Notes: a model not told the origin generated them from the letters alone. Numbered from the stretch's first letter, positions 1 through 64,000 are shown. The stretch is DNA of 64,000 bases from Nanohaloarchaea archaeon B1-Br10_U2g21 (GCA_001563915.1 LKMP01000002.1:32001-96000); one strand, 5' to 3'. Numbers and translations: made by a program.

Positions 1-289
1 GTGAAGGAGACCTGTCTGTATCAAAAATACCTGGATCAATGTAGTCTCCTATTAAAAAACCTGATATTCCTAGCGCTAGGACTGCAAAAACTGTTAAGAA
101 CGGTATAGAACGTTTTTCTCTAACATCTTTAACAGCTATGGCAGGTTCTTCACTTGAAAAGATGTGGCTTACAACTTCAGAATCATGGCCTGCGTTCTCT
201 AGAGAATCTATTATCTGTTTTTCGGAGTAACCATTCTCTAGCTGTTCTTTAGCCCACTTTTTTAGCTCTTTTTCGCTAAAATCCTCCAT
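1..289 (-). CDS. hypothetical membrane-anchored protein (runs off window start)
   Basis: ATG at 289; translated by hand: MEDFSEKELKKWAKEQLENGYSEKQIIDSLENAG...IPFLTVFAVLALGISGFLIG (one TM); not in ORF track because truncated. Confidence 0.7.
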   Translation of the reverse strand, partial: MEDFSEKELKKWAKEQLENGYSEKQIIDSLENAGHDSEVVSHIFSSEEPAIAVKDVREKRSIPFLTVFAVLALGISGFLIGDYIDPGIFDTDRSPS

Positions 290-334
290 AACATATTCTG
301 TGCTGGCTTAGATAAAAACCTTTCATAGAAAGTT

Positions 335-405
335 AGCCGGAGCTGGGATTTGCACCCAGGTACGCCGCTCTGCAGGCGGCTGCATAACTACTCTGCCACT
401 CCGGC
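335..405 (-). tRNA. tRNA-Cys(GCA)
   Basis: GCCGGAG acceptor stem, anticodon arm GCCGC-CTGCAGA-GCGGC, T arm CTGGG-TGCAAAT-CCCAG, discriminator U; no encoded CCA. Confidence 0.95.
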
Positions 406-538
406 CTATAAAACGAGAATAGTAGACAAGCTATTTTAAACCCTGTACGACACCCCCATTAAAACTCATAGAATTTTTTAACTTCGCAAAATAGAAGAAA
501 TAAGTGGAGAATAGGATTCACCATAAACTTTTACTAAC

Positions 539-661
539 CTAAATTTTCAGAGCTTTCTGGCATTGTTTTACCCTCTGAATCTCTCTTCCGTGTTCTACCT
601 CAAAACCCTGGTTTACTCCTATTCTATGCCTGAATTTCTCAACTATCTCTTTCTTCTCCAA
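539..661 (-). CDS. putative 40-aa small protein
   Basis: TTG start 6 nt after GAGGTGA Shine-Dalgarno; MEKKEIVEKFRHRIGVNQGFEVEHGREIQRVKQCQKALKI; TTTAAA box upstream at ~770-775. Confidence 0.4.
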   Translation of the reverse strand: MEKKEIVEKFRHRIGVNQGFEVEHGREIQRVKQCQKALKI

Positions 662-786
662 AACTTTTCACCTCTAAGGCCTTATGCAATGATGACAAAT
701 GGGAAATTCCCCCTCTCCCACTCTTTTTCTTAGCCTCGGGGATAAGTAGAAATGCGCATGCACCAGTATTTAAACCGATTTGGAGT

Positions 787-802
787 TGTCCGAATGTCCG
801 AA
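787..802. repeat. tandem 8-bp direct repeat TGTCCGAA x2 just downstream of cdc6
   Basis: TGTCCGAATGTCCGAA read directly. Confidence 0.6.
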
Positions 803-818
803 AAAACCAATTTTTCTT

Positions 819-1832
819 CTAATCTTGCAAACTGTAAATCCGGTCTTGTGTCGATCCTCTTATATCCACAAGCCCCTTATCATGCATATCCTTCATATAT
901 CGCCTCATAGATCTCTTTGACCTAGGGCTATCAACTTGGCTCTCATAAACTTCATAGAGCTCTCCCGGCCTAACTTCGCCTCGTTCTTTCAACACCTTAT
1001 AAAGCGCTTTCTGCTGGTCATTAAGTTTTTGTAAAGACACAGATTTATTCTGCTCCACAGCTGTTGAAAAACTCTCTTCAATTAATTCTCCAGGAATTTC
1101 TTTTAGGCCTTTTGTCTCCGCTTTTTGTGCTGCAAGTTTCAAACTGTTGATGGCTATTCTTGCATCCCCTGAGGCATGAGAAGCTATTTTTTGCAGTTCT
1201 CTTGATCTTACCGAATTATTCCTCAAACCATATTTTACTCGGTCTTCAAGAATATCAACTAGTTCTTTCTCATCGTAGGCCTTAAACCTGATTTCTTCTA
1301 TGCCTGAGAACGACGACCTGATTCGGTCATCAAGTGATGCAAATATATCTCGGCGATTCGCAATCAGTATTACTGCAACTTTTTGGTACCTCGACATGTC
1401 AAAAAGAACTTTTTCATCTTTAATCTGGTCTACCTCGTCAAGAACCACAACCATAGGTTGTTTTCTAGCTTTTTCCTCAAACATATCGACTAGTTTTTCA
1501 GTAGATGTGCCGTCACGCATTACAAATTCATTCATGTCTCTTAGAAGCTTGTAATATACTTCAAATCTCGAGGGCTGTCCGAATCCATCAACAGTTCCTG
1601 AGAGTACCTGTGGCGAATGTTTCTTTAACTCTTCTACAACATACTGTGCCATTGCACTTTTACCTGTGCCGGGAGGACCATAGATTAACATATCTATAGG
1701 CGGAAATCCTTCAAGTATGGGTCTCAAATTATCAGCTATAACCTGTCTCTCGTTCCCACGATGCAGCATTTTATTTGGGAGATAGTCAGCGGTTAAAACC
1801 CTAGCGTCCTGTATGACAGTGTTTCTATTCAC
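819..1832 (-). CDS. cdc6: Cdc6/Orc1 family AAA+ replication initiator
   Basis: Walker A GPPGTGKS, Walker B VVVLDEVD, sensor-2 GDAR, C-terminal winged helix. Confidence 0.93.
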   Translation of the reverse strand: MNRNTVIQDARVLTADYLPNKMLHRGNERQVIADNLRPILEGFPPIDMLIYGPPGTGKSAMAQYVVEELKKHSPQVLSGTVDGFGQPSRFEVYYKLLRDMNEFVMRDGTSTEKLVDMFEEKARKQPMVVVLDEVDQIKDEKVLFDMSRYQKVAVILIANRRDIFASLDDRIRSSFSGIEEIRFKAYDEKELVDILEDRVKYGLRNNSVRSRELQKIASHASGDARIAINSLKLAAQKAETKGLKEIPGELIEESFSTAVEQNKSVSLQKLNDQQKALYKVLKERGEVRPGELYEVYESQVDSPRSKRSMRRYMKDMHDKGLVDIRGSTQDRIYSLQD

Positions 1833-1873
1833 AGAAATTAATTATATACAATGCTTTATGCATTTAACCTGTT

Positions 1874-2167
1874 TCAGGCAATATAATCATGACTTTCCTC
1901 TGATTCAGCCTTATCTTTTTCGCGCTCTTCTAACTCTATCTCCCCATACTTTTCCTCATATCTTTCAATATTATGCTCCAACAAATTTTTGAACCGTTTA
2001 GCGCTTTCAGGAGATGTAATAATCGGTTGATGCTCAACTGAGACTTTTTTATCTCCCTCAGGACCTTCAATAACAGGAACAGATTTTCTAAAATCTAAAA
2101 CAAATTCGCTGTTTCTGAAAACTAACGCAATACTATCAGAGTAAAAACTTTTACCTCTCATTTTCAC
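1874..2167 (-). CDS. DUF3467-like protein
   Basis: FYSD...SEFVLDF...IITSPESAKRF..LL..NI..YE..YGEI pattern. Confidence 0.7.
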   Translation of the reverse strand: MKMRGKSFYSDSIALVFRNSEFVLDFRKSVPVIEGPEGDKKVSVEHQPIITSPESAKRFKNLLEHNIERYEEKYGEIELEEREKDKAESEESHDYIA

Positions 2168-2201
2168 AAGTCCAATTTGAAGTATGAAGGATAAAAAGCC
2201 C

Positions 2202-2693
2202 TTAGATGTACTGATTGGCGAAGATTATAAAGAATATGGTCCACCACCCAACTATCGAAATTAATGCAAATACACCGGCAAGCCTTTCAAATTTCGTAAC
2301 CTCAATGTTTTCAGCATCCCATTCATCTGCAAGCTGCCTGAAACGTGGAGTGATTTTCTCGTTCAATATTATTCCATTAACGAATACTATACTAACTAAA
2401 ATCATCTTAGTCTGAAAGAACCAACCATGAACATTTTCAGGATATTGAGATATCAAATATATACCTGTAAATCCGAGTATTGTAAGACCTATCCACACAA
2501 GTAGCGATAATACAGATGCAAGTTTAGCAAAGACAGGTGCAAACTTTTTCTTAAAATGTAATAGCATAAGCATCGAATCAGTGGCCGTAACAGCTCCTAT
2601 AGCTATAACTGCCGCGGCCAAGTGCGCAAATCTTATCAAAATATATGGATCATTAAATGAATTTTGGAAAAGCCCTATGATGCCAGAAATCAC
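2202..2693 (-). CDS. 4-TM membrane protein
   Basis: four hydrophobic segments, His in TM1, TKMILV motif. Confidence 0.7.
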   Translation of the reverse strand: MISGIIGLFQNSFNDPYILIRFAHLAAAVIAIGAVTATDSMLMLLHFKKKFAPVFAKLASVLSLLVWIGLTILGFTGIYLISQYPENVHGWFFQTKMILVSIVFVNGIILNEKITPRFRQLADEWDAENIEVTKFERLAGVFALISIVGWWTIFFIIFANQYI

Positions 2694-2844
2694 TAAAAGT
2701 GCACCTCCCTAACTTCTTTCCCCAACTTCACCACATAGTAAAGGCTTATGATTCCTATCATAGCCGCCCACAATATCACGAAGCTGAACATAGGATCTTC
2801 AAACATGCAAGAAATGGTTTAGATTATATAATTAATAAATCTAA

Positions 2845-3264
2845 TCAAGAATTAGTCTGTCTCAATGGCTCAGAAAGTGATTCTTCAGGATCATCTGCAG
2901 ACCAGGCCTCCACTATAAAATTGTCGGATTCTTCTGGCTCAGAGATATTGAACTCTATTTTTCGGCGTTCCAGCTGCCCCATTTCAGTCTCTTTACTCCA
3001 AGTTTCTAGAACGTCATCATGCTCGCTCAGAGCCCTCATTTCGGCTACTATCAGTCCTGAACCGCCTCTGTTGAAGAGTCTGACCTCCGCACGCAGTTGT
3101 TCCTCTTCAGAATCATTAACACTATCTTCTAACTGGTGTACTTCAAACTCTTGAAGTACTGGATTAGATACTCCAAACGCCACATATGTGAATGCTGCGA
3201 AAACAGCGCCTACAAATACTAGGCCCGATATAAGAAGCGTATTGAAAGCCCTAATAGCATTCAT
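2845..3264 (-). CDS. membrane-anchored acidic protein with Ig-like beta domain
   Basis: N-terminal TM, FNRGG motif, acidic beta-rich domain. Confidence 0.65.
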   Translation of the reverse strand: MNAIRAFNTLLISGLVFVGAVFAAFTYVAFGVSNPVLQEFEVHQLEDSVNDSEEEQLRAEVRLFNRGGSGLIVAEMRALSEHDDVLETWSKETEMGQLERRKIEFNISEPEESDNFIVEAWSADDPEESLSEPLRQTNS

Positions 3265-3369
3265 GAGATAATTTTTTTCTTTGTAGGAATAAATAACAGG
3301 CAGCTCTAAAAAATGTAGATGTAGTTATTTTAAACAAGTAAACTCTATTCATCAATAAGTGAGACTCTT

Positions 3370-3804
3370 TTGAGCGTTCCAAAGTATATAATCATAACTG
3401 TGTTTCTTGCAGCTCTGACGACTTATCTTTTAGCTCCTGCAGCAGTTGAAGACAGAATCAGTGAGTTTACTGCCTCTGCAGACAGTTGTCCTGAAGAAGT
3501 GGATAGCTTCCTTGATGGCCATGTAACTTATGTTAATGACTCTAATGTAGATGCTAGATTAGAGAGAAGTAATACCTCTAATTTCGCCACATCAACTCGA
3601 AATCTGCGTTGTGATTCAGGTGCCGATGAAGGACAGAACTTAGAACACTATTACTGCACCTCTACAACTGAGGATTTAATAGTTGAATATACTGAGTTAG
3701 ACGAAGATGGAACTATAATATCGCAGAAGAACTTGTTACTACCTTTTATAGAGCTAGATGAAGATGGGAACTACATAGACTATAGTTGTGAAGTAACTGC
3801 CTAA
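3370..3804 (+). CDS. secreted acidic hypothetical protein (4 Cys)
   Basis: signal/TM segment, acidic body, TATA box TTTAAA upstream. Confidence 0.65.
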   Translation: MSVPKYIIITVFLAALTTYLLAPAAVEDRISEFTASADSCPEEVDSFLDGHVTYVNDSNVDARLERSNTSNFATSTRNLRCDSGADEGQNLEHYYCTSTTEDLIVEYTELDEDGTIISQKNLLLPFIELDEDGNYIDYSCEVTA

Positions 3805-3942
3805 ACAATATCAGTTATCGACATCTGGACTGTATATCCGCATCGAAATAGAAAGTGACTCCTGGGATTACGAAGAATTTAAATAAAAAATCAGTAGAGG
3901 CTCACCCAGTTTTACAAATAACCTACGGCACAAATCAAAATC

Positions 3943-4212
3943 ATGGTACAGTTCGAGACAATAGAGAAAGAAAGAAGAGACTATGGAAACTTTCCAGGAG
4001 AAAAATTTGTTGAAGTAAGCCGCAATAAAGTTATCCAAGATGATGGTGACGAAAACACGTTTATCCAAATCAGCAGTGGCTATTACAAAGATGAAGATGA
4101 GGCCGTCTACAAAAAACGGTTTACAGTCCCTGCAGATGAAAAAGCAGTAGATCACATAGTAGAAAAGCTTCCCAAGATGCTAGAGAAAGAACAGACCTCT
4201 AAAGAAGAATAA
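3943..4212 (+). CDS. small hypothetical protein, possibly PC4-like ssDNA-binding fold
   Basis: beta-strand-rich N-part (FVEVSR, FIQISSGYY, RFTVP) plus C-terminal helix; T-rich terminator after stop. Confidence 0.6.
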   Translation: MVQFETIEKERRDYGNFPGEKFVEVSRNKVIQDDGDENTFIQISSGYYKDEDEAVYKKRFTVPADEKAVDHIVEKLPKMLEKEQTSKEE

Positions 4213-4298
4213 CTCCAAAAAAGACGTGGAAATTCTTTTTTTTCTTTTCTCCCTTTCTATACACTAAATTATATGTTAGTAAGTGCTATTGTTTCTGT

Positions 4299-4925
4299 AT
4301 GGAACTTGGTGCATCTATAGCATCACATTATTTCGAACCACACGAAGAGTACGATGAAGGCCTTTTAGCCGGAAGATTTAATCCTCCTGGCAACCACCAC
4401 ATAAAGTTACCTAGTTACGTCGCCGACCAGTATGATTTAAACAAAGTAAATATAGTGATAGAAGATGCAGCCCAATCTGCAAGGAACCCTTTGCCTGCGG
4501 AACAGATAAAAGATATTCTAGAAGAATCTTTGAGCGATCAAGACGTAGAGTGCAAAGCTTTTACCCATGACATAACAGACTTTGAGAGCTTTATGTGGGA
4601 CGACTTAGAACCTCTCAACGAAAACACTTTATACTACACTGGAGACCTCGAACAAGCCATATTTGGAAAAATAAAACAACTCTATACAGGGAAAAACTTT
4701 GGGATAGCTTATGAACCCAGAGAACATCAAGACTTAGGCAGCGAAGCCACCACAGCCTCATCAGGAACACAAATCAAACAAGCAATAAATCAGAGTCGTC
4801 CTTGGCAAAACTATGTGCCTCCAGAAACACTGAAAACACTAGAAGAAAATCATGAGGCCTTAACAACAATCCAAGAAGGAAACCCTACAGGACGAGGTAA
4901 ACACCTCGAGCTAATAAAAAAATAA
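4299..4925 (+). CDS. HIGH-superfamily nucleotidylyltransferase, divergent NMN adenylyltransferase-like
   Basis: GRFNPPGNHH, RNPL, SSGTQIK...W..YVP motifs typical of NadM-like proteins. Confidence 0.7.
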   Translation: MELGASIASHYFEPHEEYDEGLLAGRFNPPGNHHIKLPSYVADQYDLNKVNIVIEDAAQSARNPLPAEQIKDILEESLSDQDVECKAFTHDITDFESFMWDDLEPLNENTLYYTGDLEQAIFGKIKQLYTGKNFGIAYEPREHQDLGSEATTASSGTQIKQAINQSRPWQNYVPPETLKTLEENHEALTTIQEGNPTGRGKHLELIKK

Positions 4926-5007
4926 AAACTGAAAACAACTTTTCCCTTAACCTTCTTTTTTGCTCAAACAGACCTAATTAAATCCATATCTCAAAAAAGA
5001 GCTTATT

Positions 5008-5430
5008 ATGGGCAAAAGGATTAATTCAGGTGTAGAGACTTTCACAGAAAAAACTACCGACTATCGGAAATGCATGTTCCGAATGAAACAGAAAGATTTC
5101 CATTTCCACCTCAAAGAAGTCAAAGCTGTAAAGTTCAAAGGCGGTACAAAACATGGATTCATCAAAGCTATGATTTGTAAGGCCCTCGATGACGAAGGCC
5201 ACTATTACTTAACAGAAAAAGAATTCAATAACGGTAGAGAAGCAGACATCTATGATGCAAGTATTGACTCAGTAATTGAAATCGAATCTAACTGCACACC
5301 CGCAGACAGAAAGAAAAAGATCAAAGATTTTGGTAAAAGTGTTAAAGAAGTCTACATAATTGATCCTGTAAATTGGCCAGATAACTACGAAAAGGTCTAC
5401 AACAAAGCAAAAGACGAATTTTGTTTCTAA
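5008..5430 (+). CDS. basic hypothetical protein with PD-(D/E)xK-like nuclease motif
   Basis: TEKEF...ADIYD...VIEIES spacing; Lys-rich. Confidence 0.55.
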   Translation: MGKRINSGVETFTEKTTDYRKCMFRMKQKDFHFHLKEVKAVKFKGGTKHGFIKAMICKALDDEGHYYLTEKEFNNGREADIYDASIDSVIEIESNCTPADRKKKIKDFGKSVKEVYIIDPVNWPDNYEKVYNKAKDEFCF

Positions 5431-5460
5431 CCCAGCTTCTAGAAAAAATTAATAGTATAA

Positions 5461-5494
5461 TAGCCCAGCCAGCCGCCAAGCAAAGTCTGGGCTA
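5461..5494. other. GC-rich stem-loop between convergent genes
   Basis: TAGCCCAG-N18-CTGGGCTA 8-bp inverted repeat. Confidence 0.5.
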
Positions 5495-5644
5495 CCAATG
5501 CATTCTCCACTAAAAAGCAGAGAAAGCATAAAATACAAATAAAAACACAACTCTTAAAAGAAGGAAACAAAGACTTTACTCCAGTTTTCTCTATACACCA
5601 GATCTATCTAATTATTACCTCTAACATTTTAACGCCTTTAGAGA

Positions 5645-7093
5645 TTACTGCCATTTCAGTTTGGGATAACTATCTTCCACAGTCCTCCATACGTTTTCAA
5701 AGTCAAATCCCTCCATATTTTCTGCGGCAGCATCTCCTTTCATCTCCTCAGTAGTTAAGCCTTTAGCCGTTGGACTATCTGATCTCGTGCCATCACAATC
5801 CGGGCATAAATCCTCGTTCCAGTAGGAATATTCTGCTCCGCCTCTTCCAATCAGTGCATTTCTTTGCTCTCCCTCTGCACCATCATTAGGAGGGTTTACC
5901 GTAAATGTCCTGTTGACACTACTACCTCTTCCCTGTATACCTCCTGTTTGAACACTTGCACCATCTATTTCTCCCGTATAATAGGAGTCTACTATTGTTG
6001 CTGCCCTCCCCGCTATACCTCCTGATCGACCCCCATTAACCGTAGCTTCAGAGTAAGACTGATTTACGGTGCCGTGACGACCTACAATTCCGGCTGTTCT
6101 TCGGCCTGGACCTTCAGAGTACCCGCTTGTATGCGATTTCAGGATATGCGTTCCTGAACCTGCTCCTAACAATACGCCTACTTTTCTCGACCCTCCAACT
6201 ACTTCTCCATTTGCATAGGTCTTATAGATTAAACTATTTCTTACATCTCCTCCTAGCGCTCCAGTTCGATGATCTCCTATTATTCCAGTATTATTTAGCT
6301 TTAGATATTCTACAGTCATATCGTCGCCGTAACCTACTAACCCCACCCTATCTGTTTCTGGACGCTCTATCGCTAAACCTTCAATAACATTGCTGTTACC
6401 ATTTATAGACGCTCTGAATGGTTCTTCAGGATCTCCTAAAGGATGAAATCCACTTTCCCACGCTTCTGTCTGCTGCGCATCTATTTTTCGTTCTAAACTA
6501 TACTCTCCTTCTTTATCTTCACTCATACACTGCAATTCTGCAAGATTATTTATCTGATATACCTCCTCGTCTTCAACCCACATCTCTTCAATGATTTCAC
6601 CGCAGGCATTTCTTCTATACGGATCGTCCCATAGCTCTCCGTTTTCAGGAATTTCTAAATCCCCAGTTATAGTACCTGATTCAACTAATCCTTCTAAATT
6701 TCCTTGTGTATATTGAACTTCTAGCTCAAATTCTCCCTCTGAGTCAGAGGAAATGTTTGTTAGCCCTAAAACTTCTTCATTTCCTACCCCAACATCAGTG
6801 AAACTATTTAAGACCATTTTCTTTGAATCAGGGTTTGATATTGTTATTTTTTCAACCTCAAGATTTTCTGAACCTCCATTTCTAACCACTAACTCTAAAC
6901 TTTCATCGCCAACATCACTATCAGTTATTATTACATCTCCATCATCAAAACCAGATATTTGAACGCTAGGTCCAAAAATATCGCCTTGAACCACTGAAAA
7001 GATTGCGCCGCCGACCACAGCAACAACTAATAACATCCAGCCATAAGTCATCAAATACTCAATCGCAGACTGACCTGAGAACGTTCCTCTCAT
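5645..7093 (-). CDS. class III signal peptide (pilin-like) surface protein with GLUG-type repeat domain
   Basis: GQSAIEYLMTYGWMLLVVAVVGG N-terminus; repeated VGLVG/TGALGG/SGGIAG motifs; C-terminal DFENVW...YPKL. Confidence 0.85.
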   Translation of the reverse strand: MRGTFSGQSAIEYLMTYGWMLLVVAVVGGAIFSVVQGDIFGPSVQISGFDDGDVIITDSDVGDESLELVVRNGGSENLEVEKITISNPDSKKMVLNSFTDVGVGNEEVLGLTNISSDSEGEFELEVQYTQGNLEGLVESGTITGDLEIPENGELWDDPYRRNACGEIIEEMWVEDEEVYQINNLAELQCMSEDKEGEYSLERKIDAQQTEAWESGFHPLGDPEEPFRASINGNSNVIEGLAIERPETDRVGLVGYGDDMTVEYLKLNNTGIIGDHRTGALGGDVRNSLIYKTYANGEVVGGSRKVGVLLGAGSGTHILKSHTSGYSEGPGRRTAGIVGRHGTVNQSYSEATVNGGRSGGIAGRAATIVDSYYTGEIDGASVQTGGIQGRGSSVNRTFTVNPPNDGAEGEQRNALIGRGGAEYSYWNEDLCPDCDGTRSDSPTAKGLTTEEMKGDAAAENMEGFDFENVWRTVEDSYPKLKWQ

Positions 7094-7625
7094 AATAATA
7101 CTCTTTATTGTGGCATACTAAAACCTTTACTCAGATAAAACAAGAAATTGAGGCAAATACAAATAACAGTCGCGTTCAGACATGAAGCACCATACGATAT
7201 ACTTGCCGAGCAGAATCAGAAGGTCGAGAGCAACGGGACTTCATGGACTGACAGAGAAGAAAGAACCTGGAATAACGTAGTCTTCCCAAAAATTTCTCAG
7301 AGTAAGCTAATTATAGAATGGGAAAAAACTGAAGAGAACGGAAAAATCAATACTATGGTCTCTTCGCAAACCTAACTGGAAAATCAGAACTCTCCACAGC
7401 CTAAGACGCACAAGAATCACAGATCTAGTAGCAGACACAGGCCTAAGTGTGAAAGAAGTCAGACAGAGATCAGGACATCCAATTATAGAAACGATAGACA
7501 GCTACAAAGAGAACAGTGTAGAAAGTCCGAAAAACTCTGGAAAGATACTGTATGGAAGAAAATGTTGACTTATTGAGTTTAGTAGAAGGTTAAATCATTG
7601 ATTTTTATGATCTGAATTTTGAAAC

Positions 7626-8438
7626 TCAACTCCAATGTTTTTGAATGTATTCAGTAGCTTCACCTATGCTTAGTGGTTTTGAAGAACTTCCTTGTCTAAC
7701 ATAAAACTCCTCTTTATCTCCAAAGTAAACAGGATCAGAGCTTGATTCTACTGATACAACACAAATAGTCTTGCCTTCGACTTCCTCAAATTCAACCTCT
7801 GTATAAATGGAACCGAACGTATCACCCATTTTATCTGAGATTACCTGGTTAAGCTGCAGCTCGAAATCATCGCGGCCTTTCTTCATTTGTTTAAGATCTC
7901 TTTCAATACCCACAATCTCTTTGTTCTCATCTTTTACCCCAATTATCAGAGTTCCGCCCTCAGAGTTGGCAAAAGCACATATTTCTTTAGCTGCTTTTTC
8001 TTTTAAGGCCTTATTAGGCTCTTTCTGATAAACATCCCATAAAAACGTCTCCTTGAATTCTATTTTGAAATTCTCTCCTCTCTGAATCAAATCTCTAACG
8101 TCATAACTCTCTTGTTCGGCTTCAGCATCCAAATTTTCAATGAAACTATTGATAGCTTCTGATAGCATTTCCCTCCGTTTCTGAAGGAACTTTTCGTAGT
8201 TCTTCGTTTTCCATAATTCAGTATTCTTAGGGACAAATTGTTGCTCGAAAGCTTTAGGATGGTCTTCCATTATCTCTGGCATATACTCTGAAGGCGGAGT
8301 ATCGTTAATATTCCAATTCCCTTCCTTAGTTAGAAATGCTCTATTTGCTATTTCATTGACTCTACTCTGATCCGAGCTGTTATTTGTGTTATACCCGTTT
8401 TTATAGAGAAGAGATTTAGGGAAAATGTGGTGAGAGTG
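7626..8438 (-). pseudogene. 5'-truncated DUF1524/HNH (GmrSD-like) nuclease C-terminus fused to AlbA_2 (Schlafen-like) domain
   Basis: open frame without start from ~8438: HSHHIFPKS...NEIANRAFLT..GN; then GENFKIEFKE...CAFANSEGGTLIIGVKD...YVRQGSSS; ORF-track ATG at 8282 is internal. Confidence 0.75.
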
Positions 8439-8439
8439 T

Positions 8440-8709
8440 TTATTGCTCTGTCATATCTGTGTGGCTTGAGACAAAGAGGTCTGTTCCCCTCATAAACTTC
8501 TTCAGTTCATCATAATCGTCTGTAGCTCCTATAGCCATTCCGTATCTCTCATCTTTGTTTTCTACTTCGTATCTGTCTGTTTCTTCTAGGACTTCGATTG
8601 CTCTGTCGAATGATTCTCTGTCTGCTTCATCCCCTTGCCATTCTTCTGGTTTATACTCAAGTTCTACAGCATGTCTTCCGCTGTAAACTGATTCAACTTC
8701 TTCTGTCAT
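8440..8709 (-). CDS. small acidic hypothetical protein
   Basis: 89 aa, D/E-rich, TATA box TATAAATA ~25 bp upstream of ATG (leaderless-type spacing). Confidence 0.7.
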   Translation of the reverse strand: MTEEVESVYSGRHAVELEYKPEEWQGDEADRESFDRAIEVLEETDRYEVENKDERYGMAIGATDDYDELKKFMRGTDLFVSSHTDMTEQ

Positions 8710-8713
8710 AGTA

Positions 8714-8731
8714 TGTTACTGGTAAGTAACA
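8714..8731. promoter_or_regulatory. perfect inverted repeat (operator-like) between TATA box and start codon
   Basis: TGTTACT-GGTA-AGTAACA. Confidence 0.5.
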
Positions 8732-8782
8732 AATATTTATATTTGTTTTGGTCTTTCGATTTTTCTCATCAAGCGCTTTGAT

Positions 8783-8862
8783 GTTCAGAAGCTCATATGA
8801 GCAACACTATCAAAAAATCCTGTTATTAGGACTTGATAAGATAAAATATTGGGTATAGCCCC
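8783..8862. repeat. ~80-bp degenerate direct repeat, copy A
   Basis: hand alignment to 9756-9834 gives 61/80 identities with one gap; ends in TAGCCCC matching tRNA-Thr 3' end. Confidence 0.85.
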
Positions 8863-8946
8863 TTTTTGAGCTTTTGACAATCGTTGCCAAAGCCCATATT
8901 TATGGTGAGACCGAAGGGTTGTTAATGTTAGTTTTAGTAGACAATC

Positions 8947-9219
8947 TTAAGTTTTCTCCTCAAACTGACTTAATTGGTCTTTTATCAGTTCAATTAAGTC
9001 CTCAGTATTCCTGTATTCTCGGATATTGTCAGATACTGCTTTCAAAGAGCCTGAAGGAGTAGAACCTGTTTCATATACGCACAATATTGGAATGTTATAC
9101 GAATCAGCCCAGCCAAGTTCAATACCTTGTCCTGTTGAAGCTTCAGAAACTTCTGCCAAAACAAGATCACACTGATTCTGCAAAAACTCTTTGGAGTTAA
9201 ATGGCTTATCAGAATCTTC
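8947..9219 (-). pseudogene. 5'-truncated nucleoside 2-deoxyribosyltransferase-like gene
   Basis: EDSDKPFNSKEFLQNQCDLVLAEVSEASTGQGIELGWA...IPILCVY; N-terminal strand/helix and a credible start codon are missing. Confidence 0.7.
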
Positions 9220-9256
9220 CTTATTAGAAAAATAATAAGAGAAAATATGTGTTTCT

Positions 9257-9697
9257 TTAGCCTAAAGTCCTTCTGATCTCTGCAACAGTTTCAACTGCCT
9301 CTACTGTATCTTCCAGTAGGTCAACTGTTTCTTTCGGCGATTCCTGAGGCTCAAAGCCAGCCATTAATAATCCGCTTGAATACTCGTTACTGTAAACATC
9401 GCAACTCACTTCTTCACTTTTAAGATGATTGATTGCCGAATAGACTGCTTCGGGGTTAAGATCATCAAGCTCTGTATTAGAACCAGAGGGTTCTCCTTCA
9501 GGAATGTTGACCGATAGCTCTTTTAGATTTTCTGCATCATCGTAACTCAAGGATGCGTTTGTAGAATCTTTCTCGTACTGGAAATATAATCCTTCACTAC
9601 TATGTTCGTCGAAGCTATATCCTCTTTCTTCTAACATAGCTTCGGCAGCATCTCCTTGTGGATCGGAAGGACGACAGCTCTTATCTTTTGTCATCAT
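9257..9697 (-). CDS. small acidic hypothetical protein
   Basis: 146 aa D/E-rich ORF, TTTAAA box ~25 bp upstream. Confidence 0.7.
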   Translation of the reverse strand: MMTKDKSCRPSDPQGDAAEAMLEERGYSFDEHSSEGLYFQYEKDSTNASLSYDDAENLKELSVNIPEGEPSGSNTELDDLNPEAVYSAINHLKSEEVSCDVYSNEYSSGLLMAGFEPQESPKETVDLLEDTVEAVETVAEIRRTLG

Positions 9698-9755
9698 ACA
9701 GTAACAATAGTTTGTAAGGTTTAAAAAAGTATTGCCTTATTCTTGCAAATACCGA

Positions 9756-9834
9756 GTTCAAATCTCATAAGAGCAATATTAGTTCAATAACCTGTTATCA
9801 AAACCTGATAAACTAAAATATTTGGTTTAGCCCC
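9756..9834. repeat. ~80-bp degenerate direct repeat, copy B (tRNA-Thr 3' end plus trailer)
   Basis: aligns with 8783-8862; contains TTATCA-N5-TGATAA inverted repeat. Confidence 0.85.
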
Positions 9835-9916
9835 GAGTGGGATTTGAACCCACGACCTGCTCCTATCTTGCTCATTGTTACAAGGGAGCTGCTCTGGCCA
9901 GCTGAGCTATCGAGGC
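9829..9916 (-). tRNA. tRNA-Thr(UGU) with 14-nt intron at 37/38 (9865-9878)
   Basis: GCCTCGA acceptor, GCTCC-CTTGTA^A-GGAGC anticodon arm, GTTCAAATC T loop; CTTG/CAAG helix with 3-nt bulges. Confidence 0.93.
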
Positions 9917-9974
9917 CTCTGTGTTAGAGAGATAAGGAAATTTTTATATGCAGCATAGTAGTTTGCACCGTTTT

Positions 9975-10283
9975 TTAGACATCTACGTTGTCTGGTGTTT
10001 CTTTGATTTCTTTTTCTGCTTTGTCTTTGATACGGTAGATGTTACTTGATCTATCGCAGTTTGGACAACTAATCCACCACGGCCTAGACCCCAGTTCTTC
10101 TTCATCTTTGAACTCATGGCCACAGTATGGGCATTTGATGACATACATGAACATTTCCATGTCATAGCTTGCTACTTTGGCGAAGCCTGTACTCTCTCCT
10201 TCATCGTTTTCTAGTTCTCTGTTGGTTGCGTATTCAATCTTGTCATAGTCTAGATCAAGGGTTACACTGGGTTCTTCTGCCAT
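9975..10283 (-). CDS. Zn-ribbon protein
   Basis: CPYC...CPNC. Confidence 0.75.
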   Translation of the reverse strand: MAEEPSVTLDLDYDKIEYATNRELENDEGESTGFAKVASYDMEMFMYVIKCPYCGHEFKDEEELGSRPWWISCPNCDRSSNIYRIKDKAEKEIKETPDNVDV

Positions 10284-10347
10284 CGTTTATACCACAAGAC
10301 TTGAATGGTACTGCAGCTTTTTTAACTATTGTATAAGCTTAGACTGT

Positions 10348-10818
10348 TTATCTGAAGACCTGTCTATAAACAACATCTACTTCGTTTTCATCGATTTCTA
10401 TGCCGATTTTTTGGTAGCCATCTACATTGACTGATTTGTCAATTTCAAAGACATCACTAGGTTCTGAAACTTCTTTAATTGACGGATTGTATTTTCTTAG
10501 TAGCTTAAGATCCCATTCGCGGCTTGAATTAATGACAACTAAGTCATAGCCTGAAGCAGTTGCTAGGAATGCCTTTGCTACATCCTCTCGTGTTTCCATT
10601 TTGATGTATGCTTTTTCATCAACTGGACTTCCACCCATTCCTTTCTTTGTTTCTTCATCTAATCTGTATTCTTTGATACCCGGAACTTTTTTGAGAAATT
10701 CTAAATCTTCTGTTTCAATTTGGATTCTGTTTCCCTCACGTTCTATTTCTTTGACTCTAGGCCTCAGATTTTTTTCTAATGCTTCAGGTTTTTCGGTAGG
10801 AATTACTTCTATTTTCAT
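10348..10818 (-). CDS. hypothetical protein
   Basis: 156-aa ORF with halophile-like composition. Confidence 0.7.
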   Translation of the reverse strand: MKIEVIPTEKPEALEKNLRPRVKEIEREGNRIQIETEDLEFLKKVPGIKEYRLDEETKKGMGGSPVDEKAYIKMETREDVAKAFLATASGYDLVVINSSREWDLKLLRKYNPSIKEVSEPSDVFEIDKSVNVDGYQKIGIEIDENEVDVVYRQVFR

Positions 10819-10872
10819 AGAGAGTTTTTACCGGTGAAGGTTTTTATTTAGAGTTCCATATATTGTATCTAT

Positions 10873-11154
10873 ATGGGCATTTTCGGCGAGGAGAACAATA
10901 AAAGTCAAAATAGCAATGACAGTGAGGAAGTGAAGATTTCTGCTCCTGAACCTGAAGACGAACCTTCTGATTTAAAGAAGGCTGTAGAGTCTAAATTTAG
11001 CTCTAGTCCTTCTAGAAAAAGCAGTATGAATAGTAGCGTTTCAGTAGATGACTTATATGAGCAGAACGAGAGGATAATTGAGTTATTAGAGACTATAGCT
11101 GACGATGACATAAATGATACCGGCCCTGGAGGCGGTTTGAATGGGGTACTATGA
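10873..11154 (+). CDS. small low-complexity protein with EQNERIIELLE helix
   Basis: ORF track; overlaps next gene. Confidence 0.7.
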   Translation: MGIFGEENNKSQNSNDSEEVKISAPEPEDEPSDLKKAVESKFSSSPSRKSSMNSSVSVDDLYEQNERIIELLETIADDDINDTGPGGGLNGVL

Positions 11155-11458
11155 TAACGTGAAGAACTCTGTACGTGATAAAGGCGGAAGTAGAAGTAAT
11201 GGTTTCAAGAAGCTGCGTGAAGAAGCTGAGAAGGAAACTGATGAAGAAGAACAAGATGATACTCCTATAGAAGTCTTGGAAGAAGGCTTGAAAGAACGAC
11301 CTTTTGAGCAAAAAAAGTCTCCTAGAAATACGGATAGTTCTGAAGACTCCGAGGTTTCAAGTTCTGCTGAAACTGAGTCTGAAGTGCTTGAAAAACTGGA
11401 TAAGCTTATTGAGCAGAATGATCGTATAATTAAAGTGCTTGAGAGTTTTGGAAATTAG
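11141..11458 (+). CDS. small acidic protein with EQNDRIIKVLE helix
   Basis: GGAGG-type SD upstream; shares C-terminal motif with preceding ORF. Confidence 0.7.
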   Translation: MGYYDNVKNSVRDKGGSRSNGFKKLREEAEKETDEEEQDDTPIEVLEEGLKERPFEQKKSPRNTDSSEDSEVSSSAETESEVLEKLDKLIEQNDRIIKVLESFGN

Positions 11459-11470
11459 GTTGAAATAATA

Positions 11471-11941
11471 CTATATTTCTTTTACCATCCTTTTTTGTTC
11501 AGCCTGAAATCCTTTTTTCTTGTATAATTGTTCTGCACTCGTATTCCTAACATTTACGTTTAGCTCTATGGTTTCACATCCTCTTTCACGAGCTTCTATC
11601 ACAGTTTTATCAAGTAATTCTGATGCTAGACCATTTCTTCTATAACTTTCTTTGATATATAACTCGTTTATCTTTGCATAACGTTCTTTTTGAAATACTG
11701 GCGCCGCCTGTCTAATTGCCATAGTTATGAACCCTACAGGATCTTCATCATTTTCTACTATCAATGTAAATGATTCATCATCCAGTATTTTCTCTTCTCT
11801 GTAAATTATACAGTCTCTTATATTCAATTCTTCGGAAAGAGCATTATCTGAAGAAACTCCTTCCATTTCCTTGGCTAAAGGCAACCACAATTCATGAGTA
11901 ATGAATTCTGCATCTGATGGCTTCGCTGCTCTAATCTCCAT
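11471..11941 (-). CDS. GNAT N-acetyltransferase
   Basis: YRRNGLAS acetyl-CoA motif, N..A..LYKKKGF. Confidence 0.9.
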   Translation of the reverse strand: MEIRAAKPSDAEFITHELWLPLAKEMEGVSSDNALSEELNIRDCIIYREEKILDDESFTLIVENDEDPVGFITMAIRQAAPVFQKERYAKINELYIKESYRRNGLASELLDKTVIEARERGCETIELNVNVRNTSAEQLYKKKGFQAEQKRMVKEI

Positions 11942-11957
11942 AAGGCAAAAATGAACC

Positions 11958-12233
11958 CTATACTATCTCTACAGTTATTTTTTCTCGGCCCTGAGTAGTT
12001 GTCTCTACGCTCTCTTTGAGCTCGATTTCAAGCCCCATCTTCTTGAACTCATCTGTTTGTAAAAATTCTAGCTCAAGTCTGTTGTCTTCAGTAGGTTCTA
12101 TGTCGACTTCTTCTTTTCCTCTAAAGCTGAGGCCTACTTCGCCTTCCCTAATCTTATCAGCAAAGTTTTCAAGGAAGTTGGCCAGTTCATTATTTGAAAA
12201 TTGGAAGTCTAGTTCCAGTTCTTTGCTTGACAT
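11958..12233 (-). CDS. amphi-Trp-like domain protein
   Basis: ELANFLENFADKIREGEV...LELE pattern. Confidence 0.6.
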   Translation of the reverse strand: MSSKELELDFQFSNNELANFLENFADKIREGEVGLSFRGKEEVDIEPTEDNRLELEFLQTDEFKKMGLEIELKESVETTTQGREKITVEIV

Positions 12234-12287
12234 AATTAACTAGTTAAGGGTGAATAGTTTTATTTGTAAGGCCTTTTTTTGCGTTAA

Positions 12288-12557
12288 TTATTCAGCCATT
12301 AGTTTCTTTGATAGGAAGTGATCTTTTTCTTCAAGTTCACGAATAGCTTCTACTGCAAATAAGTAGGCAACGCCTATCATAAGCATTCCTAGTAGACCTG
12401 GCCCTATATCCACCATTTCTCTTACTGAATAGATTACTGAGAATACCATTAGCATTCCGAGTATGAAAAGCGTGAATGAAATTCCTATCTCTGCATTTGT
12501 AGAAAGTTTTGGAAGTCCAAAGATATCTTTTTCATCCACTTTTTCGGTATCTGCCAT
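12288..12557 (-). CDS. 2-TM small membrane protein
   Basis: two hydrophobic helices. Confidence 0.7.
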   Translation of the reverse strand: MADTEKVDEKDIFGLPKLSTNAEIGISFTLFILGMLMVFSVIYSVREMVDIGPGLLGMLMIGVAYLFAVEAIRELEEKDHFLSKKLMAE

Positions 12558-12615
12558 TTTTTGTAATCCTCTTAAACCTAAATTTACCGAGACCGGATTT
12601 AAATGTTTCCAGAGT

Positions 12616-12999
12616 TTATTTCAGGTCTTGTATGTTTATGTCTCTACTGTCAGGCGAAAAAGCCGATGGTAGATGAATATGATATACTCCTTCAGACTTC
12701 TGGATTACTAGAGGCATTTCTTCTAGCAATCGCGTGACATTGATGTTATACACTCCTTCTTCTTCTACACTAATCGAGTCGATGTCGAACTCAAACCTAA
12801 TATTTGCTCTTGTAGCCTCTCCTTCAGCTACCATTTCTTCAATATCGTCTGCAACCTTTTCTCGTTCTTGTTCTAGTTCTTTCTCTGAGAGTTCTTCGGC
12901 TTCATACATAAAAAGCGATGATCCGCACTCACATCCGTCTATAATCTGGTCTGAGTTGTCTTCATAGACTTCTCCGCAGTTCATGCATCTGTGGGGCAT
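12616..12999 (-). CDS. oapC: DUF2072 Zn-ribbon protein (OapC)
   Basis: MPHRCMNCG...GCECG..FMY; SI.V.EEGVY.IN; third gene of the oap operon. Confidence 0.85.
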   Translation of the reverse strand: MPHRCMNCGEVYEDNSDQIIDGCECGSSLFMYEAEELSEKELEQEREKVADDIEEMVAEGEATRANIRFEFDIDSISVEEEGVYNINVTRLLEEMPLVIQKSEGVYHIHLPSAFSPDSRDINIQDLK

Positions 13000-13053
13000 T
13001 TAAAATCCGCCTCTGCGAGTATTTGGTATAGATAAGTCTAGATTTTTGTACAT
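13000..13053 (-). CDS. 17-aa mini-ORF exactly filling the oapB-oapC gap
   Basis: TAA|ATG...TAA|ATG junctions; MYKNLDLSIPNTRRGGF. Confidence 0.35.
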   Translation of the reverse strand: MYKNLDLSIPNTRRGGF

Positions 13054-13440
13054 TTATTCTACCTCATCAAGTTTTGCGAGGAACGAGACTGAATCTCTTT
13101 CCTCTTTAATTTTTTCCATTACTCTGGAGTTTCCCACAATTGTGAGACCATCACGGTACTCTTCATTCAGTATTTTATCATAGAAAAGCGATTTTACCTT
13201 GTTTATCCGAGTTGAAGAACTATCTAAGCCTAAGAATTCTACTCCTGGAAAATCGTCATCAATTTCTTCCATAGAGTTCTGTATAAGCATTCTTTTTTCT
13301 TCAGGAGTCCATCCTTCTTCCAATACTAGCACGGCATTATCCTTTACTTTTTCCAGTACTGTTTCCAGTTTTTCTTCAAAGTTCCCCCCGCTTAATTTAT
13401 CTCTGGACAAGAACTCAATTGTGACTCCATCATCAGTCAT
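13054..13440 (-). CDS. oapB: DUF2073 protein (OapB)
   Basis: VLEEGWTPEE..LI...M.EI..DFPGVE; GLTIVG. Confidence 0.85.
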   Translation of the reverse strand: MTDDGVTIEFLSRDKLSGGNFEEKLETVLEKVKDNAVLVLEEGWTPEEKRMLIQNSMEEIDDDFPGVEFLGLDSSSTRINKVKSLFYDKILNEEYRDGLTIVGNSRVMEKIKEERDSVSFLAKLDEVE

Positions 13441-14069
13441 TATCCTAACCTTTCGATTATTTCCTCATAAAGCTTGTCGATGTTTTTACCCTCCTTTGCC
13501 GAAATTTCCAGTACAGGATGCTGAGGGAACGCGTCTCTCACTCTTGAAGGATCTGAATCTTCCAAATCAACTTTGTTCGCTAACACAAGTATTGGAATAT
13601 CTTTAGCCTCTAGATTTCCAATAATTGTTACGTTGACCTGTGTATAAGGGTCTTCAGTAGAATCAAATATAACCAGGCACGCATCTACATCATCGAGATA
13701 TTTTATAGCTTCTACAATCCCTTTTGTGGCTTCTTTAGCTCGACCTTTAGCTTCATCCTCATCCACACCATGTTCTGTGAAATCCTTAAAATCCACGTTA
13801 GTAGATATTCCAGGCATGTCAAGGAGATTCAAGTCCAAGGTACGGCCATCATCAGATTCAATAGTAACTTTTTCCTTTTTTTCAACTACACGAGTTTCAT
13901 GAGGTACTTCTGACACATTACTCATATCTTCCCCAGTAAGATCATTAGAAATATGATTCGCGAGAGTAGATTTTCCTGCATTAGGAGGTCCGTATATCCC
14001 TATACTAATATCCTCTTTTTCCGACTCGCTGAAAAGACTGTTGAAAAACTGTTTCAGGCGATTAATCAT
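13440..14069 (-). CDS. oapA: Era-like GTP-binding protein (OapA)
   Basis: GIYGPPNAGKST, HETR, DMPG, NKVD, SAK; EATKGIVEAIK. Confidence 0.9.
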   Translation of the reverse strand: MINRLKQFFNSLFSESEKEDISIGIYGPPNAGKSTLANHISNDLTGEDMSNVSEVPHETRVVEKKEKVTIESDDGRTLDLNLLDMPGISTNVDFKDFTEHGVDEDEAKGRAKEATKGIVEAIKYLDDVDACLVIFDSTEDPYTQVNVTIIGNLEAKDIPILVLANKVDLEDSDPSRVRDAFPQHPVLEISAKEGKNIDKLYEEIIERLG

Positions 14070-14170
14070 TTTGACACCGCGTAATGATAACTCCGAAGGC
14101 CAAGTATAAAAACTATGCGCATTTCAAAGCCCTCCGATATTAAAACTTGGGGTCAGCACACTTTTCGTAT

Positions 14171-14605
14171 ATGCCTGAGGAAAAAGGAGTGATAGTAGCA
14201 GTATTCGACGAAAAAGACCGCGTCGCCGTCCTCAAACGTAAAAAGAACTGGGAAGGATGGGAGCTAGTTAAAGGACATCTTGAAGAAAACTATGAAGAAA
14301 CAGTAATCCAAGAGATAAAAGAAGAAGCAGGCCTCAATTCCGAACTGATTGACTCTATAAAGGACTTACAATATACAGCAGAGTGGAGTTACAAAGATGA
14401 TGGAGATGAAATACTGCGAAAGTATAAAGCTTATGCAGTGAAAGTCTCAGGAACACCTGTCATCCGCACTTCCAACAACCCTTCCGATGAACATGAACAT
14501 GGCTTCTTCCTAAATCCTCGTGATGTCAAAGAGATGGTTGAATATGACAATAACCGGAAGATAATTGAAAAAGCCTGTAAAGAATTAGGCATAGATTCAA
14601 ATTAG
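14171..14605 (+). CDS. NUDIX hydrolase
   Basis: WELVKGHLEE..EETVIQEIKEEAG Nudix box; ATG at 14171 preferred. Confidence 0.85.
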   Translation: MPEEKGVIVAVFDEKDRVAVLKRKKNWEGWELVKGHLEENYEETVIQEIKEEAGLNSELIDSIKDLQYTAEWSYKDDGDEILRKYKAYAVKVSGTPVIRTSNNPSDEHEHGFFLNPRDVKEMVEYDNNRKIIEKACKELGIDSN

Positions 14606-14626
14606 CCTCTGAGAAAATTCTTTTCC

Positions 14627-14875
14627 ATGACTAACCCTAAAGAAATGTTGGAAGTTTACCAGTTCGAAGGCTGTCCCTTCTGCAGAAAAGTAAGACAAAA
14701 AATGACAGAGCTAGGACTTGACTTTATAGCTAGACAGGTAGACTCTGAGGACCGTACAAGAGTAGAAAAAGTATCCGGTCAGAGTAACGTACCTGTGCTT
14801 GTAGATCCTAATAATGATACAGTTATGCCTGAATCAGATGATATAGTAGAATATTTGGAAGAGCATTACAGTTAA
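14627..14875 (+). CDS. glutaredoxin / GST-N domain protein
   Basis: CPFC, VPVLVD, ESDDIVEYL. Confidence 0.9.
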   Translation: MTNPKEMLEVYQFEGCPFCRKVRQKMTELGLDFIARQVDSEDRTRVEKVSGQSNVPVLVDPNNDTVMPESDDIVEYLEEHYS

Positions 14876-15414
14876 ACTACACCCATATTGAAGAGATCAA
14901 TGACTGGTTCAAATTCTTCATCAATACTATAGATCTCAGACTGTGTTACTGTAACACCTTCACATATTATTTTTCCAGTTTCTTTCATACTTCCAAGTCT
15001 ACCAGGCTCTGATACTGCTTCAACAAGTTCTCCCCATAAAAAAGCACCAGTAGTATTCTCCCAAATCTCCTTTAACGTCTTCAACTCACCGCAAGGCTCA
15101 ATATAGGCCTCTGTATCCACCCTATATCCAAGCTTCTCGAAATAGCACGCATTTTGAACTGCTTTATCAACATTACTACTGTAAGCTGTTAAAAGATTCT
15201 CAACATCCAGACTTTCCCGATAACTTACCTCCACTACTTTCAAATCTCTAGCATTATTAGGACTAGACAGTAAAAGTCCCACTTGGCCTTCAACCTCATG
15301 CTGAGGCACTTCTCCCTCTAAAATCCCGGGATAACTTTCTTCTATCCCAAGCACCTCATAACCTTGCTGTTCATACTCTTCAGCGAGCTTTTCCAATTTT
15401 TCATATCTGCGCAC
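14872..15414 (-). CDS. hypothetical protein
   Basis: 180-aa acidic ORF. Confidence 0.6.
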   Translation of the reverse strand: MRRYEKLEKLAEEYEQQGYEVLGIEESYPGILEGEVPQHEVEGQVGLLLSSPNNARDLKVVEVSYRESLDVENLLTAYSSNVDKAVQNACYFEKLGYRVDTEAYIEPCGELKTLKEIWENTTGAFLWGELVEAVSEPGRLGSMKETGKIICEGVTVTQSEIYSIDEEFEPVIDLFNMGVV

Positions 15415-15518
15415 AGCAAAACATAGATTAAAGTTAAACAGTTAAATGAACAAAAAAGTTTTTCAGAATCTCATAATTATTCTCTGAAACAATCTTTCGA
15501 AGCAGACAAAAGTAGAAG

Positions 15519-15593
15519 TGGACCGGGCCAGATTTGAACTGGCGATCTCCACGTTATCAGCGTGGCGCTATAACCTGGCTAAGCTACCGGTCC
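15519..15593 (-). tRNA. tRNA-Ile(GAU)
   Basis: GGACCGG acceptor, CCACG-CTGATAA-CGTGG, GTTCAAATC. Confidence 0.95.
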
Positions 15594-15678
15594 GTAAATA
15601 TTGGTTTGACTGGAAAGTGTTTTTAATGCAACGGAGTGCAACTCACGATTTTTATTCAAATACTTCCCTAATATCAAT

Positions 15679-16146
15679 ATGGGAGATATGGAATCAGAAA
15701 TCAGCCGTATTGAACAAAGTTTCGAGGCCTCGATTCCGCGCAACAAAAGATCTGACGCCAAAGTTTTTATGGACCAGTTCATGCCTTTGGCTTTGATACT
15801 TTTAGGTTCTCTCGTAACTTTCCATTTCTTTATACCTGTAGACAGATGGATTTCTGATGTTGTCAACTTGGTCAATTTAGGTCTTGTACTTTTCTTTGGA
15901 CTGCGGTTGGGTCTTGCTTTTAGCCTAGCAGATTCTCATAAAAAATTCTTGGAGCAGCACTGGTTTGATGCATTGTTAGTTATCCCTGCGCTTGCCATAC
16001 TTAGAGAGGCCAGACTTCTACTATTACTTGAGGCTGAGACAGAAGAACAGGCCTATCTAGGATTCCTGTTTGCAAGGAACACAACTATTGCTGGACAAAT
16101 TACTAAGATGTATGCTTGGGGTCGAAGAATATTGCGGCTTTCTTGA
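15679..16146 (+). CDS. membrane protein resembling ion-channel S1-S4 (voltage-sensor-like) domain
   Basis: FLEQHWFDALLVIP...LREARLL pattern; no pore loop visible. Confidence 0.6.
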   Translation: MGDMESEISRIEQSFEASIPRNKRSDAKVFMDQFMPLALILLGSLVTFHFFIPVDRWISDVVNLVNLGLVLFFGLRLGLAFSLADSHKKFLEQHWFDALLVIPALAILREARLLLLLEAETEEQAYLGFLFARNTTIAGQITKMYAWGRRILRLS

Positions 16147-16151
16147 AAAAG

Positions 16152-16286
16152 TGGGCTCGACGGGATTTGAACCCGCGACTACCAGGTATCCCCTCATGAA
16201 ACGCCGAGTTTTTCTAGATCTTTATCCTCCTAGAAATTAGAGGTCTGTTAAGAGCCTGGTGCTCTGCCGGGCTGAGCTACGAGCCC
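16152..16286 (-). tRNA. tRNA-Lys(CUU) with 61-nt intron at 37/38 (16188-16248)
   Basis: GGGCTCG acceptor, CCAGG-CTCTTA^A-CCTGG, GGTTCAAATCC. Confidence 0.92.
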
Positions 16287-16459
16287 TGTTATTTTTACCT
16301 ATGGAAAAAAGAGAGGTCTTATGATTTATACGATGTTCTTGTAATCTATAATTTTTCTTTTAAGCTTCTATTTCAAAAAAACTGAGCAGTTTTTTAGTAG
16401 TATAGTGAAAAATCTAACAGAAATAAATGGGGAGAGAAAATAAAAAAATTTTTCTGTAT

Positions 16460-17011
16460 CTACCGGAGCTCGGTCTTTCTAATCTCTAGCTCTCTGAACG
16501 GATAGATTTTTTCAGCTCTTTCTCGGAACTCTTTCTGAACGTTGTCCATGAAAATGTTCTCCATGAACTCTTCATAGGTCTGTTGAGAAGCATTTTCTTC
16601 AACTACTTCTTCTATCTCTCTTCTAACTGCTTTCATTGCTTTATTGGAGGCTTTTCTAAGTGTTGCTCCGACTACTTTTACTCTGACAGTTTTTCCATCT
16701 TTGGTCTCAAAATCTCTGACCATGTCAAATCTATCAGTATCAGACCTAATCATACGAGATACAAACTGTGAGGAGCATTCCATAGAATCTATCTCTGTGA
16801 ATGCTTTATTACCTTCTACATCTGTTACTCTTAGCGTTACATCCGCATAGTATTTGTCGCTGCTTTCTAATAAGTCATTTAGGCCTTCTTTAATTGTTCG
16901 ACCGATTACTTGTGATTCTTTTTCTGCTGGTGTCTCGGTTACGATATCTACATCGAATATATCTGGTGCTTGGATTTCATACCAGTTTTTCTGTAAAACT
17001 GCTTTAGCCAT
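16460..17011 (-). CDS. rps3ae: 30S ribosomal protein S3Ae (eS1)
   Basis: KNWYEIQAPDIF, IGRTI, KIYPFRELEIRKTE. Confidence 0.93.
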   Translation of the reverse strand: MAKAVLQKNWYEIQAPDIFDVDIVTETPAEKESQVIGRTIKEGLNDLLESSDKYYADVTLRVTDVEGNKAFTEIDSMECSSQFVSRMIRSDTDRFDMVRDFETKDGKTVRVKVVGATLRKASNKAMKAVRREIEEVVEENASQQTYEEFMENIFMDNVQKEFRERAEKIYPFRELEIRKTELR

Positions 17012-17064
17012 ACGTCAAGTTCAAAATCAAAACTTTATAAACGGTTGTAGTTTTTAGCAATAGC

Positions 17065-17592
17065 TTAATTCAAAATTTCTAATATTAAGTCAGTTTGATC
17101 CGAATATTCTAATTCTGACCACTCTTCTTCTTGTATATTTGGGGACTTAACCTTGACTTCTTTCAAGTTTGAAGATACTTCTTGTTCTCGTGTAGGCGGA
17201 GCCACCACGTTAACTGCATCTAATGGAATAAAGCTAATTCTATAACCATAGAAACCAGCATGTTCTCTTTCATCAAGAGAATCTAGCGAATCTTCTCTGT
17301 GATAATTTAGAACTCGGTTTAAGTTAGCTTCAGCTATAATGAAATCATCAGTATTTAATGGCAGATAAGGTTGTATCTTTTCCGGGCTATCTCCCCATTG
17401 GGCCGGCATTTCTTCATCGTACTTGAGTTTATCACTATATTTATCTTGGTAATCTCTAAAACCTTCGTCTTGTACTACTTTATCTATCATGTCTGAAAAA
17501 TTATGTACGTCTAGCGTTTCTCTTCTTTTCCTATATTTTTTAGGTTCCAGAGAACCTCCAACAGATAAAACTCGGTATAGGTTTTCAGACAT
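17065..17592 (-). CDS. hypothetical protein
   Basis: 175-aa ORF between recJ-like and rps3ae. Confidence 0.6.
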   Translation of the reverse strand: MSENLYRVLSVGGSLEPKKYRKRRETLDVHNFSDMIDKVVQDEGFRDYQDKYSDKLKYDEEMPAQWGDSPEKIQPYLPLNTDDFIIAEANLNRVLNYHREDSLDSLDEREHAGFYGYRISFIPLDAVNVVAPPTREQEVSSNLKEVKVKSPNIQEEEWSELEYSDQTDLILEILN

Positions 17593-17654
17593 TAATCCTA
17601 CTATAATAACACAACTATAAAAATGTTGTTAGATGGTGGTAGTGAATAAATAAG

Positions 17655-19016
17655 TCATGTTTCCTGGCCTATTTTTTCCCGGAGCATTTCAAGAAATTCA
17701 TCCTTATTTTCTCTTGGTATCTTAGCTCCGGCCGCCACATTATGACCTCCTCCTTCCCCATCTAACTCTTCACATATTTCACCGATTATTTCTCCTAAGT
17801 TAAGACCTGCCTCTACTGCATCTTTCGAAGCTCTTGAAGAAATCTTAATCTCATCTTTCCCCGAATACGCAGCCCCCACCACAACATCAGATGTGAAAAA
17901 TCCATTACTCATTGATATAGTCGTAACAGTACCTATAAAATCATCCTTGATGTTGTCTTCTGCATCAATCACTCCAATTCCATCCTCATATATGTATTCC
18001 TCATCGTTCTTATTATTTTCAACAAATCGGAGCGATTTAGCTATTTTTCGACTGTATGCTCTAGAAATCTTTTTTGCAAGTTCTAAATCTCTTTCAACTA
18101 GAATGTTAACGCCTGTACGCGCTTTTCCAAGACGCCCACACGCATTAATAACTGTTGAGAACTCATCAACCTCATAACCATTTTCTAAAGTGTAAATATT
18201 GTTTAGCAGCGGTTGTACCGGTCTACCAGTCTTAATCAAACCATTTATCAGTTTGCGTTCTTCCTCCTCTGATAAATCACTCAACGTTCTGAAACTCCCA
18301 TTTTCTCTAATATTAACACCGTGAGACTGTACAAACTGCACAGCCCCATTATCATCATTAGAAATACCTTCCAAATGTGGATCAGTAGTATATTTTAGCG
18401 AGTCTTTTAGAGGTTTAGTCGTTCTACCATAGAGATCAAGACCTTTTCTTTTCTTAACTATCTCATTTTCCACTGCAAGCTTTTCAAGGTCTGAGTTAAG
18501 GCCTAGAAACTCTCCCTCTTGTTTCTGGATATCTCCTGTTGCTCCTATAAGAGCTAGCTCAACTAAATCAATGTTTTCTTCATCATATGCCCATGCCACT
18601 ATAAAAGACATTCCTGCTGCAGAGATTGCTTCTCCACCATCAATTCCAAGAAAATGAGGATTTAAGTGGACAAAACTACCTTTCTCACTGGGTTCGTGAT
18701 GATCAACTACAATTACTTCTTTTTCAGGCGCCAATATTTCTTCTATTGACGATGCCTTTCCTGATCCTATGTCAACAAATAATATGAGCTCTTCATCTTC
18801 TTCAGCAAGTCGTTCTACATCCTCTTCGTATAATTGTTTCAAAATTTCGTATTCAAACTCTTTACCCGCTCTTTCAAGCATTTGATATGCTATGGCGGTC
18901 GCAGATATTCCGTCTGCATCATATTGGCCTACAAGTCTTATCTTACCATCATATTCCTTGATTTTCTCAACTGCTGCCTGTGATTCTTCTTTAATATCTT
19001 GTAGACCATTCTCCAT
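17655..19016 (-). CDS. RecJ-like DHH phosphoesterase
   Basis: DADG, DIGS, DHH, GD, GGGH..AAG; conserved rps15-recJ-rps3ae context. Confidence 0.9.
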   Translation of the reverse strand: MENGLQDIKEESQAAVEKIKEYDGKIRLVGQYDADGISATAIAYQMLERAGKEFEYEILKQLYEEDVERLAEEDEELILFVDIGSGKASSIEEILAPEKEVIVVDHHEPSEKGSFVHLNPHFLGIDGGEAISAAGMSFIVAWAYDEENIDLVELALIGATGDIQKQEGEFLGLNSDLEKLAVENEIVKKRKGLDLYGRTTKPLKDSLKYTTDPHLEGISNDDNGAVQFVQSHGVNIRENGSFRTLSDLSEEEERKLINGLIKTGRPVQPLLNNIYTLENGYEVDEFSTVINACGRLGKARTGVNILVERDLELAKKISRAYSRKIAKSLRFVENNKNDEEYIYEDGIGVIDAEDNIKDDFIGTVTTISMSNGFFTSDVVVGAAYSGKDEIKISSRASKDAVEAGLNLGEIIGEICEELDGEGGGHNVAAGAKIPRENKDEFLEMLREKIGQET

Positions 19017-19077
19017 AAGTTATATCTGCCTGTGTCAAAGTTAACTGTTTTTCTTGAGATTGAACAGAATCAGGAAG

Positions 19078-19509
19078 TTATCTTGTATACTTCCAGCTTT
19101 CCCCAATATTTCCGTTTTCCCTGTGATAAGACGCAATTCTCCTGATCTTAGCTTCTGTAAGCTCTAGTCTTCTAATGGCCTGCTGATCTTCTGAATTGTC
19201 TTCCAAGTGTTCAGTAATCTTTTCTGCTTTCTTGATAAGATTCGTTAGATCTTCAGGTAGTTCAAGACCTACATCATTTTCGTCTAAAATTTCTGTAATA
19301 GTTTTCTCAGTAACCTGTTCTACGCTAGGGATTCCATACTGATCTCTAATTCTTAAACCAATCTGCGCAGGCATTAGACCTTCTTCCCTTAACTTAAGGA
19401 CTAGATCTTCTACTTCATCTTCATCGTAGTCTACCCAGTCAGGTTGACTTTCTTCTACAGGTTTTTTTGATCCGGATACTCCTCTTCCGTCAGAATGCAT
19501 TCTTGCCAA
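19078..19509 (-). CDS. rps15: 30S ribosomal protein S15 (uS15)
   Basis: ARMHS..RG.SGS; IG..IRDQYGIP; EAKIRRIASYH; TTG start after AAGGTGA SD. Confidence 0.93.
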   Translation of the reverse strand: MARMHSDGRGVSGSKKPVEESQPDWVDYDEDEVEDLVLKLREEGLMPAQIGLRIRDQYGIPSVEQVTEKTITEILDENDVGLELPEDLTNLIKKAEKITEHLEDNSEDQQAIRRLELTEAKIRRIASYHRENGNIGESWKYTR

Positions 19510-19644
19510 TGTTTGTTCACCTTTGCTGATACGGCTCAGCTCATACTTCGCCGCTCTAAACAATATGAGTAAGAGGAAATTTTTTAAATCAAGACCAGGC
19601 CACTAAATTTTTTGTGAAAATCAGAGTCTAGAGCTAAGAAATTC

Positions 19645-20205
19645 TTACTTATAGCGACCTCTTTGTTCTACTTCCGCCAATCTCTGGATCACATCTTCCC
19701 TAAACTCAGGCCTATATCCTTCCATAAAGTTCTCCCAGGCTTCTTCAAACTTGTCTGAGTGAGAACTCTTTAAGACTTGTTTCAGAAGATGAAGGTCTAC
19801 TGCTCGGTCTTCTGTCCGTGTACTCTGGCCGGATAGTCCAAAGTCAATTAAATATATCTTATCCGAGTGCATGATATTCTTTGTAGTCATATCCCCATGC
19901 ACTATCTCTGCAGAGTGAAGCCTGCCCAGATGTTTTCCGACTTCCCCCATTTTTTCAGCTTTAAAATTTTCTGCGAGAGATTTGCCATCAATTTTTTCAA
20001 TTTCAAGCACATAGTCTGATACCTGTTCAATTTTTGGCACGCTAACATCATGTCTTAAGGCCTTTTTCATTGAGTTATACTCTGTCTGTGTTCGCTGCTT
20101 TCTAATACGCTGGTCAAGCTCTGGATGGCGGTATTTTTTCCTAGGTCTTTCTTTGACCACTTTATCTTCTAGTATTTCTATTTCGGCTTCTGCTCCTTGG
20201 ATCAT
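19645..20205 (-). CDS. bud32: KEOPS kinase Bud32
   Basis: GAEA, YRHPELD, HGDMTTKN, IDFGL, DRAVDL. Confidence 0.93.
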   Translation of the reverse strand: MIQGAEAEIEILEDKVVKERPRKKYRHPELDQRIRKQRTQTEYNSMKKALRHDVSVPKIEQVSDYVLEIEKIDGKSLAENFKAEKMGEVGKHLGRLHSAEIVHGDMTTKNIMHSDKIYLIDFGLSGQSTRTEDRAVDLHLLKQVLKSSHSDKFEEAWENFMEGYRPEFREDVIQRLAEVEQRGRYK

Positions 20206-21806
20206 AGGTTGAGATATTTGCGGAATTCTAAAAGGCTTTTCCTACGCATCTCTTCTTTCTTTACCGGATTATTTGTGAGCGCATAAAGATCATCCACCAT
20301 TTTTTCGCTTGCAGCAATATCTGGAACCATAACATGTAAAGCACCTTTTTCAAGAAGTTCTAGGCCTTCTTTTGGATCTTCTGCTCTAACTATCTTATCT
20401 TTAGGGCTTTCGATTCCAAGTATCCGGCCTGAAATTTTGAACGATGGAACTGTTGAGATGATCAAAGCTGCGTTTTCATGATTTGCTTCATCCCATGTGA
20501 TTTCATCCATTACGTCCCCATAGACTGCTTTGAAACCTTTCTGGTTTAGTTCGGAGATTTTTTCAGGGTCATTGTCGATTACTATAAACTCTGTTTCTTC
20601 TTCCAGTAATGCCTCTACTATTTTCTTTCCCTGTATATCATAGCCTACAACGATTACGTGGTCTTCAGTTTCGTAACTCGTTCTCGAACCTCTTTCAGAA
20701 CCTATTACGTTGTATATTTCTTCTTCATATTTTTTAGTGTACGAGGAAAGGACCATTGTAGCTGTAGCCGCTAAAATAATAGCCTCAAAAGTCACATCTG
20801 TTATGAATCCAAGTACAAATCCTTGAATAGTTATTACTAATGCTAATTCGCTTACCTGATCTATAGACAGTCCTGTAAGTAGTGCCGTTCTGTTGTCATA
20901 GTTAAACATTTTTAACGATAGATATGCTGTTAGAGGCCCTACAATCACAGTTATTAGTGTAAGCCCTATTGCCGATGCTAGAACTGTTTGGCTAGGAAAA
21001 CTGAGTAATGCGCCAAGTATTACAAAGAATATTGCTGAAAAGAAGTCCTTTATTGACCCCATTGTATCTAGTAGTTCAACATTGTAAGGGAACTTTGATG
21101 CAGCTATGCCTGCTGCAAACGCCCCTACCACCATAGAAGCTCCAAGGAACTCGCTTAGACCTATAAAGCCTATTAGTAGAGATAGAGAAGCCATTGTAAT
21201 AAGCTCTTGATTTCCTCCGGCTTGTTCTGCTATAAATCCAAATACATGATCCCTGAACAGTACTGCTCCCACAATTATTAGAGCCGAGTATGCTAGTGCA
21301 AGTAAAGCTGACTCTACTGTAGTTGCAAGCACTACTGCTATAAGAGCAAAAGCCACCATATCCTGAACAAAATGCAGCGATTCGACAAGGCGGCCATGTA
21401 AAAGGTTTGTATGTATCTCTCTTTCTGTTAGTTGTAGACCTACAAGACTTGAACTCAATGCAGCCGCCATTGCAAAGTAAAAGGAATTATTTGAATCAAA
21501 TCCTAGTGCTGTAGCTAGTAGGTATGCTAATCCTCCCGTAACCAGCATCTGAATTAGAGAAGTATTAATTGCTGCTGAAGCAGTTGATTTTAAATTTTTA
21601 GGATTATACTTGAGTCCAAATATGAATACTAGGAATGCAATACCTATCTGTGCAAGATTTAACAAATCAGTACTTGATATAAGCGTTCCAGCTACTATAC
21701 CAGCAATTATATATCCTGGCAGCGATGGATGGCCAAACCTATCCATTATAAGTAGCATTATCGCCGCTGCTGCAAATATTACTGTAAAGTCTGCTAATAT
21801 TTCCAT
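20202..21806 (-). CDS. Kef-type CPA2 K+/H+ antiporter with RCK-N domain
   Basis: multi-TM CPA2 motifs (QD, GAFAAG, FF..LG, QVSE) plus HVIVVGY...YGD. Confidence 0.9.
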   Translation of the reverse strand: MEILADFTVIFAAAAIMLLIMDRFGHPSLPGYIIAGIVAGTLISSTDLLNLAQIGIAFLVFIFGLKYNPKNLKSTASAAINTSLIQMLVTGGLAYLLATALGFDSNNSFYFAMAAALSSSLVGLQLTEREIHTNLLHGRLVESLHFVQDMVAFALIAVVLATTVESALLALAYSALIIVGAVLFRDHVFGFIAEQAGGNQELITMASLSLLIGFIGLSEFLGASMVVGAFAAGIAASKFPYNVELLDTMGSIKDFFSAIFFVILGALLSFPSQTVLASAIGLTLITVIVGPLTAYLSLKMFNYDNRTALLTGLSIDQVSELALVITIQGFVLGFITDVTFEAIILAATATMVLSSYTKKYEEEIYNVIGSERGSRTSYETEDHVIVVGYDIQGKKIVEALLEEETEFIVIDNDPEKISELNQKGFKAVYGDVMDEITWDEANHENAALIISTVPSFKISGRILGIESPKDKIVRAEDPKEGLELLEKGALHVMVPDIAASEKMVDDLYALTNNPVKKEEMRRKSLLEFRKYLNL

Positions 21807-23554
21807 TTTTCTGAAGTCTCCTTAACTTTTTGTTTTTCGATTTCAACCTCTTCTAAGAATATTTCTCTATCTTCTAGGTATAGCTTGAGCAGATCTCCTA
21901 GTTTTTCTCCCGCCAAGTGTTCTTTCAGTATCACATAATCTGCTCCGCTTTCGTATAGCTCTACAGCATCTTCAAATGATTTAGCTTTCAGAACGGTAAG
22001 ACATTCAAGTTCTTCCAATATCATTTTATTGAGATCTTGATCAGGCGCCATAGAGATTACTGCTTGAGCATTCTGAAGACTAGACTCTTTCCTGATTTCA
22101 TCATGTATAAGATCGCCGTACACTAATTCATGAGATGCATCCCTATTTTCAACACTGTGACCGGTTTCTTGAAGCTGTTCTACAACTGCAGGATTCTTTT
22201 CAACAATCAGAACATCCTCATAGAGTTCTTCGAGCAGAGGTACAAGTTCTCTCGTAGACTCATCATATCCTACTACTACCGCATGATTCCTATGTTTAAT
22301 GTCTCGCGTCTGTATAGGATTTTCTGGCTCAAATCTTTGTAGATAAGGCTCTACTCTCTCAAAGATTTCTCGGTTGTACATTACATAGTATGTAGAGATA
22401 GGCATAGTGATTATTGCCATCAAGCTCAGGAATCCTAGAATACCAGGCTCAACAAATCCTTGTGTAACTGCTAACGCTCCCAATACTAATGAGAACTCAC
22501 TGACTTGTAGCATTGAAATAGTACCAAGGAAAGAAGTCTCTAAATCAAAGTTTTGGCTAATGTAAAGACCGAAAACAATACAGAAATTGATTCCCAGAAG
22601 AAGTACCGATGCAATAACCGCTTCTTTCCAATATACTAATAGAGAACTCATATCGATTGTGAGGCCTATACTAGCGAAAAATATCACTATGAAAAAGTTG
22701 GTTACAGGAGCCATCCTCTCCTTTAACTCAGTACTATACGATGATTGGGCCAATGCAAGACCTGCAAGAAATGCTCCAATCTCAATTGAGACATCGTAAT
22801 AGTCTGAAACAAATATGAATATAAATGCCCATGCTAAGCCCACAGTGAGCAATGTTGTTGAGTTAGAGGCGCTTAATCGTAATAAAGTCGGCAATACATA
22901 CTTGCTTGTTAGATATGCGGCCATTCCTATCAGGAACATCATGAAAAATACTCTAGAAATTTGAAACATGATTTCATTGAATCCACTCATAGTGCCTACT
23001 GCTAAGATGGCCAAAGCCACTACAAGATAAAGATCCTGGAATATTAGTATTCCTACATCTACCCTGCCATAAAGCTCGTTTAGTTCATCCTTATCTCCTA
23101 AGACCTTCACGATAATTGGTGTCGCTCCAAAAGTAGTTGCCAAAGCAATCATCAATGACGTAAATAGGTCAAAACCAAGCAGTAAAGCGACTATCGTTGA
23201 TGCAATACCCTGTAACGTTGCCTGTCCCACTGCAATAAATCCTACAGGCTTTAAAATTTCCCTGACTTTTCCAAAACTCATTTCCATCCCTAGTAAGAAC
23301 AACAAAAATCCGAGGCCTAGTTCAGCAATTATGTCAATAAGTTGATCCTGTGACACTATAGGGCCATCAAGGAAAACAGATAAATCGAAGGGAAGCATTC
23401 CATGAGTAAGTAACGCATATCCTATGGGCCCTACAATCAGCCCTGTGATAATATACGCCACAATAGTCGGTTGTTTCGTCTTACGGGCTAGAAACCCGAG
23501 TAGCGTCGCTGCTATCAATAAAATTGCGAAGTCTAGTGTGAATGCTTCAATCAT
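21794..23554 (-). CDS. Kef-type CPA2 K+/H+ antiporter with RCK-N domain (paralog)
   Basis: FQD, GAFLAG, QVSEFS, HAVVVGY...GADYVI. Confidence 0.9.
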   Translation of the reverse strand: MIEAFTLDFAILLIAATLLGFLARKTKQPTIVAYIITGLIVGPIGYALLTHGMLPFDLSVFLDGPIVSQDQLIDIIAELGLGFLLFLLGMEMSFGKVREILKPVGFIAVGQATLQGIASTIVALLLGFDLFTSLMIALATTFGATPIIVKVLGDKDELNELYGRVDVGILIFQDLYLVVALAILAVGTMSGFNEIMFQISRVFFMMFLIGMAAYLTSKYVLPTLLRLSASNSTTLLTVGLAWAFIFIFVSDYYDVSIEIGAFLAGLALAQSSYSTELKERMAPVTNFFIVIFFASIGLTIDMSSLLVYWKEAVIASVLLLGINFCIVFGLYISQNFDLETSFLGTISMLQVSEFSLVLGALAVTQGFVEPGILGFLSLMAIITMPISTYYVMYNREIFERVEPYLQRFEPENPIQTRDIKHRNHAVVVGYDESTRELVPLLEELYEDVLIVEKNPAVVEQLQETGHSVENRDASHELVYGDLIHDEIRKESSLQNAQAVISMAPDQDLNKMILEELECLTVLKAKSFEDAVELYESGADYVILKEHLAGEKLGDLLKLYLEDREIFLEEVEIEKQKVKETSEKWKY

Positions 23555-24125
23555 GTAGAGCTGCCTCTATTTCTTCCTGAGAAATAGGTCCCTCTCTGTG
23601 AATAAAAACCTCACTGTTCTTTACCTCAGCAATAGTAGAAGTAGGGCCACTAGGTAAATGGCCTTTGTCAAGCACAAAGTCTACTTTTTCCAGCAACTCC
23701 TCAGAAATATCATCTACAGAATAAGAAGTCTTCTCACCAGAAATATTAGCGCTTGTTGCTATTAAAGGCGTTTTTTCTGCAATTTCTCTTGCTAGAGGGC
23801 TTGAGGAAATCCTGAAAACGAACTTGTTATTCACGTTGTCAGGCATATTATCTTTCTTTTTGGCTACCAACGTGAGAGGTCCTGGCATAAACTCTTCAAT
23901 CAGAATTTTTTCTTTCTCAGATAAATCAGCATATTCTTCAGCAACCTCTAGCGAACTGACAATAACTGTAAGGCCTTTATTTCTAGGTCTCTGCTTCGCA
24001 TCGTAAACTTTTTCCACTGCTCTTTTGTTTAGTGCATCAGCGCCCAAACCATAAGCAGTCTCTGTTGGATATACTATAAGACCTCCGTCTTTGATTATTT
24101 CTCTGGCTTTTTTATCGTCTGACAT
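23547..24125 (-). CDS. sua5: threonylcarbamoyl-AMP synthase (YrdC/Sua5 N-domain only)
   Basis: YPTETAYGL, K.RP, PGPLT, TSANISG. Confidence 0.93.
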   Translation of the reverse strand: MSDDKKAREIIKDGGLIVYPTETAYGLGADALNKRAVEKVYDAKQRPRNKGLTVIVSSLEVAEEYADLSEKEKILIEEFMPGPLTLVAKKKDNMPDNVNNKFVFRISSSPLAREIAEKTPLIATSANISGEKTSYSVDDISEELLEKVDFVLDKGHLPSGPTSTIAEVKNSEVFIHREGPISQEEIEAALHD

Positions 24126-24181
24126 GCAGGAACTAAAACGTAAGGTGAATGTTTAAAATGCTGGGGAAAACTTGAGGTCGT

Positions 24182-24982
24182 ATGGCCATACAAAAGTTTT
24201 TCAATAATTACTTATCCAATAAATCAGTTTGGGCTGTGGCCTTACTTATTTTAGTTGCTGCAGAATCAATTTCGTATTTTGCAATTCATGTATTACGCGT
24301 TAGCAGTGAAATTCCGGTCTCTCCGGTTTCTCTAACTCTATTGATGATTGGCGGCATGTATTACCTTTCGAACCACAAGCAATTTGGCCAAAAAATTGAA
24401 GAAGTATTTTTAGTAGGTTTTACTTTCCTTGCTTTAGGCCTTGTTGGCGTACTTGCTAGCTTAGTATTCTACTTGGCTGTAATACCTGAACTGGCTCCTC
24501 TAGTGCTAGGACAGATAGTTTCAAGCCTGGAGCTTGCTGTAGTGGCTGCAGGAATAATTATTGCAATTCAAAAATTTGATGTCCAAGATTTGCTACGCAA
24601 ACTAATTATCGCATCTGCCGGATTCTTACTAACAGCTATAGGTTACTCAGCCTACGTTGGAGCATTTAATTTGTACACCTTAGCAACATTCCACGGAACA
24701 GCGACAGTAAGCTGGTTTGTAACCTCAGTATTTGCATTTTATACTGCAGAATTTCTTGCAAAAAATCTAGAATACAGAGAAAAAAGTCTTATTGCTGTTC
24801 TTTTGCCCGGATTAGTAATATTACATAATATAGCAGACTATATCGCATTATCTATTATTAGTTTCATAGATTTCGAAATAGCGGAATCTTTACAACATAT
24901 AGGTCTTGCAGAACCTTATTTAGCTAGTATTGCTGCAGCCATAACAGGTCTTTTGTATGCATTATATTTACACCTCTTTTAG
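24182..24982 (+). CDS. multi-pass membrane protein
   Basis: ~8 hydrophobic segments. Confidence 0.7.
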   Translation: MAIQKFFNNYLSNKSVWAVALLILVAAESISYFAIHVLRVSSEIPVSPVSLTLLMIGGMYYLSNHKQFGQKIEEVFLVGFTFLALGLVGVLASLVFYLAVIPELAPLVLGQIVSSLELAVVAAGIIIAIQKFDVQDLLRKLIIASAGFLLTAIGYSAYVGAFNLYTLATFHGTATVSWFVTSVFAFYTAEFLAKNLEYREKSLIAVLLPGLVILHNIADYIALSIISFIDFEIAESLQHIGLAEPYLASIAAAITGLLYALYLHLF

Positions 24983-25232
24983 CGCAGACACGCTCTAAAG
25001 ACTAAGAATATACTAAACTTGTCTAGGTTCGACCAGAGGCGAAGGAATACCTTACTCCAAAGGAAATAACATATGCGAGTTATCATTTGAAGACAGAACA
25101 ATTACTATTAGATATTCCGCTCGAGATCTAGATGAATTAGAAGGTGTAATAAGCAATGATAATTTTTATGATGAACTCTTGAGCCAAGAGGAAATGCAGA
25201 ATTTATAACCCAACCCTCCTATAACTCAATAA

Positions 25233-26180
25233 TCACACCCTTATTCCTTCAGGCCTCCAATTCTGTTTGATTTCCGAATCCTTTAAGTCTATAAACTGTT
25301 TTCGCTTAGCTTTTTTAAGGCCTCTTTCAGCGATCATTGCTGCATTGTCCATACAATACTCTTTCGGAGGGAAATATGCATTAGTGCTTCGCTGCTCACA
25401 CATGGTCTCCACCATCTCTCTGAGGCGATTGTTCATTGCTACTCCTCCTGTGAGAAGTGCTTCGTCACTGTCTGCTTGAGCCATCGCTCTTTCAAGTGCT
25501 TCGACTGTTGCAGGGTATGCATGTTCTTGGAAAGTGTTTGCGATGACCTCATCTTCAACTTTACCAACTTTTTTCTCAAGTTCTGTTACAATACCTGAAA
25601 ATGAGAAATCCATACCTTTAACTGGATATGCGATTTCAATTATTTCATCTGTCTGTTCTGCCAATTTTTCTATTTCAGGCCCTCCTGGATGAGGATATCC
25701 AATTTTCCTTGCGAGTTTGTCGACCGCGTTGCCTAGTGCGATGTCTAAGGTTTCTCCAATTATTCGATACTTCGAGTTTTTCTCTGCTATTACTTGCGAG
25801 TTGCCTCCTGAGAGGTAAAGCGTTACAGGGCTTCCCGCCTCTGTGGTGCGCTTACCTATCTCTATGTGGGCAACACAGTGATTGACGCCGATTAATGGCA
25901 CTTCATGTTTCTGTGCAAGCGTGCGGGCGGCTACTGCTCCAATATCCAAACATTGTGGTATTCCTGGCCCCTGAGAAAAAGCTACTGCATCAATTTCTCC
26001 TACTAGTCCTTTTGAAATTATTTCATGTGCTTTCTGGTAGTGATGCTCTGCTGCTTTTCTGGGATGTATACCTCCTTTTTCAGGCTCATACATTGACTTT
26101 TCATTTGTGTATATTTTTTCTTCACTAACAGTGGAAGCTGCAAAGGTATGAGCAGTAGATTCTAAGCCTAGAACTTTCAT
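25233..26180 (-). CDS. kae1: tRNA t6A synthase Kae1
   Basis: LESTAH, GGIHP, NHCVAH, SGGN, DNAAMIA. Confidence 0.95.
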   Translation of the reverse strand: MKVLGLESTAHTFAASTVSEEKIYTNEKSMYEPEKGGIHPRKAAEHHYQKAHEIISKGLVGEIDAVAFSQGPGIPQCLDIGAVAARTLAQKHEVPLIGVNHCVAHIEIGKRTTEAGSPVTLYLSGGNSQVIAEKNSKYRIIGETLDIALGNAVDKLARKIGYPHPGGPEIEKLAEQTDEIIEIAYPVKGMDFSFSGIVTELEKKVGKVEDEVIANTFQEHAYPATVEALERAMAQADSDEALLTGGVAMNNRLREMVETMCEQRSTNAYFPPKEYCMDNAAMIAERGLKKAKRKQFIDLKDSEIKQNWRPEGIRV

Positions 26181-26270
26181 GTGAGAAATGTTAAAGTAGT
26201 AAAGAGTTTAATGGGCTCCCCATAAAAACACATATTGATTAATTTATTCTTCTAATATTATTTTGCTGTT

Positions 26271-26591
26271 TTGATGAGTAAAAAACTCTATGATGATATT
26301 GTTGAATACGTGCATAAAGGAACCAGTTTCTATGAAAAGGAAACTCCTGATCTTGACTTAGAAACCCAGTGTTTCGTGTCTCATGAGAGACAGTGCGTCT
26401 TGAAAGTCCAGTTGGACGAATTAGGTGAAGTCTCTCTTGAGTATGGTAAAGATCTTCAGGACTGTGAAACTAAATCAGGATTCAGATATATGAGAACTCT
26501 TGAAAGTAAAGGAGCTACAACAGTCGAGTCTTTAGAAGACGCAGCAGAGTTCCTAATCGGTAATTACGCAGTCGATAAATTCGCTAAATGA
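26271..26591 (+). CDS. hypothetical protein
   Basis: 106-aa ORF between kae1 and rps27ae, opposite strand. Confidence 0.55.
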   Translation: MMSKKLYDDIVEYVHKGTSFYEKETPDLDLETQCFVSHERQCVLKVQLDELGEVSLEYGKDLQDCETKSGFRYMRTLESKGATTVESLEDAAEFLIGNYAVDKFAK

Positions 26592-26619
26592 CAAAAATCA
26601 GAAAGAGAAATGAAGAAAA

Positions 26620-26769
26620 TTATTGGTGTTTAGTGTATTGACACTTACCACAACTCTTGCGGTCATCGTGTTCTGCTAAGAATGATCCGCATCTAGGGCA
26701 TTTCTCTCCCTCATATTCTCCATTTTTGTCATATTTCTCGTATAGTGGTGATTCAGAGTGTTTAGGCAT
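26620..26769 (-). CDS. rps27ae: 30S ribosomal protein S27Ae (eS31)
   Basis: translated by hand: MPKHSESPLYEKYDKNGEYEGEKCPRCGSFLAEHDDRKSCGKCQYTKHQ; follows rps24e. Confidence 0.92.
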   Translation of the reverse strand: MPKHSESPLYEKYDKNGEYEGEKCPRCGSFLAEHDDRKSCGKCQYTKHQ

Positions 26770-26787
26770 TATAATTCTCCTCTAATT

Positions 26788-27228
26788 CTAGGCCTGATTT
26801 TTCATCCATTCTATGAATGTATTTCGGTTTTTGCCCTGTTCTTCTGCTGTGATAGCTGCTTCAAAATCAGGTTCTTCCATGTCATTCAGTGCTTGTTTAG
26901 CATCGGTAATAGTTCCTGAGACTATATCTTCATATTCTGCTGTTGCAACAGCTGTTTCATCGTCCTGCTCAACTGTTTCTTCTTCAAGCTCTTCATCATA
27001 TTCGAACTCTTCAAAAACATGGATTACTGCTTTAGCCTGTTTACTACCGTACCGACCGTAGACATTTTTAACGTCGACATTGTCTTTTTCTAAGCCTTTG
27101 TCAGCCGTTATCCGTGTTAGTACGTCTTCTTTGCTTGGAGTTGCTTCTCCACTGTGGTTTACTGTTGCTTCTACCTCTCTTCTCTCCATGAGAGGGTTTT
27201 CTTTTACTGATGTTATTTCGACTTCCAT
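26788..27228 (-). CDS. rps24e: 30S ribosomal protein S24e (eS24) with C-terminal extension
   Basis: ENPLMERREV...ATPSK; extra ~60 aa ending EEQGKNRNTFIEW. Confidence 0.9.
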   Translation of the reverse strand: MEVEITSVKENPLMERREVEATVNHSGEATPSKEDVLTRITADKGLEKDNVDVKNVYGRYGSKQAKAVIHVFEEFEYDEELEEETVEQDDETAVATAEYEDIVSGTITDAKQALNDMEEPDFEAAITAEEQGKNRNTFIEWMKNQA

Positions 27229-27242
27229 ATTATTTTTTCACC

Positions 27243-27425
27243 TTATTTTACTCTTACCGCATATCTTCCCGGAGTTTGAATACCTGCTTCTTCTGCTATT
27301 TCAGATTCCGCATCATATACAACAATGAGTCCGCTCCAAGAGTTCGATAGCACATTGTTTTTGCATACAGGACACTCATCAGAGTTCTCTACTATCCTCT
27401 TACAGTCTGTACACGCTCTAGCCAT
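27243..27425 (-). CDS. spt4: transcription elongation factor Spt4 (RpoE'')
   Basis: ACTDC...CPVC...WSG...PGRYAVRV; real ATG at 27425. Confidence 0.93.
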   Translation of the reverse strand: MARACTDCKRIVENSDECPVCKNNVLSNSWSGLIVVYDAESEIAEEAGIQTPGRYAVRVK

Positions 27426-27429
27426 TAAC

Positions 27430-28005
27430 TCAGACCTCCTCTTCTTCTGCTTCAAGTTCTTCTTTTTCTTCTTCGTATTCTTCAATCCATTCCTGTTTTC
27501 CTAATCCAGGTTGTCTCATTGTCAGGTTAATCTTATTTGAGTCTTGTTTGCCTAGACTAACAGCGATAATTCTTGTAGTCACTATATCATTTACTGTCAG
27601 GCTTTTTTCCTGCTCATCACTTGTAAGCATTAAATTTTCTTCATCCAAGTTCATGTAGTCATCCGTTACTTGTGAAATGTGGCATAGACCATCAAAAGGC
27701 CCTATCCTGATAAATGCTCCGAATTCTGTCAGATCTACTACTTCTCCATTTATTACTTCATGAAGTTCTGGTTCAAAGACAATTGCTTTGTATCTTGCTG
27801 TGTAGTGGATTCCCGCATCTTCTGGTTCAATTTCTCCGCCTTCGATTTCTTCTACATCTTCAACCGCGATAATCACACCTAGTTCTGAGTCGATTTCGCC
27901 TTCTTTTTCTGCTATAAGACCATTCTGGACGCTTTCTTCAAGATCTTCCCCAAGGTGTTGGGGAGGAACCCTTACAGAGTCCTCAATTGTAATTCGTTTG
28001 TACAT
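27430..28005 (-). CDS. rpoE1: RNA polymerase subunit E' (Rpo7)
   Basis: VRVPP, FGAFIRIGPFDGLCHISQ, LTMRQPGLGK. Confidence 0.95.
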   Translation of the reverse strand: MYKRITIEDSVRVPPQHLGEDLEESVQNGLIAEKEGEIDSELGVIIAVEDVEEIEGGEIEPEDAGIHYTARYKAIVFEPELHEVINGEVVDLTEFGAFIRIGPFDGLCHISQVTDDYMNLDEENLMLTSDEQEKSLTVNDIVTTRIIAVSLGKQDSNKINLTMRQPGLGKQEWIEEYEEEKEELEAEEEEV

Positions 28006-28067
28006 TTATCTCTCTACCTCTACGGAACTAAAATCGACTTTGGAACAAAGTTTTAATAGTGGTACGC

Positions 28068-28439
28068 TCACAACTCCAGATTCTCTGCCGCCAAGTGACT
28101 TGAACCCCTAATATAAATTACAGGTCTGCCTTCATCTAAAATCTTATTTTTCAGCTCTCGATCATTCGTAGCGACTAAGAACTCATCCGAAAGATCGTAT
28201 ATAAGATCATCTACTATTCCTTCTCCTTTGGTTTCTAACACCTCTATGTCTTGACTATCCACTAATTTATGTACTAGACCCCCATAGCGTCCTGATTCTA
28301 TACTTTTTGCTTCTTCTAATACATCATCTAGTGTGTACAGCTCATTACCAGGAAATTTTTCGTCCATCTCTCGAAATATAGATACATTCATCTGGAAAGG
28401 CGCTACCAAAAAATTGGTATCAAGCAGGATTTTTCTCAT
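28068..28439 (-). CDS. PIN-domain protein (Fcf1/Utp24-like)
   Basis: LLDTNFL, VATNDRELK; upstream of rpoE1. Confidence 0.88.
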   Translation of the reverse strand: MRKILLDTNFLVAPFQMNVSIFREMDEKFPGNELYTLDDVLEEAKSIESGRYGGLVHKLVDSQDIEVLETKGEGIVDDLIYDLSDEFLVATNDRELKNKILDEGRPVIYIRGSSHLAAENLEL

Positions 28440-28500
28440 ATCTCTTCTTTTGAAGAGCGGAAGCCTATTTATTTAACTGCTCCATGTATGATGATGTAAC

Positions 28501-29517
28501 ATGGATTTTGACTACAAGGCCTCATGTCTTAGACGGATAGAACTAAATTCCGAATGTAAAATTGTTTCAAGCGGCCACAGACCTCAGACTGGTGATGTAG
28601 TAGCTGTAAAGATTACGGACGTTAATGATACTTACCGATCGCTTGATCTTGAGGGCGGCGAGCTCATTGAACTGAACGAAGGCGATGTAGTAGTAGGTGT
28701 TTTGGGTAATAGAGCAGGTGTAAAAGGATATGTTGGCGAAGTACCTTCCGACATTTCCGAAGGAGAAACGCTCTCTTTTCTCGGTGCTGGAGGCCTATTT
28801 GGAGAATTCAAAGGCGCTACCAAAGAGCTAGATGACCCATGTAGTGTAGAGTTCCTAGGTTACGTTGGTAAAACTGATGAAATACTTAACATGAAAGATT
28901 ATGGTATAGAGACATCAGATTCTTTGAGGGATGATGCTAGAGTATTTGCAGTGACTTCTTCTAGAATGGATGCTGGAAAAACAACTTTAACCGCTAAGTT
29001 GATAGAACAATTAAGTCAAGACTACAAGATTGGTTCTTTAAAACTTACAGGTTCTGCACGCGAAAGAGACAGGCTAAAAATGCTTGAATCTGGCTCTCAA
29101 ATATCTCTAGATTTTGTTGACGCCGGACTTCCTTCTACAGTCGATAATCCTCGCGACGTGGAAAGAGCCGCTAAAGGACTCATTAACGAGGCTTTTGATG
29201 AAGACATTGACTTTGTAGTTATAGAGTTCGGTGCAGGCCTTATCAGCAAGTACTGTGTGAAAGAAGTTTTAAGAGAGCTAGAAATTAAGAATAAAGTCTT
29301 TGGTATAGGCGCTGCTGCTCTTGATGTTGTAGGCGCATATGGTCTTGAAGACGTGTTAGACGATATTGGCTACGAGCTTGATTTTATTTCAGGACCTATA
29401 ACAGACACACATGTTGGTAAAGACACGATAGAAGACTACGTAGGTGTACCCGCATTAAATGCATTCGACAATGAAGACATGGAGCGTGCAGCAGAACTAG
29501 TTTCAGAGAGCTTCTAG
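28501..29517 (+). CDS. DUF1611-like P-loop protein
   Basis: GDVVVGVLGNR N-domain; MDAGKTT P-loop, KLTG, DFVDAGLPST, VIEFG, ISG. Confidence 0.65.
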   Translation: MDFDYKASCLRRIELNSECKIVSSGHRPQTGDVVAVKITDVNDTYRSLDLEGGELIELNEGDVVVGVLGNRAGVKGYVGEVPSDISEGETLSFLGAGGLFGEFKGATKELDDPCSVEFLGYVGKTDEILNMKDYGIETSDSLRDDARVFAVTSSRMDAGKTTLTAKLIEQLSQDYKIGSLKLTGSARERDRLKMLESGSQISLDFVDAGLPSTVDNPRDVERAAKGLINEAFDEDIDFVVIEFGAGLISKYCVKEVLRELEIKNKVFGIGAAALDVVGAYGLEDVLDDIGYELDFISGPITDTHVGKDTIEDYVGVPALNAFDNEDMERAAELVSESF

Positions 29518-30383
29518 CGTTCTGCTGTACGGGACGCTATAAAATTCATTATTTTATCCGCCATATCCAGTCCTAATACTTCCTCTACTCCTTCCACACC
29601 TGGTGAAGCATTTATCTCTCCAATATAGAATCCTCCATCTTCGGATTCAAGTATATCTATTCCCGAGATATCAAGGCCACAAAGCCTCGAAGCCTTAATC
29701 GCAGCTTCTCTCATTTCTTCCGATGGTTCTACTTTTTCTCTTTGTCCTCCTGTTGAAATATTAGATCTAAACTCCTCATCTCCTACCCTTTTGTAAGAAT
29801 AAGTTTCCTCTCCAATCACTATTATCCTGATATCTTCCCCGGGATTCTCAATGTATTCTTGCAGACAAATTTCCTGCTCAAATAGCGTTAACGTATCAGT
29901 TATAGGGCCTATATCGCTCTCAGTCGATGCCCTCATTACTCCTTTCCCCCCATAACCTGAAATTATTTTAATGACTGCAGGATACCCTATTTTCTCAGCA
30001 GCTCTTATAGTCTCATCTGTAGAGAGTGTGTAGGCCGATTTAGGCACCGGCAGATTTGCTTCATGAAGAACCTTCATCATGTGGAACTTATTAGACGCTA
30101 TAGGAAGAGAATCTGAATCCATCTGAGTGTATACTCCATTATCCTGCAGTATTTCTGAGAAATGTTCTGCGTTCATCATATCTGCTCCTAGAAGTCTGAG
30201 ATATACTGCATCGAAATCGCACAGATTTATATCCCGATACTTCAACTTTGTGCCTTCCTCAGTCGAAACCGTTCTTATGCCTTCTAGAGGCACACCTAGC
30301 ACATTTTCAAAGTATTCTTTACCAGCTTCAATAAAATGATGGTGTTGCGCAGACTTTTCACCGTAAACTACTGCGCATTTCAT
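29514..30383 (-). CDS. RimK-family ATP-grasp ligase (catalytic motifs intact)
   Basis: NK, LPVP, KIISGYGGKGV, QEYI, DIR, FRSN, GIDIL, EINASPG. Confidence 0.9.
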   Translation of the reverse strand: MKCAVVYGEKSAQHHHFIEAGKEYFENVLGVPLEGIRTVSTEEGTKLKYRDINLCDFDAVYLRLLGADMMNAEHFSEILQDNGVYTQMDSDSLPIASNKFHMMKVLHEANLPVPKSAYTLSTDETIRAAEKIGYPAVIKIISGYGGKGVMRASTESDIGPITDTLTLFEQEICLQEYIENPGEDIRIIVIGEETYSYKRVGDEEFRSNISTGGQREKVEPSEEMREAAIKASRLCGLDISGIDILESEDGGFYIGEINASPGVEGVEEVLGLDMADKIMNFIASRTAER

Positions 30384-31192
30384 TCACTATCACCCTTTAA
30401 TGTCTCCACAATTCTACCGTATACATTTTTTCCACTGTGCTTCTCAAACATTTCTAAATCAGGTCTTACATCCATATCCATTACTTTTTCTCCTTTCAAA
30501 CTTACTCTGCATATATCTGTACCTACTGCCTTAGCCGCTTTATCTACTACTTCTTTCTGAGTGTCCGAGAGACTATAGTAATTTCTTCCAGGCTCATCAC
30601 TCCATATTTCTCCTTCAAGCTTGAGCGAAATTTTCTCTCCATCGATATACAGTACATCAAAAAACTCGCCCTCAGGAATCTCCTGTAAAAGCATGAAGTC
30701 ATTCTCGGCATCAAGATCATCTAGGCCTTCTAATTCCTCAAAACTTTCTATTCTTTTAGTCTTTTCCAGCTTAAAATTCGAATACTTCTTCACAACTAAA
30801 GGCAGCTCCAAATCATTTTCCAGACCTGTTAAACCTCTTTTAGTAGCTATAGATGCTTGTTTAGGTGCTGGAATACTTTTTTCCTCCAGTACTTTTATCA
30901 TATAAGGCTTCTTCATTAGAATAAAGATAGAAGATGGATTTAGATTTACTGAAGCCTGTGTCTGAGTAAGCGTTTCAGTAAGGACTCTGATATAGTTGAA
31001 TGCCTCAGGCCTCGGATTTATGTATAGTATATGCTCAGAACCTATTTCCTCATCTCCTATGTATACTTCTGGTTTTTTCCCAGAATGAATGCTTACATCT
31101 GCAAGAGATTTTTTTTCTACTTCTTCAAAGTGTTTCTTGAAATCTTCAGTCTCCGATTCAAAGTTATTTGCTAGTATCAGTGTCTTCTCCAT
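30380..31192 (-). CDS. degenerate RimK-like ATP-grasp protein
   Basis: IPAPK, LPLVVK, LLQE retained but Gly loop and ExN motif absent; ATG 31192 after GAGGGG. Confidence 0.7.
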   Translation of the reverse strand: MEKTLILANNFESETEDFKKHFEEVEKKSLADVSIHSGKKPEVYIGDEEIGSEHILYINPRPEAFNYIRVLTETLTQTQASVNLNPSSIFILMKKPYMIKVLEEKSIPAPKQASIATKRGLTGLENDLELPLVVKKYSNFKLEKTKRIESFEELEGLDDLDAENDFMLLQEIPEGEFFDVLYIDGEKISLKLEGEIWSDEPGRNYYSLSDTQKEVVDKAAKAVGTDICRVSLKGEKVMDMDVRPDLEMFEKHSGKNVYGRIVETLKGDSE

Positions 31193-32738
31193 TTTGTTCC
31201 CCCTCATCTGTTTTTTCTGGTTTCCAGAGCCTGTTAACTTTTTCTTCCCTGTTCCATTTTTCGATGTAACTATTTACCGGTTCAGGAAGCGCGCTCTTTA
31301 GTAATCGGCCCTGCCTCATTATCTTCTTTAGCCTGAGTTCCATGTTTTTACTGAGTTCGTCATAGAAACTAGAATCAGAGTAAATCAGATTATTTTGTAT
31401 TCTCCAGTATGCTGTAGTATCTTCTGGAGCTAGTACGACATAACCTCTCTTTCTACCTTCGAACTCAGCCATGGCTTCTCGCATTTCAGAGTCATCAGCA
31501 TAGTATACACCCCCCGATACTGTATCAGCGCTAGGATCTACTACAATTAACTCATCTCCCTCTACTCCCACGCATAAGCTATAATGAGCTTTTTCTGAAC
31601 CAGGGAATAGTACTGGCTTTGCGAAGTTAGGAATTATTAATGCTCCATTGTCAAACCACGTCTTTAGTTCATCAGACAATTTCCCTATTTTATCATATTC
31701 TACATATGCTCCTCTAACATCTCCTTCAGTTAATTCCTCTACAGCATCTATTAATTCATCAGGCATTGTTCCTTTACCAACTTCACTACCAGCAAGATCT
31801 CCAATTTCTTCCTGCTTATGAGCGAATCCAAATATATTCAATGCCATTTCAGCAGAAGCAGGCCCGCAATATGAAGGATGTTGCGCTGTAAAGTACCTTT
31901 TCATATCTTCAAGCGTTTTTATATCACTTCTAGTCCTCTTAAACTTGACATTAGAGTCCATAACCTGGCTATTTGGCGCAACCATTGTGTATCCGTCATT
32001 AGTATCAATAGTAGTGCTGAAAAGAGATACGTCAATTAATTCTCCTCTTTCACCGTCCAGATAAATCTTTTCGTTGGCCTTTACAGACCTAGAGTTTTTC
32101 AAATATACACCTGCTGCAAAGTTTTTGAATAAGTCTTTGAAACCGTAAAAGGCTAGACCTGCCAATAAAAGTGTTAATCCCCAAGTGGTGGCAGTCACAA
32201 GTTCTTGAATAGTGCTCTCAGCCAAGTTAGCTTGTACTAATACAAACTGGAGCAATAAAAGGTAGAGAAACGCTTTGAAAATGGTTTCTGAAATTTTTGA
32301 TATTTCTTGAGTAAATCCTGCGCTTCTAAGATGTTTGCTAAATCCTAGAGTGCTGAAAAAGTCGGCTATAATTTTTACGAATATGTTTACCCCTATTATT
32401 CCGAGTATGGCAACTAGTATTACCGATATAATATTTGGTAAAGCCGCCACTGCCGCAACATAGAGTTCTCTACTGATTTCTGCATTAAGGTAGAAAAGAG
32501 CAAAACCTATTACTATAACATCTAGTACGTAGACTATATAGGTGACTTTCTCCCGCATAGCTTCAGTTCTTTTCTTATTAGCCTGTTCTCCCGAGTCTAC
32601 AAGCAGTCTCAAGGCTGTTTTTCTAAAACTTCTTATCAGCAAATGCCCTAAAATTAGTATAAGGGCTGTTATAATTAGCCTAGCTGATAGACTGTCTGAT
32701 ACTATAAAGTTCATCATTTGGGAGAGAATTTCGGACAT
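31164..32738 (-). CDS. MscS-family channel fused to C39/phytochelatin-synthase-like cysteine peptidase domain
   Basis: TM helices, KNFAAGVYL, MscS beta domain (GELIDVSLFSTTI...APNS); then QHPSYCGPAS...HYSL...VDP (Gln, Cys, His, Asp). Confidence 0.85.
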   Translation of the reverse strand: MSEILSQMMNFIVSDSLSARLIITALILILGHLLIRSFRKTALRLLVDSGEQANKKRTEAMREKVTYIVYVLDVIVIGFALFYLNAEISRELYVAAVAALPNIISVILVAILGIIGVNIFVKIIADFFSTLGFSKHLRSAGFTQEISKISETIFKAFLYLLLLQFVLVQANLAESTIQELVTATTWGLTLLLAGLAFYGFKDLFKNFAAGVYLKNSRSVKANEKIYLDGERGELIDVSLFSTTIDTNDGYTMVAPNSQVMDSNVKFKRTRSDIKTLEDMKRYFTAQHPSYCGPASAEMALNIFGFAHKQEEIGDLAGSEVGKGTMPDELIDAVEELTEGDVRGAYVEYDKIGKLSDELKTWFDNGALIIPNFAKPVLFPGSEKAHYSLCVGVEGDELIVVDPSADTVSGGVYYADDSEMREAMAEFEGRKRGYVVLAPEDTTAYWRIQNNLIYSDSSFYDELSKNMELRLKKIMRQGRLLKSALPEPVNSYIEKWNREEKVNRLWKPEKTDEGEQNGEDTDTSK

Positions 32739-32781
32739 CGGGTGTTTGTACACCTTCTAAAGAGTTACTAGCCTTCGGGTT

Positions 32782-33966
32782 TTATAAACCTTTGATTTCT
32801 CCATGACCGATTAAGCGCCACCTAGAGTCAATTTGACGGCTTATAGCAACTCTATCTCCAACTTCAGCACATACAGGCATTTTAAGCTCAAGCTTGACGT
32901 CTTTACCAGCTTGAGTGACTATGCCTGCCGACTTCGTGGTTCCTACATTCACCATTAAAGCCTCGTGCTCTTTAATGTTCTCAACCTTCATTTCTGATCC
33001 AGAGCCGATTAAAGAGTCCATTAACTCTACTTTCAACTCCATATTGCTCGTTATATCAGGTAGCTCACCTTTTAAACCTAGGACATTTCCTGCAAGACCA
33101 TCAGATTTTACTAGAGATGGATCTAGTACAGTTTCTATGCCTAATAGTCCTCCTGGCTGTGCCTCCTCTACTGAAGAGTCTCCCTGAATTATATTAGTGA
33201 TCTCAGTGGTAACAGTACTCCACTTGTTCCCATCTTTCCTTATACCAGGCTTAATTTCGATTTCGTCACCTTTACTGAGCTTTCCCTTAACTAAACTGCC
33301 TCCGAGTACTCCGCCGCCTAGTTCTTCAGGGCCTTGTCCAGGCTTATTAGTATCAAAAGACCTAGCAACCAGCATTTTTGGATCAGTATCTTCGTCTCTT
33401 TCAGGAGTTGGGATTTCTTCATGTATTGTTTCTAGCAGCAAGTCAATATTTATGCCGTGCTGCGCAGATATAGGAACTACAGGAGCATTTTCAGCTACAG
33501 TACCTTCTACAAATTCTTTTATCTGCTGATAATTTTTCTTAGCTTCTTCTTCATCAACTAAGTCTATTTTGTTTTGGACAATCACCACATTTTCAATCCC
33601 TGCAATATCTAAAACTGCTAAGTGTTCATGAGTTTGAGGCTGAGGACATTCCTCATTAGCCGCAACCATCAATAACGCTCCGTCCATGATTGCTGACCCT
33701 GAGAGAACATTAGCCATCAACGTTTCATGGCCTGGAGCATCTACAAGCGATACAGTTCTCTTTACTTCTCCATTCCCATCAACATTTAGGCCTTCTTCGT
33801 CTTCATAGTATGTAACATCTGCATATCCCAGCCTTATTGTTATTCCTTTTCTAAGTTCTTCACTGTGTCTGTCAGTCCATTGTCCTGAAAGAGCCTGAGT
33901 CAGAGTAGTTTTTCCGTGGTCTACATGACCCACGAGACCTATATTAACTTCCGGTACTTTGCTCAT
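32782..33966 (-). CDS. eif2g: translation initiation factor aIF2 gamma
   Basis: GHVDHGKT, GITIRLGY, DAPGHE, QNKID, WRLIG. Confidence 0.96.
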   Translation of the reverse strand: MSKVPEVNIGLVGHVDHGKTTLTQALSGQWTDRHSEELRKGITIRLGYADVTYYEDEEGLNVDGNGEVKRTVSLVDAPGHETLMANVLSGSAIMDGALLMVAANEECPQPQTHEHLAVLDIAGIENVVIVQNKIDLVDEEEAKKNYQQIKEFVEGTVAENAPVVPISAQHGINIDLLLETIHEEIPTPERDEDTDPKMLVARSFDTNKPGQGPEELGGGVLGGSLVKGKLSKGDEIEIKPGIRKDGNKWSTVTTEITNIIQGDSSVEEAQPGGLLGIETVLDPSLVKSDGLAGNVLGLKGELPDITSNMELKVELMDSLIGSGSEMKVENIKEHEALMVNVGTTKSAGIVTQAGKDVKLELKMPVCAEVGDRVAISRQIDSRWRLIGHGEIKGL

Positions 33967-34334
33967 TCTTCGTCCTCGTCACCGAGAAGTTCCTCAACAG
34001 ATTTAGAGCCTTCTTCCACAACACGAACATTAAGCTGCTGGATATCGGTACTCACAGTGTTCCCTCGCACAGATTTTCTTTTCCGTACTCCTCGTTCTTC
34101 AGGCCTAATTCCTGAACCTTCACCTATCAAGACTCTCTTCCTTTCAGAACCTTCTATACTTTTTCTCATCGGAAAGCCTGATTTATCGCTTCCACCAGTA
34201 ATTTCTAACTCATATCCTTCAAGACTTATGACATCGCCTTCAAAGATTTCTCCAATTTTTTTGCCTACAAAACCTTCCGGCTCTGCTTCAGTTTGATAGA
34301 TTTCTCCGTCTTTTGTTCCAATGTTAATCTGCAT
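33963..34334 (-). CDS. rps6e: 30S ribosomal protein S6e (eS6)
   Basis: ITGGSDKSGFPM, RKRKSVRG. Confidence 0.95.
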   Translation of the reverse strand: MQINIGTKDGEIYQTEAEPEGFVGKKIGEIFEGDVISLEGYELEITGGSDKSGFPMRKSIEGSERKRVLIGEGSGIRPEERGVRKRKSVRGNTVSTDIQQLNVRVVEEGSKSVEELLGDEDEE

Positions 34335-34447
34335 TAGTAATTTTCACCTTTGCTCAGTTACCCGAACAAGTAACTCTTGACTCTAAACTTTTTTAACAGC
34401 AATAACTAATCAATGCCATTATATTCGAGGCTTTCTCAGAGAGAAGT

Positions 34448-35869
34448 ATGAGAAGTCCTGTAGTCGCATCAATAATAGGGAAGTTTCTCAAAGTATTTTC
34501 TATAGTCATAGCGGCTCCGCTCCCCGTAGGTCTTTATTATGGCGAGACTTTTTTTACCTTACGAGGATTTCTGTACGCATCAGCAGCGTGCCTTATTCTA
34601 GGCGTAGCTTTGACTAAATTAGGACAATATCGAGAACCAAGCGTTTCCGAAGCTTTGACATCAACTATTATGGGATGGCTACTAGCAATCATACTGGGAG
34701 CGATCCCGTTGCTAGTTGAGATGAACTTCACAAATGCAGTGTTTGAATCGACCGCAGGACTTACAACAACAGGTATTTCGATGATTCTTGCACCAGAACA
34801 ACTACCTCATTCGCTATTATTCTGGCGATCCCTGATGCAATGGGTTGGAGGCCTTGGAGTGCTTACATTTTTCATAGCTGTTATCCGAGAATCAGGAGGT
34901 ATTTCAAGAAAGCTGTTTTCAGCGGAAACTCACAAGACTGATCCTGGCAGCATCAGACCTTCACTAAAGAAGTCTATTGTCGAGCTCTGGAAGGTCTATA
35001 TTTTTATCACAGTATTCATATCGGCAGTCTACTTTGCACTAGGGATGCCTGTTTTCGATTCCGTAGTCCATTCTTTTTCAGGCATCTCTACTGGAGGCTA
35101 CTCGACTAATGCAGACAGTTTTGCAGATTATGGTGTAGACATACAGCTCGTTACTGTTGTCTTGATGCTTTTAGGAGGTATGAACTTTGTGATTATTCAT
35201 AAATTATTGAATAGAGATCGTTCGGCATTCAGCAATTCTGAACTGAGGCTCTACTTGAAGATATTTGCGGCCTTCGCACTACTAATCACTTTAGATTTAG
35301 CACAGGATGGTTTTGCCACCCAGGATTTAGTTGACGGAGTCTTTCAATCTGCAGCTCTTATTTCGTCTACAGGTCACAGCACTATGAGTTTAATGACGCT
35401 TTCAGTAGTGGTTCAGATGCTTGTAATAGGCGTGATGTTTGTAGGAGGCTCAATAGGTTCAACAGGGGGAGGAGTAAAGATTTTCAGACTTAAAACAATG
35501 ATAGAACTTTCAAGAACGCGTTTAAGAGCCTATTCATTACCTGATACTGCCATAAATGAAGTGAAAATAGATGGAGAAATACTTGAAAACAACACAATCC
35601 GTACAGTTTCAGTACTGTTCTTCATTTGGGTAGTAATAGTATTTGCTACTGCCGCCATGTTTGTTGCAATAGAAGACGTGGAAATGTCTGAAGCGCTTTC
35701 AGGCACAGTTTCGGCATCAGGAAATATGGGTCCAACACTTATGGAGGACGAAGAAGTGGTGGAGCTCCACTACGCTACAAAGCTGATTTTAATGTTCTTA
35801 ATGTTAGCAGGCCGACTTGAGATGCTTCCTCTGCTGGCAATCTTTAATAGGAGGTTTCTCACAGGTTAA
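34448..35869 (+). CDS. trkH: TrkH K+ uptake membrane subunit
   Basis: four pore loops TTTG/STGG/SSTG/GNMG, GSTGGGVK, GRLE. Confidence 0.93.
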   Translation: MRSPVVASIIGKFLKVFSIVIAAPLPVGLYYGETFFTLRGFLYASAACLILGVALTKLGQYREPSVSEALTSTIMGWLLAIILGAIPLLVEMNFTNAVFESTAGLTTTGISMILAPEQLPHSLLFWRSLMQWVGGLGVLTFFIAVIRESGGISRKLFSAETHKTDPGSIRPSLKKSIVELWKVYIFITVFISAVYFALGMPVFDSVVHSFSGISTGGYSTNADSFADYGVDIQLVTVVLMLLGGMNFVIIHKLLNRDRSAFSNSELRLYLKIFAAFALLITLDLAQDGFATQDLVDGVFQSAALISSTGHSTMSLMTLSVVVQMLVIGVMFVGGSIGSTGGGVKIFRLKTMIELSRTRLRAYSLPDTAINEVKIDGEILENNTIRTVSVLFFIWVVIVFATAAMFVAIEDVEMSEALSGTVSASGNMGPTLMEDEEVVELHYATKLILMFLMLAGRLEMLPLLAIFNRRFLTG

Positions 35870-35872
35870 CCT

Positions 35873-36532
35873 ATGTACATAGTAATCACAGGGATAAACA
35901 TTCTTTCCCGTAGGCTCGTCAAAAGGTTGGAAGGACGTCACGATGTAGTTATAGTAGAACAGGATGAAGACAAATGTAAAAGACTTTATTCTTCCTCAGG
36001 AGCCACAGTAATCAACAAATCTCCATCAACTCTGTCAGCTCTTGAAGACGCCGGTATTACTGAAGCTGATGTGTTAATAGCAACTATGAAAGATGATAAT
36101 GAAAACATGGTAGTATGTTCTCTTGCCAAAAAATACGGCGTACCAAAAGTAATTTCCCGAATGGAAGACGATGAATACTTCGACGCATTCCAAATAATTG
36201 ATGCACAAACAATAGGACACACAGACCTACTTTTATCAGAATTTTTGTCAGCAGTAGAACATCCTTATTTGGTGAAGCTCGCAAATCTTTCAGGCGACCG
36301 AGAAATACTGAAAGCATCAGTTCGAAAAGATTCACATCTAGTTGAATCTACTGTAGACCGGGTGAAAAACGATGAAAGCTTCCCAAGCAGCTTTATGATT
36401 ACTACTGTCCTTAAACCCGATGAGACTCTAGATGCCTCAAAAGACCCTATCCTAGAGGAAGAGGACGAAATCATACTTATAGGTCCTTCTGAAGATAAAG
36501 AGATGCTCGACAAATTCTTCCAGAATCAGTAA
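35873..36532 (+). CDS. trkA: TrkA-like RCK regulatory subunit
   Basis: LEDAGITEADVLIA..DD..N; RCK-N plus RCK-C; follows trkH. Confidence 0.88.
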   Translation: MYIVITGINILSRRLVKRLEGRHDVVIVEQDEDKCKRLYSSSGATVINKSPSTLSALEDAGITEADVLIATMKDDNENMVVCSLAKKYGVPKVISRMEDDEYFDAFQIIDAQTIGHTDLLLSEFLSAVEHPYLVKLANLSGDREILKASVRKDSHLVESTVDRVKNDESFPSSFMITTVLKPDETLDASKDPILEEEDEIILIGPSEDKEMLDKFFQNQ

Positions 36533-36564
36533 ACATAAAGAAAATGTGCGCCTGAAATATTTAC

Positions 36565-37974
36565 ATGTCTGCCATAGTTTGGATCCGCAGATCTCTAAGA
36601 GAATACGACAACACAGCGTTAGTAGAAGCTTCCAAAAAACATGAGAATTTGATTCCTCTTTACATTGTAGACGATAAATACTTTCAGAAGGCTTCTTTAG
36701 GGTATCCTCGTGTAAAATTCTGGCATAGCGCACTACAAAATTTTAAAAGACAGTTGAAAGAAAAAGAAAAAGATATTATAGTTAGAAAGGGAAATCCGGT
36801 TGAGGAGCTTAACAAAATAATTGAGGAAACTAGCGCTGAAAAACTATATTTTAACCGTGATTACTCTCCTTACTCGCGAAAAAGAGATAAAAAAATCCAG
36901 GAATTTGACTTAGAGACTGAGAGCTTTAAGGACTTAGTGATGTTTGAAAAAGAAGAGATATTGAGCAACTCAGGCAGTCCTTACAAAACCTATACTTACT
37001 ATGCAAAAAAATGGTTTAATAAAGACAAAGATAGGCCTCAAAAACCACAAAAATATAATGTGCCTGAGTTAGAAAGTGAAGAAATCCCTTCATTGAAAGA
37101 ACTAGGGTTTGAGATACCCGAAAACTTTGAATGGGAGTGGAACCCTTCTCGTGAGGGCGGAATGAAGAGATTATCCCTCTTTAAACAAAAGATTTTAGAT
37201 TATGATAGCGATAGAGATTATGCTTGGAAAGATGCTACAAGTAAATTATCTCCTCATCTAAAATTTGGGACTGTCTCAATTAGAGAAGTGTTTTGGGAGA
37301 CAGAAAGAATCAAGGCTAAGAATCCTGATAATCTCTCGGGGATAAAGACCTGGCAAGAAGAGCTAGCTTGGCGAGATTTTTACTTCCAGATGCTTTACAA
37401 TTTCCCTGAATCTGGAGAAAAAGCATTGCAAAAGCAGTTCAGAGACCTTGAATGGAGATCTAAAAAAGAGGCTAAAGAAGACTGGGAAGCTTGGAAAAAT
37501 GGGGAAACAGGATTTCCTTTTGTAGATGCTGGAATGAGACAGTTAAAGAAAACTGGCTGGATGCATAACAGATTGCGAATGGTTGTCACTAGTTTTGCCT
37601 GTAAAGATTTATGGCTAGACTGGCGAGATGTTCACGAATTCTTCAACGAAAATTTTGTAGATGCGGAGTTAGCATCAATGATTGGGGGTATTCAATGGGC
37701 TTATTCAATTGGAACAGATTCACAACCCTATTTCCGAGTTTTTAATCCCTGGACACAAGGCGAAAAATATGATCCTAATGGAGAATATATCCGTAGATGG
37801 ATACCTGAACTAAAAAACGTCCCGGATAATCATATCCATAGGCCTTATAAGATGAGTCAAATTGCGGAGAACAAGTCGGACTGCGTTATTGGAGAAGATT
37901 ATCCTAGACCTATAGTGGATCATAGCGAGATGCGTGAGAAGTCTATCAAAAAGTTTGAGGCAGTAAGAGAATAG
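36565..37974 (+). CDS. phr: class I CPD photolyase
   Basis: TSKLSPHLKFG, WRDFY, GETGFPFVDAGMRQL..TGWMHNRLRM, FRVFNP. Confidence 0.94.
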   Translation: MSAIVWIRRSLREYDNTALVEASKKHENLIPLYIVDDKYFQKASLGYPRVKFWHSALQNFKRQLKEKEKDIIVRKGNPVEELNKIIEETSAEKLYFNRDYSPYSRKRDKKIQEFDLETESFKDLVMFEKEEILSNSGSPYKTYTYYAKKWFNKDKDRPQKPQKYNVPELESEEIPSLKELGFEIPENFEWEWNPSREGGMKRLSLFKQKILDYDSDRDYAWKDATSKLSPHLKFGTVSIREVFWETERIKAKNPDNLSGIKTWQEELAWRDFYFQMLYNFPESGEKALQKQFRDLEWRSKKEAKEDWEAWKNGETGFPFVDAGMRQLKKTGWMHNRLRMVVTSFACKDLWLDWRDVHEFFNENFVDAELASMIGGIQWAYSIGTDSQPYFRVFNPWTQGEKYDPNGEYIRRWIPELKNVPDNHIHRPYKMSQIAENKSDCVIGEDYPRPIVDHSEMREKSIKKFEAVRE

Positions 37975-38019
37975 AATTTACTTAAATGTGCGGAGAGAAT
38001 CAGGTAATAGTGATTACTC

Positions 38020-40095
38020 ATTAAAGTTAGACTTCTATTACTGACAGGCCTAACACTGTTATTAATCAGCTCAGCATCCGCGATAGACTTAGAAATTACG
38101 AACGAAGAAGACTATACTGATGATAGGATTGATGTTGAAGTAGATCTCGGGAATAATGAAGATTATGAAAACTTGACTATTGAGTACAGTGGTCCGGATT
38201 CGCATTCAAGAATTTTCAATGAAAGTAATGATAGGTCTTGGGAAGATGTTATAGAAGATGATTATGGTCCGGACGAGGCTGGAGAATATGATATTATTGC
38301 TACTGCAGTAGAAGAAGATGGTTCAGAGTCACAAGAGGAGTTTGAAAGTTTTGTTTTTGATGATGAAACGCCAGATTTGATTGAAGATTATCCTGAAGAT
38401 GGAGAGTTTATCGATGAAGATAGTCCTGTAATTGATGTCGGTTTTGAAGATGAGTTATCAGGCCTTGCTAATGCAAGTATAGAGTTTGATGGTGAAACAG
38501 TTTACCTCGATGAAGATGATATAGGTGAAACTAGCGAGGTCCTTCTTGAGCTTGAAGCCGAGGATTTAGATGATGATAGCTATGACTTTGATGTGTGGGC
38601 AGAAGATCGTGCTGGAAATGATGATAGCGATACTTGGAGTTTCACAGTTGACACTTTAACTCCTGATCCTGAGGATTATGAGCTAGATCCGAGTTCCGGT
38701 CTTCATGAAGTAGATTTAGGCGATGATTTTGATATTGAGATAACTGTGGAGCCTAGCGAAGACCATGAATCTGAGATTGAAGCTTTGTGTCTAATTGATG
38801 GGGATGAAGAGGATAGTGATGGCAGAGAAGAGTTTGAGGAGGAAGAAGAAGTGGAGTTTGAATGCAGTATTCCTGATGACTACATGGACCAGTCTGTAGA
38901 ATTCGAGTTTGAATTGGTAGATCAAGCTGGAAATGACTGGGTATCAGATTATCATGTTTATGAATTGGACGCAACTCCTCCAAGCGTTGAGTACTTTGAA
39001 TCATCAATCAATATTTCAGTATTCAATGATGATTTTGAAGTAGAATATTTGGCGAGTGATCTTTCAGGAGTCCAGAATGTAGAATATTATTTGAATGATG
39101 ATCCTGGTCAAGGAGAGGGTACTTCTTTCTCTGAAGATGAAGGCGAATTTTACGTGGATACTTCAGATTTAGATACTGGAAACAATACAGTGTATCTAAG
39201 AGCTCAGGATGAGTTCGACAGATGGAGCACAGCTAGCTCAATAGACTTTGAATATAGGCCAGATCAATCCCCAGAGCTAAGTATTGATATTATTGATGAG
39301 TTAGAGCTTGAAGCAGGAGAAACTGAGAATCTCGATTTAGGCGTTGAAAATACAGGAGATATGTTTATACCTCAAGGAGAGATTGCAGCCTCTTATGATA
39401 TGTTTAATGAAACTCAGAATTATGCAGATCTTCTACCTGGAGACCGTATTGACACCTCTTTCGAAATAGAGGCTTCTGAGGACGATATAGGAGAACATGA
39501 ACTATCGCTAGAGTTCAGTACTGTAGATGTGACTGAGACAGTAGAACTCATAATAAATCCTAATGAAGAAGGACGCGAAGACATAGATGGTCAGCTAGAC
39601 GCGTATAATGACGAATATCAGACTCTGTCCGAAGATTTTGAGGATTTAAAAGATGGGGGTCTTTCAGAAGAAAGATCTGATAGGCTTGAAACCGATATAT
39701 CTTCTTTTGAAGCAGCATTAAATGAAGCTGAAGAATCAACAGAGAACGAAGATTATTTTGAAGCACATAATCTCGTAGATGAATTAAGTGCAGAAATGCA
39801 GCAATCGCAAGATACATTTGCCGAAGTGGAGGAAGAGCATCAGGTATCTGTAAGAAATAGACGAGTCATAATGGTAGTATTAGGTCTCTTTGCAGTGTTA
39901 ATAGGGAGTATAATCTATGTATTTTATAATGAAGAATACGAGCTTGATATCCCTGGACTTGATGAGCTTATGCCAGATTCAGAATCTACAAGTGCTGGAA
40001 TAGAAGACTCAGAAAGCATTGTAGATAAATTGAAATCAAAGATAGAGGATTTAAGAGGTCCTGATGACTCAGAGCCCGTATATGAATTTAAGTAA
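38020..40095 (+). CDS. very acidic cell-surface protein: Ig-like domains, coiled coil, C-terminal TM
   Basis: frame open upstream of 38173 to 38014 and encodes a signal peptide (KVRLLLLTGLTLLLISSASA); D.TPP / D.AGN Ig-like motifs; start codon uncertain. Confidence 0.8.
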   Translation: MKVRLLLLTGLTLLLISSASAIDLEITNEEDYTDDRIDVEVDLGNNEDYENLTIEYSGPDSHSRIFNESNDRSWEDVIEDDYGPDEAGEYDIIATAVEEDGSESQEEFESFVFDDETPDLIEDYPEDGEFIDEDSPVIDVGFEDELSGLANASIEFDGETVYLDEDDIGETSEVLLELEAEDLDDDSYDFDVWAEDRAGNDDSDTWSFTVDTLTPDPEDYELDPSSGLHEVDLGDDFDIEITVEPSEDHESEIEALCLIDGDEEDSDGREEFEEEEEVEFECSIPDDYMDQSVEFEFELVDQAGNDWVSDYHVYELDATPPSVEYFESSINISVFNDDFEVEYLASDLSGVQNVEYYLNDDPGQGEGTSFSEDEGEFYVDTSDLDTGNNTVYLRAQDEFDRWSTASSIDFEYRPDQSPELSIDIIDELELEAGETENLDLGVENTGDMFIPQGEIAASYDMFNETQNYADLLPGDRIDTSFEIEASEDDIGEHELSLEFSTVDVTETVELIINPNEEGREDIDGQLDAYNDEYQTLSEDFEDLKDGGLSEERSDRLETDISSFEAALNEAEESTENEDYFEAHNLVDELSAEMQQSQDTFAEVEEEHQVSVRNRRVIMVVLGLFAVLIGSIIYVFYNEEYELDIPGLDELMPDSESTSAGIEDSESIVDKLKSKIEDLRGPDDSEPVYEFK

Positions 40096-40104
40096 TTTTT
40101 ATGC

Positions 40105-40446
40105 TTAAAGCTTCTCTGTATTTTTGAACTGTTTCTTCATTAGGCCTTTTGCTCTGACAGTCTCAAGTATTTGTCGATACTCTTCTAAGTAAGAATGGTT
40201 TCTAGCCGCCTTTGATGCTGCTTCTTCTATTATTAGCATTACTTGCGGATCATCTTTCATTTTCCTGAGAATTTTTCTGCTTGCTCGCTTCTTATTTAGA
40301 TATTGGGAGACTGCGGGCTGAGTTAGCCCCATTTTTTCTGCAATTTCTTTTTGTTTTAATCCATATTCTTCAGCTAATTCCTCAGCTAATAGACTTCTGA
40401 CTGCTGGAAGAAATTCATTACTCACTATTTCTGATTCGAAGTCCAT
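40105..40446 (-). CDS. HTH transcriptional regulator (COG2522-like)
   Basis: LPAVRSLLA...QKEIAEKMGLTQPAVSQY. Confidence 0.85.
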   Translation of the reverse strand: MDFESEIVSNEFLPAVRSLLAEELAEEYGLKQKEIAEKMGLTQPAVSQYLNKKRASRKILRKMKDDPQVMLIIEEAASKAARNHSYLEEYRQILETVRAKGLMKKQFKNTEKL

Positions 40447-40533
40447 GCGTGAATAACAGCGTTATAATTTTTTATATTGTAACTGCAACTAAAAAATAAG
40501 AGGTAAAAATAGAGGTTAGAGACTATTAAGCGT

Positions 40534-40875
40534 TTAAAGACCTGTCTGCTCTACTTCTCGAGACAGTTTCTCTACATCTGCGCTCAAGGCTTCCAACTTT
40601 CTAGAAACTCTTTCTTTCTCTTTCAGAATGTTTTCTACCTTCTCGTACTTTCTTGCGGCGTGGTCTAAATGATGTTTCTCCACATAAGCTGCTTCTGTCT
40701 CCATCATATTCTCTACAATTTCTTCTGCAATCTGTCCTAGCAGCAGGTTCAACCCATAATAAACATTCGAACGCACATACTGACCTTCGCTTGCCTGTTC
40801 TCTTACCATCCTCTTAATCCGTGCATGCGTGAATGGGAGTTCTGCTACTTCTACATCTTCTGGTACTTCAACCAT
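40534..40875 (-). CDS. histone-fold protein with C-terminal coiled coil
   Basis: LPF..ARIKRMVR...V...long central helix...VEKHHL; heptad-like tail. Confidence 0.7.
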   Translation of the reverse strand: MVEVPEDVEVAELPFTHARIKRMVREQASEGQYVRSNVYYGLNLLLGQIAEEIVENMMETEAAYVEKHHLDHAARKYEKVENILKEKERVSRKLEALSADVEKLSREVEQTGL

Positions 40876-40961
40876 GTTATCACGTAAAAAATTCGGGTTA
40901 CAGACTTTTAATGGTTGCTGATGTCGAAAGTTATAAAGCGAGGCCTTTGTGTAAAGGTGTT

Positions 40962-41177
40962 ATGGTAGAAGTCGCTGTTTTAAACGCTTATTTAGATGTG
41001 GCCGTGAAGCTAATGGTTTTAGTGCTTGGAGGCTATCTATTATTCCTCTTGAAAAACTTGAACAGTTTTGTAGAGTCCGCAGAAAGGTCTATTGAATCTG
41101 TAGAACATACGGCTGAAACTGTTGAACGGACATTAAACTGGTCTAAACTACTTCCGTTTACAGGTGATAAGCAATGA
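40962..41177 (+). CDS. small membrane protein with coiled coil
   Basis: ATG 40962 after AAGGTG; one TM; ATGA overlap with next gene. Confidence 0.65.
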   Translation: MVEVAVLNAYLDVAVKLMVLVLGGYLLFLLKNLNSFVESAERSIESVEHTAETVERTLNWSKLLPFTGDKQ

Positions 41178-41410
41178 ATGAGCTTTTAGATGCAGCTAAG
41201 TCCAACAAAGGAAGTGAAGACAGCAGCGAAAGATATCGTGAACTTAAGAAGGAAGAAGCAGGAACTTCAGAGAAAGACCCTGTAAAAGAAAGATATGAAG
41301 AGTTAAAGGAGAAAGCTAAAGAAGAATATCTTAGAAAAGAGAAAGAAAAAGAGGAACGACAAGCCTCCGAAGAAGAGGAAGAAGATTCAGAGAATTTTGT
41401 GACTTACTAA
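41174..41410 (+). CDS. small charged coiled-coil protein
   Basis: E/K-rich, ERY.ELK repeated twice. Confidence 0.65.
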   Translation: MNELLDAAKSNKGSEDSSERYRELKKEEAGTSEKDPVKERYEELKEKAKEEYLRKEKEKEERQASEEEEEDSENFVTY

Positions 41411-42604
41411 ATGGCGCTTCAAGAAGTTCCTAAAGCAACAAAATACCTTTCTATGGTCATGCTGGTAGCTTGGATCGGCCAGTCAATGGTCTGGAATTTT
41501 CTACCAATTTACTTTGAAAGATATATCCAAAACGTTTTCCTAATAGGTTTCTTAGTATCTCTACCTCCTTTGATAACTATTTTGATGGATATTCCTGTTA
41601 GTAATTATATCCAGAGAGTAGGAGAGAAATTCGTGTTTCTAGTCGGCTTGATTTTCAATGTTTTACCTGCTGTAGCCTATCTAGGCGCAGCCCCATTATT
41701 CATAGTTACCGGCAAAATGTTTGAAGGAATTACTAAAAGCCTAATCTGGAACAGTGGATGGAGCTTATCGCTGAAAACTTCCAATGAAAAAACCGAAGGA
41801 GAATCAATATCAATTTTCCTACTAGGAATAAATCTGGCAGCAGTTATAGGCCCTGTAATCGGAGGATATCTTCTGATTTCCTATGGATTCCAGTTGCCGT
41901 TTATCATCTGGATTTTAACATCCTCAATAGCCATTTTGGTTTTCATATCGTACATTGGTTATAGTCCTGAATCTGATGCAGTAGATAACTTTGAGAAGCT
42001 GTTTAAGAAAAAGACTTATTTCGATGATTTTCACCATCTAGAACAGAACTGGGACAGCATAAAACCTGTTTATACACTTATTTTTCTCCACTCTATAATA
42101 TTCTCATTTTACTGGCTTGCAGTACCTTTAGCCTTAGACGAAGTAGGCGCATCCTTCATCGAAATGGGCTTTATATTTGGTCTCGCAGCTCTCCCATCAG
42201 TATTTCAAATCTTTTTTGGCAGGTTTGCAGATCATGTAGGCCGACATAAATCACTAATTATTTTCTCGGCAATTCTCACGCCCATACTGGTCGCAATGTA
42301 TTTCTCACAGAGTGTTATAGTGCTTGGCGCGCTTTTCTTCCTAGCTGCTGCGCTAACAAATGGCATGAGTCCTCCAATCCATACAATGCTAGATATAAGA
42401 GCTCCTGAAGAAGTAGAAAGTGAGCTCGTGGGATTCATGGAGCTATTCAAACATATTGGCCAGTTCACAGGACCTTTAGCTGCAGGAGCAGTGGCATCAG
42501 TAGCAAGTCTATCCGTATCTTTTGCAGCTGCCGGCATAGTATCAGGTCTTATTTTACTCTACTCTCTAAAACTCTATAGGTCTGAAAGCCTTCCAAAGTC
42601 ATAG
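41411..42604 (+). CDS. MFS transporter
   Basis: 12 TM pattern, GRFADHVGR, GPVIGG. Confidence 0.9.
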   Translation: MALQEVPKATKYLSMVMLVAWIGQSMVWNFLPIYFERYIQNVFLIGFLVSLPPLITILMDIPVSNYIQRVGEKFVFLVGLIFNVLPAVAYLGAAPLFIVTGKMFEGITKSLIWNSGWSLSLKTSNEKTEGESISIFLLGINLAAVIGPVIGGYLLISYGFQLPFIIWILTSSIAILVFISYIGYSPESDAVDNFEKLFKKKTYFDDFHHLEQNWDSIKPVYTLIFLHSIIFSFYWLAVPLALDEVGASFIEMGFIFGLAALPSVFQIFFGRFADHVGRHKSLIIFSAILTPILVAMYFSQSVIVLGALFFLAAALTNGMSPPIHTMLDIRAPEEVESELVGFMELFKHIGQFTGPLAAGAVASVASLSVSFAAAGIVSGLILLYSLKLYRSESLPKS

Positions 42605-43296
42605 ACTCCTCCTTCACGCGAAACAGCTACCGCATTCATAGTGCCTAATTCCATGTGATTCTTCAATATTGGAGACATTAAGTCAGATTCATCTATAGTA
42701 TTCACTTCTGAACCGTTAGATATATGTGAAAACGCAGGTAGAACAATAATTTCTATGCCTTCTCTGTTTTCGCCATGTAAAAGACAAGAAACTTTTTCTA
42801 CATGTCCTATGTCATCTTTAAGAGCTAAAGCAGGGTGTTCATGACCTATAACAATTGTGCCATAGTCTTCTTCTACTTCTAGTTTTTCATGTCCGTGAAC
42901 AAAAAGTACGTCATCTTTTAGAAAACTTTCTTCTAGTTTAAGTCCTTGATCTTCAACTGTTTGTTCAAGAAACAAATCATGATTTCCTTTTATGACAATA
43001 ACTTGTTCAAAAATAGTTTTCAAAAACTTTAACAGTTCTGCGACCTCTTTTTTCTCAGAATAACTTGTTGAGAACTCATTTTTCAAATCCCCATTAATCA
43101 CTATAGATCGAGCCTTTGTTACTTCAAAACATTTCTCTAGTTCTTCCTTCACTTTGTCAAGTTGGAACTCAGGCACATAATATCCGCTCGAAGTCATACT
43201 AGCTTCAAGACCTAGATGAAGATCTGCAACTGCAACTGTATCTATTTCAGGAAAATGAACAGCAGGCATTGAATCAATTATTTTGAACTCTGTCAT
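42574..43296 (-). CDS. metallophosphoesterase (ICC-like, COG1407 type)
   Basis: ADLHLG, NGD, GNHD, HGH, GHEHP, LPAF; ATGA overlap with DUF58 gene. Confidence 0.88.
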   Translation of the reverse strand: MTEFKIIDSMPAVHFPEIDTVAVADLHLGLEASMTSSGYYVPEFQLDKVKEELEKCFEVTKARSIVINGDLKNEFSTSYSEKKEVAELLKFLKTIFEQVIVIKGNHDLFLEQTVEDQGLKLEESFLKDDVLFVHGHEKLEVEEDYGTIVIGHEHPALALKDDIGHVEKVSCLLHGENREGIEIIVLPAFSHISNGSEVNTIDESDLMSPILKNHMELGTMNAVAVSREGGVYDFGRLSDL

Positions 43297-44153
43297 CCAT
43301 GATTTACTGCTCCCCACATATCTATAAATGAGTCAAAGAACTCTCCGCCTGTAGATACTAACTGATATTCTGCCCCGTGCTTTTCGCATAGTTCTTCTAT
43401 CTCCTCAGTATGATTTTTCAGCCTCGATTTATAACTGGATTTAGTACTTCTAGAAAGATACGCTCGCAGAGTAGAACTCGACTCAGGATCCTCAAGTATA
43501 GTATCTCCACTGAAACTTGGATCAAGTTCCTCCTCATCAAAAACATTTATCAAAGCTACACGAGACCCACTAAGACTTTGAAGTCCTGACTCTATCTGTT
43601 CGAGATCCGTCAAAAAATCCGAAATAATTACCACTATAGATTTATTCTTAATTCTACTACTGTACTGCGTTATACATCGCTCCACTCTACTATCAGGAGT
43701 TTTCCTCAGCTCATTCAGAGTTTCCACTAATTTCACGAGATTAGCATTTCTCCTTGCTGCAGTAAGATCTGTTAATGTTTCAGAAAATACTGAAAACCTA
43801 AAGCGATCATTGGTCTTCATAGTCATAAAAGCTAATCCTAATCCTAGCTTTGCACCGTATTCATACTTATTTACTTTCCCGAAATCCATTGAGCTGCTAC
43901 GATCAACTATTATATGAACTGTAACGTTACGTTCTTCTTCATACCTTTTTACGAAAAAATCTCTTGTGCGCCCATAGGCCTTCCAATCAATCCTTCTGAT
44001 ATCATCACCAGGAACATATTCCTTATGATCCTTGAATATCATGCCGCTACCTGAGAAGTCGCTCTCCTGTTCTCCCTGTCTAATCTCAGTGCTGTTTTTT
44101 TTCAACGCCAAGTGGAAGTTCTGGAGCTCGTTAAGAAAATCTGCCTCAATCAT
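43293..44153 (-). CDS. DUF58 vWA-like protein
   Basis: EYVPGDDIRRIDWK, DRSSSM, IISDF. Confidence 0.92.
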   Translation of the reverse strand: MIEADFLNELQNFHLALKKNSTEIRQGEQESDFSGSGMIFKDHKEYVPGDDIRRIDWKAYGRTRDFFVKRYEEERNVTVHIIVDRSSSMDFGKVNKYEYGAKLGLGLAFMTMKTNDRFRFSVFSETLTDLTAARRNANLVKLVETLNELRKTPDSRVERCITQYSSRIKNKSIVVIISDFLTDLEQIESGLQSLSGSRVALINVFDEEELDPSFSGDTILEDPESSSTLRAYLSRSTKSSYKSRLKNHTEEIEELCEKHGAEYQLVSTGGEFFDSFIDMWGAVNHG

Positions 44154-45112
44154 AACTTTTCTATTATCTCCTCAACCACATCGTCCTCTGAGAGGCCTTT
44201 CTTTTCTGCTGCAAAGCTCAGACCTATACGGTGTCGTAAAACTGGTTTAGCCATTAATACGATGTCTTCTTCTGAGACATGATTCCTGTTCTCTACAAGC
44301 GCATGACCCTTAGAAGCCAGTACAAGGTTAATACTTGCTCTCGGTGATGCGCCATAGTCCAATTCATCACGCTCACGAGTAGAACGAACAATTTTTACAG
44401 CTTTTTTTCTGATATCATCAGCTATAGGTACTTTTCTGGTAAATTCCTGAAGTTTTATCAAATCTTTTTTTGAAAGAACTTTCTTTAAATCAGGTTTATA
44501 GTTAAGTTCTTCTGAAAACCGTTCAACAATCTCTATCTCATCATTTTGTTCTGGAAACTCTAGTTTCACTTTCATTAGAAATCTATCGCGCTGTGCCTCA
44601 GGTAAAGGATATGTCCCCTCTTGTTCTATAGGATTCTGCGTAGCAATCAGAAAGAACGGTTTCTCTAGATTATAGCTCTCGTTCCCCACAGTCACCTGTT
44701 TCTCCTGCATAGCTTCCAACAGCGCAGACTGAGTCTTTGGAGTAGCTCGGTTAATTTCATCTGCTAAGACCATATTAGCAAATATGGGGCCTTGCTGAAA
44801 TCTAAATTCTGCAGTCCCAGAGGAATCATCAATAATATGAGTCCCTGTTATATCTGAAGGCATCAGATCTGGCGTGCTTTGAATCCTTGAAAATTTTAAC
44901 CCCATAGTCTGAGAAAAAGTAGATGCCATTTTAGTCTTACCCATTCCCGGATTAGATTCAAGCAAGATATTTCCATCACAAAGTATACAGGCCATTACTT
45001 GATCTATCACATCTTCCTGACCTACTATTACTTTGCCTACCTCATTTTTAATCTCGGCGAGTTTTTCATTTACTTTACCATATTCTATAGACTTAGCGCC
45101 GGAAAGCTTCAT
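44150..45112 (-). CDS. moxR: MoxR AAA+ ATPase
   Basis: PGMGKT, TPDLMPSDITG, ADEINRATPKTQSALLEAM, ATQNPIE, GASPR. Confidence 0.95.
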   Translation of the reverse strand: MKLSGAKSIEYGKVNEKLAEIKNEVGKVIVGQEDVIDQVMACILCDGNILLESNPGMGKTKMASTFSQTMGLKFSRIQSTPDLMPSDITGTHIIDDSSGTAEFRFQQGPIFANMVLADEINRATPKTQSALLEAMQEKQVTVGNESYNLEKPFFLIATQNPIEQEGTYPLPEAQRDRFLMKVKLEFPEQNDEIEIVERFSEELNYKPDLKKVLSKKDLIKLQEFTRKVPIADDIRKKAVKIVRSTRERDELDYGASPRASINLVLASKGHALVENRNHVSEEDIVLMAKPVLRHRIGLSFAAEKKGLSEDDVVEEIIEKL

Positions 45113-45138
45113 ACAAAGTAATTGGTTTTCACGATTTA

Positions 45139-45873
45139 TTAATTCTCTAACTCCTGCACCTCAAGACTGTACTCTCTCGCAAGCTCCAACCCCTCATCAA
45201 TCTCGGAGTCAGAAGCCTCAAATCTTAGCTCAGATTCATTAAACCTAGTTCTGAAACCTTCATCAAAACTCTCTCCTTCACCTTCAACATCAACATCTAT
45301 AGAGGTTCCAAGATCCTCAATATCAGAATCATCTCCAAGTACATCATCAACATCTCCCTGATACTCATCTGAGCCATCACCGAAGTCAGAAAGTTCTGGT
45401 ACTGCCGAGTAAAGTTGGCTAGTATCAATATCAACCATTGGCACAACAAGGCCTGAAACAGCAGTCAATATGCTTAATGAGCCTAACAAAAAGACTTTTT
45501 TTGTAACAGAGCCTCCCGGAATAATACTTTCGGAAGACACTGAACGCGCCCTAGTCATTAAATCTTCAAACAAGGCCTCAGATACTTCATCACGCCTATT
45601 TAAGTTGTCTCGCGCAGTACGTAAAATTTCCTGTAACTCATTATTCCTCAGCTCATATATCTCTACAGAATAACCTTTACTACGATACAAGAAATTGGCT
45701 AAGAAAAACAATAGTCCTGCTATCGCTAAATAGACTATATCAACAGATAAACCTGTAAAAAAGAACACAAGATTAATTCCGAGTACAAATATGGCAGCAT
45801 CTAAACTGCTTTGAATAAGATTGACCTTAAAATACTCTCTCTTCAATCTTTTAAACAAATCTTCAACTCTCAT
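45139..45873 (-). CDS. membrane protein with acidic tail (MoxR operon)
   Basis: 2 TM + LRTARD motif + TM + acidic C-terminus. Confidence 0.75.
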   Translation of the reverse strand: MRVEDLFKRLKREYFKVNLIQSSLDAAIFVLGINLVFFFTGLSVDIVYLAIAGLLFFLANFLYRSKGYSVEIYELRNNELQEILRTARDNLNRRDEVSEALFEDLMTRARSVSSESIIPGGSVTKKVFLLGSLSILTAVSGLVVPMVDIDTSQLYSAVPELSDFGDGSDEYQGDVDDVLGDDSDIEDLGTSIDVDVEGEGESFDEGFRTRFNESELRFEASDSEIDEGLELAREYSLEVQELEN

Positions 45874-46318
45874 CTTCGTCCCACACTGAACATTCTTCTT
45901 CAGCAGTTTCACTCTTTTGGTTATCTTCGCAGATATTAGTCATCTGCAAATCCAGCGTATCTCTCTCATCTCTAACCTCTCCTAGTTCTCCTTCAAGATT
46001 CTCTATCTGTCCTTGTAATGATTCAACAGTATCATCGCGTTCTTCTGAAGACATTTGTGCTTCTTCTGCTTCTTCTTCAAGCTCTTCAGTCCGATTCTCA
46101 AGATTTGATATCTCTTGATTTTGTGCATCAGTCTTATTTTCCAGTTCACCAGCCGCAGCCCGTTCCTGATAGAGTTCTTCTTGCATACTCTGTTTATCGC
46201 TCACGATATCATCAAACTGGGTTTGATAAATTATTGATAGTCCCGCAAGCAATGCAAGTACTATCACTGTTGTTACGAGTAAAAAAGGGTTAAGCCGTCT
46301 CTTCAGTAAGAACTTCAT
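45863..46318 (-). CDS. membrane-anchored coiled-coil protein
   Basis: N-terminal TM, ~100-aa heptad repeat, terminal Cys pair. Confidence 0.75.
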   Translation of the reverse strand: MKFLLKRRLNPFLLVTTVIVLALLAGLSIIYQTQFDDIVSDKQSMQEELYQERAAAGELENKTDAQNQEISNLENRTEELEEEAEEAQMSSEERDDTVESLQGQIENLEGELGEVRDERDTLDLQMTNICEDNQKSETAEEECSVWDEDES

Positions 46319-46396
46319 CTCTGCAAACTAATGGGTCAAAGAAGTTTAATAGCTCTGCCCATTTTTAAGTAGAGTCATCACCAATTCTAAACCAGT

Positions 46397-48037
46397 ATGT
46401 CCTCAGAAAACCATGATGATAATGATACCTGTAAATTTGGCCACGTTTTCGCACTTTATAATGAAAACGAGAGAGAACATTCTTCAGCAGCCAAAAAAGC
46501 CTTGAAAGACATAAGAGAAGGTAAGCTCACAAGTTATAGTGAACTAGATGAAAGAGACCTAAGCCTCGGAGATTTATTTGGCGCACCAGTCAGAAAATTG
46601 AAAGGAAAAGGAGGAAGCCAAGGCACTGCTTATGGAACTATTCTAAGCGCACCCGATAAATATGAGGATGACCTTGGATATTTATCTAAAAGAGTTACAG
46701 AATCAATATTTGTTTCTCCTCAAAGCCAGCTGCACGACGAGTTCATTCAGAGAAAGCAGCAAGCTGAACAGAGAGTTAATCAGACCTTAGCCAATTTTTC
46801 TGATATACTTGAAACTAAACACATGTTAGAACATGATATCAGGAAACTAAGATCACGAGCAGAGGCTTTTAACTCACGAGATGAAACCGTATTAAAAGGA
46901 GACTTCGTACAACTCGTTGACGGTGCAGGTGCAGGAGGCCAAGGAGGAGACGAACAGGCCCTTCGTTTTCTGAGAGACAACAACATTTACCCAACAATTG
47001 TATCCGACTTCATGGAACTAGAGTCGGTTGATGACCTGAAAAAAGCCGAAGATCGAGAGGATGATGAAGACGGAGCTCTCTCAAATCTTCCTCGTAACGA
47101 AAAAGCAATTCTTAGAAAGAAGTATGTAATGTACGAGAAGTGGAAAGATCTTTACGGCAGCGAAGTAAATCGGAGATTAAATGAATTGAAATCCCAGCTC
47201 CAAAATATTGAACGAAGTATAGAAAATACCAAGAACTGGTTGGAACCCTATGTAAGAGATGTTGTAATGATCAACGAACTAGGCGATAACCAATCACATA
47301 TGACAAACTACTTTGAATGGAAGGGTTATGCAGCAATGATCCGTCAACTTGAATTCATATGTTACAAACCTATGGTCAAGGACGAGGGCCAACTATATCC
47401 TGCTTCAAACGAAGATCCAACTCATTATAGAGTAATGTTCATTACCGGATTCCATGTAATACTTGCTAACTCAGACCAGCCTAATCAGCCAGGTGGAGGA
47501 AACACGGGCGTAGTAGGATGGCACCCTGCAGTAGTCTGTAAACACGTCTTCGAAAATCTTTTTCAGCCCAAGCTTGATATGGCGGAAAGCTTAGTCGAGG
47601 AAATGATGGATGACTACGTAGGAGAGTTCAAACCAAAAAAAGGACAAGAGTACAGACTGAAAAGGGAAGAAAAAGATATGTCTGTAAGAGTGTTTAGAGA
47701 AAAAATAGAAGAAAAAATTGACGAACATGTTCCAATTGAGTTCTCTTCAAAAATCAGAAGAATTGAAGACGGACTTGATGAACCTGAATCAGTCAAAACA
47801 GACTACTCAAAAGAACATTTTGAGGCCATGAATAACATTCTTGATATAGAGCCAGAAAAAACCGATGATGCTGAAGAGATGTACAAAGGCTTAGACAAAA
47901 AGTTGAAAGAGTTCACAGGAAAGACTGATAAATACAAAATCCCTGAAGGCAAGGCCATAAACGACATGATGTCCGAATTCAGATTTGAATACTACTTCGA
48001 TTACAAACTGGGTCTTGGAATGCACACTATGAAGTGA
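46397..48037 (+). CDS. large hypothetical protein with coiled coils
   Basis: 546-aa ORF, no recognisable catalytic motif. Confidence 0.8.
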   Translation: MSSENHDDNDTCKFGHVFALYNENEREHSSAAKKALKDIREGKLTSYSELDERDLSLGDLFGAPVRKLKGKGGSQGTAYGTILSAPDKYEDDLGYLSKRVTESIFVSPQSQLHDEFIQRKQQAEQRVNQTLANFSDILETKHMLEHDIRKLRSRAEAFNSRDETVLKGDFVQLVDGAGAGGQGGDEQALRFLRDNNIYPTIVSDFMELESVDDLKKAEDREDDEDGALSNLPRNEKAILRKKYVMYEKWKDLYGSEVNRRLNELKSQLQNIERSIENTKNWLEPYVRDVVMINELGDNQSHMTNYFEWKGYAAMIRQLEFICYKPMVKDEGQLYPASNEDPTHYRVMFITGFHVILANSDQPNQPGGGNTGVVGWHPAVVCKHVFENLFQPKLDMAESLVEEMMDDYVGEFKPKKGQEYRLKREEKDMSVRVFREKIEEKIDEHVPIEFSSKIRRIEDGLDEPESVKTDYSKEHFEAMNNILDIEPEKTDDAEEMYKGLDKKLKEFTGKTDKYKIPEGKAINDMMSEFRFEYYFDYKLGLGMHTMK

Positions 48038-48044
48038 ACAGTGT

Positions 48045-50624
48045 ATGAAGTACCTGCTTAAACAACTCAAAGATAAATTTGAGTTAGAAAAAAATGACTT
48101 AAAATTCTCAGAATTGAACTATGAAGTTGGAAATACTGCAGGCATGGATGTTGCAGGAGGGGTGCCTTCAGAACTCGCTCTCAGAGTTGGAAGTTCAGCA
48201 CAGAGAGGAGGAGGCGAGATGGAAATACAGATAACGAACCCAACAAGCTTTCATGTTGATAGAGAAGCATTATACACAATAGTGCAGCAACTAGGTCTTG
48301 ATATTTCCATCCATAGCGAGCCCAACGTAGGTTATACTTCAGCATACAAAACCGGACAAGGTAGAGGATTTGATCCCACACATGAATACTTCACAAAGTA
48401 TCTGCAGGAATTCGCATCTTGGAAGACTGAGGCAGAATCGCGCGAAGATCTTACATTCAATATTTCTAGAATTAATCCTCACGCATCTACCGATGAACGG
48501 CCTGCGCTACAAGAAAGAATGGAGCAAGATGTTGGTTTAGACCCTTTCGGTCTAGATATATCAGATCTAAGCGACGAGAGATGGGAAGAACGAGATAATA
48601 GAGGAATCAATATATACAGGAATAAAAAGTTTCTTAGAGGGATTTACCGTACCTTATTCCTAAGAGAAGCTCGTTTCCCATTCGAACAGTATTCGACTTT
48701 CGCAGCTTATAGTGAGAAATTTGACAACTTCTGGAAAGATGCACAACAACAAGCAAGTTACGAAATATTTGTCAAGGAAACTGGTCCTGAAAACTACCCT
48801 GAGCTAAAAGATCAAGTAATGACTAAACTATCCACTACCCAGAGCATACTAGTAAATGATCAGGGTCTTACTCTGGCTTGGAGAGAAATAGTAAATGATA
48901 CTCCTTTAGATAACGAGTTAAAACTCCCTCAGACAGAAGAGCTAGAATTAGACAGCGCCTCAACCCTTAGCGAACTAAATAGGGTTACAAGCACTCTAGG
49001 AGGCGTAAATATTTTTGAGTTGAGAAAGCTAACAGAGTATGTATATAGTATAGAAGAAAATGCGCTGACAGAAATATTAAGACAAGAAAATACAGAGCCT
49101 GAAAAGACCATTCTTAAAGCTCTTAGAGATGCATTGAACAATTTATGGAATCCGAACAAGTTTGAAGACTCTAATATTTCTATAGATGGGAAAATGCGAG
49201 GCCTCACGAATCATTTGGAGATACAACAGCTCAGAATTATTGAACGAGCTTATGATATAGGACTTGAAGGTAAAAGTTACAGAGTAAACGGCGACCTAGT
49301 GGATATTGAGGAAGCAGCTGAAAGAGTCTTCAGCGGAGATCCAGAAATGTATGAGACGCAGGACGATAAAGGACCTGAAGCACGTCACGTTGATATGGTG
49401 AAAAGAATTTTGCAGAATCAGCAGTTCCAGAGACAAATGTGGCAGGAGTCAGTGATTTTTTATCAAGTGATGCCTGTATGGATGAAGTACTCATCAGAAC
49501 AAGAAAAAAGCGAAGCTGGAGATATAGTCCACAGAGGTTTTGAAGCTCCTCGTTTCATATGGGAAACACTTGTAGAACGAAAATGGGGATCTATTGAATT
49601 TGAAGATAATTACTTTGAACGGCTTGAGTCTAGTCTAGAGTTCCGAGAAGATGTTGCAGCCGCAACAGGAGCATGTTATATTTGGAGCCATTTTACTCAG
49701 GTCAAAAGCCGTTTCAACGTAGAAGATTCATGGCTCAAGGAAGGCTTGGGTCTCGAAGAGGAAGATAACATAATAGACGAAATTGAAGAACACGGATGGT
49801 CTTGGGTCAGATGGATGAACGAGTTCGGAATAGGTGTGAATATCGAAGCTATGGCTGGTAGCTCTAATCAGGTACTGAAGGTATGGAAACCTAAAGATAT
49901 AGTAGCAGCTTGCAGAGCAATAAACATAACAGCTCGAAATCATTTCAACGAAATCCATGAAGATCTAGATGACTGTCCTGCAAAGTTCACGATAGACATG
50001 GAACATACCGCATCTTTTGGAACTGACCCATGGCTACACATGGAGGACTTAATAGAGCAAGAGAAATGGCTTGCTGACTCTGAATGGGCTGAAAAAATCC
50101 CTGTAAATAAAGAAAAACCTCTAGCAAAAATGGTGAGGATGTATCACCTTACAAAACCGGGTTTTGAAACTACTCAAGGAGTAGGCCATCTGCATGGACC
50201 TTTCAGAGAGGGAGATGTACAGCTATATACATGGCTGTATAAAATGGTGGCTAATGGATTCTGTCAAAATCCTGGAGAAAGAGCATCAATAATGTATGAG
50301 ATAGGCGGCGACCAAATGGGAACAGTAAGGCAGGCCAGACTCACGATGAATATGATAGAGTTGGGACTTTCCCCTGATGACCTTGATCCTGCTAAAATAG
50401 ATCCTGGTAAAGAGTATCAGTCAGAAGAGGATGCCCTAATGGCAAGGTTCTTCGGTATGGACTTGCCCTCCTTCAACAGAGAGTGGGCGAAGATCGAGAA
50501 TCATGCTTTCGATCCTTTGAAAGGTCTCTTAGAGACTCCGGAATTTGACTACACGTTCTCAAGTCTTGCTGCCATAAAGAATGATAATAATCCTGGAGAA
50601 TTCCAAAACGAAGAATATCGTTAG
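48045..50624 (+). CDS. AP-endonuclease-2/xylose-isomerase-like TIM-barrel protein with large insertion
   Basis: ordered ligands SIHSEP, NPHAS, NIEAM, IDMEH, MYHL, GHLH, IMYE. Confidence 0.7.
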   Translation: MKYLLKQLKDKFELEKNDLKFSELNYEVGNTAGMDVAGGVPSELALRVGSSAQRGGGEMEIQITNPTSFHVDREALYTIVQQLGLDISIHSEPNVGYTSAYKTGQGRGFDPTHEYFTKYLQEFASWKTEAESREDLTFNISRINPHASTDERPALQERMEQDVGLDPFGLDISDLSDERWEERDNRGINIYRNKKFLRGIYRTLFLREARFPFEQYSTFAAYSEKFDNFWKDAQQQASYEIFVKETGPENYPELKDQVMTKLSTTQSILVNDQGLTLAWREIVNDTPLDNELKLPQTEELELDSASTLSELNRVTSTLGGVNIFELRKLTEYVYSIEENALTEILRQENTEPEKTILKALRDALNNLWNPNKFEDSNISIDGKMRGLTNHLEIQQLRIIERAYDIGLEGKSYRVNGDLVDIEEAAERVFSGDPEMYETQDDKGPEARHVDMVKRILQNQQFQRQMWQESVIFYQVMPVWMKYSSEQEKSEAGDIVHRGFEAPRFIWETLVERKWGSIEFEDNYFERLESSLEFREDVAAATGACYIWSHFTQVKSRFNVEDSWLKEGLGLEEEDNIIDEIEEHGWSWVRWMNEFGIGVNIEAMAGSSNQVLKVWKPKDIVAACRAINITARNHFNEIHEDLDDCPAKFTIDMEHTASFGTDPWLHMEDLIEQEKWLADSEWAEKIPVNKEKPLAKMVRMYHLTKPGFETTQGVGHLHGPFREGDVQLYTWLYKMVANGFCQNPGERASIMYEIGGDQMGTVRQARLTMNMIELGLSPDDLDPAKIDPGKEYQSEEDALMARFFGMDLPSFNREWAKIENHAFDPLKGLLETPEFDYTFSSLAAIKNDNNPGEFQNEEYR

Positions 50625-51259
50625 AAACGAGGGCCTCCTCTCCTCCAATCGGCAATTTTTCTACCTAGTTCTTTCCCTTCTGCCCAAAACTCCCAGTTTA
50701 AAGGCAATTTTTCTAATTTTTCTCCGGCAGAACCAAGTATTTTCAGGTATTTTTCCTCAGGAAAGTCTTTATCTACCGTATTAGCCGAAAGAACCACGAA
50801 ATCATCTTGGTCGAAGGCTCTACTTATACTTTCCACACCTTCAGCATGATAATCACTTGTTATATGTATTCTACCTGTGCCTGCTTCTCTGTTATATGGC
50901 TTATTCAGTTCATCTTCAGTTATTTTAGGGCTAATAAAGTTAACAGATTTCTCGTATATAGAGTCCGATTCATTTATGTTATCTCGAAATTGTTCAGGAG
51001 CATGAAACTGAGGATTACGACCTTGACTTTGCAGATAGAACGCTACTGTTTCAAATAAATCATATCTCAAGTCGTCTTCTTCAGTAGAAGGACTTCCATG
51101 CAGAATTATCTCATCAAAATCAGTAAAAGCCGTCCCATATTCAAAGTCATCCACAATATCAGTCAATTCTTTATCTGATAGAGCTTCATCACTAGTATAA
51201 GCAGAAATACTTTTACCGATCTCTGACTTAGCCTTATTGACAGCGCGCTTATCTACCAT
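50621..51259 (-). CDS. hypothetical protein, possibly divergent DUF218/YdcF-like
   Basis: IILHG, IHITSDYH motif. Confidence 0.55.
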   Translation of the reverse strand: MVDKRAVNKAKSEIGKSISAYTSDEALSDKELTDIVDDFEYGTAFTDFDEIILHGSPSTEEDDLRYDLFETVAFYLQSQGRNPQFHAPEQFRDNINESDSIYEKSVNFISPKITEDELNKPYNREAGTGRIHITSDYHAEGVESISRAFDQDDFVVLSANTVDKDFPEEKYLKILGSAGEKLEKLPLNWEFWAEGKELGRKIADWRRGGPRF

Positions 51260-51322
51260 TAAGTGGCAGATACTGTATAAAGTTTTATAATCTTGGTGCG
51301 CAATTTCTTTCCGTGATTTGTA

Positions 51323-52531
51323 ATGAGCTCCAAGGACAAGCTTAAGGACATGCGAGAGAAATCAAAAGAAAGAAGAATCGAGGCTGTTGAGAACTTTTCA
51401 GACAGCCTAGTCGAAAAACTTGGAGACAAAGTAAAAGTAGTTGCTGTATGGGGCTCAGTTCCTAAAGGCGAACACGGATATGACAGCGATATAGACACAT
51501 TAGTCATCCTTGATGACACAAAACTTGAGAAGGACGTACCTGATGACGCCAAACAAAAGATTCGCCGTAAAGTCACTCAACTAGCGAAAGATACTGATAA
51601 TCGTATAACAATCCAGTATTTCCCATTTCTAACTGAGTTCTGGGATGCGTTGAGGAAAGGCGAACCTTTAGCAATAGAAGCTGTTAGAAATGGACATCCT
51701 GTATACGACACAGGCATATTCATGCCCTCAAAAAGACTGTTAGAAAGAGGGAAAATAACAGGCACACAAGAATCAGTCAGAAAGCGATTAAAAATAGGTG
51801 CTGCCCGTTATAAGAAAGCAGAAAAAGAATTCAAGTCATCTATTCCTCACAAACTTGAACAAGCCATGGCTTCAGCAGGCCAGGCCCCAATAATGCTTAC
51901 AGGGCGTAGCCCTCCTGGAAAAGAAAAAGTACCAGACGTATTGGAGGAAATGTTTGTAGAACAAGACATGCTTGAACAAGAATACGTAGACCTTGGTAAC
52001 GAAATCTATGACTTCGGAGACATGGGAGAAAAAAATCCTGAGGATGTAACAGGTGAGATGGTAGAAGAACATTTGGAAAAAACAGATAAATTCATCCGTA
52101 GAATGCACAAGCTTGTTTCAGAGATGGGCGCCCGGAAAAAAGTCAAGAATATTATAGAAGACTATAAGCAATTCCTAAAAGCAAATGTGGCTGCTCTAAA
52201 ATCTCAGGGAGTAGAACCTCCTGAAGATAAAGAGGATTTGCCTGGCGTAGTTGGAGAGCATCTAGATGTTGGAGAAGAACATGTAGAAATGTTTGACAAA
52301 TGGAATAACATCATAGATAAAATAAGAGACAAAGAACTGGAAAACGTGAACGAAAAAGAACTCTACGAGCTAAAGACAAACAGCAGAGAATTTATAACAG
52401 AAGTAGGCCGAGACCTTAGAGAAATGAAAGAAGCAGAAGCAGATATAGCTCCTGATGTGGATCCATCCGAAGTAGCAATGAGCGCAGGTAAAAAGAAAAT
52501 GCCAGAGGCTGAAACAGAAGAAGAGGAATAG
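51323..52531 (+). CDS. Pol-beta-type nucleotidyltransferase fused to HEPN-like helical domain(s)
   Basis: VWGSVPKG...SDIDTLVILDD; helical C-terminal half. Confidence 0.8.
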   Translation: MSSKDKLKDMREKSKERRIEAVENFSDSLVEKLGDKVKVVAVWGSVPKGEHGYDSDIDTLVILDDTKLEKDVPDDAKQKIRRKVTQLAKDTDNRITIQYFPFLTEFWDALRKGEPLAIEAVRNGHPVYDTGIFMPSKRLLERGKITGTQESVRKRLKIGAARYKKAEKEFKSSIPHKLEQAMASAGQAPIMLTGRSPPGKEKVPDVLEEMFVEQDMLEQEYVDLGNEIYDFGDMGEKNPEDVTGEMVEEHLEKTDKFIRRMHKLVSEMGARKKVKNIIEDYKQFLKANVAALKSQGVEPPEDKEDLPGVVGEHLDVGEEHVEMFDKWNNIIDKIRDKELENVNEKELYELKTNSREFITEVGRDLREMKEAEADIAPDVDPSEVAMSAGKKKMPEAETEEEE

Positions 52532-52585
52532 AGTACTAATTTTTCTTCTTCTCTGCACGGAAACACATGGTAACCGATATGTAGA

Positions 52586-53218
52586 CTAAGCCTCTTCTTC
52601 CTGCATTTCTTTAATTTTCTTCATTCTGAACGTTTCTTCTCTTTCACGTTCTTCTAGCAGTTGTGATACCATATCTAGGCCTTCTTGCATCTCAGGAATA
52701 ATCTTGTGCTCTAACGCGTTAACACGCCTCTTAGTTTTTTCTATTTCGTTAAGTAGTCGAATAATTTTGGTCTGCGTTTCTGCTGCATCGACCACTTTTT
52801 CGACTAATTCTTCGAATTTTTCAGCTGTGGCGTCAATACGTGAAGATGAATGGTTCAATCCGTAATCTCTGTCGGTTATATGTTGTTTCACTTCTACGGA
52901 CTCAATTTCCGGGACTTTAACCCCCATTATATTCTGTTCCTCTAAACCTATCTTTGATCCATTTCCATTGGTCAGCGCATTAGCTCTTAGGGCTGATTCT
53001 CCATCGTAAACCTGTGTGAGAACCAGTTTAAGCTGGGCTTCTGAAAAGAGTTCGGCGAGTTCTTGGTTAACATCCTGTGCGTCGCCTACCACTTCCATAA
53101 ACTCGTGAATTAAGCCATCTCGTTTCTGTTCAAGGATTGAATGACCGTTTTCTGCAAGTTCAATCTGTTCCTTTAAACGAAGTTCTTCTGATCTAGTAGG
53201 TTTTATGTCCTGTGCCAT
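52586..53218 (-). CDS. atpD: A-type ATP synthase subunit D
   Basis: PTRSE, KRDGL, KTKRRVNALE. Confidence 0.95.
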   Translation of the reverse strand: MAQDIKPTRSEELRLKEQIELAENGHSILEQKRDGLIHEFMEVVGDAQDVNQELAELFSEAQLKLVLTQVYDGESALRANALTNGNGSKIGLEEQNIMGVKVPEIESVEVKQHITDRDYGLNHSSSRIDATAEKFEELVEKVVDAAETQTKIIRLLNEIEKTKRRVNALEHKIIPEMQEGLDMVSQLLEEREREETFRMKKIKEMQEEEA

Positions 53219-53222
53219 TTTA

Positions 53223-54605
53223 TCAAAGGTCTGCTTGTCGATCTTCGAGTTTTTCTTCTCTGAGTTCTGGATCTATTCTTGTCAGCTCATCAGAGGGTAC
53301 TAATGAAAGCAAATCCCAGGCAAGCTCTAAAGAGTCTTGAATTGTCCTATTCTTATCGAATCCTTGGTTCACGAAGTGTTCCTCAAATTTTTCTGTGAAT
53401 TTTAAGACTCTTTCATCCCTGTCGCTTAATGCATCTTCTCCGACAATCGCTACAAGATCTCTTAGATCTTGTCCTTCTGCATACAATGCATATAGCTGAT
53501 CCTTGACATCTCCATGGTCTCCTCTAGTATATCCTTCTCCAATTCCGTTGTCCATCAATCTGCTCAGTGAAGGAAGCACATCCACAGGAGGATTTCTATC
53601 CTGATTATCTAGTGCTCTATCAACTACAATCTGTCCTTCTGTAATGTACCCTGTTAAATCCGGAATAGGATGTGTCATATCGTCTCCAACCATTGTGAGG
53701 ATAGGTAGTTGAGTAACTGATCCTTGTTTTCCATCAATAATACCTGCTCTTTCATAGAGGTTTGCAAGATCAGTATACATGTATCCTGGATATCCTCTTC
53801 GGCCTGGTACTTCCTCTCTAGCGGCCGAAACTTCACGCAGTGCGTTACAGTAATTAGTGATATCAGTCATAATGACTAATACTTCCATTCCTTTCTCAAA
53901 AGCAAGGTATTCTGCTGTTGTCAATGCCATTCTTGGAGTAATAATTCTCTCAGGCGCAGGATCTGAAGCCTTGTTAAGAAACACTACTGATCTCTCTAGA
54001 GCCCCAGTTTCTTTGAACTCTTCAATGAACTCTTGAGACTCTTCTTCTGTAATTCCCATTCCTGCAAAAACTACTGCGAACTCCTCATCACCTTGAATAT
54101 CTGCCTGTCTTGCGATTTGCATCGCTAATTCATTATGAGGTAGCCCTGATCCTGAGAATATAGGAAGTTTCTGGCCTCTTACCAATGTATTCATGACATC
54201 AATGGTTGAAACTCCTGTCTGGATGAAATCTTCCGGTAATTCTCTTGAGTAGGGGTTTATTGCTTCTCCTACAATATCGACTTCGTCTTCAGGAATTACT
54301 TCTGGACCGCCATCTATTGGATCTCCTTTTCCGTCTAGCACTCTACCAAGTAAATCTTCTGTTACCGGCATCTTTACGTTCTGGTTCAGGAAACGCACTT
54401 TAGCGTCTTGTCCGATTCCTTGTGTCTCTTCATATACTTGCACGATCACTACATCTTTAGACGTTTCAAGGACTTCTCCTTGTTTGACATTTCCATTCGG
54501 TGTCTCGATTTCGACGATATCTCCATAGGCTATGTCCTCTGTCTTTTCTACAAAGACTAGAGGGCCTTTGACTTCGTTAATGGTCTTGTATTCTTGTTGT
54601 GGCAT
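53223..54605 (-). CDS. atpB: A-type ATP synthase subunit B
   Basis: [26 protein letters not shown]. Confidence 0.97.
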
Positions 54606-54609
54606 AGTA

Positions 54610-55164
54610 TTAATTCTCCTCCGCGTAATTTATTCTCATTGCTTCAATAGCGTTCAGCTTTTCAATAGCATCATATATGTGGCCTTCTCCTAAGGCTACT
54701 TCAGTAGTTATTCTACCCGCCTGTTTCTTACTACATTCTAGATCACAATGAGATTCAAAGTAATGTAGCGCCGTATTTTGCAGGTTTTCTCTACTATCTC
54801 TGTAAACTTGTGAACTCCGTTCATGCTCCTTTTGGACTTCATAAAACTCTAGCGCGGCCTGTTTAACGGGTTCAGCCGGAAAATGAGAAAATTCTGAATT
54901 CAAAACATGTAATGCATCAAGTTTCAGTTTAGCTTCGTCAATATCTCCTATTACTGCATCTACAGCTATTTCTGAGGCCTGACGTTCTGCATGAGTTTCA
55001 TCATAACCAGAATCTACTAGATAATCTAATACTTGTTGTTCTAGCTCTTGTCTTTGATCCCAGGATTCTTGACTGCGTCCAAACTCTTGTCTAGCTGTTA
55101 GTGTTTGTTCTGCGACATGCTTCAATCCTGAAATATTTGCGGCTGCAGGTTCAGCACTCATCAC
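54610..55164 (-). CDS. hypothetical helical protein with internal duplication inside ATP synthase operon
   Basis: 184 aa; overlaps atpA stop, 4-nt gap to atpB. Confidence 0.75.
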
Positions 55165-56888
55165 TTGCTTACCTCTTCAAATTCTTCTTTCATCTGGTTT
55201 TTCAGATCTTTTTTCACGTCTAAGAATTCTTCGCTTGTCTTCATTTCACTGATTCTGTTCTTAGAGTCTATTGAAATGATGTCTTCTACAACTGCGCCAT
55301 CTTCTAGAGCATCGTAAGCTTGATCAGCCCAGTGCAAAATTAATTCCAGTATGTGGTACGTTTTCTCAGGACTACTGTACTGATCTACAGGATGGAATGC
55401 GTTCTGCTGCAGGTAGAACTGTTTTATTAAAGTTCCAATTTCTAGAGTTAGACGCTCTCTATCTGGAAGCGCGTCTTTACCAACGAGTTGAACAGTTTCC
55501 TGTAGTTCACCATCTTTTTGCAGTATATCTCTCATTCTCTGGATATTGTCTTGCCAATCGCTATTTACTTCTCCCTCAAAGTGGTCAGAAAGTTTTGCTC
55601 CATAACCAGAGTAAGAATCATCCCAAGAAATAGATGGGAAGTGTCTCTTTTCTGCTAGACCTGTATCTAGGGCCCAAAAGTTCTTTACTACTCTTAACGT
55701 GTTTTGAGTCACTGGCTCAGAGAAGTCTCCTCCCGGGGGGCTTACCGCTCCTACAATTGATACTGATCCAGGATTTTCAGGACCAAGAGGTGTTACTCTT
55801 CCTGCTCGTTCATAGAATTCTGCAAGTCTCGAAGATAGATATGCTGGGTAACCTCTTTCTCCAGGCATTTCTTCAAGTCGAGCGGATACTTCACGCATTG
55901 CTTCTGCCCATCGGGATGTTGAGTCTGCCATCAGCGCCACATCTAATCCCATATCACGGAAGTACTCCGCAATTGTCACACCTGTATAAATAGACGCTTC
56001 TCTTGCTGCTACAGGCATATTTGAAGTGTTTGCGATTAATACGGTACGATTAATGATTTTGTCTCCTGTTTGAGGATCTTCAAGTTCCGGAAACTCTTCC
56101 AGCACTTCTGTCATCTCATTTCCACGTTCTCCGCATCCAATATAGACAATAATGTCTGCATCAGAGAACTTTGCTAATGACTGCTGTGTAACAGTTTTTC
56201 CTGTTCCGAATCCTCCCGGTACTGCGGCCGTACCTCCTTTTGCCAGAGGGAATAATCCGTCAAGAACTCTCTGTCCTGTTACCAAAGGCACCTCTGGTTT
56301 TAGATCTTTACCCACAGGTCTTGCATCTCTGATAGGCCATTCCTGTCTCATAGCGATCTCTTCGCCATTATCTAGTTCAACTACAGTTTCTTTTACTGTA
56401 TGTTCCCCAGAGCTAAAATCTGTTACTTCTCCTCCTTCAAAATTAGGAGGCACCATTACTTTGTGTTTACCGTAAGTCACTTCTACTGTTCCTACTACAT
56501 CTCCAGGTTTTACTTCATCACCTACTTCGACGCGAGGCGAGAAATCGTACTCTGCTTCAGGATTAATTCCTGGCGCATCTTCTCCTCTCTCTATGAAGTC
56601 TCCGCTGAGTTCTTGTAGTTCTACTAGAGGTCTCTGTAGTCCGTCATAGATTGAGCCGAGAAGACCTGGTCCTAATTCCACAGAAAGCGGTTGTTCAGTG
56701 TTTTCTACTGGTTCCCCAGGTTTCACTCCTGTTGTGTCTTCGTAGACTTGGATGTAGCACTTTTCGCCTTCTATTTGAATTACTTCTCCCATTAATCCTT
56801 CGTCACCAACAGAAACCACGTCATACATCTGCGGTTCCATGTCTGTCGCAACTACAACAGGTCCTGCCACTTTGTAGATTTCTCCCAT
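55161..56888 (-). CDS. atpA: A-type ATP synthase subunit A
   Basis: [25 protein letters not shown]; no intein. Confidence 0.97.
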
Positions 56889-56980
56889 CAGAGAACACCT
56901 CTGTGTTCTTCTGTTCCGAGCAGATTAATCATCTGCGTGTTTTTATTCCTCATTGTTTGTGTTTCACCTTTAATATTCAT
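56888..56980 (-). CDS. 30-aa mini-ORF bridging atpF and atpA
   Basis: ATGA overlap with atpF stop, TGATG overlap with atpA start; [30 protein letters not shown]. Confidence 0.35.
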
Positions 56981-57285
56981 TTTGTAATGTCAGCTCCGAT
57001 AGCAGTCTTAATTTTTTCTTGAAGTCTCTGGCTTTCAGCTTCTTCTGATAGACCTATTACTACTGGATCAACCGAAGCTTCAATTTTTTGCCTTGTCTGT
57101 TTTCTTGTCTCTTGAATTAGCGATTCTTCTGTAATTATAATTCCCAGTTCTGAATCTTCCAGAAGCTCTTCCAATTTTTCATCGATGTTTTCTGGAGTGT
57201 AAGTTTTTTGTATCCCTGCTAGTCTGAAACCTAGAGTAAATTTTTCGGTTCCTACTACTGCGATATCTTTCTTTTCTTCTTCCAT
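56977..57285 (-). CDS. atpF: A-type ATP synthase subunit F
   Basis: IAVVG...GFRLAGI, IK.AIG.D. Confidence 0.93.
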   Translation of the reverse strand: MEEEKKDIAVVGTEKFTLGFRLAGIQKTYTPENIDEKLEELLEDSELGIIITEESLIQETRKQTRQKIEASVDPVVIGLSEEAESQRLQEKIKTAIGADITK

Positions 57286-57291
57286 TTTTTA

Positions 57292-58269
57292 TCACATTAA
57301 GACAAGATTTTTTCTGATTGTTTCGCGGTTTTGAATTCCTGTTTCTTTTGCTCTTACAATCATCCTCAAGTTCTCTATCTCTACTTCTTTTGCTACTATA
57401 TAACCTACAACTGTAGATAAACCTAGAGGCTCGCGATGCATAGTTTTTAAAGCCTCTGTAAGACGTTTCTGCTCTATTGAGTGCTCTAACTCTTCTAATG
57501 TTTCTCCTTCCGCCCCTGTTAATTCTTTAACTTTTTCTATGACCTCACCATAGTTCTCAAGGTCTAACAAATCTTTTACTTTCTTATCATCAGCGCATGT
57601 TAGTTCCGGCAGGATTTCTGATTGATCTAGACCGTGTTTTTTCAGTCTAAGAATAATCTTGAGATCTCTGTAGAGTAGTTCTGTTTCTACAAAGTTTTTG
57701 AACTCTTTACTCCGTGTTCTCGATGCTAGGCTCCTTAAATCTTCCGCATAGGCCTGATCAAGTTTTCTTTCTATTTCGTCGAGTGACTCATCATCCTTGA
57801 TTTTTGCTTGGTAGTCTACGGATGAGTCTTCAAATACTATGCGTTCTTTCAGTTCTTCAAAACTCAACGCTTCTATTTCTTCAGAACTTAGTTCAATAGT
57901 ATCTATAGGATAGATTATGTTCTCTAATTCTTCATCAGACTTGCTTTCTTTCCACCTTAAAATTCTTTTATAGTTAAGAATATCGAATCTTCTAGTATAA
58001 GCTGTAATAATTGGTTTTGCATCTTCTGAGGAGATCTTAACTAAATGCGTCAATGTATTAGATAAATTCAGGTTTATGGCTCTTTCAATCAGATTGGCTC
58101 CGTCAAAATCAGATCCAAACTCGTTTATCTCATTACTGTAATCTCCTTCTTCCATTTTCCTTGATATTTCATTTACCTGCATCTTCAGCAGATTATCATA
58201 CTCACTCTCACCATAGAGTTTTGCCTTTTTTGCAGAGACTCTAGCACACATGTAAGGATAATCTTTCAT
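57292..58269 (-). CDS. atpC: A-type ATP synthase subunit C
   Basis: YPYMCARV, KEVEIENLRMI; operon position. Confidence 0.9.
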   Translation of the reverse strand: MKDYPYMCARVSAKKAKLYGESEYDNLLKMQVNEISRKMEEGDYSNEINEFGSDFDGANLIERAINLNLSNTLTHLVKISSEDAKPIITAYTRRFDILNYKRILRWKESKSDEELENIIYPIDTIELSSEEIEALSFEELKERIVFEDSSVDYQAKIKDDESLDEIERKLDQAYAEDLRSLASRTRSKEFKNFVETELLYRDLKIILRLKKHGLDQSEILPELTCADDKKVKDLLDLENYGEVIEKVKELTGAEGETLEELEHSIEQKRLTEALKTMHREPLGLSTVVGYIVAKEVEIENLRMIVRAKETGIQNRETIRKNLVLM

Positions 58270-58811
58270 CCTTCAACCTCCCTAAACAGAGTTTGAGAAA
58301 CTTTACCACGGTATTTCTTCCTGTACTCCGAAACAATTCGATCATACGAAAGATTCAACGACTTAGAGCCATCACTGTTCTCAAGTATAAGACCTTTTTC
58401 ATTCATTCCCTCATATCGATCACCGACTACAGATTCAAATTCTTCCGACGCTCTTATAGTTGCAACTTTGAAATCTGCAGAGTCTTCTGCGTTCTCAAGT
58501 AACTCTTCTTTCTGGTTCGCTGTAAGATTCTCTAGTTCTTCTCTGAATTTTTCGAAGAGCTTGCCCATTTCTCGCTGTTTAGCCTCTTGCACTTTTTTCT
58601 TTGCTTCCATGCGTGCCTGAGAAATAGTTTTTCTTTCTAGTTCACTTCTTTCCTCTTCAGTTTCGTTTTTCACCCTTTCTTCAATCTTACCAGCCTCTTC
58701 TTTTGCTTCTTCCAGTATTTCTTCTGCCTCTTCTTCAGAGTCATTTTTTATCTCTGAGGCCTGCTTCTCTGCCTCGTTCAAGATTTCGTCTTTTACCTGT
58801 TCTAGTCCCAT
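58266..58811 (-). CDS. atpE: A-type ATP synthase subunit E
   Basis: MGLEQVKDEIL, coiled coil; operon position. Confidence 0.9.
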   Translation of the reverse strand: MGLEQVKDEILNEAEKQASEIKNDSEEEAEEILEEAKEEAGKIEERVKNETEEERSELERKTISQARMEAKKKVQEAKQREMGKLFEKFREELENLTANQKEELLENAEDSADFKVATIRASEEFESVVGDRYEGMNEKGLILENSDGSKSLNLSYDRIVSEYRKKYRGKVSQTLFREVEG

Positions 58812-58837
58812 AGTATTGTGTTAAATAAAGTAATGGC

Positions 58838-58854
58838 GAGGCCCAAAGGGCCTC
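58838..58854. other. GC-rich hairpin between atpK and atpE
   Basis: GAGGCCC-AAA-GGGCCTC followed by T-run on + strand. Confidence 0.6.
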
Positions 58855-58872
58855 TCTTTTTTAGAGGATGGT

Positions 58873-59097
58873 TTATCCTCCAATAAATCCTGTAGCAACT
58901 AGTGCAACTACAAGCCCGAAGATAACCATTGTCTCCGGAATAACTGTCAGGATGAGTACTTGTCCGAAGAGTGAATCATCTTCAGCCAGTGCTCCTACTC
59001 CTGCAGTTCCGATTTTTGCCTGTGCCCAAGCTGTTGCTAGGGCTGTGACTGAAATTGCAATTGCTGCACCGATTGCTGCTAATCCTTCTACTGCCAT
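58873..59097 (-). CDS. atpK: A-type ATP synthase subunit K (c, single hairpin)
   Basis: two TM helices, IPETMVIFG with carrier Glu. Confidence 0.93.
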   Translation of the reverse strand: MAVEGLAAIGAAIAISVTALATAWAQAKIGTAGVGALAEDDSLFGQVLILTVIPETMVIFGLVVALVATGFIGG

Positions 59098-59146
59098 TGT
59101 TTTAGGTTTTCACCTCGAAATATTGTTTTTTTACCGAAAATACATT

Positions 59147-60922
59147 TCATTGGTCTTTAAATCCAAATGGACTGTATTTTCTCCCTCCTCCATGGTAGAA
59201 CCATCCAAATTGTTCTACATAATGCAGTCGTATGCCTTGAAGGAAGCCTTCCATGATTTTAATGAACGTCAGTAAAGTGTGTCCTACTATCAAAATCAGA
59301 GTTCCTGCTACTATACCCATCATAGTGCCTGAAGCATATGCAGGGCTTGCTATTGCATTGGCTGTGCCTGCTAATGTGTATGCCGCCATACAAACTCCGA
59401 AAATTCGGAGATATGAAAGCACGTTTGAAACAATGCTTGGTAGCTCAACTATACCTTCTACTCCTTCGCCTTTGTAAAGCATGAGAACTGATGGAAGTGC
59501 GATTCCTAAGCCTACAGCTAAGCCCGGTGTTGTACCATAGCTTGTTGCAGTCAAATATCCTGCTACTGCTGCAACTTGAAGGAATATCCATGAGATTTTA
59601 GCAAATATGGCCTCCATTAATCCATGACCTACGTATTCATTGTAAGCTCCTATCAGTAGCCCTAGGTTAACGTGAGCTACACCTATACCTATCGTGAGAT
59701 AGAATATCTCAGTCCACCAATCTGCTCTGTAAAATGGAGATTCATAGATTTGGAATCCAAACATTTCTCCATAGAGCAGGCCAAAGAACAAGGTGGCTCC
59801 TGATGCCCAAATCAATGCCTTAAATATTTCTGCGGCTGCTGGAAACATCTTCATACCAGCAAAGAAAACTATTGCTGTTGTGATTCCGTATCCTGCATCT
59901 CCAATCATCATTCCGAAGAATAGAGGGAATGTTAGAAATATCAGAAAGCTAGGATCCAATTCTCCGTACTTAGGCCTAGACATCAAATCCGTAAGTGATT
60001 CGAACGGCTGTACTATACTATTGTTCTTGTATTTTACAGGTGCATTTTCGCCTTGTTCTACCTCAATATGTATTTTGTTATCAGTGGCTACTTCCAGCGA
60101 ACTTTTAACATCATCAAGTTCTGATGTCGGGATCCAGCCCTCTACAATAAAGGCTTTTTCGGTTGTGCCAAAGCTTAGCGGAGCTTCAGCTTTTTCAATC
60201 CGTGTCGTGAGATATTCTTCGATATACGCTAGTTTTGGAGCCCAAGTATTTCTTAATGATGCGAAATTATTTTCTAAGCTATCTATTTCTTTCTCTATTT
60301 CTTTAATCTCTATTGATAGCTCGCGTAGAACTTCTGCAGGCTTACCATCTTCAATTGAAGGAACTTCTATTTCTTTTCCGTTTACTCGTCCTATCTCCTC
60401 CCAAATTAATTCTCTTTCAGACTGCTTAAAAACTATTAAAGATGCTTTTTCACCATGGAAAATGTCGTAGGATGTTGTAGCTGCTCTAAAACCTTCTTGT
60501 TTATTTATTAAAACGTAATCTAAACTATCTACACTTTCTAAATTCTTTAAATCTGTTTCTATACCTTTTAGTTTAGAATAAAATCTTTTCTTTTCTCGTA
60601 GTTGTTCTTTACGCCTCTTCAAATTATCTTTCTCGGATTCAAATTCTTTCAACTGTTGAGAAATACTGGATAATTCTCTTCTAACTTCTTCTACTGATGC
60701 CTCTTCTCGATCCTCTACATCGCCCATTTTAGAAATGAGAGATCTTATATCTACAAGCAGCTGGGAAATATCTTCAGAACCTGCCATAGGTGTGCCTGTC
60801 TCAAGCTCTCCATCATATACATCTAAATCCATTAGACCTAGACTGTAGAGCTCGTCCACAACAGTTTCCAGTAACGTATGAGGCGCTGTAATTGATATCT
60901 TTGACATTTCTTCGGGCTTCAC
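59147..60922 (-). CDS. atpI: A-type ATP synthase subunit I (a)
   Basis: P.YGELDP, FGMMIGDAGYG, SYLR, RLHYVE. Confidence 0.95.
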   Translation of the reverse strand: MKPEEMSKISITAPHTLLETVVDELYSLGLMDLDVYDGELETGTPMAGSEDISQLLVDIRSLISKMGDVEDREEASVEEVRRELSSISQQLKEFESEKDNLKRRKEQLREKKRFYSKLKGIETDLKNLESVDSLDYVLINKQEGFRAATTSYDIFHGEKASLIVFKQSERELIWEEIGRVNGKEIEVPSIEDGKPAEVLRELSIEIKEIEKEIDSLENNFASLRNTWAPKLAYIEEYLTTRIEKAEAPLSFGTTEKAFIVEGWIPTSELDDVKSSLEVATDNKIHIEVEQGENAPVKYKNNSIVQPFESLTDLMSRPKYGELDPSFLIFLTFPLFFGMMIGDAGYGITTAIVFFAGMKMFPAAAEIFKALIWASGATLFFGLLYGEMFGFQIYESPFYRADWWTEIFYLTIGIGVAHVNLGLLIGAYNEYVGHGLMEAIFAKISWIFLQVAAVAGYLTATSYGTTPGLAVGLGIALPSVLMLYKGEGVEGIVELPSIVSNVLSYLRIFGVCMAAYTLAGTANAIASPAYASGTMMGIVAGTLILIVGHTLLTFIKIMEGFLQGIRLHYVEQFGWFYHGGGRKYSPFGFKDQ

Positions 60923-60926
60923 ATGA

Positions 60927-61247
60927 TCACCCTAGAAACTCGTCTTCAAATTCTTCCATTAGAAATTCTAAGGCTTTTCCACTATTCTCTGCTGCCCTGT
61001 CTTTGAAATTTTGAGCTTCATCTGAGGCATCTTCCATCATTTCCTCTTCTTTTTTCTCCAGCTCTTTCTTGAACTCTTTAAGCTTACTCGCCTTCTTTTC
61101 CAGAGCAGCCTCTTCAGACTCTTTTAACATTTCCTCTGCTTTAGAGTTAGCATCTTCAAGAATTTCAGCCCGAGTTTCCTCAGCTTCTTCAATTATGGCT
61201 TTTGCATCTTTTTCCGCTCTCTGTACTTCTTGGACTACTTCAGCCAT
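60927..61247 (-). CDS. atpH: A-type ATP synthase subunit H (G)
   Basis: AE..A..IIEEA coiled coil; first gene of operon. Confidence 0.85.
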   Translation of the reverse strand: MAEVVQEVQRAEKDAKAIIEEAEETRAEILEDANSKAEEMLKESEEAALEKKASKLKEFKKELEKKEEEMMEDASDEAQNFKDRAAENSGKALEFLMEEFEDEFLG

Positions 61248-61375
61248 CGTATAAACAGCACGGAGTTAGAAAGCTTATAAAACCACTCTCGCCATCTACC
61301 CAAACACTGTTTAAAAGAGTTGCCGTATCTGCAATAGTTCCACTGATTAAAACCTTAGACATTAACACTCGTTAC

Positions 61376-62455
61376 ATGGAAGAAAGAGGCCTCAAAATCT
61401 TTGCTCCCGAGGGAGAACCCACTAAAAGCGATGAAGTATTCTACAACCCTAAAATGACTGAGAACAGAGACATCTCCGTTATCGCTGCAAAAACTTTCTT
61501 CGCAAAGGCCGATATAGAAAAACCGAATATTGCTGATCCATTATCTGGAACTGGAATAAGAGGCCTAAGATACTCGCAACTTGGCGAATTGTATCTCAAT
61601 GATGCAAACCCGAATGCAGTTGAAAGTATTGAAAAAGGCCTTGAAACTAATAATACCGAAGCAGAAGTATCCAACGATGATGCAAACGTGTTCCTGTCCA
61701 GAATGCCTAACTTTTTCCACTTCATTGACATTGATCCTTACGGACCATTCACAGAATTCTTGGACTCAACAGCTAGAGCTGCAAACTATCAGAGCTTTGT
61801 AGGCCTGACAGCGACGGATAACTCTGCTCCAACAGGCAGCTACCCCACAGTATGTCGAAGAAGGTATGGTTCCAGACCTTTGAAAAATGGTTTTATGCAC
61901 GAGACATCTCTCCGCATATATATTAAGGAAGTTTTCAGAAACTTCGCCCGGTATGACAAATGCTTCGAACCCAAAATATGCTTCCAGTACAAACATTATA
62001 CGCGAGTCATGGGACGCGTGACAGAATCAAAGCGACGCACCAACAGAAATCTTGGTAACATTGGATACCTCAGCTACTGCAACGAATGCGGCTGGAGAAA
62101 ACTAGAACGGGTAGAAAAATGCGAGCATTGCGATTCGGAAGTACAAATAGCAGGCCCACTTTGGACAGGGAAAATCTCTGATTCGCGATTCACAGAAAAA
62201 ATGCTGGAACATTTCCCAGAAAAATGGGAGACTTCAAGAGAGATAGTAGAACTCATCGACTCAGAAGCAGAAATCTTGACGCCTTTCTATGACCTCCATG
62301 AACTCTGCTCACGTCACGGCCTACAAGTCCCGAAAAGAGACAAAGTAATACAGACCCTGGAAAGAAAAGGGTATCCGGTTTCACGCACTCATTTTGGTCC
62401 TAGAGGCCTGAGAACAGATGCACCACTGGAAGATATATTGAGAATCATTGACTAA
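61376..62455 (+). CDS. trm1: tRNA (guanine-26-N2)-dimethyltransferase Trm1
   Basis: VFYNP, GTGIRGLRY, DIDPYG, TATD, GPLW, SRTHF; ATG at 61376. Confidence 0.93.
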   Translation: MEERGLKIFAPEGEPTKSDEVFYNPKMTENRDISVIAAKTFFAKADIEKPNIADPLSGTGIRGLRYSQLGELYLNDANPNAVESIEKGLETNNTEAEVSNDDANVFLSRMPNFFHFIDIDPYGPFTEFLDSTARAANYQSFVGLTATDNSAPTGSYPTVCRRRYGSRPLKNGFMHETSLRIYIKEVFRNFARYDKCFEPKICFQYKHYTRVMGRVTESKRRTNRNLGNIGYLSYCNECGWRKLERVEKCEHCDSEVQIAGPLWTGKISDSRFTEKMLEHFPEKWETSREIVELIDSEAEILTPFYDLHELCSRHGLQVPKRDKVIQTLERKGYPVSRTHFGPRGLRTDAPLEDILRIID

Positions 62456-62928
62456 TCGAGTTCTCTTTCTAATGTTACTGAATATTCTTTGAATTCGTGT
62501 TTTCTGTAGAAGTTTATTGCTCCTGTATTTTCTGCAGATGCTTCTACTCTTGCTCTTTCTACTCCTCTTTCTTTACTCCATGTAACGAAATTCTTAAACA
62601 TTTCTGAGCCAAGACCTTCTCCTCTATACTTTGGTTCAATGTACATGGTTTCTGCTTCTGCTATTTGATCTGTGTCTCTAAATTCTTCAGCTTGGTTTAT
62701 TCCGCCGATAAGATATCCGATTATTTCTTCTTCAACTTCTGCTACTATAGCAAAACCGTTTTCTTGATTTATTCGAGAATCGAAATATTCTTCTGCTTCT
62801 TCAGAAAGATTCCAGTCAGGATCTATAGTCTGATCAAATTCTTCTTCTTCCTTCAAACTAAGGTTTCTGCTTAGGTTCTTGAGGTAATTAATGTCTTCAT
62901 CTACTGCATCTCTAATTTCGAATTTCAT
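62452..62928 (-). CDS. GNAT N-acetyltransferase
   Basis: YRGEGLGS, N.GAINFYRK. Confidence 0.9.
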   Translation of the reverse strand: MKFEIRDAVDEDINYLKNLSRNLSLKEEEEFDQTIDPDWNLSEEAEEYFDSRINQENGFAIVAEVEEEIIGYLIGGINQAEEFRDTDQIAEAETMYIEPKYRGEGLGSEMFKNFVTWSKERGVERARVEASAENTGAINFYRKHEFKEYSVTLERELD

Positions 62929-62967
62929 TGCAAATTAAAGAGAAAAAGATAGAGGGTTTTTAGGCCT

Positions 62968-64000
62968 CTAATTTGATTTTTCTTCTAGCTCGTCTTCTAG
63001 ACCTAGTTTTTCTGCGAGTTCTTTGTAGCGGTTTCTGATGGTGACTTCTGTTACTCCTACTACATCTGCCACTTCCCTCTGTGTTCGTTTTTCGCCTTCT
63101 AAGACTGCTGCGATGTAAAGTGCTGCTGCAGCGAGGCCTGTTGGCCCTCTTCCGCTGAGTAGATCTCTTTCTCTTGCTTCTTTGAGTATGTTTCTTGCTC
63201 TTGCTTGGACCTCTCCGCTTAATTGGAGTTTTCCTGCAAATCTTGGTACGTAGTCTTGTGGTTTGGCCGGCAGGATTCTGAGGCCTAGTTCTCTTGCTAC
63301 GTATCTGTATGCTCGTCCAATTTCTCTTTTTTCGATTCCTGATGCGTCACTGATTTCGTCTAGTGTTCTTGGCGTTCCTTGTTTTCTTGCAACGATGTAG
63401 ATAAGTGCAGAGATTATGGATTCCATTGATCGTCCGCGTACGAGGCCTTGGTCGACTGCTTTTTCGTATAGTCTTGCTGTTTCTTCGTGGACTGATTCAG
63501 GGAGGTTGAGGTTTGAGATCATTGAGTTTAGTTCGCTCAATGCAAACCCTAGGTTTCGGTCTTTACTCTTCGTGAGTCTTTTGTGCCATTTTCTTAGCCT
63601 ATAATATTGGGCTCTTTTGTTTCCGCTGACTTTGTATAGTTCTCCAGAACCTTTTCCAATTTCTGTGGACATACCCATGTCGTGTTTAGTATAAGTTAGA
63701 GGTTGTCCTGCTCGAGCTTTTTTCTCTTTTTCTTCAGCGTTGAATGCTCTCCATTCTGCAGATTCATCGATTCGGTCTTCGTCTATGACCGTTCCACATT
63801 CTATACAGATTAGCTCTCCTTTGGCAGAGTCTTCTTCGAAGCGTTGTGCGCCACATTCTGGACATGTTAGTACTGTGTCGCCTTCTTCAGCTTCTTCCTG
63901 TCTTACTTCATACCCTTCTTCGGTTTCTTCTCCTTCTTCCAGTGTTTCAGTTTCTTCTTGTTCTTCTTCCTGTTTCCACTCATCAGGGATATCGTACTCA
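62968..64000 (-). CDS. tfb: transcription initiation factor TFB (5' end beyond window)
   Basis: frame open to window end: CPECG...CIECG Zn ribbon, EWRAF, two cyclin repeats, GVTEVTIRNRY. Confidence 0.95.
   Translation of the reverse strand, partial: EYDIPDEWKQEEEQEETETLEEGEETEEGYEVRQEEAEEGDTVLTCPECGAQRFEEDSAKGELICIECGTVIDEDRIDESAEWRAFNAEEKEKKARAGQPLTYTKHDMGMSTEIGKGSGELYKVSGNKRAQYYRLRKWHKRLTKSKDRNLGFALSELNSMISNLNLPESVHEETARLYEKAVDQGLVRGRSMESIISALIYIVARKQGTPRTLDEISDASGIEKREIGRAYRYVARELGLRILPAKPQDYVPRFAGKLQLSGEVQARARNILKEARERDLLSGRGPTGLAAAALYIAAVLEGEKRTQREVADVVGVTEVTIRNRYKELAEKLGLEDELEEKSN

Follow-up and report, generated by a model that had tools for sequence, protein, structure and literature searches.

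RimK, in the S6 glutamylation system of Pseudomonas and E. coli, is paired with a peptidase, RimB, according to the accessible part of PMC11957051. The same part describes the rloABC operon of Pseudomonas aeruginosa, which encodes an ATP-grasp enzyme (RloC), a 7TM membrane protein with an inactive papain-fold (transglutaminase) domain (RloB) and a retropepsin that cleaves poly-Glu (RloA), and which has a hypo-osmotic stress phenotype (PMC11957051). No description of a channel-protease fusion encoded with a peptide-building enzyme pair was found in the literature searched. Such an arrangement lies in the stretch of 64,000 nt from Nanohaloarchaea archaeon B1-Br10_U2g21 analysed here as a whole (GCA_001563915.1 LKMP01000002.1:32001-96000; the window), where the fusion and its RimK pair may tie glutamate-peptide chemistry to osmotic control.

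The locus comprises four open reading frames (Table 1), all of which, with the overlaps that a sequence-only reading of the window had described, are present in the ORF calls. The fusion overlaps pseudo-RimK by 44 nt, pseudo-RimK overlaps RimK by 4 nt, and at their convergent stops RimK and the P-loop gene share 4 nt. The likely start of the fusion is the ATG at 32738, giving 524 aa, the start used by that reading and by database copy P0001. A gap of 61 nt separates the module from the PIN gene, and TrkH/TrkA adjoin the operon.

Table 1. Features of the locus and its flanks; fusion residues are counted from the GTG at 32753.
Feature	Position	Strand	Length	Basis or remark
S6e, upstream flank	33963-34334	-		ORF; same strand as module
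aIF2-gamma, upstream flank	32782-33966	-		ORF; same strand as module
MscS-like channel/papain-like fusion	31164-32753	-	529 aa	from GTG 32753
Fusion residues 1-270, five predicted TM helices and beta domain	31944-32753	-		phmmer, AF2, Foldseek
Fusion residues 276-446, papain-like domain (clan CA, C39/PCS/Pei-type)	31416-31928	-		AF2, VIA, Foldseek
Fusion residues 447-485, conserved C-terminal helix, predicted RimK/pseudo-RimK docking site	31299-31415	-		complex model
Fusion residues 486-529, W500/W510 segment and variable acidic tail (...EDTDTSK)	31167-31298	-		low pLDDT
Pseudo-RimK (degenerate ATP-grasp)	30380-31207	-	275 aa	likely start second Met, 31192
Intact RimK-family ligase, alpha-L-glutamate type	29514-30383	-	289 aa	
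Accessory P-loop gene	28501-29517	+	338 aa	convergent on RimK
PIN_9 gene, downstream flank	28068-28439	-		Pfam PIN_9, 6.2e-13
Rpo7/RpoE', after PIN gene	27430-28005			Pfam SHS2_Rpb7-N and S1

Among 70 Nanohaloarchaeota genomes searched, the fusion was found in 64 (E<=1.5e-73), and RimK and pseudo-RimK in 65 each. ORF calling recovered the fusion at 58 loci; pseudo-RimK is the next same-strand gene at every one of them, and RimK follows at 56, the remaining two stopping at a contig edge. aIF2-gamma and PIN invariably flank the module, which in nearly all loci is housed in an S6e-aIF2gamma-...-PIN-Rpo7-S24e operon. Three genomes (G001, G006 and G054) lack it as a clean block, with aIF2-gamma abutting PIN, and neither RimK nor pseudo-RimK was found anywhere in these three. 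Co-occurrence of all four genes, which the sequence-only reading implied, holds for the fusion, RimK and pseudo-RimK and fails for the P-loop gene, present in only 19 of the 70 genomes. That the genes form one dedicated system is borne out by the phylum-wide synteny, the presence or absence of the block and the docking interface predicted below. The core trio is near-universal in these genomes and probably forms one machine conserved across the Nanohaloarchaeota.

The 141 homologs of the fusion, about 500-530 aa long, share its architecture. Its N-terminal part matches MS_channel_2nd in Pfam (residues 207-269, 38.1 bits against a cut-off of 20.2), and phmmer against the PDB returned a YnaI/MscS chimera (5.6e-9) and E. 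coli MscS (1e-8); Foldseek of the model likewise gave MscS matches. The TM helices are YnaI-like, the last being the MscS pore helix with the hinge N211-x-A213-A214-G215, and N211, A213, Y217 and L218 are invariant among the homologs. MscS and YnaI thus share with the fusion the N-x-A-A-G hinge and the beta domain, and YnaI also the five TM helices. Alignments to solved MscS structures end at about MscS residue 180 and in the AF2 model the beta domain leads straight into the papain-like domain; therefore the cytoplasmic alpha-beta domain has been replaced, as proposed earlier. Where MscS and YnaI have a cage made of this domain and a C-terminal barrel, the fusion has a peptidase domain and a docking helix instead. 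Judged by its sequence, the fusion is a 5-TM MscS-like channel with a papain-like cytoplasmic domain, its channel activity being putative.

The papain-like assignment of the C-terminal domain stands, the nearest solved folds including a glutathione-cleaving primitive phytochelatin synthase. The AF2 block of residues 281-450 has pLDDT 76-96, and VIA superposes the domain on the pseudomurein endoisopeptidase PeiR (Z 19.1, rmsd 2.3, 148 aligned), the primitive phytochelatin synthase Alr0975 (Z 16.9, rmsd 2.9, 159 aligned) and the C39 domain of ComA (Z 16.3, rmsd 2.3, 137 aligned). The best Foldseek match is 2bu3, the glutathione acyl-enzyme of Alr0975 (2.4e-7). Pfam places Peptidase_C39_2 at residues 291-407 (32.9 bits, cut-off 24), and no family-specific HMM was reached in Pfam besides this generic one. 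The catalytic residues are Q291, C296, H390 and D406, so that the Gln-x4-Cys, His, Asp order noticed earlier is real; Alr0975, PeiR and the PCAT/ComA C39 domains have the same fold and order at only 17-21% identity to the fusion domain. Substrate specificity cannot be read off this fold. Conservation of the triad in homologs holds in part: all four residues are intact in 31 of 60 fusions, that of the window included, and the Cys/His pair is lost in the other 29; mapped onto the RimK tree, these losses make two events. The core function therefore does not depend on hydrolysis by this domain.

RimK matches PF08443 (1.5e-37) and TIGR00768 (171.9 bits, cut-off 143.4), and lies below every equivalog cut-off (S6 ligase 121/331, MptN 156/350, LysX 134/276). 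In 56/56 orthologs, K139, G143, G145, G146, G148, Q175, D184, R186, R206, S207, N208, G212, D243, E256 and N258 are invariant. Pseudo-RimK scores 17.7 bits against the Pfam RimK family, below the cut-off of 21, and is nevertheless a full-length homolog by hhalign (probability 99.6%, E 6.4e-24, 252 columns). Throughout its 54 orthologs the Gly-rich loop has turned to acidic residues, the RSN..GG motif is deleted, and D184 is replaced by K, D243 by L/R and E256 by D. This agrees with the active and degenerate pair recognised in the sequence-only reading: by these residues, pseudo-RimK is a true pseudoenzyme and RimK an intact RimK-family ligase.

The most conserved segment of the fusion is its C-terminal helix, with mean pairwise identity of 0.69 among triad-intact and 0.68 among triad-lost fusions, and with W450, R451, K469 and R480 invariant; identity falls to 0.26-0.33 over residues 513-529. 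A complex model of fusion residues 275-529 with RimK and pseudo-RimK scored 0.76, from unpaired alignments and in a three-chain job outside the calibration of the tool, against 0.00 for the best of 3 controls. The runs gave 0.82, 0.76 and 0.00, with run agreement of at least 0% and partner pLDDT of at least 69; in the calibration, the mark was reached by 116/157 solved complexes and 2/215 mismatched pairs. The modelled interface involves fusion residues 444-485, including the invariant K469 and R480, and on the pseudo-RimK side the invariant G229. The C-terminal helix is thus predicted to dock in the RimK/pseudo-RimK interface.

The fourth gene had been taken as a core member, a place that it loses: it always adjoins RimK where present, and other genes take its slot elsewhere. 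Its product combines an N-terminal beta-rich domain (about residues 1-125) with a DUF1611/dethiobiotin-synthetase-like P-loop domain (AF2 pLDDT 94), in which Walker A G159-K160-T161 and E242 are invariant. The P-loop domain superposes on DUF1611 proteins and dethiobiotin synthetase at Z 15-18, best on TM0796 (2g0t; Z 17.8, rmsd 2.7, 177 aligned), which is tied with dethiobiotin synthetase (Z 16.9), then Ava_3511 (2obn, Z 16.0) and DgcN (7xrj, Z 15.3); these matches leave the N-terminal half uncovered. In Pfam, the window protein gave only weak Walker-A matches and none to PF07755, which is carried by distant sequence homologs (17/42 aligned homologs, E<=0.01). The label "DUF1611-like" therefore suits the P-loop half, and the window protein itself is without the family match. 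There was no indication of a DgcN-type D-glutamate activity.

In other lineages the slot holds a GCS2 ligase, a third ATP-grasp of YheCD/TTL type, or MATCAP or AstE/AspA hydrolases, and all these cassette genes belong to amide chemistry. In bacteria, relatives of the P-loop gene follow immediately after an M20 amidohydrolase at 49 of the 66 loci in which they were called, with a GCS2-like gene nearby in 5. An in-locus MATCAP is present at 16/27 triad-lost loci, both lost clades having one, and at 0/31 triad-intact loci, where the P-loop gene (16) or GCS2 (13; 0/27 when the triad is lost) stands instead. This swap of erasers rests on only two independent loss events, and kin share states. The complementarity of MATCAP and intact triad does not extend to whole genomes: a canonical copy lies elsewhere in 9 of 31 triad-intact genomes, this one included, where it directly follows the L1-L10-L12 stalk operon; in G007 it adjoins the P-loop gene. 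GCS2 was found nowhere in this genome (92% complete).

The best reading, to which we give about an even chance, is that ligase and peptidase work as a writer-eraser machine docked on the channel. RimK and its dead paralog would pair up and clamp the C-terminal helix, which would therefore hold the ligase against the channel on its cytoplasmic side, beside the peptidase domains. Using ATP, RimK would join an amino acid to an acceptor carboxylate. Family membership makes glutamate the most likely residue, probably as the L-form and alpha-linked; either an acidic peptide in free form or the C-terminal tail of a protein may be the acceptor. The tethered peptidase would remove or transfer what RimK added, completing a writer-eraser cycle; in lineages without the Cys/His pair, a MATCAP or AstE/AspA hydrolase of the adjacent cassette may take over removal. 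In some lineages only, the P-loop protein would serve amide metabolism as an accessory enzyme, its slot being taken elsewhere by the GCS2 carboxylate-amine ligase. Seated on a tension sensor or valve of MscS type, with TrkH/TrkA alongside, such a cycle would, we speculate, link the balance between bound and free glutamate or peptide to osmotic state or solute release. The product, its release through the channel and the osmotic role are what we infer. A cycle acting on a protein C-terminal tail and a (poly)glutamyl peptide released under tension are equally compatible with these observations. Of the overall picture first drawn, a peptide built, trimmed and released at the channel, the dedicated system, the papain-like domain and the RimK pair remain; core membership of the P-loop gene and conservation of the triad do not.

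RimK enzymes can make free poly-alpha-glutamate, according to the accessible part of PMC11957051, and here RimK might build an acidic (poly)glutamyl peptide in free form, to serve as osmolyte or K+ counter-ion store, with the peptidase trimming it at the channel and the MscS-like pore releasing it on downshift. The accessory families, mostly small-molecule (AstE/AspA, GCS2, DUF1611/DgcN and, in bacterial relatives, M20), the resemblance of the peptidase fold to glutathione-cleaving Alr0975 and the adjoining TrkH/TrkA all fit. The glutamate-exporting channel MscCG of Corynebacterium, of the MscS family, also counts for this model. We consider it unlikely, however: there is no sign that a polymer could cross an MscS-type pore, further MscS paralogs of canonical type are available for downshock in each genome, 29/60 fusions have a dead peptidase, and the ligase is predicted to dock on the channel protein itself, which export would not need.

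Somewhat harder to sustain is modification of a protein tail in the way known from E. coli RimK-S6, with RimK extending an acidic C-terminus that the papain-like domain, MATCAP or AstE shortens; the membrane fusion would be a regulated eraser or scaffold, and S6e, Rpo7 and the channel's own tail are candidate targets. The operon context, C-terminal EE in S6e (29/42 loci) and Rpo7 (21/37), the MATCAP gene behind the stalk operon and the predicted grip of the ligase pair on the channel's C-terminal region would suit it. MATCAP, TTL-like ATP-grasp and M14-like hydrolases, families represented in the cassettes, are enzyme classes that edit tubulin tails. However, the S6e-aIF2gamma-PIN-Rpo7 order also occurs in genomes without the module, which marks the neighbourhood as an insertion site that need not reflect a functional link. 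Salt-in halophiles commonly have acidic tails, bacterial bS6 is no relative of eS6, and channel tails end variably (E 18, N 18, K 5; n=58).

The match to the glutathione acyl-enzyme raises thiol-peptide metabolism, in which GCS2 would make gamma-Glu-Cys, the RimK-type ATP-grasp would resemble glutathione synthetase and the phytochelatin-synthase-like domain would cleave or transpeptidate. Precomputed PF05023 matches of some fusion homologs, weak glutathione-synthetase matches of RimK and the confinement of GCS2 to triad-intact fusions point the same way. This seems very improbable, as this genome (92% complete) has no GCS2, the cassette GCS2 falls far under glutamate-cysteine ligase cut-offs, RimK reaches 61 of the 272 needed for glutathione synthase, PeiR and C39 domains fit the fold equally well or better, and the nucleophile is gone in 29/60 fusions. 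Scarcely credible is a ribosomal-peptide (graspetide/bacteriocin-like) system in which an ATP-grasp modifies a precursor and a C39-type domain on the exporter removes its leader, as in PCAT: the domain matches its C39 counterparts in ComA and PCAT1 with a Z of about 16, and ATP-grasp ligases do make graspetides (accessible part of PMC8939145), but the locus has no room for a precursor gene because of its overlapping genes and short gap to PIN, the ligase is RimK-family and not graspetide-type, and conflict/RiPP loci are unlike a module conserved vertically and near-universally, at one fixed site, in symbiont genomes of roughly 1 Mb. That the neighbours lack a common function, as the opposite strand and patchy presence of the P-loop gene might suggest, can virtually be dismissed given the invariant synteny, the absence of the module as a block from three genomes, the gene overlaps and an interface predicted to fall on the best-conserved segment of the fusion.

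The proposed docked writer-eraser machine has its closest counterparts in the two systems introduced above. Like the nanohaloarchaeal module, RimK-RimB joins a RimK-family ligase to a dedicated reversing peptidase encoded with it (accessible part of PMC11957051). The RimK-RimB peptidase is retropepsin-like, whereas the nanohaloarchaeal one is papain-like and fused to a membrane channel, and only in the latter is a dead RimK paralog an obligatory third partner. The window RimK misses the S6-ligase equivalog cut-off (121 vs 331 bits), and to our knowledge bS6, the target of RimK-RimB, is absent from archaea. RloABC, as far as its published description was available, likewise combines an ATP-grasp, a polytopic membrane protein with a papain-fold domain, possibly inactive, and a peptidase, and is most resembled by the nanohaloarchaeal lineages with a dead triad and MATCAP. 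No 7TM_transglut or Transglut_i_TM match was found in Pfam at E<=0.1, and no sequence relationship was detected. The membrane part is of the RloB 7TM type in this Pseudomonas aeruginosa operon and MscS-like in the archaeal module; the RloB domain and RloA are described as periplasmic, whereas the papain-like domain of the fusion would be cytoplasmic by MscS topology. As analogues, and to the extent of that description, RimK-RimB and rloABC offer a precedent for a ligase-peptidase machine of this kind.

Our analysis shows that the fusion of an MscS-like channel with a papain-like peptidase, a degenerate RimK paralog (pseudo-RimK) and an intact RimK-type ligase form a conserved unit of a peptidase-bearing membrane protein, a dead ligase and a live ligase, hereafter the module. 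The four ORFs claimed for this locus by the sequence-only reading, the fourth being a convergent P-loop gene, were all found where it had placed them. Adjacent ORFs overlap by 4, 4 and 44 nt. The genes for aIF2-gamma and S6e lie upstream on the strand of the fusion, and a PIN_9 gene, Rpo7, S24e and Kae1 lie downstream. The host genome of the window is 0.82 Mb in size and 92% complete, and its relatives are labelled Nanohaloarchaea.

Coordinates (window-based) of the module, the convergent P-loop gene and two neighbouring genes
Feature	Position	Strand	Basis or place
P-loop protein, 338 aa	28501-29517	+	ORF
RimK-type ligase, intact, 289 aa	29514-30383	-	ORF
Degenerate ATP-grasp (pseudo-RimK), 275 aa	30380-31207	-	ORF
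Fusion, 529 aa (524 aa from ATG at 32738)	31164-32753	-	ORF
S6e	33963-34334	-	upstream of module
Rpo7 (RpoE')	27430-28005	-	downstream of module

Other features were seen around the locus. TrkH/TrkA potassium uptake genes (34448-36532, plus strand) are divergent from the S6e operon, and a TrkH gene flanks most of the related loci (cluster of 35 members). One family carries a short MscS-like gene of 285-296 aa between S6e and TrkH (for example L055:10323-11213). Two adjacent large paralogous ORFs of 534 and 586 aa, which cluster together, occupy 20202-23554 on the minus strand of the window.

The proposal that the C-terminal cytoplasmic domain of MscS has been swapped for a papain-like one was borne out. 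Pfam places the MscS beta domain (PF00924) at residues 207-269 of the fusion (38.1 bits, cut-off 20.2) and Peptidase_C39_2 (PF13529) at residues 291-407 (32.9 bits, cut-off 24). Solved MscS and YnaI sequences from the PDB align to residues 54-273 (5.6e-9 to 1e-8), ending at about MscS residue 180, and the third MscS domain gave no Pfam match in the fusion at E≤0.1. Since the alpha-beta domain and the terminal barrel are missing, the fusion is an MscS-like channel core, that is, an incomplete MscS. In the AF2 model (mean pLDDT 76.7), five long membrane helices are followed by the beta domain; residues 276-446 then form a papain-like domain with good confidence, and the helical C-terminus has low confidence. 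Structure searches with this model returned MscS for the N-terminal half and papain-like enzymes for residues 276-446, which by analogy with MscS topology would be cytoplasmic. The VIA matches of the latter region include PeiR (Z 19.1, rmsd 2.3, 148 aligned), the Nostoc primitive phytochelatin synthase Alr0975 (Z 16.9, rmsd 2.9, 159 aligned) and ComA C39 (Z 16.3, rmsd 2.3, 137 aligned; ComA/PCAT1 Z ~16); the Foldseek top match is Alr0975 at 2.4e-7. The phytochelatin synthase family PF05023 has no match in the window fusion at E≤0.1 and a precomputed match in a few of its homologs, its fold likeness being tied with C39 and Pei. Public annotations name the protein 'C39 family peptidase' or 'mechanosensitive ion channel domain-containing protein'.

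The intact ligase scores 171.9 bits against TIGR00768 (cut-off 143.4), and the 15 catalytic or ATP-binding positions checked are all invariant in 56/56 orthologs. It falls below the equivalog cut-offs of the S6 ligase PRK10446 (121 versus 331), MptN (156 versus 350), LysX (134 versus 276) and CofF (86 versus 300). Pseudo-RimK is homologous to it over the full length (hhalign, 99.6%, E 6.4e-24, 252 columns). The Gly-rich ATP loop has become acidic across 54 pseudo-RimK orthologs, which have also lost the R-S-N...G-G motif by deletion and carry substitutions at the Mg ligands (D243 to L/R, E256 to D). With all three elements gone the paralog is a pseudoenzyme, and the claimed pairing of a degenerate with an intact RimK holds. 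Its sequence further marks pseudo-RimK as an ancient pseudoenzyme and no product of recent decay. A role like that of CDC123, an ATP-grasp protein described as binding eIF2-gamma (PMC4431377), was rejected for pseudo-RimK: there is no family match at E≤0.1, and the aIF2-gamma/PIN adjacency is also found without the module.

A query of genome contigs with the fusion only gave two close relatives, and a set of 70 genomes from the phylum was searched instead. The fusion is present in 64/70 of these (E≤1.5e-73), and RimK and pseudo-RimK in 65/70 each. From 60 genomes we took the DNA on either side of the fusion, about 11 kb in each case, called the ORFs and clustered them. The gene order fusion, pseudo-RimK, RimK recurs in 58/58 loci with the fusion called, the window included (two of them end at a contig edge after the second gene), and the module is invariably flanked by aIF2-gamma and PIN. 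In genomes G001, G006 and G054 the entire module is absent and aIF2-gamma abuts PIN, RimK and pseudo-RimK being missing genome-wide; the module is thus gained and lost as a block. Ligase and peptidase are accordingly kept as neighbours or lost together. The suggested co-occurrence of all four genes stood for the module but not for the P-loop gene, which occurs in only 19/70 genomes and is always convergent on RimK. The region between RimK and PIN is a variable cassette of three forms. The first has the P-loop gene, to which AstE/AspA may be added; the second has a GCS2 carboxylate-amine ligase, in some cases together with a third, intact ATP-grasp (YheCD/TTL type); and the last has one to three copies of the YheCD/TTL-type ATP-grasp and a MATCAP (DUF1704) metallocarboxypeptidase. 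When the C-terminal half of the fusion was searched against 1.84 billion representative proteins, only 76 relatives came up, nearly all of them same-length fusions, so the architecture appears to be confined to this lineage. The Nanohaloarchaeota, which live as obligate symbionts, have genomes of about 1 Mb, and yet the module is held at one fixed site in 64-65 of 70. It probably matters to the biology of these archaea.

Some loci of this set have peculiarities. The GC content of L084 (G014:C6) and L087 (G016:C12) is about 67% and that of the window about 40%, a very wide range for one phylum; at this GC long spurious antisense ORFs arise, and the two fusions were recovered by tblastn. Single in-frame stops lie inside fusion matches (G037:C26, G026:C7, G036:C63) and inside pseudo-RimK matches (G039, G036, G025, G049, G028, G061). 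Some of them are probably matches that cross an overlapping gene boundary; broken copies or errors of assembly could account for the rest.

The peptidase triad anticipated from the sequence is present in the window fusion, with Q291 (oxyanion), C296, H390 and D406 in papain order, but it does not extend to the whole family. These residues are kept in just 31/60 fusions scored; the other 29 lack the Cys and/or the His, with assorted replacements, and the Asp is retained in 59/60. Locus L078 spans only the last 131 fusion residues, with the triad columns outside. Mapped on the RimK tree, two events suffice for the loss. The cassette differs between the two groups. The 31 triad-intact loci carry the P-loop gene (16), GCS2 (13) or a third ATP-grasp only (1), or are truncated (1), with no MATCAP in the locus; of 27 triad-lost loci, 16 have an in-locus MATCAP, while the P-loop gene and GCS2 are absent from all 27. 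Two further triad-lost loci, added later, both have an in-locus MATCAP by coordinates. This distribution suggests, from two events, that a separate carboxypeptidase replaced the tethered peptidase once the latter was dead. The papain domain is still retained after triad loss, with a mean identity of 0.47 versus 0.64 in intact proteins. Strict genome-wide complementarity between intact Cys/His and MATCAP was rejected, as 9/31 intact genomes, including that of the window, have a canonical MATCAP elsewhere. In the triad-intact G007, a MATCAP lies beside the P-loop gene.

The canonical MATCAP/QEGLA carboxypeptidase of the window genome (PF08014, 2e-51; L172, G000:C13:9800-22800, ORF 5866-6996, plus strand) directly follows the ribosomal stalk operon L1-L10-L12(P1) and precedes an SPFH/Band-7 gene and AlaRS. 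The gene for a C-terminal carboxypeptidase is here next to one whose product has a conserved acidic tail.

The highest conservation in the fusion, above that of pore and peptidase, is found at residues 447-485 (mean identity 0.69 in triad-intact and 0.68 in triad-lost proteins), a stretch with a low-confidence fold in the AF2 monomer. A three-chain complex of RimK, pseudo-RimK and fusion residues 275-529 (the scored partner) was predicted. The complex score was 0.76 (three runs: 0.82, 0.76 and 0.00; best of three controls: 0.00), a mark reached by 116/157 solved complexes and 2/215 mismatches in a calibration from which this job, with custom alignments and three chains, differs. The runs agreed to at least 0%, and the partner pLDDT was 69 or more. 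The predicted interface involves residues 444-485 of the fusion, with the invariant K469 and R480, which face residues 81-110 and 226-230 of pseudo-RimK (invariant G229) and 89-109 and 230-236 of RimK. The ligase pair is thus predicted to dock on the C-terminal helix of the channel; the model supports binding without proving it.

The AF2 model of the P-loop protein (pLDDT 94) comprises a beta-rich N-terminal domain (residues 1-125) and a SIMIBI-type P-loop domain. Walker A is invariant, as is an acidic residue resembling Walker B. Against the PDB, phmmer found nothing meaningful for this protein and a profile search gave Walker-A matches only. Its description as DUF1611-like fits the fold of the P-loop domain, which resembles the DUF1611 proteins 2g0t (Z 17.8), 2obn (Z 16.0) and DgcN (Z 15.3), but the window protein does not reach PF07755 (DUF1611), matched by 17/42 aligned homologs, and dethiobiotin synthetase is effectively tied (Z 16.9). 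The structural matches mostly span residues 139-338 and barely cover the DUF1611_N half. Eighty metagenome loci of distant high-GC relatives were fetched (L092-L171), and the gene was called in 66; it lies directly behind an M20 amidohydrolase in 49/66. A flavin-reductase-like gene precedes M20 in 25 loci, and a GCS2-like gene is found in 5. These M20 and GCS2-like neighbours place the family in amide or amino-acid metabolism elsewhere too. The conserved high-GC bacterial operon, flavin-reductase-like gene, M20 peptidase and P-loop gene, sometimes with GCS2-like or FAD oxidoreductase genes next, has the appearance of a separate, uncharacterised pathway for small molecules.

These results are consistent with a cycle in which the RimK/pseudo-RimK pair, docked on the C-terminal helix of the channel as predicted, would add glutamate and the papain domain would take it off, a step that would fall to MATCAP/AstE in lineages with a dead domain. 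Addition and removal might be linked either with the osmotic state or with release through the pore. The ligase may act on a protein tail, as the predicted docking on the channel and the MATCAP and TTL-like enzymes of the cassette would suggest. The Glu runs that end S6e and Rpo7 of the same operon, with a terminal EE in 29/42 and 21/37 loci, respectively, also favour a tail, and E. coli RimK requires such a Glu end on S6; however, the S6e/Rpo7 operon context is also found without the module. Among loci L033-L091, the terminal EE of both proteins may reflect halophile acidity alone. The substrate may instead be a free acidic peptide, and the cassette enzymes that come from small-molecule families point in this direction. 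In a further, unlikely reading the channel itself is the substrate: the docked pair would extend the acidic tail of each fusion with Glu, and the peptidase of the fusion (MATCAP where it is dead) would trim it. The outcome would be an adjustable polyanionic brush beneath the pore, which would either bind K+ or determine gating. Such a self-editing mechanosensitive channel would parallel, in archaea, the tubulin-tail 'code', whose enzyme classes are ATP-grasp ligases, MATCAP and M14-like hydrolases.

If the glutamate addition/removal cycle is the correct reading, the fusion would be the first case of a ligase being recruited by an enzyme domain on a mechanosensitive-type channel, and pseudo-RimK would clearly exemplify an adaptor role taken on by a pseudoenzyme. 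A literature full-text search returned nothing on Nanohaloarchaeota with RimK and nothing relevant on MscS with phytochelatin synthase. A 2009 comparative-genomics paper on amidoligases reportedly describes RimK neighbourhoods with peptidases and may already mention related contexts. The nearest characterised logic is that of RimK-RimB and of the Pseudomonas rloABC operon. In the latter, an ATP-grasp protein is described together with a membrane protein whose papain-fold domain is inactive and with a peptidase that cleaves poly-Glu, and the operon has a hypo-osmotic stress phenotype (PMC11957051). The module would be an archaeal, membrane-bound relative of RimK/RimB and RloABC, and its three proteins offer a compact entry point to the real targets of prokaryotic RimK-type ligases and to their connection with osmotic stress. 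Compared with these ligase/peptidase systems, the new elements here are the fusion to MscS, pseudo-RimK as a putative adaptor and a cassette of interchangeable accessory genes.
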